The notes under the pieces: model-generated | What the model was told of the DNA's origin: nothing | Seen by the model: only the letters and a program-made list of their open reading frames with translations | The model's database searches: none | Shown here: positions 1-34,800 of the stretch, one piece after another | How the letters are laid out: every line of letters starts with the position of its first letter | How positions within the stretch are numbered: position 1 is the stretch's first letter | Translations under genes and position numbers: made by a program | Assembly: GCA_003614675.1 (NCBI GenBank) | Contig: ML002386.1 | Location: 1 to 34,800, forward strand | Origin: Dimargaris cristalligena | Lineage: Eukaryota | Length of the DNA stretch: 34,800 nucleotides | Reading direction: 5' to 3'

Positions 1-111
1 CCCCCTTGCTGCCACCTCTTGGAACAGCAAGTCTATCATCACCTTTCCCTTTTATTATCTATCTTTTTAAATAAAGTTCAGTTTTCAAGGATTTGATTTC
101 AGTTCTTTACA
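1..111 (+). repeat. Left terminal inverted repeat (111 bp); possibly the 3' end of an LTR
   Basis: Reverse complement of 34690-34800, with mismatches only at positions 8, 28, 36, 47, 56 and 97 (105/111 identical). Contains AATAAA at 70-75 and ends ...CTTTACA, an LTR-like terminus. Confidence 0.95.
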
Positions 112-1050
112 ACCCCCATTCCGGGATTAGGGCTGGGGTTGGTTTCCCCACCCTCCCCTGGGCTGGAAGGTCCACCAGACATTGGTTTCAAGGGGCCAGT
201 GCCTGGATGGAACATAGAGAACTTGGGAAATGGTCCTTTGGCTAGTAGGATTGGCATGGAACTGTTATCAGAGGTTGATCTGGGGTATGGTGGAAAATGT
301 TCCACATGAATTGATCCTAAACTCCCATCATCAGAGTTAGGTACTGGAGGAGCCACAGTGGCTATCTTGGTAAACTGGGTGTAAAATAAGGTAAATAAAA
401 GGAATAAGAAAATGTAAAATCAACTTTCAGTTGAAGTCTTTGGCTAATACTGGGTAAAATGCTGGGTGAAGTTAAAATAGAGATTTATTCTGAAAAACTT
501 ATCTTAGTGATAACTTATCTCAAAAATAACTTGCCTGTTTTTAGGGCCAGCTGGGATTATTCATATATATATATGAAAGCATGAGCTAGAACATGTACTG
601 TGACTTTTGGACCATGTCCTTGAATAGACTAGTAACCATAAAACCATAAGGGGGAAAACTGGTTGGGTCTTCTAAGTTTTAAAAGATGTACAAAAAGGGA
701 GAGAGATATAGAGAAGAATGGAAGTCAGAAGTCAAGAATGCCACAGATCCTCTGAGGCATTCATGGAAATAAGACATAAATAAGGGAAACTTTGATGTCA
801 CTCTCTTGCACCAATGTGGAAACTTAGGTCCACTGACTCATCTGGAATCACACAGTTGATGAAGATAGATATGGGCAGTGTGTTAGATGGAAAATGGAAG
901 TAGTTAGGGCAAAACAATGATCACTAAATATGGGGGTTTCCATTTACCCACTTTAAGGTGTGTAGTGGTAGGTTTTGGCATGTGTAGGCATCATGTGGTG
1001 AGTAAAACGCTTAGTTTGTCCCATGGAAGGGGAAGACTATCCTCACCTAT
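112..1050. mobile_element. Degenerate CpG-depleted repeat or TE relic
   Basis: Almost no CG dinucleotides. A Pro/Ser/Gly-rich minus-strand frame (99..356) lacks a true ATG and runs into the terminal repeat. No recognisable domain. Confidence 0.4.
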
Positions 1051-1054
1051 GGCA

Positions 1055-1464
1055 GTACAGTAAGCATATATAGAGTTTATTAGGATAAACTAAGGAGGGT
1101 AAGAATAAGCTGCTGGATCTAACTGGTCCTAATGGGGCCCAATTATATATATATATATATATATGAGGGTAACTCCAGAGGGAAGCCCCAGGGGGAAGAA
1201 TACTACTAAGACTAAGATATGGTAAAATAGGCTAATCAGATGGCCATTAGGATCTGGAAGACTCTGATGGTAACTAGAAGAGTTGTCAGATCAGCCCTTA
1301 AGTGATTAGTGTGAAGCAGTGGAGTCTGGAAGGGGAATGGTTATATATTATAGGGTGATCCCATAGTACCAGGTGTGATTTTGGGAAGGTTAATATGGTA
1401 CTATAAGGCCTAATGGGGATGGATGCCAACTTGTTGGGATTAAGGCAGATTAGGTAGTCTGACA
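1055..1464. mobile_element. LTR-like repeat fragment, copy 1
   Basis: About 400-bp direct repeat of about 28440-28863, sharing e.g. TAGAGTTTATTAG, TACTACTAAGACTAAG, GAGTCTGGAAGGGGAAT and GGTTAATATGGTACTATAAGGCCTAAT. Homology stops at the same point: ...TCTGACA here vs ...CCCAACA. CpG-depleted; contains an (AT)n run at about 1144-1163. Confidence 0.75.
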
Positions 1465-2233
1465 CTAATATAATGAAAGTATTGACTGAAATGTGGGTTA
1501 CCCTTCCTCTCCCCATTCTACAACCTAAATACATGAGTTTAAATGTTATGAACGGCTAATTAGGTTCAAACAACTTGGGAGATGCCCATACAGCCACTTG
1601 TGAAGTTCTGACATCTCCTGCCTCAGATTCTAACTAGAGCATGTTTTTGATAGTTAACTTTCACTCCAAATATTCGGAGGAGGCCATTGGCTCTCTCCCT
1701 TCTTGGGCCCAATGGTGCCCCCAATTTCACCACAGTATTGCTGATTTTGGAATTGGTCAAGGAAAACAAAAAAAGCTAGTATCTAAATACCTCCCTCCTC
1801 ATTCTGCACTATGAAAAAACACACAATTAGAGGCAGGCACAAGTGGATGCTAGTTGGGGTATATATAGTAAATAATGCATGTTAATATTGTGAGACCATT
1901 AAATTAACATCAAGGCTAGATTTTCAGAAATACTCTACATTCCTTTTTTTTCGTGGATAAATGAATCCAACTTGATACTGAAATAGGGGGAAAAGTTGAT
2001 ATAGCAATAAATGGGATAACAGTTGTAGGGGATAAGAATCGACGATACAGGTCAAATGAACTCAGTCAAATATGATAAACAAATAGGATTAGTCGAAATT
2101 TACCTCCTAGAATAGGCAATACGAATAAGTGGGTTGGATCCAGAGCCACTGCATAAATATAGCTCTTAATCGACCAGGCCATAAAAATACAGCCTCGGTT
2201 TCAAAATAATAGACCGATCAGAGACTCTGCCTA

Positions 2234-3599
2234 TTATACTGGACTCGTCCGAAAGGGCTGGACTACCCGGAGGAAGTTGCCCAAGGGTTGCGAAGTCTCG
2301 GCTTTCTCGACCGATAATTCAGCGGCAGCGTCAGTTGGAAGGAGTGGTGGATCTGTCTCTTAAATATTATCAGGCACCGGTTTTGATCGAGGTCATGCAA
2401 TTTGAGATGGCAGTAGTGTGGTCCTCGCTTGGCCAGTGTAGCGTTTATGTCAGCTCTATCACTAACTTTGGAGACGTGGCAAATGCTATCGTTCTCGTGT
2501 TTATTTTCGCCCAGCTTACTGGCAGGCGGGGTGTCTGTAGGCTGGTTGGTGGGGGCCTAAATAGATGCCAAAGCAGACTTATTCTCTTTAACTATGCTAT
2601 ACCAAAAAGTAGGCGATAAATGGTAGCAGCCACATAGCGAGGGTAATGTTCATACAGTTTTAATTTGAATGTTAAAAGAATTGTCCTCCATACGATAATA
2701 TAAAAAATTAGAGCGATAAAAACCCGCGAGTAGCATTGGTAAATGCTCACGGATAGTTTTATTGAAATATATACAATAAAAAATAAAGATAATGTCCTAA
2801 GTAGGTAGCGATTGATCATGATACTTCTTCAGGGCGCCCAGATCTGGAAAAAAAAATCCAGCAAACTCAAAAAAAAAAGTCCAGTTGACCACCTTTATCC
2901 AAGCTGACGGGGTAGTCTACTACATAATCCAGCGGAGAATTGAAGGTTAACGACTTGCGGGGACTGAGAAGGTCAACCGATAATGTATCCTTAGAAACAG
3001 CTCTTGACTCACACGGAAACTGGATAAAGTCGCCGTACTCACATTACCCGACTGGGGGCCGACCACCACACCGGTTTTGTCCATTAGTGGGTAGGATTTT
3101 CCGTATCCAAATTTTTCTCTGACATCGCCTTTCGATATTGGGCCATCTTGGCACTAAAAAGAGCCGATTCAGCAGGGTTTCCGTACAACCTGTTAGTATA
3201 GGGGTTATCCCTATTGTCGGGGTAAAGAGGGGAGGCCCCGCCGGACGACTTAACTGGCGGATAGGGGGTATTGGAAAAGATGTCATCGGGATGGGGATGG
3301 GCGTACTGGTTGGAAAGACTAGGTGGTCCATTCTTCATAACGGGTGGGCGCGGGCCAGCGGTGGCTACCTAGTTATTATCGGCGGAATTCCAGGTATCCC
3401 CACCCCACGCGCCATTGACTTCTTCATTGGCACCTGGATAATCATTGTAGTCGGAGACACTCGGCTGTTGATACCCTGCGCCATCGCTAGGGTTGCCGTG
3501 GATGCCGTATTTTTTGGCATCCGGCATGGGACCAAACGAAGTGGCCTGAACCGACACGGCCATCAAAGCCAGGAATGAGAAGGTAATTTGGGTCTTCAT
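2234..3599 (-). pseudogene. Pseudogenised paralog of the secreted protein at 31813-33300
   Basis: Signal peptide MKTQITFSFLALMAVSVQA vs MKTQITIPLLTLATMSVQA. Shared blocks YG.HGNPS, M.NGPP, NSP..YV, APT...TDT.PA.KL.E and TSSG. Nonsense changes TGG>TAG (3369-3371), CAG>TAG (2557-2559) and TGG>TAG (2263-2265), plus frameshifts near 2900-3120. Confidence 0.88.
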
Positions 3600-3892
3600 A
3601 CTGAGTATTGCAAGTGGAGAGGGGGACGGTTTGTTATTTTCGAAAGTGCTGTAAAAGAGGCACGGTTAGTGTAATCCTATTCTGTAAATATATTTAGACG
3701 TGGTACTCGTTGCAACCGATGGTCCAAGTAGGTGCTTTGAAATTAGGGGATATTAGAGAGGGATCAGCTAATAAATTTGCACAAGAAGACAAAGAGAATA
3801 TATATACAGATAGGAGGAGAGTTGAGGGGGCAACAGAGGAGGAAGGAAGAGGGAGGAATTGGATAATGACTGATCAAATGGACTTTGGTGAT

Positions 3893-3902
3893 GTATTTAT
3901 AT
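3893..3902 (-). promoter_or_regulatory. TATA-like box of the left secreted-protein copy
   Basis: ATATAAATAC on the minus strand, conserved with TATAAATAC at 31547-31555 in the right arm and followed by a CT-rich leader in both. Confidence 0.5.
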
Positions 3903-4739
3903 TACTATCGCTCCGATAGCCGATTCCGCTATTATAGTTTACAGACGTAGTCTCTGGGTTGGAAATATTTGGCTGCAATATGGATAGGCATAACACGCAA
4001 ACCTCTCAATTGATACCTCTTCCGTCTGACTTGTATATTAAAAACCCCCGAACGGGCCATTGACACCCCGATTTAATAGTGGGCGATTATTTCGGGGGAT
4101 GGGTAACCCGGTTGGATTGGAAGTTCGCCACACTTCCCTCCCCCCACAAAGGGAGCACGAAGAAATGGCGAATGGATGGAGGGGGACATGTATAAAATTA
4201 GGAGGCGCGTTTTTCATAACGAAAAAGAGAGCGAGAGAGATAGAGAGGGGGGGAGGAAGAAAGGGAGAATGGCCACAGTGGTGGTATTAATTGGCCCCGG
4301 CACCTTGTCCGTGTCGGGCCCTTCCCCTATTAAAAGATGAGGGCCCAAGTATTCCGAATGACTCCGAGTCCACTATCACGAATGACATGTAATTTTCATT
4401 TGGGTAAAGAATGTGCCACACTTAGATTCCCCCCTTTTTCTCGTCGCTAGGCATACCTATATATTTTTTATAATATAGTCGCCGTCGGGTATCTACAGGG
4501 GGGGCTATGGGTGTATTTTGACAAATCAATAAACTTGGCGCCTATGGACGAAGCAGCTCAGCCTATTTTGGGCGCTTTATTGCTTTCAATGCAATTGTTT
4601 GCCCAACTACAGTGAGCGACCAGTACTATTACTCGGTTCTTTTTAGCATACTGATATATTTTATATGGCCATCTATTTGATGGTAAGAATGATATATTTA
4701 ACTCGATATGTATAGCAACACCATTCTAGTTTAATATCT

Positions 4740-5800
4740 AAAATCGACTGGTCTGAGACGATGGCCAAAGTAATACCGACATACCCGCTATTCCCATTAG
4801 GCATCTTGGTTAGGAAGGCAGAGATATGAAAAATCATATGGGTTGCCTCATGCCGTAGGGGAGTGATGGACTTCTGCCCCTCGAGGCGCCTTCCCCTTCA
4901 GCCCAGCAACTGTGCATTCGTTTTTGAGGGTCATTGCCACCCGAAGCTCCACCACGGCACATCTAACTAACGTTATTCGACCTGCGACCCCCCTTCCACC
5001 CACCCCCTTTCAACAGCCTCCAACTTTACAACTGTATTTGGTGAGCCAAGGCGGCAATTGATGGAATGCAAAGTTACACCCCCAGCCGGGGCATTAAATG
5101 GCTAGTGGTCATAGAAATTGGAATAACTGTGATTTGGCCAACCCAACGCGCCGGACCTTGTCTGGACTGTAGTAGACCCGGCGGGGCGTTGGGACAGAAA
5201 TTGGACGGACTTGAATTGGCTGGGAGGGGGGGGATCAATCTTTACTAACATAAATATCCAATTAATCAGTTGCTGTGGCTGAAACTGTCTCGTCTATTTA
5301 TAAACTGGGATCTTAATCTAAATATTCGGGCCCTCGGCCACCAAAGGACGGATGTACTCTTTCCCGCTTTGCGTTTGCAGAGTTATTTCCATTATATTAG
5401 CCTTATGGATTTCCGTTGCATTGGTCATCCTGCCGACATTGCTATACCCATAGGCCGCAGATAAAAATGCGTGAGGCTGGATAAAGCCAACGATGGCTAT
5501 GCCCTTGCAAAAATAAGACATGGACTTAACCCTCCGATATGGTTACACGGCATTTTCCGGAATTTGCTGTAGAATCTTCGGTAATACTTACGGGAAAAAG
5601 CGGATATTACCTTTGCAATGCGGCTACTAATGCCACGGTGCTGTGGTTTGTATGAGTTGGAGGGGGGGTGGTCTTGAGTTAATTTCCTTAGTTTCCCCAT
5701 TGGACGACTAGTCTAAGGCCACCCCCAAGCAAGTAGGGAAACACATTAATAGCCATGGTTTTTCAAGTGGTAATATGTCCTTTTGTAGTGCTTTCTTTCC
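4740..5800 (+). pseudogene. Decayed unknown gene X, left copy, divergent from the secreted-protein gene
   Basis: Conceptual translation fragments match the right-arm minus strand: QSNTDIPAIP vs QSNTGISAVP, AFPFSPAT vs IFPFGPTT, AKAAIDG vs VKAEIGR, LNPPI vs LNPPV. Many stops and frameshifts; no domain recognised. Confidence 0.5.
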
Positions 5801-7334
5801 ACCGATTTGGAAAAGGAGTTGATTTTTTAATATATGGGAGTAGTTCAACAAGGCTGTATAACGAAAAATCCATTTGAAGAGGCAAGTACTGCTGGTTGAA
5901 AATAAACATCCCACCAATTTTCCCATACACATATCGGTTAAACCCCTATACAACCAAGCTGAACTTCACCCATATCGACTTCCAGGGTATATCGCTCCCG
6001 ATTCCCTTTTAGCAATCTAGGAATTCCCGTAGTCCCCCAGGAAATGGAGGGCCCCCGCTGAACTACCGACAATAGCGGTATAATAGAGATGGCTACTATA
6101 CCACCCTACACTAACATGTGGTAAAGTAAGTAGGCATCTGCCAGCTATCCATGATTTATTGGTATGTCGTTTATCAGTGCAGATTGCTTAGATGAGGGTA
6201 AAAGGAAACGGGGGTGTATTCTCCAATTAATGCCATAGGTTTGTAGTTTTAAGTGCAAGTAATCGACAACGTGATACCCAATGGTCAACAGATATGACTT
6301 ATACCAACGTGCGACGTTTGCATCCCACTGTCAGGGGGGAAATGGGCACACAGAAGCGTATTCAAAGCGACGGAAAATAGGAACCATAATCACACCTTAC
6401 GGGATAGCTAATGTTACATCCACAGCCAATACAGGGTCAGACCCCGGGCATCAAAGTAGCGAGGTTCCTTTGGATCCCATGGATTCCACTAATCCTGATG
6501 TTCCAGCCGTAGCATCTTTGACTGAGGATTCATTCCAGCTACATATGTCTATCATAGGGACCCCTGGTAAATTGACACCCTCTGAGGACACCACTAATTC
6601 CGTCATCTAGAACACTTTTCCAGAAGGTCCGATGAATATGTTATTGACCCTCCTTAGCTTTCCCGGATGCCTATTACGGCCCATATAAATAAGCATCGGG
6701 TACGTATTCTTGTTCTTCGGTTTACTAGCGTTCACATCGCTTCTGCAAGTTCATACCACTTATATTATTTCCTTAATAAAAACCGCTCATACTTCACGCT
6801 CTTTTAACACTAACAAAACCGGATATTAAACATGTGGATTAATTACGCCAAAGCGACAGGGTAACAGAAATAAAATGGGGAAAATCCGGCATGGTTTTCC
6901 ATGTGCGCGGAATTAGGAGGGGTGGTGGGTGGGGTATTAATAAAGACTCAGGAACGGTAATGTGAGTGGATTGGATTAGCGGACAATTTACTTGATCGTA
7001 GTAATTAAAAGTGGCCGATTTGAGAATCATCAACGACCCCATATTTGAGTAATTCAAAGTCATACGTGGACAGCTTCTGGGTGAAAATGACATCGATAGC
7101 TGGTACAATATTAGATCCGAAGTATGGTGACTGACCCTAAGAGGTACTAGTATTGTATTGGTTACCTTGAGAAAAACATACATTGCCGCAAAATGATGAT
7201 TGATGACTAGCTAAATATAGAGTGTTCCCGATTTTATTATATGGTATGGTATAGTATAGTATAGGTTTATTATAGAAAGGTGAGATATAGATGGATAAAG
7301 TAGATGGGCGTAGTTGTAAATCGTTAAATCGAAA

Positions 7335-9650
7335 TCAGGGGTGAATTGGAGCAGTCGCTAAGCCGGGAGCAGCAGTCCCAGCAGTGAGAGCAACCGTGGT
7401 CGCCGCCCATCCAGTCGAGCGGGCCACCATGGGATTAGTGGGGGCAGTCGCCGAAGACCGGTAAGGGCCAGTAACCGTACAAAAAAGGGAACTCACACAC
7501 CGGATATAGTCATGAAAGTAGTGGCAGAGGGAAGTAAGGCCGGTAGTAGTGGCGGCCGAAGGTTGGGAGAACCGCTCGGAAGTAGCTGGGTGACAAGCGG
7601 TCAAGAAATTGCTAACCATGGCTGAGGGCAGGGAGCCAGCGGCGGCTGTGGGAACGGCAGTCGTCTGACCACCGCCGATACCTTGGTTGACAGACGCAGA
7701 CTGGTTGGGATAGGGCGAAGCCGTTTGGCGAGCCGCCAGTTCCTTAGCCAACTTATGCTGCTGCATCTGATAACTGACCAGAATCTCAAAGTGAGTTCGG
7801 TTCATCATAGTGAAGGAAAACAAAATGGAGTTCGTCAGGGCTTTGCGGGGAGCCATAGCCGGATCGTTGACATGAATTAACCGGAGGTGGTGGGTGAGGA
7901 GGAAGGACCAGCGGTCGAAAATCAAAGGGTCAATGTAAATGTCGAAGTTGACGAGGTGCAGAAAGGCAATTTCCAAATGATTCACCTCTGAAATTTTCAA
8001 GGTGGAAATCTTGGACCACGCCTTGTTGGAATAAGTCTTGTCCAGGAAGAACTTGGACGCGGCCATCAGCGCAGCCAAATACATACGGCGACCACAGCGA
8101 CTGGGATCCTTTCGGTTAGCGGCTGCGGGGGACTGCTGAGCTGAGGAATCGCATCCACCCATCTCAGGGACACTGCCTCCAGTGGCAGTGGCTCCTCCCG
8201 CGGATGTGGGCGTATCTAGCGGTTTGCCATTAAAAGACGCCTGGGCCGAGAGAACGGGGCTGCTCTGGGCAGAGCCCGTAGTATTCAGCGCGTTCACGGC
8301 CGCGACAGCCAAAGAGGCTTGCTCCGAGTCGGACAGACCCATGGAGGCCGGAGTGGCCGCCGGGGTCGGGAGGGACTCGGCCCCCTGGTGGGTAGACTTG
8401 GGGAGAGCCTCGGCCGGTAGCGGGCGAGAGCGATACGTTTCGGGACTGGCCGGTGGGGTAGACAGGGTGTTCTTCATGGGGATCCCTCCGACTAAAGCGG
8501 GGGGTTGGAACGAGGCAGCAGTAGGGGGAATCGCCTGAGTGGAGATGCCATTTTTCAGCTGCTCCTGTTGTTTCCGCTGGTAGGCCGAGAGGGCACGGTA
8601 CAGGAGAAACAGGGCCAATTTTAGGATCTGCTGAGGCAGACGGGAACGGGTGTGAGTCTCCTTGACAAAGTGACGAAGGCTGCACAGCTGGGTGTGAACC
8701 GAGGTCGAGTGTTTGGGCCAAATGACGTTAATGAGACGACAAGTAGCATCTAAGGAGGAGGCGAATATGTTTGAGGGACAGTGCGGCCAGTAGAAGACAG
8801 AGCGGATGGTATAAAGGTGAGTTGGAAGTCGAATACAGTGTTATCAGATCCCACCCGAGAAATCGGGTCGGGGGATACCCACAGTAGAGTTGCCCTCAGG
8901 CAGGGATCGCGGAGGATCGACGGGTATTTTACCCCAGGTAAAAAAAAAGGGGGACGATGGGTGTGCTCTTTCTTATAAGGGGGTGGTATGTGCCCGGGGG
9001 ACAAGCCACCTGCGGGTACCTCTCTCCTCCCCTTTGATCAAAAGGAGCACCCTTCTCCACAGAATGGTCTAACCGTGATGCCTCCCCCAAGACCACACTC
9101 GCGCGCATACCCTCACCCATACCCACCCACCCCGCATGTTTGCACACCTGGTATTCTAACCAACCGGTATGGGGAGAAGGCAAGGCATAGGTCAGAGGCT
9201 CAGTCTCAGATAGGGAGCACCGGGGCGGGGTAGTCAAGGGGAATAGTAGGGACGAACTAGAAATAAGTGCTTACCATAAACAAGTTCGGTTTCAACGAGA
9301 GCGGGATTGCAAACGCTGGCCTGGGCCAGAATCCGCTGGGCGGGGGCTGGGCGACGAGCGGCCTCACTATCGATCGAGGCAGCGGTGGGGTCCTGCGATT
9401 CAGCTTTCCGCTTGACGGCAGGGATCTGAGCGCACGACGGTTCGCTTCGGTTCAGGGTCGAAGGAAGAGTGGGGGAAGTAGGAGTGGCGACGTTCAAAAA
9501 AGAAGAAGAGCGAACGGCGGAAATACAAAGAGGGTGGGGAACAATATGGGCACGTTGGGTCTCGCCGGATGAACCCACCAGCCCGCCAGAGGGAAGGGTC
9601 TGGGGGTGCAGCCGGCGATTCAAATCAGTACTCGGGCGGATATGGCTCAT
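7335..9650 (-). CDS. Pho85 cyclin, Pcl5/Pas1-like (PHO80-like cyclin family), about 596 aa, 2 exons
   Basis: Exons 9650-9275 and 8749-7335; intron GTAAGC...CCTTAG, phase 1, frame checked. Motifs DATCRLINVIWP, SLRHFVKETHTRSR, LALFLL and CGRRMYLAALMAASKFFLDKTYSNKAWSKIS..EVNHLEIAFLHLVNF match the Pcl5/Pas1 cyclin box. Confidence 0.92.
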
Positions 9651-9827
9651 AGTGACTCAAAATTGAGTAATAAAGGTAAAGAGTTAAAGTTGGGCGGTCA
9701 GCTTGGCGACAGACGGGATGGGGGACTAAGGGAGGAAGGGTAAAAGGGATAGAGGGTGGGGGAAATAGAAATAATATGTGATAGAGGAAGCTGCTATAGC
9801 GATACGAATATGGTACGAGGAGTAGAG

Positions 9828-9966
9828 TTACAAGGTAATAGGGAGGGAAATAGAGAGAAGGTACGGAAGCGGTATATGCGAGTATTCAGTTTCAGAGTAG
9901 CCAACCATCGCTATGGGAAGAGGAAGGAGGGGGCTGGAAAAGGTAGAGGAAAGCCTATAATAGCAT
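9828..9966 (-). promoter_or_regulatory. Two candidate uORFs in the long pyrimidine-rich leader of the cyclin gene
   Basis: Only two minus-strand ATGs were found between the TATA-like TTTTATAAAG (about 10686-10695) and the start at 9650. They open MLL* (9966-9955) and MVGYSETEYSHIPLPYLLSISLPITL* (9908-9828). Confidence 0.45.
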
Positions 9967-12318
9967 CACAGCGGTGATAGAGGGAAGGGGAGTTTAAAAA
10001 GAAAACGGAAAGCGAGAGGGGCGGTTGCTATACTAGGTTATGGGCTAATAGCAAACCAAACGAACGGGAAGTTGAACAAGGGGGGGAGGTATTCTGGGGG
10101 GGAGAAAAGTATAGAGAAAGGGAGAAAGAGAGAGTAGGGATTCCAAAGGAAAGTTCAAGATACGCTTGGATAGATCCAATAGAGTAGAGTAGATTAAAGT
10201 AGTAAAGGGACAAGAGAGACAGTGAAAAGAGCGAGAGCAGCGGGCAAAACTCGCGACAGGTAAAAGGACAGGCGGGGGGGTATGGAAGCGCGCAACGCGT
10301 TTTGGGGACAATAGCTGAGGCAATAGGGGAGGATAATAGACCAAGTCAAAGAGCTTCGGGTCGGTTTGTGAGGGAGCGAACGGTAGGCGTTATACACACA
10401 CACAAAGGTAGGAAAGTAGTTGGTGGAAGTGGGACCCAATAAAAGGAACGACGACCAGGCTATAGGGTAGGGAAAGAAGGTGGCAGTGAAAGGGAGTAGC
10501 AACTGAATAAACCAGATGGAATTCCCTAATAGAGGTGAAGGAATAGTAGTAGGAATAGATTTACGCAGACAAGAGAGAGCAGCAGTCGATAGATGAAGAA
10601 GGGGTGGACTGGAATAGATTGAATGAATTGTAATTGTAGAATAGAGTATGAGAGAGGAATCTGAGAGGGGGCGGGGGGAAGGGTGCTTTATAAAACGGGA
10701 GAGGGGTTTCAGCTGGTAAATAATAATGGGAGTAGGTGGAGGAGATTATATGCGTATGCGTACACCATAGAATTGTGAGCCACTACTACACTAGCATATA
10801 GGGGTGGAACAACCCCTTTTTACAATAGCGTGACCACGGACAGGGAGATGAGGGAAGTTGCTACGGCAGGTTAGTAGTACTCCCTTACTATCTGGAGAGA
10901 GAGAGGCTGGGGGTTTTTTTTCTACAAAGGCGGGTGGATACAACAACAGCACTCTACTACTACTTACTATAAATGAGCTGTAGTATGGAATAAAAGAGGG
11001 GCGGTCGGTTTCCCCAATCGAAAATCTACCTGGATGGGGTATTGTAATATACACCACTCAAAGGGTGACTAATATAACCACTACTCTGCTGGCGTGGCCG
11101 TGATAAGGCTTGCGTATGTGAATGCTGATGGGGATTGGCTGAGCAGCAGTACCAGAGAAGAGCCAAGCAGAAGAAGAAATCCCGAGGTGGATAATTAGGC
11201 AAAGTAGCTGAGCTGGGGAGGGCTAGAAAGCGGGGTAGAGAGGCCCAGGAACAAGGGAAAAAGAGTGAGTAAGTTAGCAAGAAAATGCAATGAATTACTA
11301 GCGATAGATACGGCCATCACCACCGGGCGGGACGCAGGGCGTTTTATACCAGACACTTTGGCCAACCGGCACATGCACGGGGAGTAATGGCTTGTTTCCT
11401 GCATCGTTACTAAGCCGTTCGCTCGGCTTGGGACTTGTATTTGTCAACCTCCGGTGGAATTTAGGTGCATACAGTTGCCCCCGATTTCAGTGGGGAGACT
11501 GTATGCGCCCAGCCAGGAGGGGGGTTCGTTGTTCTGGGCCATCGGCGCATGAGTCGTCTATCTATGCGCAGTTCCTCGATGGAGGGTGTGGCGTTCGCTT
11601 CCGCCGGACCCTTCCATGGGCTGACTGTGTGGCTAGATAACCTCCGTCGCAGCGGCTCAACTCCCTAGCCGAATGATTAATAATAGCCCTAATATAACGC
11701 AGTCCTTGCCTTGTCTCGTGTTGTCTTGCCCTGCCTTGGCAACACATCAGCCACGTCGACCTCTCTCTCTCCCATTCTTACTCGATGGAATGGACGGGGG
11801 ACAATCCTGCTGGGCCTTAGTGAGACGACGGGTGGGTTCGCTGCGGCGATGAGTGGTCCCCCCTCTTCTGCCTTCAATACTAAGAATTCACCCATGACCA
11901 TTATACCCCAATAATTTCAGGGTGGATTATTTCGGGCTTCCAAGTGATGGAGCGTCGCTTTTCCACCCACCTATGCCTAGCCGTTGGTGATACTCCAGCC
12001 TTACCTGAGTTTTGTGGCTAGATTTGGCTTGGTGGGACTAGGGGGGGGGGTAGGATATAACAAAAAATGGGGCCATTTCCCCCAAGACATCGATTCCCTT
12101 TCATGAACTAATCCATCTAACCTGCTGAGCAATCGCCCCTACAACGTGACCCGGTGGGCTGCAGCATACATATCCTGAAGAGAAGTTCAATCCAGCGACA
12201 TGGCATCACCCTCGTTGCAACCCGCCCCTTTTCACCATCTAAAAGGAGGGAAAGTTTCCCGCTGCCCAAATTAGGTTATGTGTGGTCGCCAATGGGGTGG
12301 CTCTGTTAAGCACCCACC

Positions 12319-12395
12319 ACTACCATTACTACCACACTGTATAAACTACCATTACTACCACACTATATAAACTACCATTACTATCACGCTATATA
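12319..12395 (+). repeat. 26-bp minisatellite, about 3 copies
   Basis: ACTACCATTACTACCACACTGTATAA / ACTACCATTACTACCACACTATATAA / ACTACCATTACTATCACGCTATATA. Confidence 0.9.
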
Positions 12396-15300
12396 TTAGC
12401 GTGAACCCAAAAAATAACCATCAAATATATATACAATCAAAAAAGAGGGAGGGTTACAATAAGCTAATCCCAGATTCCAGCCTGACCCCATGAATAGATC
12501 AAGTGAGGGGTGGGGGCATCTCAACCATCTTCTTTTCAACCATTGTTTAATCACGCCTGTGATCAAAGGGAACTGCGGTAATAGCCGCAAGGACTAATAC
12601 TAATGACCTTCAAGAATGAACTCCTAAGCCCTGTTGTATTGCTCGCTTCCTTACTTGTAAGCCTAATTTTCCAGTGCGTCCGACTCGGCAAATAAACACG
12701 TCAGGCTATATAGAATAGCTGGGCCAACTCGGTAGCTTCCATTATGGTCGGCGTAATAAGACTGCGATTACATACTAATACTTTTGGACTGCGCCTGTTT
12801 TAGAAAGAGGGTCACATGTGCTGTTTATGGACCGGGAGAACCGCCAGACTGGTGCAGCTGTGTAACCCCAACACACCCCGCTGGGAACCGCCAGTATTTC
12901 TGCTACTAGGATTGTTATTATTGTTATTACTATTAGGATGGTTGGTACTATTAGGTGTAGTAATACTAATATCATTACTATTAGTAGCCCAGCAGATAAA
13001 ACTACTTCTAATGCCAATGTTGCTTTCACTGTCTCAGCCGCGCCGGGAGTGTGTGGTTTGGTGGTAATAGACGGATGTCGCGAACCAGTAAGCGTCGAGG
13101 AAATGTCGAATAGGGTTGGGGTAGAATATCCTCCCCGCTTGGCTGCGGAAGGAGAAGGGGCTTTAAACGCGTGGCCCATCCGCCGGCCGATTGGCCCATC
13201 CCGAGTCCCCTGGTTCCACAACGCGGCCCAATTATATTGCTGTATCGTCGAAAGAAGCCCCCTTTTCACCCTCCCCACCCACACTCGCTCTCTCCATTTG
13301 GGGACTTCGATTTATCCATCACGTGGCCTCTGTTAAATGGCCCGCAGATTGGGAAGAAGGGATGGGTGTAATTAAAAGAAGTCCCGCAGTCCATCAAAAT
13401 GCCAGATGACGGAAAACACCAAAGGAGCTGTCCCCCTCCCGAGGTATATCGCGGCCCGAGAGTTCCGAAGCTCACCGAGGGCGGACAGTATTTGGCATCC
13501 CAAGACTATCTACCACGCTGTCAAACTCAGCCGTACCTATTTATGTGTGGGTCTATTGTACACACATATACAACTGTGTTTGGAATTGAATTGGGTCCCA
13601 GCCCCATACAGTGCCTCAAGGCGACGGATTGAACCGGGTCCCGGTGCTGGATTTCCAGCCAAGCTACCCATATGTTATGGCGAGGCCAAGCCTCTCAACG
13701 TCGGGCTCAGCAACCCCTTCCAATCCCTCTGGGTATGGGTGACCCTTTGGCTCCTCATCTTCACTGCAGACCAACAAGTACATCATACGGTTATCTAAAA
13801 CTCATTAAGATTGCGGTGGCATCGCTCGGGTGGGCGCAGCCGCCATAATTCAGCCTGCCTCTTGGGAGTGGCCCGATACTCTTCATATACCCGCGCAGGT
13901 TTACATTTCATGGCAACATTCACTCATGCCATATACCACCTGTGCCCAAGCTCGGTAAACACCCCCCGCCCAAAAAAACCCAACAAAAACAGCCATATAT
14001 CGGTCCCAAGATATATGTGATACACCGCCCCTCTCTACGCCTCCAATTATCTGAACTAAGATAAAGATTGGACCTCCCAGTCTATATCGAAGTATTGGAA
14101 ACTGGTACTAGAAGGTCAACGAATTGTTTTGTACTTGAGCGTAGTCTTAGCGCCATTGCTTTCCCCCATCCTGTTTCCTAGCCGGTTTTACCCGAATAGT
14201 CCGAAATACCTGTCCCTGAACGCTGGGACTCCGTCTCAAGTTCCAATCCCCCAAAGTGTCCCCAAAAGCTCCAACTGGTGGGACGACCATTCTTGGTCAC
14301 CACTGATTCACATAATTAATTCCCTTTCTCATCTTTTCCGGTGGCCCAGTGTCACTGCCATCACCTCCTACCTACCTCCCTAAAGCCTCCGTGCGGGGCA
14401 GGAGGGGGGCGACATTGCTACTATATTATGGTAAATAATGCGATACTGTTGATGAACGCAGTGTAAAGTCCGTGCCCGATTGCATTTCGTCCTATTTCTT
14501 CCGTCCTTTCCGGGCTAATCCTATCTGGAGAGTAGCCCCGATCCAAGGCTGTGTTGTATATAGCTCTTCTTTCTCCGATCCTAGGACTTCCATTTCCTCA
14601 TCCTTCACCCCGTATGTAGACATACACCCTCCCTCTCTCCCTCTCTAATCCGGTACCGGCCGTGGGCGAATTCCGATCCTTTTTCGGCCGAGACCCACCA
14701 ATTAAACATCCACATTAATTTCACCCATCAATACACCCTGTCGCAGTTTTCCTCCCTCCCCCCCTTTCATCCCGCGATTCACTGGTGAAAATCATCTGCC
14801 GCAATTTACCGTTTTAATGATATAGTATGGGTGGGGTCCCGTTCAGCTAGACACCCCAAAATTTATAAACAGGACTGGACATTAATGATTAAGCATATAT
14901 ACCCCCCCAACTATCCTCCCATGAGCACTTTCTTCGTAATAATGTCCAGTGGTTTTAAGATTCTCTGGGATGTACTTTACTAAATTAAATGAATGATCTG
15001 AATCACTTCTCTTTTGATGGACTGATAAATGACCGTAGTTGGGAGTGTGTTACTATAAAATTAAATTATCTCATTGCCCAAGGTGGGAACGGTGTGCATT
15101 TATGATCCTATTTAATCTGCAATTAAGTACAGTACTTGCTAATTCTGATCGGTTAATGCCCTAGGTTCGGTGGGCCGAGCATAGTAGGATATACTCAATA
15201 AAGTGGTTTTTATTGCATTAATTGGAATGTAAGTTAACGGAGCCTTGGTATGAGAACTCGTTGAGTAAGTCTGGTCCCCACCATAAATGCAGGATGCCAG

Positions 15301-17070
15301 GATTGCTGGATTTTCCACCATCCACCACGCCACCCTTCTCCTACCCTAGAGGGCAATGCCGCTTCCAATATTCGAGACCCGTTTCCCAGTGCCCTCCAAT
15401 GTCTGCGTGTCCTTATCAGCAGCATTGGTCATTGTTAGCTCAAGCCAGACCTCCAGATAGTGGGAATATGGCTTTTTTTAGACATCAAGGTCTGTAGTCT
15501 GAAGTTGCATGTGCGCCCAATTGCACAAACCGAAATTTGCAAGTTGCAAGTGGGATTGTAATAGCCCCCAAGTTAAATATACTACTCCTTATTTGAGAGA
15601 CGGTCCACTATCCCGCTTGGACAAAACTCGCTGTCGTAGTGTATAAGTTTTTATTTTATAAGGATCCGTCCACGACCTTCACGTCTCATTTTGCCAGCGG
15701 TGTATAGTTGCTTACTGGCCTGCCATGGCGTTAGCGACCCTTTCCAGACCAGTATTCAAATATAACAGCGACAAATGTAACCGTTTTCCCTACCTTACAT
15801 TTTTGCTCATATCTCTCTCTCTCTCTCTCTCCCCTTTTCTTTCATAACTGGAGCTGGACGAAGACCTATTTATGGGCAATCCCCGCGTTTCGCATATTGT
15901 CCCTTGGAGGGCTCAATTGTTTACTAACCAATAACATGAATATCAGCAAACGGTAAGTTCGTATAAATATTGGACCGGGTCCACACCTTTCGGCACTACA
16001 TAATCTAAAAGGTTCCGTGTTCATATTTTTATTACTTTTCTTTTATTTTTATTTTTCAAAAATTCTACATTCCATTACACCATAATAACCCACTCTGCAT
16101 CTCATGGCCGACCTGATATGCCAGTTGGTAAGGTTCCCAGGCCTCCTTCATATATACTCTGGGCCGGCATGCCCCATACATCGATAGTTGATTAATTCTA
16201 GTGTAATCAATAAGTATGACTCGGCTTATGGAGGTAGCCTGACGTTTTTTCCACTTCAAAACTACGGTGGGAGGCACGGGATGACCACATTCCCACATAC
16301 CCACTCCCACACTTTGATATCAACTCTCACCATCTCCATTTTGTATGTTAATATTCCTTAACCGCAATTGCATTAATTTCGGGCTAGCGAGGGAAGGGTT
16401 GTCACAGTAGCTTAGAATATACATTTCCATTCAGTGGATAGGATTTAATACTACACATCCCCACCTCCTTCCCTCCTCAAATACAGCCATAGTGGAGTTG
16501 GCTGGTACTCGTTCCCATTTAGGTATATAACCCGTTAGCAGTTCAGTATTATGTCCATGTCCAACTAAATACCATATTTTGTACCCGAGTGAACGTCCCA
16601 AGGAACAGGGTGGCCAAGGCGGTACCATACAAATATATATAGCCTTAACACACAGTAGCATTTGTGGACATGCAAATACCTTTTTAAGATCATCGGCCGT
16701 GTTTCAGGGATTAGGTAAAGGTTCATTTTGAAAGACCAGAGCTGCGGCGAGTCTCAGTAATATCCAAGGGCCCCATCATTCGTGAGAGGTTTTTTGACAA
16801 TCTAAGTGTTGATCATGGTGAGGATTTTTTAAAAAAATACAATACATCTTTCCACATCCGTACGTTCTTGTTGGCCAATATTATTACTCGTCTACCTTAC
16901 AAAGGATTGCTGCACATGGTGCGTGAAACCACCAAGGATCAGTCGAGGGTGCTAGCCGTGCTTTTATTCCTATCCATATTACCCAATATATCCTTAAATT
17001 GCAGTATTCCAGCAATACCCAAAAGTGGTTGGGCCAGTCGAGGGTGGGATACATTACAGGGAATAGTTCA

Positions 17071-17784
17071 TTATTTATTAGTCACACGATCTCCTATGGG
17101 TAATGTCCGATGCAAATCAGTTGAGCAAGGTGTCCAATACCCACCATATCCCTGGAGGGTCCAGTTTGTCAAATTGGCTGAACCCCACGTTGAAGTTTTG
17201 GGTATGGGGTGAACAGGGAAGAGTATAGTGGTGGTGAATTGTTTACTGGTTCCCAAGTCAATTATACCACGATCCACCATTGTCTCGCCGCGAAACTCCC
17301 GACAAATCCCCGAGAATGATAATGTGTACCTGACCAGTGTATCTGAACACCCTGCTATCGAACCCTGATTTGGACTAATTTCAATGAAACCTTCCCTCAA
17401 TCTATTCCATCTCACTCGGTCATGGTGTAAATTAATTTTCTCCAATCCCCGAGGTAGGCTGACAATTGAAGCCAAAGCGGTCGCGGTAGAGATAATTGGA
17501 TTGTAATATTTGCCATCGATAAACCAATACTTCAAAATCAGAAAGAGAAATTACAAGTAGGTACATCCAATATATTGAAAATCATCTTATTCACCAGCTC
17601 TGCAGCCAATGGGACCGGTTTATGAAGTTTAATCGGGGAAATTGGCTGACAGGCTATCTGGCCACGTATGGTCCTGCCAATACTATCAAAAGTTTGGGTC
17701 ACATTATATATACTTATATAAAAAAATATAGGTTCTAGCCAGCTAGACGTTAATGTGATGAGCAAAGTATACGTAAAAGACCAT
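17071..17784 (-). pseudogene. Possible frameshifted relic of a small secreted protein gene
   Basis: An ATG at 17784 begins MVFYVY and needs a frameshift to join the hydrophobic LLITLTSSWL frame (17765-17538). Another shift is needed to join a 154-codon protein-like frame ending GYGGYWTPC (17535-17071). No confident family. Confidence 0.3.
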
Positions 17785-17857
17785 TAATAGCCAGTTTTTA
17801 CGTGGGTAAACCGCGCTACAGCGATCCACTTTGGGATAGTTTACGGGCCTCTTCATC

Positions 17858-20800
17858 TTAGGCAACTCCCGAATCCGACAAGTTGCGGGGCTCGGTCCGG
17901 GACGTTCCCGGTACTTTAGTTTCTGTACAAAAGTTGGGTTCGGCGAACAGGCGATTGAAAGCCGGTAATGGTAAGGTACGGGTCCGAGGGGCTAGTCCCC
18001 TGCCCGTGAAGTTCCGCCCGGAATTGGGCAGCGACGCCGACGCGGAAGGATAGGCTGGGTGGGTCAGACCTACCGCCACCACCTCTTTTGATTCGGTTGG
18101 TCCGAGGGGCGAAAGATACGAGGGCTGATTCCCGACCATTGGGTTGTTATTCCCGGGGCCGTTCGCATAGGAACCGGGAGCGGCCACCGGCGGAGTTGAT
18201 CGGCCACCCCATCCCATTTGCATCAAACTTTGGGCAGCCGTCCACCGCTCGTCTTTGCCCCGGCCGGCCGGAAGATCCGAGAGCGGCTCGTTGCCATTAC
18301 GGTCGGCGGGGGTTTGGCCTGACGGGTGGGGTAAGGTTTGGGATCGGTGAATATGTCCCCCCCGGGTCACTGTACCATGGTAGACGCGACTTGGTTCGGT
18401 CCAATTGGCCCAAGGCGCCAATTTGGGCCATTGGATCCGGAGGCCTGGAATCACATGGGTCGGTCGGGGGGCCTCTTTTAGTGAGGCAGGGAAGGGGGTC
18501 GAGGGCAATGGGCCGGCGACTGGGGGCGGTGGGCCGGTGGTGGTGGTAGTGGACCACGCCGGTCGGCTGGAGATAATTTCCGGGGCAAATGGGTCTACGT
18601 CGTCGGACATACAATGGTGGATCAAGGCTTGGAGGCTGGGCAAGGGTGTGGCTGAACCCAAAGTACCGGAATGGTAGATCCCGCTCGGCGGTACGGCTTG
18701 GTGGTCAGTACTCGAAGGTTCCATAGGATTATATCTCGATGGAATCTGATCAGTGCCAGGCCGATCACTTCCGGGGTGGCCAGGTGGCTGACCTGGCGTC
18801 ATTGCCTGACTAATGACTGATTCACCTATGCCGTCACCTGCATGGTTGGGTGCCATTGGGGATGAACGCCCCCCCACCTCCGTCTTGACCCGGTCAACGC
18901 TAAGCATACCACTACTACCCCCACTACAATTACCGCCGTCCCTACTACCGGTGGTTAACCCCGAACTCCCTTGGTTGCTGTTCGAATTGGGGGCGGACGA
19001 GGGGCTGTCGCCCCATTTGACGTTAATGCCCGAATCCGACGGTGAAATAGTTGACGCGGACAGCGAAGTCGTTGCCGCCCTGGGCGAGACGGGCATATAG
19101 TAGGTAGATGGCCGATGGGACGGCGAATGCAAAAGGCGAATGTCCGCTGTGGTCACTTTGAGTTTGGGCAATTCGGGGCGGGCCGGGGTAGCCGATAACC
19201 CACCAGCTGTACTTGTTGTTGCCTGGTAATGGACTAGCGTACTCCCCACCCCTCTATGAGCAGGGGAGAACGAAGAGCCTTGTTGATGAGTAGGTCGAGG
19301 AAGAAACTGGATAGGGGTAAGGAAGAGGTCCCGCGGTCGGCCGAGGTGTGGTTGAGTGGCGACAGTGGGGGTGGTGTTGGTGTTAGTGTGGGTGTTGGCG
19401 GCGCATCTCAGACCTGTTCGATTTCCCCCCAATCCCTCTCCTCCGTCTTGAAGCAGTTGGTGGGCCCTACTCACTAGGCCCCTGGCATCTCCGCATTCCG
19501 GTGCCGGTAGGGGCACAGGCTCCACGTTCATGGGTGTCATCACTTGACTACCATGGGCGGGACCAGGGGCACTACTCACGGGTAAGCTACGTTGCTGGGT
19601 TTCCAACATCGGTGAGGTGGTGGATTCGTCCCTCTCTAATTTAGGGCGCTTAGAGGAGGGTGGGCACACTGGTGTTCCAGGCATTTCTTGGCCGTTTTTG
19701 GCCTTTTCTATAGGGTGATTCTTACGGCGATGATACCGCCTATTAGACGTAGCAAAGTATATTTAAAGTAGGTTTAGACATCAAGGTTAGAAATGATTTG
19801 ATATGGCTGGATAGTACTTGAGGAGGGAGGCAGGCATCCAACATCGGCTCATTAACCCTAGCTACATGCTGTGCTTTAGTATAGCCTCGGGGCTATAATG
19901 ACCAGGCGCCGTAGTGGGATGGTATATAGTTTAGAAATACTTACTTTCGAGTTCCCAAGTCAGTCCGAACCCTAATCTTCAACCCCTGGTTAGCAAACGC
20001 CTTGGATAATTCCGTGGACTCCGTCATACCCGGGAAGCGTTTCGGCGAATAAACGGTAAACGGGTCCGAAATGATACAATGCCGAAAGTAGACCATCGTG
20101 TCGACCAGCTCGTACAAATGAAACTTAAGGCGATAGACGCCTTCTAAGCGAATGGACAAATCCGGGAAGACAAAGAAAGCCCCCCGTTGGTCGTTAATAT
20201 CCCGTAGGTTATTCACCGATGAAACCAGGGAACCACTCAGAATGGTGTTTTTACCGTTTTTGGTGTGGTAGATTTCCTCGTCGCCTGTTTCAGATAATAC
20301 GCACACGTACATGAAGAAATGGGGATTGACTAAGTCGGTGATGGCGGTGGAACAGGAAGTCGAGTCCGTGGGCTGGATATTGATCAGTTGAATAATCGGC
20401 GGGGGATCAATGGGTCGGCGGTCAACTATAAATTGCAACGTATCATTATGTTACAGTGGTATTAGGTTAGGGACGGGGGGGAGTTTTTTTTTTGGCTGTA
20501 ATTTTTGGGGTTAATTCTGGCCATGGCTTAGCGTATTGTAGAAAGTGTGCCTGTTCCAAATAGCGATGGTGTAGATGTATATTCTATTTACCTCGATCGC
20601 TCACACTGCCCATGCGTGATCGAATAGGTTGTTGTCGCATGACAAGTTGGTAGGGCCTACGGAAATACAGTAAGTATAAACCCTTGGGATTGCCTTATTA
20701 GATTAATTTAAAACTCCGACATGTTAGCAACATCCATGAGTATCAAAATCTGGTCTAGGAAAAATCCCTAATTGAGCCTACCTTGTGGTGTTATCAGAGT

Positions 20801-20894
20801 GGCCTGCATCACTATTGCCTAATTGGTCCGGCCCATTCGGTGCCAAGGGCTCCTGAATATCAGACACGGGTGACTGATACGCTGATTGCAACAT
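17858..20894 (-). CDS. Velvet-domain transcriptional regulator (VosA/VelC-like architecture), about 846 aa, 4 exons
   Basis: Exons 20894-20782, 20656-20592, 20425-19945 and 19739-17858; all GT-AG, phases checked. Velvet signatures YQLVMRQQPIRSRM, DRRPIDPPPIIQL, LSGSLVSS, GAFFVFPDLSIRLEGVYRLKFHLYE and SDPFTVYSPKRFPGMTESTELSKAFANQGLKIRVR. Basic NLS-like KRYHRRK and SKRPKLE, then a long disordered tail. Confidence 0.95.
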
Positions 20895-22889
20895 GGTCGT
20901 ATAATGAACTGAAATGATAAAAACAAGATAAATGCGTAAATGGGCCAGACGAACTGATGCTGAAATGAATTATGGAATTAAAGTAAATAATGGTAAGAAA
21001 TGCAATGAAACACAAACGAATAGGTGGTAAGAATGACTGATAATATCAATGAATTTGTTGAACGACAAGCGGTCGAAGACTGCCTTGGGAAAATAGTTTA
21101 AAGCCATCGGAAAAGAACCAGGAAGGGGCGATCATCGCTATATATGGTAGATAGTCGGTGCTAGGTGGTCTAGATCCAATACATACCAAATTTAAAGGGA
21201 GGAGTCCTTAGTGCCCATTCACTAATTCACAGTCAATGTGGGCATTAAGTTTTGTTCCACTTAGCGGTGGCGTTAGGCCATATACAGAGGAGAGGGGGGT
21301 GTTAATGAACAGGGCGGCTTAAAATTGGCCCACCCCGACAGAAGACTCCAGTGGGTTCCCCAGCGATTGGTGTCAGATTAGAGTGACTGGGGTGACTATT
21401 TTACCACTACTTCCCTACATGGTGTATTCGGTCGGAAAATAGCCCCAGTTTCTGGGTGAGGCCAGTTACCCTGGTAGTCCAAACCCCTATTTACCTAGTT
21501 GGTCAGGGTCAGGTATCAGAAAATAGCCATTTTCGAAAGGGAGACGCGGTACACTACTCTTGCTCTTTCGTTACTCCCCCTTGCACCTCCCCCCTCCTCC
21601 CGTCTCTCACTGTCTGTGCCCTTCCCCCTCTCTCCGTTGGTTTGAAGATACCGGGACTTATAGGGTCTAATGACTCCTTCTATTTAATCCCCTCACCAAG
21701 GGGTAAAAAACTCTGCGCACAGACCTGTGGATGATTTCTTAGTCCAGCCATTTCTTTGATCCTGGCACGGTCGACCCTTACTCTGTAATCGGCGGGAGCA
21801 GTTAGTGGGGCAGTCATTGAAGGTGAAACCTACCACTTAAGAGCCCCGCGGCTTATCCAGCTGTGTGGGTTATCAACCTGATTTGGACTCAGCTCCAGTA
21901 ATTGATGTGAATGAGATTGGGCTATTTTAACCATTGTAGTTTCAAGTCAAATCCATCTCATTATATCAGGGAGGAGTGTCCTACTTGGACGTGGTTCGAA
22001 TAAACGAGGTGGGTGTACAATACATCTAAACACTCGGAAGGGGCAATCTATTTGGTTTTTATGACTAGTCTGGGTGGCAAACTATTTTCAAGTCAACCAT
22101 TTGAGTTATTATTTGCAGCCTTTTGGCCAGCCCCATCCCTATGCACGCGGGTATTATTTATAGCTAAAAGTCCTTAAGCGGCGTATTTTTGGCAAGGCAC
22201 TAAATACGCCCCACACAGTTCATTTGTATGCCATAGTAGTAGTTATTCTTTGTAGCTGAAATAATTCCTTCGACTAACCTATAAAAATCGTGATGCTCGA
22301 AGGTCTACAAAGTCGTATTGCTGCTCCTCCCTGAAAGTCCGGGTGCTGTTGGCTGGTTCATTTTTTCTGTAGACAATAGTGTGGGCTTAACGAGTGTTAA
22401 ATAGACTTCGAATACTACTGTAACAAGGCTTAGGAAATGCGATTGGGGTGTGGCCTGGAGGCTGTGAGAATGGCTTGGGTAGAATCCCCACATTGACCAT
22501 TTCCCGAGGCCTACAAAATATTAGTTTTATCGGGAGAATGTTTTTGTTGTAGACTGAGTGTAACAGCTGTTACTGGTGGTTTACCAGCCAGAGCACTTGA
22601 CAGCCGACGCGATAGATCATCCCGATTCCCTCCTGAATTCAAGCCGACATTCCTTTAGTCAGCGGTTGCCTCTTCTCCTACCGTACCTCCATGCTAGACC
22701 CGGCCCATTCACGGCATTGCCAAGTCGAGCAGCAGCGATCACGTCGTGTCCCCCCACTCTCCCACCCCAATAGTCTCGCATTCCGTATTCCCGTCTCTTA
22801 CTAGTCTATTCACTTATTCTTTAGTTTTTTTTAAAAAACTTACAACTGAACGGCCGCATCCTTACTACTCCCAGCCGAGGCCAAACACC

Positions 22890-24976
22890 ATGGAGTGGTC
22901 AACCTGGGTTATTATATTCCCCATCCTACTGTTTAGTATTGCTGTGTTTATCCTACTCATCGGGCCGCTCCCTCGCTGCCGCGGCACGCTTCTGGAAACG
23001 GCTTATTGGTGGCTTACGGACGACTTCCCGGTGGGTGTGAAACGGACCGCCCTGCGGATATGCGGTCGCCGGGTGACCCAATGCATCGGTCGGTCGGTTG
23101 GTTGTTTCGTGGGCACCGCCCACCCGTTTTTCCAGGCCTTGTTTATGGTCCTGTTCGGCGGTGGCCTGGTAATTTTCGTGTGCTTCGCTTGGCCCGAAAT
23201 ACCCGGTCCGTATCTTTCGAATACTCACCAGTAAGTGGCATACGTTATCCCAAACGGGAAAGATACCCCGGGGGAAAACTTTATATATTCGATCAGCACT
23301 TGTTATACCCGATTAATATGGATTAGGGCGCCGATGTGTGCTTCCCCTTTGTTTAGGATGCCTCCGCTATAGTAAAACTGTCCATGTAAGGGCCACCTTT
23401 GTGTGGGGGTATCCGGCGGTCCACTTCCACCTGTTAAGTTGGCTTAGCCGTATCACTAACTTGCTCAGCTGCATTACCTTGTGTTGGGGATTTGTATATG
23501 ATCAGTATCTTTATTCCTATATCGATCGCGTTAACTTTATACACTTATTTCAAGTGCTGCGCGAGTGACCCGGGTCGGATAACGGATGCCAACGCAAATT
23601 TGGCCCAGCGCATGTTCCCCTACGATCTAGTGTTGTTTAACCCCTACCCCTGCCGGACGTGTAAATTTATCAAGTAAGTCAATTATTGTTAGAGTTCGAG
23701 GTAGTCAATGGCTAGTGCAAAACTATAGTTCATATAAATGTTCACCAATAACTATTTATCTAATCTAAAATATGGTTTAAGCCGATTTTTCCACTAGGCC
23801 CGCACGTTCGAAGCACTGTTCCTTATGCCGGACTTGTATAGCGGGAATGGACCACCACTGTAAGTTCAACTAACCTACTGTTCGACTAGACCATTTTCTT
23901 TTAACCAGTAGTCAGGCCTTTTTAAACACTGCAATACCTAAATTTTTAACAATCTACTGCAATCGGTCCTCCTATCGCACCCGCATCCGTCCGTATTTTT
24001 GTATTTCGTAGGTGTTTGGATCAACAACTGCGTGGGCCACAACAACATTCACCTCTTTGTCAGTTTCCTGGCTAGTATGGCCTCGATGCTGGGTTACGGC
24101 TCCTGGCTCATTTTCAACATATTCCGTGGTTTCCGAGAATCTGCTCAGCTGGATGACGCATGGTACTACGACTACGAAACACGGCAGCGTGTTAAAGTGA
24201 CCTGGTTCCAGAGCTACCAGGTAAGTTCTCTTGGTTTTGCGGGGCTGTAATCTAACTTCCGCTTGGTGAAAATGGCATCTCTTGGGCGAATGGTGTAGGC
24301 CCCTTTTTTTCCTTTCCAATTGTGAATGTATTGTGGACCATAGTTAGGGTGGCTCATTAGCCTCGCTCCCTCCAAAACAAAAAAATATCTGGCCAATTCT
24401 AAACCTCATGCCTTTTGGATTTGCATTGGTATGGCCGATTTCTACTGTCTTTAGATGATACTGGCTGAGCAGCCCTTTTTGGGGGCCCTTGGAATTCTGA
24501 TGGGTCTCATCGCCCCGGCTCTGGTCATTTTCCTGGGCTATGCCTTCTATTTAATCGCTTGCGGTGCTACCGCCAACGAGTCCGACAAGTGGAGCGACCT
24601 CAACGCCTGGATTGAGGATGGTGGAGTCCGCTGGGGCCCCGTCTCCCATGCCAACCGGGTCTTTATCGAATCCTCCAATCCGAACCAGCGAATCCCGGAC
24701 CGTCAAGTGGTGATTGATGAAGAGGTGTCCTCCTCCCCTGCATCGGATGCTGCTGCCGCTGCGGATACCCCTTCCACCATGGCCGAGGTCGACTCGCCAA
24801 GCCAGCTGGAAGGAACGGGGCCGGCTGCGGCGGAGTATGGCCAAATAACGTCATTAGAGGAAGTCGATAACCTGTATGATCATGGTTGGTCGACCAATCT
24901 GAAGTACACCTTGTTTTGGGGCCCGGCGCTTCCTGCCTGCCCTGACAACACCCTCGACAAAACCAAAAGGGATTAG
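22890..24976 (+). CDS. SWF1: DHHC palmitoyltransferase, Swf1/ZDHHC4-like, about 433 aa, 5 exons
   Basis: Exons 22890-23230, 23506-23673, 23798-23859, 24012-24220 and 24455-24976; GT-AG, phases checked. Motifs [52 protein letters not shown] and NLYDHGW..NL, plus several TM segments. The Swf1 assignment rests on FPYD..LF and KPARSKHC. Confidence 0.93.
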
Positions 24977-25638
24977 GTGTGTCACCTAAGCCCGCCTTTT
25001 AAAGGATACTATTATTACTTATATTTGGCTATTGTTGGGGTCATTTCCGAGTAGTAGAGACAATGTTTAAAATATAGCCCATTGCTGGAGCTTGGTCTTC
25101 TCCCTTGGTGATGATCGCCGTTCTATTTACTACCATATCTTGTCTTCCGTTACAGTAGGGTCATCAGCTGTGATTAACCACCCACCTTCTCCCTAGAACT
25201 CTATGATTGGCCCGGCTAATTCAAAACACGGTTTTGCAATGTAATTAATAAACAATGTCTTTCGGTGACACTAACTGATTCCATCGGCATAGGCTCGGCT
25301 TAATTTATTTGTGCTTCTTTTCATTCCAACCCTGAAGTTGGCTGGTCCTAACTTTCAGGTGGTATGGCGAAGGAGGTGGTGGGCAGTGCAATTAAAACAG
25401 CATAGTTACAATGCAACCCCCTGTAAACTCCGCCATTTGCTCTTCCCAGTCTGTACCGTCAAACTGCACCCGATATTCATGGTTCGTGTTATGGTCGCTA
25501 TTCAGTTCTCATTGGTACCGCGATTAGTTCCGCTTTCTTCCATTCCCGCCTTTCTGTTCCAGTTTTGCTAGGCATTCCCCGAAATCCGGTGACTACCCCT
25601 CCTATTAATTGTTTCCCTGCCACCATTACTCCCTAATC

Positions 25639-27064
25639 ATGAGTGCTGCACCTCTCTTGCCCGTTGAAGACAGCCTCTCCGCCCTTAATCTGCCGCCTGC
25701 GTCCCTCGTTTCCACAGACCCTTCGCCACCCTCATTGGTCTCAGTATCGCCACCACCAATGGCAGAACCCCCCAGCATTCCTGCCCATGCACTGCCGTAT
25801 AAAACCCTCGAGATACCAGCGTTTGTCCCTTTAACTGCCCAGGACCCACCGGCCCTACCAAACGATAAACTGGCCCCGACCGAGCGATCGTCCCCGGTCC
25901 CTTACTCAACACGCCAGGTGGCGGACATGGCCATCGCCATTGTCAAAACGTACCTGTTTTTCCAAGGGCACATTCCTTATCCCTGGGACCAATTGGTTCA
26001 GCGCCGGCAAACGGTTAAAAACGAAGGCCAGGCCCAACCGAAACAAACGGCCGCTTCTATTGTGGAGGCCCGCCAGCTCGATAAGGTAGGTTTGCTACCC
26101 TTGAATATTTGTAAAAGCAAACCCTGGCTATAATTAGTTAATGGTTGGGGGGGTGACTTGGACTATATGCGTTTAATTCCGTTCACCAGCTCCAAAGGAG
26201 CTTCTCCCTCTTTTGGGCCCCCATAGAGTAGCATCTTTACCTAAAGCGTATTAAAGTATACTATCGGGTTAGGACTGATCCCCAATCAATATCTTTTTAT
26301 TGATGATAATATACCATGTACTTTTCATTCCCACCCTCTCCCTACAGTTGATTCTAGATGCAGATACTTTGTTTGCCATGGTCCAACAGTCCTTCCTGAG
26401 TTGGTCCACCACCGACATTCCTTCGACCGCCCTCCTGGGGCCTATTCACCTCCTGATCCAAAGTGGATCGTCACCGCCGCTGACGCAACACTCCTTGCTG
26501 GTCAAATTCCACCCCGTCAGTTTCGTTCCCTGTCCCGCCTTAGAAATGACGTCTGGTTTACCCGAACGTACTCTCAAAACCCTGATCCGGCGTATTATGC
26601 CCAACGTACCCTGGTCCCCCTTGACTTCAACTGCCGCCGCATCGCTGCCCATTCGGTTACTCGTTTGGACTCCTCGTCTCTCCCGTTTGCCTCCCCATCT
26701 CAAACCCCTGCCTCATTTTCGACTAGACCAACTTCGGGCCCATGTCCCCATACCGCGTTTGTGGATCACCGACCAGGCAGTAGAGGGTAGCTCGGCCCCT
26801 CCCGGGGATACGATGGCCACAGCGTTGGTCCCTCCCGGCACGTCCCCACCATCAAAATCACCGAAGCCATTTAAGATATTCTGCGAAAATGCGGGAACAG
26901 ACCCGCTGGTATTTCCGGTATCGCCACTTTCCCAAACCCAGCCACCCACTCCCACTTCTCCTTTCATTGTAGAAAAGGTCGCCATGAAACCCCATAACGT
27001 GGCCTGGCACTGGTCCGTATTTCCCAAGGAACTGGTGGGAGTAAAGCCATTGGGCATTTTGTAA
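25639..27064 (+). CDS. MAD2L1-binding protein (p31comet)-like HORMA protein, about 387 aa, 2 exons
   Basis: Exons 25639-26085 and 26348-27064; intron GTAGGT...CTACAG, phase 0. Motif order matches p31comet as recalled: AIVKTYLFFQGHIPYPWDQL, RQLDKLILDADTLFAMVQQSF, LLIQSGSSP, TLKTLIRRIM, LKPLPHFRL and terminal W...LVGVK. The gene model is solid; the product is by manual motif recognition. Confidence 0.7.
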
Positions 27065-28253
27065 AACGCTACTTTTTAAGGCATTTTCCCAACCTATGCT
27101 CCTATCAATTTATTTTTTTTGGACTTTCGCACTTCATTTATTTCTCAGCCGCCCTACTTATTGCCAAGACCCTCTTCTTGATGCTAAGGAGTAATATCCT
27201 ATTTTCATTCGTCCGTACCCGTATTGCGTACCTTTTTCTTTAGTTGCTTAACTCCACTGCTTGCGTGTCCAGATTGCCTCTTTGGATTGTTAGTGCCTAT
27301 TATCAGCCCTGTAAAATTCCCCCTGTCTTGTGTTTTGACCTGTAATATCATTGTGTTTCCACATTTTTGATTCCTCTTCTTGGTTATTCCCTGATCTATT
27401 TGCTTTCTAATCAACATTTTTTAAAATACAATAATAGCAACTGCGAAGTATCATAGGTTTATTGATACTGTTACTAGCGAGTATACATGAGCAGAGTAGT
27501 TGCTAAAGGGCGATTTTTAAGTAATAGTGATATAGGGGAACGGGGTCTCATTATCCAAGAACCCATGTTAGGACAGATCATTCTTCACCTTTTATACTGA
27601 AGTCTTTAGAGGATCTCTGCTAGTTGTAGAGTTGGTCTTAGTTAGTACCCCTATAATGGCTTCGGAGTCAGTTGAGGTCAATGATGGAGTAGGTGCCTGT
27701 GGCGCCTGTTCGATTACCCATTTACATGGGTCGTCAGACTGATACTCGACATCCCTGGCAATTCAGTATCAACAGTACACAATGGACATGTCAAGGTATA
27801 ATTTCTTTTATATAATGTATTTACTTGGGTGGTTCCGGGAATAAGGGGCTGATTCAAATAGGCAAGATAATTATTGGCCGCCTTTAGAGGGATATGCGGA
27901 TTAGAGTTTATGAATAAACACTAATAGGTCAACATTTTTTGAGTAATGCAAGGCCATATTCTTTCTAGATATAGTGGTACTCAACTGGGTGTCCAGTTTA
28001 TTATACAGGTTTACCACTCTTAACCCACTAAGTGTCCACAGATAGACTTTTATCAGGTAAATAAGAGGGTATATAGGTTAAGGAATCAACAGGGCATAAC
28101 CCAGGCGGGACATTCATACACACACAAAACACAGTGGGTATATTCTGGGGGGGGTATTAAGTAATATAAAAGAGAATACTAAAGATACCTATTTGGAACT
28201 TTAGGGATCTGGAGGACTTTGATGGGAAGGTGATATGGCACAATTGGTCATAT

Positions 28254-28863
28254 TGTTATAATGAACATCAATTATAATTACTACCCAGGTTAACCAGTCT
28301 TAGTCCATCAAGAGTCCTAAAGATAGGCTTTTAATGGTAGGTGGGGCTTAGGCTTAGCTAAGCAGGCTACTAGCATTAGGTATGGGGCATAGTACTAACT
28401 AATAAAGGCCACAAAATATAGGTATATGCAAGGGATGTGCAGTAAGCACACTTATTAGTCAATACAGGGGAAGTGGGTATTTATAGAGTTTATTAGATAA
28501 ACAGGGGGTAAGAAATAAGCTAAGGGATCTAACTGGCCCCAATGGGGCCTAGTTATATATATACAGGGATAACTCCAGAGGAAGGTCCTAAGGGAAGGAT
28601 ACTACTAAGACTAAGGTATAGATAGAGGGGCCAGCTGGATGGTCATAGGTATCCAGAAGACTCTGAGGGTAACCAGAAGAGACTTTGGATTAGCACTTGA
28701 GTGATTAGTGTGAGGTGGCAGAGTCTGGAAGGGGAATAGTTATGTGATATAGGGTGATCCTATAGTACCAGGGGTGGCTATGGGGAGGTTAATATGGTAC
28801 TATAAGGCCTAATAGGGATGGACATGAATGTGTCCAGATTAAGGCAGATTAGGTGGCCCAACA
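28254..28863. mobile_element. Probable solo LTR (about 590-610 bp), copy 2 of the repeat at 1055-1464
   Basis: Termini TGTT (28254)...AACA (28863), flanked by CATAT/CATAA, an imperfect 5-bp TSD. An alternative left end near 28279 aligns with TGTTACCCAGG at 33956. No CpG. Confidence 0.6.
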
Positions 28864-29449
28864 CATAATTCACCGTCCCTTGATTACTATTAATCTATTA
28901 CAAGTAAAGGAGACTTACATTATACCATTTATCTTTAAATACTACATCAACTACAGATGAGCTCTGAAGAAAGGCCTCAGCCCAATTAAATGTAATTAGC
29001 CAGTATAGCATGGAATATAGTTGTGGTGGTAAGTAACAGTGGTTCAATAGTCTCCTAAAACCCTTGACCCATCACTAAATTATAGCTGGACTTAGGACTG
29101 TGAGCCCTTATCCACTCTAAGGGCAATCATATCATCAAGGTTTAAAGTTCTGGAGGAAAGTGATGAGATGTCTGGTCTCAGTATCATTTTTTCTAATGCA
29201 TATTATCATTAGCTCTATATCCAGTAGTTTTCCGTAAGTTCGACATTTAGTCAGAAGTTAAAAAATACCTGGGTGTTCTGTCATATATACTTCAACCCAC
29301 ACAAACAACAAGTGTATTCGCTTGGACTATAGTGTAATAATCACAGACTAAAATGGTCAAGGACTTATATACTCTTGAACAACAACCTTGATTTATGAGG
29401 CCAGGTGGTATTAGTAAGCCACCCTTCATCTAAAATGCAAGAGGTCTGA

Positions 29450-30673
29450 CAATCCCACTGTCCAATACCCGCAATAGATGACTAGCTTTAACAACACTTG
29501 AAGACACCACAGTCAACCCATTAATCCCTTTGCTCTCGGCAACATCCAGTTTGTTCCGAATAGACGTGCTTTTCAGCTTAATGGCTTCAAAAAATTTTCG
29601 AGTGGGTATATTAAACTTTGACCTGATGTAATTGACTACAATAAAATACAATGCATTAGGCATTACCTAATTGTGGGTAGATTTCATTGAAACCTCCATC
29701 GAAGATTCCGTAGAGAATACCGGAGGATTGAGTGCAACAACATTGTACAGAATGGAATGTATACCACTCTGGCTGGCCGACAATATTGCCCCTTGTCAGT
29801 TTCTTGCATTTATGGGCCCCATAGAAATTCCGCCACTGGTAGGACAAAGGTTACAACGAATGCCACCATAGTGCGTCAAATACCATCAGCATGCCACCAA
29901 TGAGGGAAAACCGGCCCACTATAGATGACATATAGACCCTAGGTATTTTAGAGTAAAATCCACGACGTAAGGTCAAGTGTGCGGCTCCCAGCGTAGACAA
30001 TAGTCCGTAGAAGAAACGCACCAACTAAAGCCAGCATCTGTGTCTGCCAGCAATCCAAGATAATATAGGTGAAATCCGGCCCAGTTATATAAGACTGTAA
30101 ATGGTATATGTATGGGGGAAATATAGGAAAGACCAATCTTTCACAGATAATGTTGACCCTATCCAACGAATTCTTCGTAATATAGCGCGGTGGAACCTCT
30201 CCTATATTAACGATATTGAAAAGTTCCTTTGAGACAGCCGTGGTACAGGCAGTGGCCGGTGCATCGAGTTGGCCAAATCGAGGTTATTCCGAATTCCATT
30301 TCATCATATGTTCAATAATATGGCCTATAGTGAAACCGTTCGACCTACCAATTTCCGCCTTGACTCCCAAAATAGGGCCGAGAAATAATTTACCGTCGAA
30401 AGAGGGGAGAGGAGGATATGTCATGTTTCTGGAAGTGCTAGAAAACTGTGACACCGTAGAATCTGGGCCGGCTATGGCACCCAAGTACAATTGTGTAGTA
30501 GTCGGTCCGAAGGGGAAGATGGTCCAGGTTGCTAAAGCCGCCCACTCCGCTAAAGTTTGGATATCGCACTATGGGTGATTTCTACATCAGGTATCATAAG
30601 CGATACTACTAAAGGGAACAGCGGATATACCAGTGTTACTTTGGTAATCGCCCGAGGCCAATTTTTTCTGCAT
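29450..30673 (-). pseudogene. Decayed unknown gene X, right copy
   Basis: One frame runs about 270 codons from MQKKLASGDYQSNT (30673) through AEWAALATWTIFPFG and PRYITKNSLDRVNI with only a few in-frame stops, then frameshifts. Homologous to 4740-5800. Confidence 0.55.
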
Positions 30674-31546
30674 ATGAAATGGAAATGACGATACTACATT
30701 GATTGGGCTAAGTTTAATAAGTATACTCACAATGAATGCCTGTAGAAAATGTATAATGTTGTCAAAAATAGTAGAGCAACAATGCTGGTAACTCGCCGGA
30801 GGTTAGTAGAATACCGCGTTGAAAATAATAAACCCCACAAAATAGGCCAAGAAGACATGTTTAGGGTGCCAATTTTTTTGCTGAGCCAACATACGCGAAC
30901 AACCCCCCCCCCCTTGTGGTTCAATGGCCAATATTATATAAAAATCACAAATGTACAAGGGTGGTAGGGTGGTAGGGGAAAGGGAAATCCGAAAGGTTAC
31001 ATAGGTCCCTCTTAAAGGGGAGGCCGATGCTCTCATGGGAAGTGGCCTTAGGGCCATTTGGAATACTCGGGTTCTCCCGTCTCAATGGGTCAAAGTCCAG
31101 TAAGGGCAAGGGATGGGGAGATGGTCAATCCCACTACTGTACTTAATCATTCTAGAAATTAAACGCCTCTAATTCTATGCATTCTTTCTACCATCCACTG
31201 GCCACTTTCTCGTTCTATTTTCGAAGGGATTTGTGTACCCCCAATTCAATTGGCCCATAAACCCCCTAATCCTATCCCCTATTTTGAAATAAGGGCGTAT
31301 ATGGCCAAATCAAATTATTTTAATATACAGGGCCGACGACAAAGGCATTCTCTGCAAGGGTTGGGTACAAAATCCTTTTCATTGGCCCTATCACCGACCA
31401 TATCAAGCCAGAGGTCAAAAGTTCTATTATGTCACTGGGCCAAAGGGTTAGCCGTTGCTGGGCCTTGTCGTCCAGTATCCCATATTCTAAAATTGTATCA
31501 CACTCATAGGCAGTGGCACTGGAAGCGGCAGTTGGGCCGATAAAAA

Positions 31547-31555
31547 TATAAATAC
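31547..31555 (+). promoter_or_regulatory. TATA-like box of the secreted-protein gene
   Basis: TATAAATAC about 265 bp upstream of the ATG, conserved in the left paralog. Confidence 0.55.
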
Positions 31556-31812
31556 ACCCCCAAGCCCCACTTTTCCAGCCATCATCCGAATCCCCCTCTT
31601 CCTTTCTCCTACGATTCCTTTTCAACTGTCTATCTGTTTGTATCTACACACTCTTTGTATTTTTGGACAAGTATAGTAGTTAACCCCTTTCTAATATTCA
31701 ATTATCTGAACCACCCGTTTGAGTTTTTGGCTACAACAATTATCACTTTTAAATATATTTACACTGGCCACATCTTTTGCAACACCTTTCAAAAAAAATT
31801 GTGATATTTAGT

Positions 31813-33300
31813 ATGAAAACCCAGATTACTATACCTCTTCTGACATTGGCGACCATGTCGGTTCAGGCCGCCCCCATGGATCAGACCGCCCCATGGATCA
31901 GACCGCCGGCTGTGACAATGCCGGTTCCCCAACACTACGGCAATCATGGTAACCCTAGCTCCGGACCTAGACATCAACAACCAAGTGGTCCCGAACACAA
32001 TTACTACAGGAATGCTCTAGGGAATGCATACGATTCTTACTCCACGACTGAACAGTACGGAGACTTCAATGAGTGGGATAAGAGTAACTGGGAGGCCACC
32101 ACCAGCGGCAATGTGAAGGAATCTCGACTGGGAAAGCGTTATAATCCCGTTACTGGTGCCGGTCTCGCACCTAATGATTCCAGAAATCCAGGAATAGCTA
32201 GTGTCTACGGGAACATATATGTATCGACGACTGGCCTACCCCAACTGCCTATGAATAATGGGCCACCTAGATCCTTTGGCCAAAACCCCCATCTACTTCC
32301 TAGCGATATGTACCAGAGTGCCTTTTATCCACCCACCCAGATGCCCAATGAGTCTACTTCCTATCCGAACCATCTGACAAACGACTACTCTAACCTAGAG
32401 TTTGGAACCCCCATTGCCGCGGCTCAGCAAAATGCCAAGTTAAATGAATACAGGCGTAAGAACCCCTTCGGTCTGACGGTTACAACCGGGTTTACTAAGG
32501 ATAAGCGAGTGACCCCCCCAAATGATGACGAAAACCAGGTTGCTCGTAACAATTCATTCTGGATAGAAACCCCTACTCCCCTAAGGGAGAAACCTGGTAC
32601 TGGCGGTTTTCAACCGGGTGAAGTGAATGATGCACCTCCGACCAATACCCGTTTGACCCAGACTAACCGTAAGGGATCATTCTGGATCAACACTCCTAGC
32701 CCCAAAGACCCAGTATTCGCCAATTCTCCGTCCGAATATGTAGACTCTCCAGCCAATTTTAATAATATCGACCAGCTTGGACTGTATTTTAACTCACTGA
32801 AATCTACGCAGAACTCGAGTTCGAAAGCCGGGGTTGTCCTGAAGTCGACTGCGGTAGCGACTCCCGAAGACCCTAAGTCCCTTGATTCGACAGCCAAGGT
32901 AGCCGCTGACTCCGGTTTTTATCAGCCTCAACCAGCTTCGGGGCACAGCCCACCCAAAAAGTGGCAATACACCACTCCGTCTATGCAGGCCCCCACCGGT
33001 GGACGTACAGATACCCTGCCGGCCGGTAAATTGGCCGAGGATGAGGACGAAGATGAGGACATTTTCTATGACGCTAAATCTGTATCTGAAGTTGCCTCAG
33101 ATGCTCTCTCAGTCAAGCAAGAGTCTGCCGCTCCCACTGTTTTGAATACCCCGGCCCAATCTAAACCCTGGTTCTGGCAACGTTTATTTGCCAAGTCTTC
33201 CCCTGCCGATGTGGCCGCTGCACCAGCCCCCGAGCGTACCGAGCCTTCGCAGTTGTCGAATACTTCTTCTGGGTGGTTAAGTCGCTTCAGCCGTGCCTAA
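31813..33300 (+). CDS. Secreted, Cys-free, largely disordered protein (candidate effector), 495 aa
   Basis: Uninterrupted ORF. The ATG at 31813 aligns with the paralog start. Signal peptide ends VQA|A; N/P/S/T-rich; dibasic sites GKR and DKR; internal repeat NSFWIETPTP/GSFWINTPSP; EDEDEDEDIFYDAKS motif. Confidence 0.88.
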   Translation: MKTQITIPLLTLATMSVQAAPMDQTAPWIRPPAVTMPVPQHYGNHGNPSSGPRHQQPSGPEHNYYRNALGNAYDSYSTTEQYGDFNEWDKSNWEATTSGNVKESRLGKRYNPVTGAGLAPNDSRNPGIASVYGNIYVSTTGLPQLPMNNGPPRSFGQNPHLLPSDMYQSAFYPPTQMPNESTSYPNHLTNDYSNLEFGTPIAAAQQNAKLNEYRRKNPFGLTVTTGFTKDKRVTPPNDDENQVARNNSFWIETPTPLREKPGTGGFQPGEVNDAPPTNTRLTQTNRKGSFWINTPSPKDPVFANSPSEYVDSPANFNNIDQLGLYFNSLKSTQNSSSKAGVVLKSTAVATPEDPKSLDSTAKVAADSGFYQPQPASGHSPPKKWQYTTPSMQAPTGGRTDTLPAGKLAEDEDEDEDIFYDAKSVSEVASDALSVKQESAAPTVLNTPAQSKPWFWQRLFAKSSPADVAAAPAPERTEPSQLSNTSSGWLSRFSRA

Positions 33301-33699
33301 TAGGCTGTGCAGATTTGCTAATCATGCAATTCTTCGAAACCACTGTAGTCTTTATATTTGATTGATTGGAGAATATGTATGTACACTATCACTGTGCCAA
33401 CTCACTTTTCCTTTTTGGTATTTGGATATATTGTTTTGCTTTATATTAGCTTAGTTTCTTATTTAGCTGTATTTACTATTGGATAGTCACTGATTCTCCT
33501 TCTACATAGTTATTTTTATCATCATTTTTTCGAACTGGATTCAATTAGTCACAATAAAATCAATTTTTAGTAATCCCATTAATTTGTACAAAGCATTGAC
33601 ATCATGTACATTACTGTTCATTATATTATTCTATTATTCACTATAGTCTAACTGGAAAAAAATTGAGATTGGAGTAGTGGGGTAAACACTGGCGCTTCA

Positions 33700-34689
33700 T
33701 CACATAAATAGCTGATATTGGTCAATATTGTTTAGATTTTTATACTGGTGAAAATTATCAGAAAAACAGATTACAAGCTTCAGCTAGGTTTACCACTCTT
33801 AGTCTGTCCATAGTCCCAGAAGATAGGCTTCTGGTACTAATGAAGGGATGGCACAGGGTCTGTGTATATATACATAACAGGGTATATGGAGGCTGATAAA
33901 TAAAGACAATATGTATTTATTAAAATATAATAGTATTAGTTAATGCAAAGACTTATGTTACCCAGGTTATCTACTCTTAGTCTATTAAGAGTCCTGAGGA
34001 TAGGCCTTTAATGGTAGGTGTACTACTATGGGCAGCTAGGCTGAGGCTGTGTAAGTATTGGTACCAGTTGTCAATCCAAGAAGTAGCTATATTATGGATA
34101 AGTTTGAGGTCCCCAAATATTAGTAAGTTCATTATATGGGGACAGTACAGGGCTGAAAGTGTTAGTATATCTATTTATTAAAGCTAATTTTCTTTTCCTT
34201 CAGCTTTACAGTTTATATTTCCATTACAGTTTCTATTAACTATTGATGAGGATATAGGCTATCAAAGTTAATGGTAATTTTGACCCATAATAATTGGCTA
34301 CTTCATATTTCTACCTTTACTATTCTGATAATCCTCTTATAAGTAGTGGCTTGGGAATAACCAGCCATCTAGTGGATTCCTTCTTAGAATTGTGCCATAT
34401 AACCTTTTAGCATGAATTATTTATTTCTGTTATATCAATATATGATATAAAGAGGGCTTAGAAAGACTGTGGTGAACTTACCACATTTTTACTTACTTTT
34501 ATTTTTAATCCATTTCTCACACTTATTGGAAGTACACCCCCTGATGAGTGAATGAGCCCCTGCCCCTGATAAGTATAGTCATTTCTCCTCCATTTTCATT
34601 AGTATAATATTTTTTCCATTAATATATTTTTATACCCTTGACTATGATGTACCCCTGCCCCTGACCAGACTGTATCCCTGCATTCACAC
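33700..34689. mobile_element. CpG-depleted repeat debris with LTR-end fragments
   Basis: Two copies (about 33786-33835 and 33956-34020) of the AGGTT.ACCACTCTTAGTC...AGATAGGC motif, also present at about 28006 and 28286. No CG seen in the interval. Confidence 0.55.
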
Positions 34690-34800
34690 TGTAAAGAACT
34701 GAACTCAAATCCTTGAAAACTGAACTTTATTTAAAAAGATAGATGATAAAAGGAAAAGGTGATGGTAGACTTACTGTTCCAAGAGGTGGCAGTAAGGGGG
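34690..34800 (-). repeat. Right terminal inverted repeat (111 bp)
   Basis: TGTAAAGAAC...AGTAAGGGGG is the reverse complement of 1-111 (105/111 identical). Confidence 0.95.

Follow-up and report, generated by a model that had tools for sequence, protein, structure and literature searches.

A gene of the mycoparasitic fungus Dimargaris cristalligena encodes a protein that joins a signal-peptide-like N-terminus to a strong FFAT-like motif, EDEDEDED-IFYDAKS, in a C-terminal tail that is predicted to be disordered. The gene lies in the 34,800-nucleotide stretch analysed here (positions 1 to 34,800 of contig ML002386.1, assembly GCA_003614675.1), which we refer to as the window and which is fungal nuclear DNA. 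The reading we lean towards, with less than even confidence, is that the product is a secreted protein of the interface between parasite and host, and that the motif is not a VAP ligand. The evidence for the gene, the motif and the route of the protein is set out below, and is then weighed against the readings in which the motif is used by the host, used by the fungus itself, or without function.

An intact gene encodes the motif-bearing protein

The motif is encoded towards the end of a single-exon gene on the forward strand of the window, with the following features.

31813..33300, + strand: motif-bearing coding sequence, a single exon of 495 amino acids plus stop, identical to the public gene model P0006
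31813..31872, + strand: signal-peptide-like N-terminus, residues 1-20, with K2, then the hydrophobic core ITIPLLTLATMSV, and V-Q-A occupying positions -3 to -1 ahead of AP
33037..33060, + strand: acidic tract EDEDEDED, residues 409-416, from the ORF translation
33061..33081, + strand: FFAT-like core I1-F2-Y3-D4-A5-K6-S7, residues 417-423, matrix score 1.0
33163..33189, + strand: aromatic/basic segment KPWFWQRLF, residues 451-459, helical hydrophobic moment 0.32 (for KPWFWQRLFAK)
33265..33297, + strand: C-terminal SSGWLSRFSRA, residues 485-495, moment 0.52, the second highest in P0006

ORF translation gives one uninterrupted reading frame of 495 codons over 31813-33300 (+), closed by TAA TAG after SSGWLSRFSRA. 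The same translation recovers the elements that the original prediction had read from the DNA, namely EDEDEDED-IFYDAKS at 33037-33081 (residues 409-423), KPWFWQRLF, and the terminal SSGWLSRFSRA. The closest in-frame stop upstream of the ATG at 31813 is 21 codons away, and no ATG is found in any frame within the 300 nt upstream of this start; the hydrophobic N-terminus therefore belongs to the protein P0006. In a run from a second study (X5), contigs span 31651-33500 with the exception of base 33097, and over this interval they differ from the window at a single site, A>G at 32190, which is the third base of the Pro126 codon and synonymous. P0006 is thus a real, intact gene, the integrity of which is supported in two data sets.

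Several other features of the window were recorded alongside this gene. At 17861-20312 (- strand) there is a velvet-domain ORF (PF11754, E 6e-37) and, after it on that strand, a low-complexity ORF of 608 aa, and the two may be one gene with an intron; a PHO80-type cyclin (PF08613) is encoded at 7338-8477 (- strand). Between 10000 and 10900 purines strongly predominate on the + strand (GC skew 0.44, AT skew 0.30), which contains runs of G and of GA; this region lies upstream of minus-strand ORFs and could represent a CT-rich promoter or leader. Intergenic sequence at 12319-12395 holds three copies of a 26-nt tandem repeat.

The C-terminal tail carries a strong FFAT-like match

Motifs were scored with the Phospho-FFAT matrix of Di Mattia et al. 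(2020, Table EV4; PMC7705450), using the core and N-terminal tract terms only, with matrix position 4 set to D/E = 0, an adaptation made here for conventional FFAT motifs. FFAT scores run upwards from 0, which is ideal, and those below 3 are strong (PMC8306308). On the adapted matrix EDEDEDED-IFYDAKS scores 1.0, within the strong range, and the sole penalty, of 1, comes from the isoleucine at position 1. This residue is a natural variant, and a hydrophobic residue at that position is described as causing no loss of targeting (PMC3261905). Position 2 of the core is an F/Y residue, position 4 is acidic and position 5 is small, and all six of the residues scored upstream of the core are D or E; the runner-up site within P0006 scores 4. 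The motif region also falls in predicted disorder, with an AlphaFold2 pLDDT below 50 and no helix; the ESM Atlas model has a pLDDT of 0.31. Slee and Levine (2019) reportedly give the conventional FFAT matrix together with background rates across the proteome. Judged by its residues, EDEDEDED-IFYDAKS is a true, strong FFAT-like match, and the resemblance first proposed from the letters of the DNA holds under position-weight scoring.

Two other roles for this part of the protein were considered. By eye, IFYDA does not fit the Atg8-binding core [WFY]xx[LIV], and WQRL fits the pattern but has no acidic context. Sulfation of the acid-flanked tyrosine was set aside; we know of no fungal enzyme for tyrosine sulfation.

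To set the score against chance, composition-preserving shuffles of P0006 were scored in the same way: a score of 1.0 or better was obtained in 51 of 20,000 (0.26%), and one of 3.0 or better in 15%. A core with a score of 1 or better has an analytic probability of 7.8e-5 per position; P0006 offers 24 positions with an adequate upstream tract. A six-frame scan of the whole window, covering 37,768 stop-free sequence windows, returned this motif as the only match at 2.0 or better. The motif exceeds the chance expectation for one protein and is unlikely to have arisen by chance on that scale. Scaled up to a few million residues, the size of a proteome, the rate would by our extrapolation still give about a dozen chance motifs of such quality, one or two of which would fall in proteins with a signal peptide.

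The N-terminus has the features of a cleaved signal peptide

The protein begins with MKTQITIPLLTLATMSVQA, followed by AP, with the predicted cleavage site between the two. By inspection, rather than by a predictor, this segment is made up of n, h and c regions and ends in a V-Q-A site. The signal-peptide features on which the original prediction relied are likewise apparent in the paralogs and the pseudogene described below: the segment is conserved in P0007, P0003, P0004 and the dead copy, and the N-terminus is among the best-conserved blocks of the P0006/P0007 alignment, with the identity islands QITI, LLTLAT and SVQA.

The Kyte-Doolittle hydropathy of the N-terminus reaches a maximum of 2.13 at residue 5 in a 9-residue window. 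In a 19-residue window the maximum is only 1.09, with no higher window anywhere in P0006, and the N-terminal stretch is consequently too weak for a membrane span. The hydropathy scan of P0006 found no second hydrophobic segment. The C-terminus has no HDEL and is not hydrophobic, so that there is no GPI-type signal. From these features we infer that P0006 is a soluble secreted protein with a predicted cleaved signal peptide. With the signal peptide cleaved and no span in the chain, the motif is predicted to be lumenal or extracellular in the producing cell. MSP domains face the cytosol (PMC7705450), and cytoplasmic location is one criterion for a FFAT-like motif (PMC8306308). A protein with a signal peptide therefore cannot use such a motif in the cell that produces it.

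Directly after the predicted cleavage site lies a 17-nt tandem repeat of 2.6 copies (31863..31907, + strand), which is translated through shifting frames as AAPMDQTAPWIRPP and accounts for the five-residue surplus of P0006 over its paralogs.

The protein is predicted to be disordered and has no recognisable membrane anchor

The composition of P0006 includes 11% P, 10% S, 9% T and 8% N (S+T 19%); cysteine is absent, and the chain contains five N-x-S/T sequons along with three dibasic sites. No Pfam family was matched at E up to 1. AlphaFold2, run with the family alignment, gave a model with a mean pLDDT of 34.2, values below 50 in 489 of the 495 residues and no secondary structure. The ESM Atlas gave no usable feature match, and the structure rows retrieved from it all have a TM of 0.25 or lower. 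On these models P0006 is predicted to be wholly disordered along its full length. A search of solved structures with the whole protein returned a single marginal match, to a MazG-related protein (E 0.044), which we disregarded; the same search with the 41-residue motif region returned none at E up to 10.

The disordered body holds a number of internal landmarks. The best-conserved block across P0006, P0002 and P0004 is RRKNPFGLTVTTGFTKDKR (residues 214-232, 32452-32508), which is flanked on both sides by dibasic sites; Kex2-type processing at these sites may release a short peptide or split P0006. Twin motifs occur further along, NSFWIETPTP at residues 247-256 (32551-32580) and GSFWINTPSP at residues 288-297 (32674-32703), and the first of the two is retained by P0002 as GSFWLETPTP.

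It had also been proposed that the short segments rich in W, F and R at the end of the protein might tether host ER to a membrane. This part of the original prediction is not supported. The helical hydrophobic moments of 0.32 and 0.52 are modest, AlphaFold2 places no helix in either segment, and both gene models of the paralog at the P0007 locus stop at AAPTV, short of the segments. The terminus of another relative, P0005, reads GFVGRRA and resembles SSGWLSRFSRA. With hydropathy of at most 1.09, these two moments and no predicted helix, we find no membrane anchor of the IncV or TgVIP1 type in P0006.

A small family with one dead copy

A HMMER search of 1.84 billion representatives recovered five proteins with an E value of 0.001 or lower. 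Among them is a 319-aa call of P0006's own gene; the other four are all named Dimargaris cristalligena and derive from two assemblies. Word-index searches brought up only P0006's own fragment or members already known, and a search restricted to proteins of 30-66 aa found no relatives. On the evidence of these searches the family is small and is seen in one species only, Dimargaris cristalligena.

The intact relatives represent three loci: P0007, P0004 and P0005. Two further entries, P0002 and P0003, are models of the P0007 locus in another assembly. The gene models P0007 and P0002, which describe one locus in two assemblies, are spliced differently; each omits a block that is kept by the other and by P0006, so this paralog is probably mis-modelled in both.

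P0006 and P0007 share 54% identity (182 of 335 columns), and their alignment contains 19 islands in which four or more successive residues are identical, IFYD among them. The P0007 tail reads GEDDTEDNT-IFYDTEP. The acidic tract and IFYD are retained there, but core position 5 is T and position 7 is P, and on the adapted matrix this tail scores 3.0, at the cut-off. The other two loci, P0004 (204 aa) and P0005 (150 aa), are without the tail, which is thus present at one of the three other intact loci. A P0004 site, GYADASA (3.5), and the best P0005 site (4.5) were rejected as counterparts; both lie at non-homologous positions and have scores that are common among the shuffles. The islands RTDTLPAGK and LSVKQ.SAAPTV, which flank IFYD on either side, are longer than IFYD itself. 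Fully identical 4-mers make up 58 of 326 (18%) in the P0006/P0007 alignment overall and 13 of 71 in its C-terminal block, and the conservation of IFYD is no better than this family background. The expectation that intact members would conserve the motif is thus only partly supported: the tract and IFYD recur at a single further locus, where the score is weaker and the identity of the core no more than ordinary.

The dead paralog lies on the same contig, with the following features.

3599 (ATG) to about 2449, - strand: dead paralog, with a MKTQIT...SVQA start as in P0006, in-frame stops and at least two frame changes
2467..2508, - strand: pseudogene counterpart of the motif, ENKHENDSICHVSK, aligned opposite EDEDEDEDIFYDAK

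This copy, 28 kb from the intact gene, still has a recognisable signal-peptide coding part. That it carries an altered motif had been noted from the DNA, and the alignment agrees, with ENKHENDSICHVSK read at 2508-2467 (-). On this comparison the motif is older than the duplication; it persists in both tail-bearing intact copies and is decayed in the dead one. This argues only weakly for selection on the motif itself.

Possible uses of the motif in host or parasite

We propose that P0006 would enter the ER via its cleaved signal peptide, would be glycosylated and perhaps cut at dibasic sites, and would then act outside the parasite cell, at the wall or the haustorial interface, where weak multivalent contacts may form through its short conserved aromatic and proline islands. 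As the evidence stands, we judge the IFYDA motif a little more likely to have arisen as a by-product of a disordered tail that is acidic and dotted with aromatic residues than to work as a VAP ligand. That the protein is secreted, acts outside the cell and makes no use of the motif are all points that we infer. Against an idle motif stand the rarity of a score of 1.0 among the shuffles, with no other six-frame site at 2 or better, and the retention of the tract and F-Y-D core in the only other intact tail-bearing copy, set beside their loss from the dead one. D. cristalligena has haustoria that lie inside host cells (PMC9866270), and TgVIP1 supplies a precedent for a secreted FFAT protein of a eukaryotic parasite (PMC12669045); these too count against it. 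The Dimargaritales parasitise Mucoromycota and some ascomycetes via an appressorium and haustorium (PMC9866270), and D. cristalligena is one of a set of sequenced, uncultured mycoparasites that are characterised as mainly biotrophic (PMC6784888). As every named relative is assigned to a haustorial biotrophic mycoparasite, the delivery into another cell's cytoplasm suggested by the original prediction is a real possibility.

On that alternative, P0006 would leave the haustorium and reach the host cytoplasm or the cytosolic face of the membrane around the haustorium, where EDEDEDED-IFYDAKS would bind the MSP domain of host Scs2/VAP and so recruit or disturb ER contact sites. We regard this as possible but doubtful. 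The N-terminus would render the motif useless inside the producing cell, and the producer is a haustorial biotroph, both of which fit such a role, as does a cysteine-free, species-restricted family in which the signal peptide is conserved and a dead copy lies close by. Families of this description are typical of cytoplasmic effectors. The quality of the motif fits as well, with its score of 1.0, fully acidic tract and predicted disorder, and with a natural isoleucine variant at position 1, where a hydrophobic residue did not lower targeting (PMC3261905), and the P0007 paralog retains the acidic tract and IFYD. There are precedents in TgVIP1 (PMC12669045), IncV and XopM (PMC11631713) and HopN1 (PMC12411717). 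However, unlike IncV and TgVIP1, P0006 has no membrane anchor, and its W/F/R segments show little amphipathic character and do not occur in the paralog. The score of 3.0 in that paralog and a core conservation equal to background also tell against a host-directed role, as do the dozen or so chance motifs of such quality extrapolated for a proteome. Our literature search found no effector translocation shown for mycoparasites of the group to which Dimargaris belongs.

The motif could instead serve the fungus itself, if the N-terminal stretch were an uncleaved anchor, for instance in an outer organelle membrane with the C-terminus cytosolic, or if a downstream start gave a cytosolic isoform; P0006 would then be an ordinary contact-site tether on the fungus's own Scs2/VAP. 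A strong motif in disorder and an only moderately hydrophobic N-terminal stretch suit this idea, and N-anchored cellular FFAT proteins do exist, such as RMD3/PTPIP51 on mitochondria (PMC3261905). Nevertheless, we consider it unlikely. A 19-residue hydropathy of 1.09 is short and weak for a span, and the conserved V-Q-A fits a cleavage site. As K2 is the only positive charge close by on the N-terminal side and the stretch is succeeded by D23, an N-in orientation is favoured, and with it a lumenal C-terminus. There is no upstream ATG and no support for an internal start, and restriction to one species would be odd for a housekeeping tether. It is very improbable that P0006 is a decaying or functionless orphan in an eroding family, with an open frame and a motif that both lack function. 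The dead paralog 28 kb away, the disagreement between assemblies over the gene models of the other paralog, and the lack of homologues outside the species and of a fold would all accord with decay. Yet the 495-codon frame is open where the dead copy gained stops and frameshifts, 19 identity islands of four or more residues persist in an otherwise divergent pair (54% identity), and the second data set is identical but for one synonymous site. The gradings of an idle motif, a host mimic and a ligand of the fungus's own VAP rest on a rough base rate of FFAT mimics in the effector sets of pathogens, the measured chance rate, and a modest gain in likelihood from the paralog. We return to a secreted interface protein with an idle motif as the preferred, if tentative, reading.

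Comparison with known FFAT proteins and effectors

Cellular FFAT proteins (ORP/OSBP, Opi1, CERT, PTPIP51 and others) resemble P0006 in that a disordered segment carries an acidic tract directly ahead of x-[FY]-[FY]-D-[AC]-x-[DEST]. Their motifs are on the cytosolic side and conserved across species, whereas that of P0006 lies behind a signal-peptide-like N-terminus and is seen in one species. Candidate effector families of rusts and powdery mildews, which are haustorial biotrophs, have a signal peptide, no known domain, a one-species distribution and paralogs that include dead ones. Many of these effectors are small and cysteine-rich. P0006 differs from them in its 495 residues, its lack of cysteine, its predicted disorder throughout and its host, which is another fungus.

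A close parallel is TgVIP1 of Toxoplasma gondii, a secreted FFAT protein of a eukaryotic intracellular parasite, which binds host VAPA/VAPB (PMC12669045). As described there, TgVIP1 has a signal sequence (a signal-peptide-like N-terminus in P0006) and a FFAT-like motif and, like P0006, it is taxonomically narrow and lacks any further recognisable domain; it differs in its size of 160 kDa and in being held in the vacuole membrane by a transmembrane domain (PMC12669045), while P0006 has no span and is only a candidate for host delivery and VAP binding. The two proteins have no sequence relationship. IncV of Chlamydia and the type III effectors XopM and HopN1 are pathogen FFAT mimics that reach host VAP (PMC11631713, PMC12411717), and P0006 would be a candidate likeness. 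These are bacterial proteins with type III delivery (PMC11631713, PMC12411717), in contrast to a eukaryotic protein with a predicted Sec route. IncV is moreover described as membrane-inserted with two motifs after serine tracts (PMC11631713), whereas P0006 has one motif after a purely acidic tract. A producer that lives in or penetrates host cells is a feature of such mimics that D. cristalligena shares through its haustorium (PMC9866270).

Our literature searches found no FFAT mimicry for fungi or haustorial parasites, and no effector work on Dimargaris. P0006 might be an effector that mimics FFAT motifs, in which case it would be without precedent both in fungi and in fungus-on-fungus parasitism: an anchor-free disordered protein secreted from the haustorium into a Mucorales host with a tail that seizes Scs2/VAP. 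We hold this to be conceivable rather than probable. FFAT mimicry is an established means of host-ER capture by intracellular bacteria and Toxoplasma. To our knowledge, the manipulation of fungal hosts by early-diverging mycoparasites is almost unstudied. If the motif is idle, it is a warning that strong FFAT scores arise by chance in the acidic disordered tails of secreted proteins; if it is used in the host, the EDEDEDED-IFYDA tail would rewire host ER contact sites at the feeding interface.
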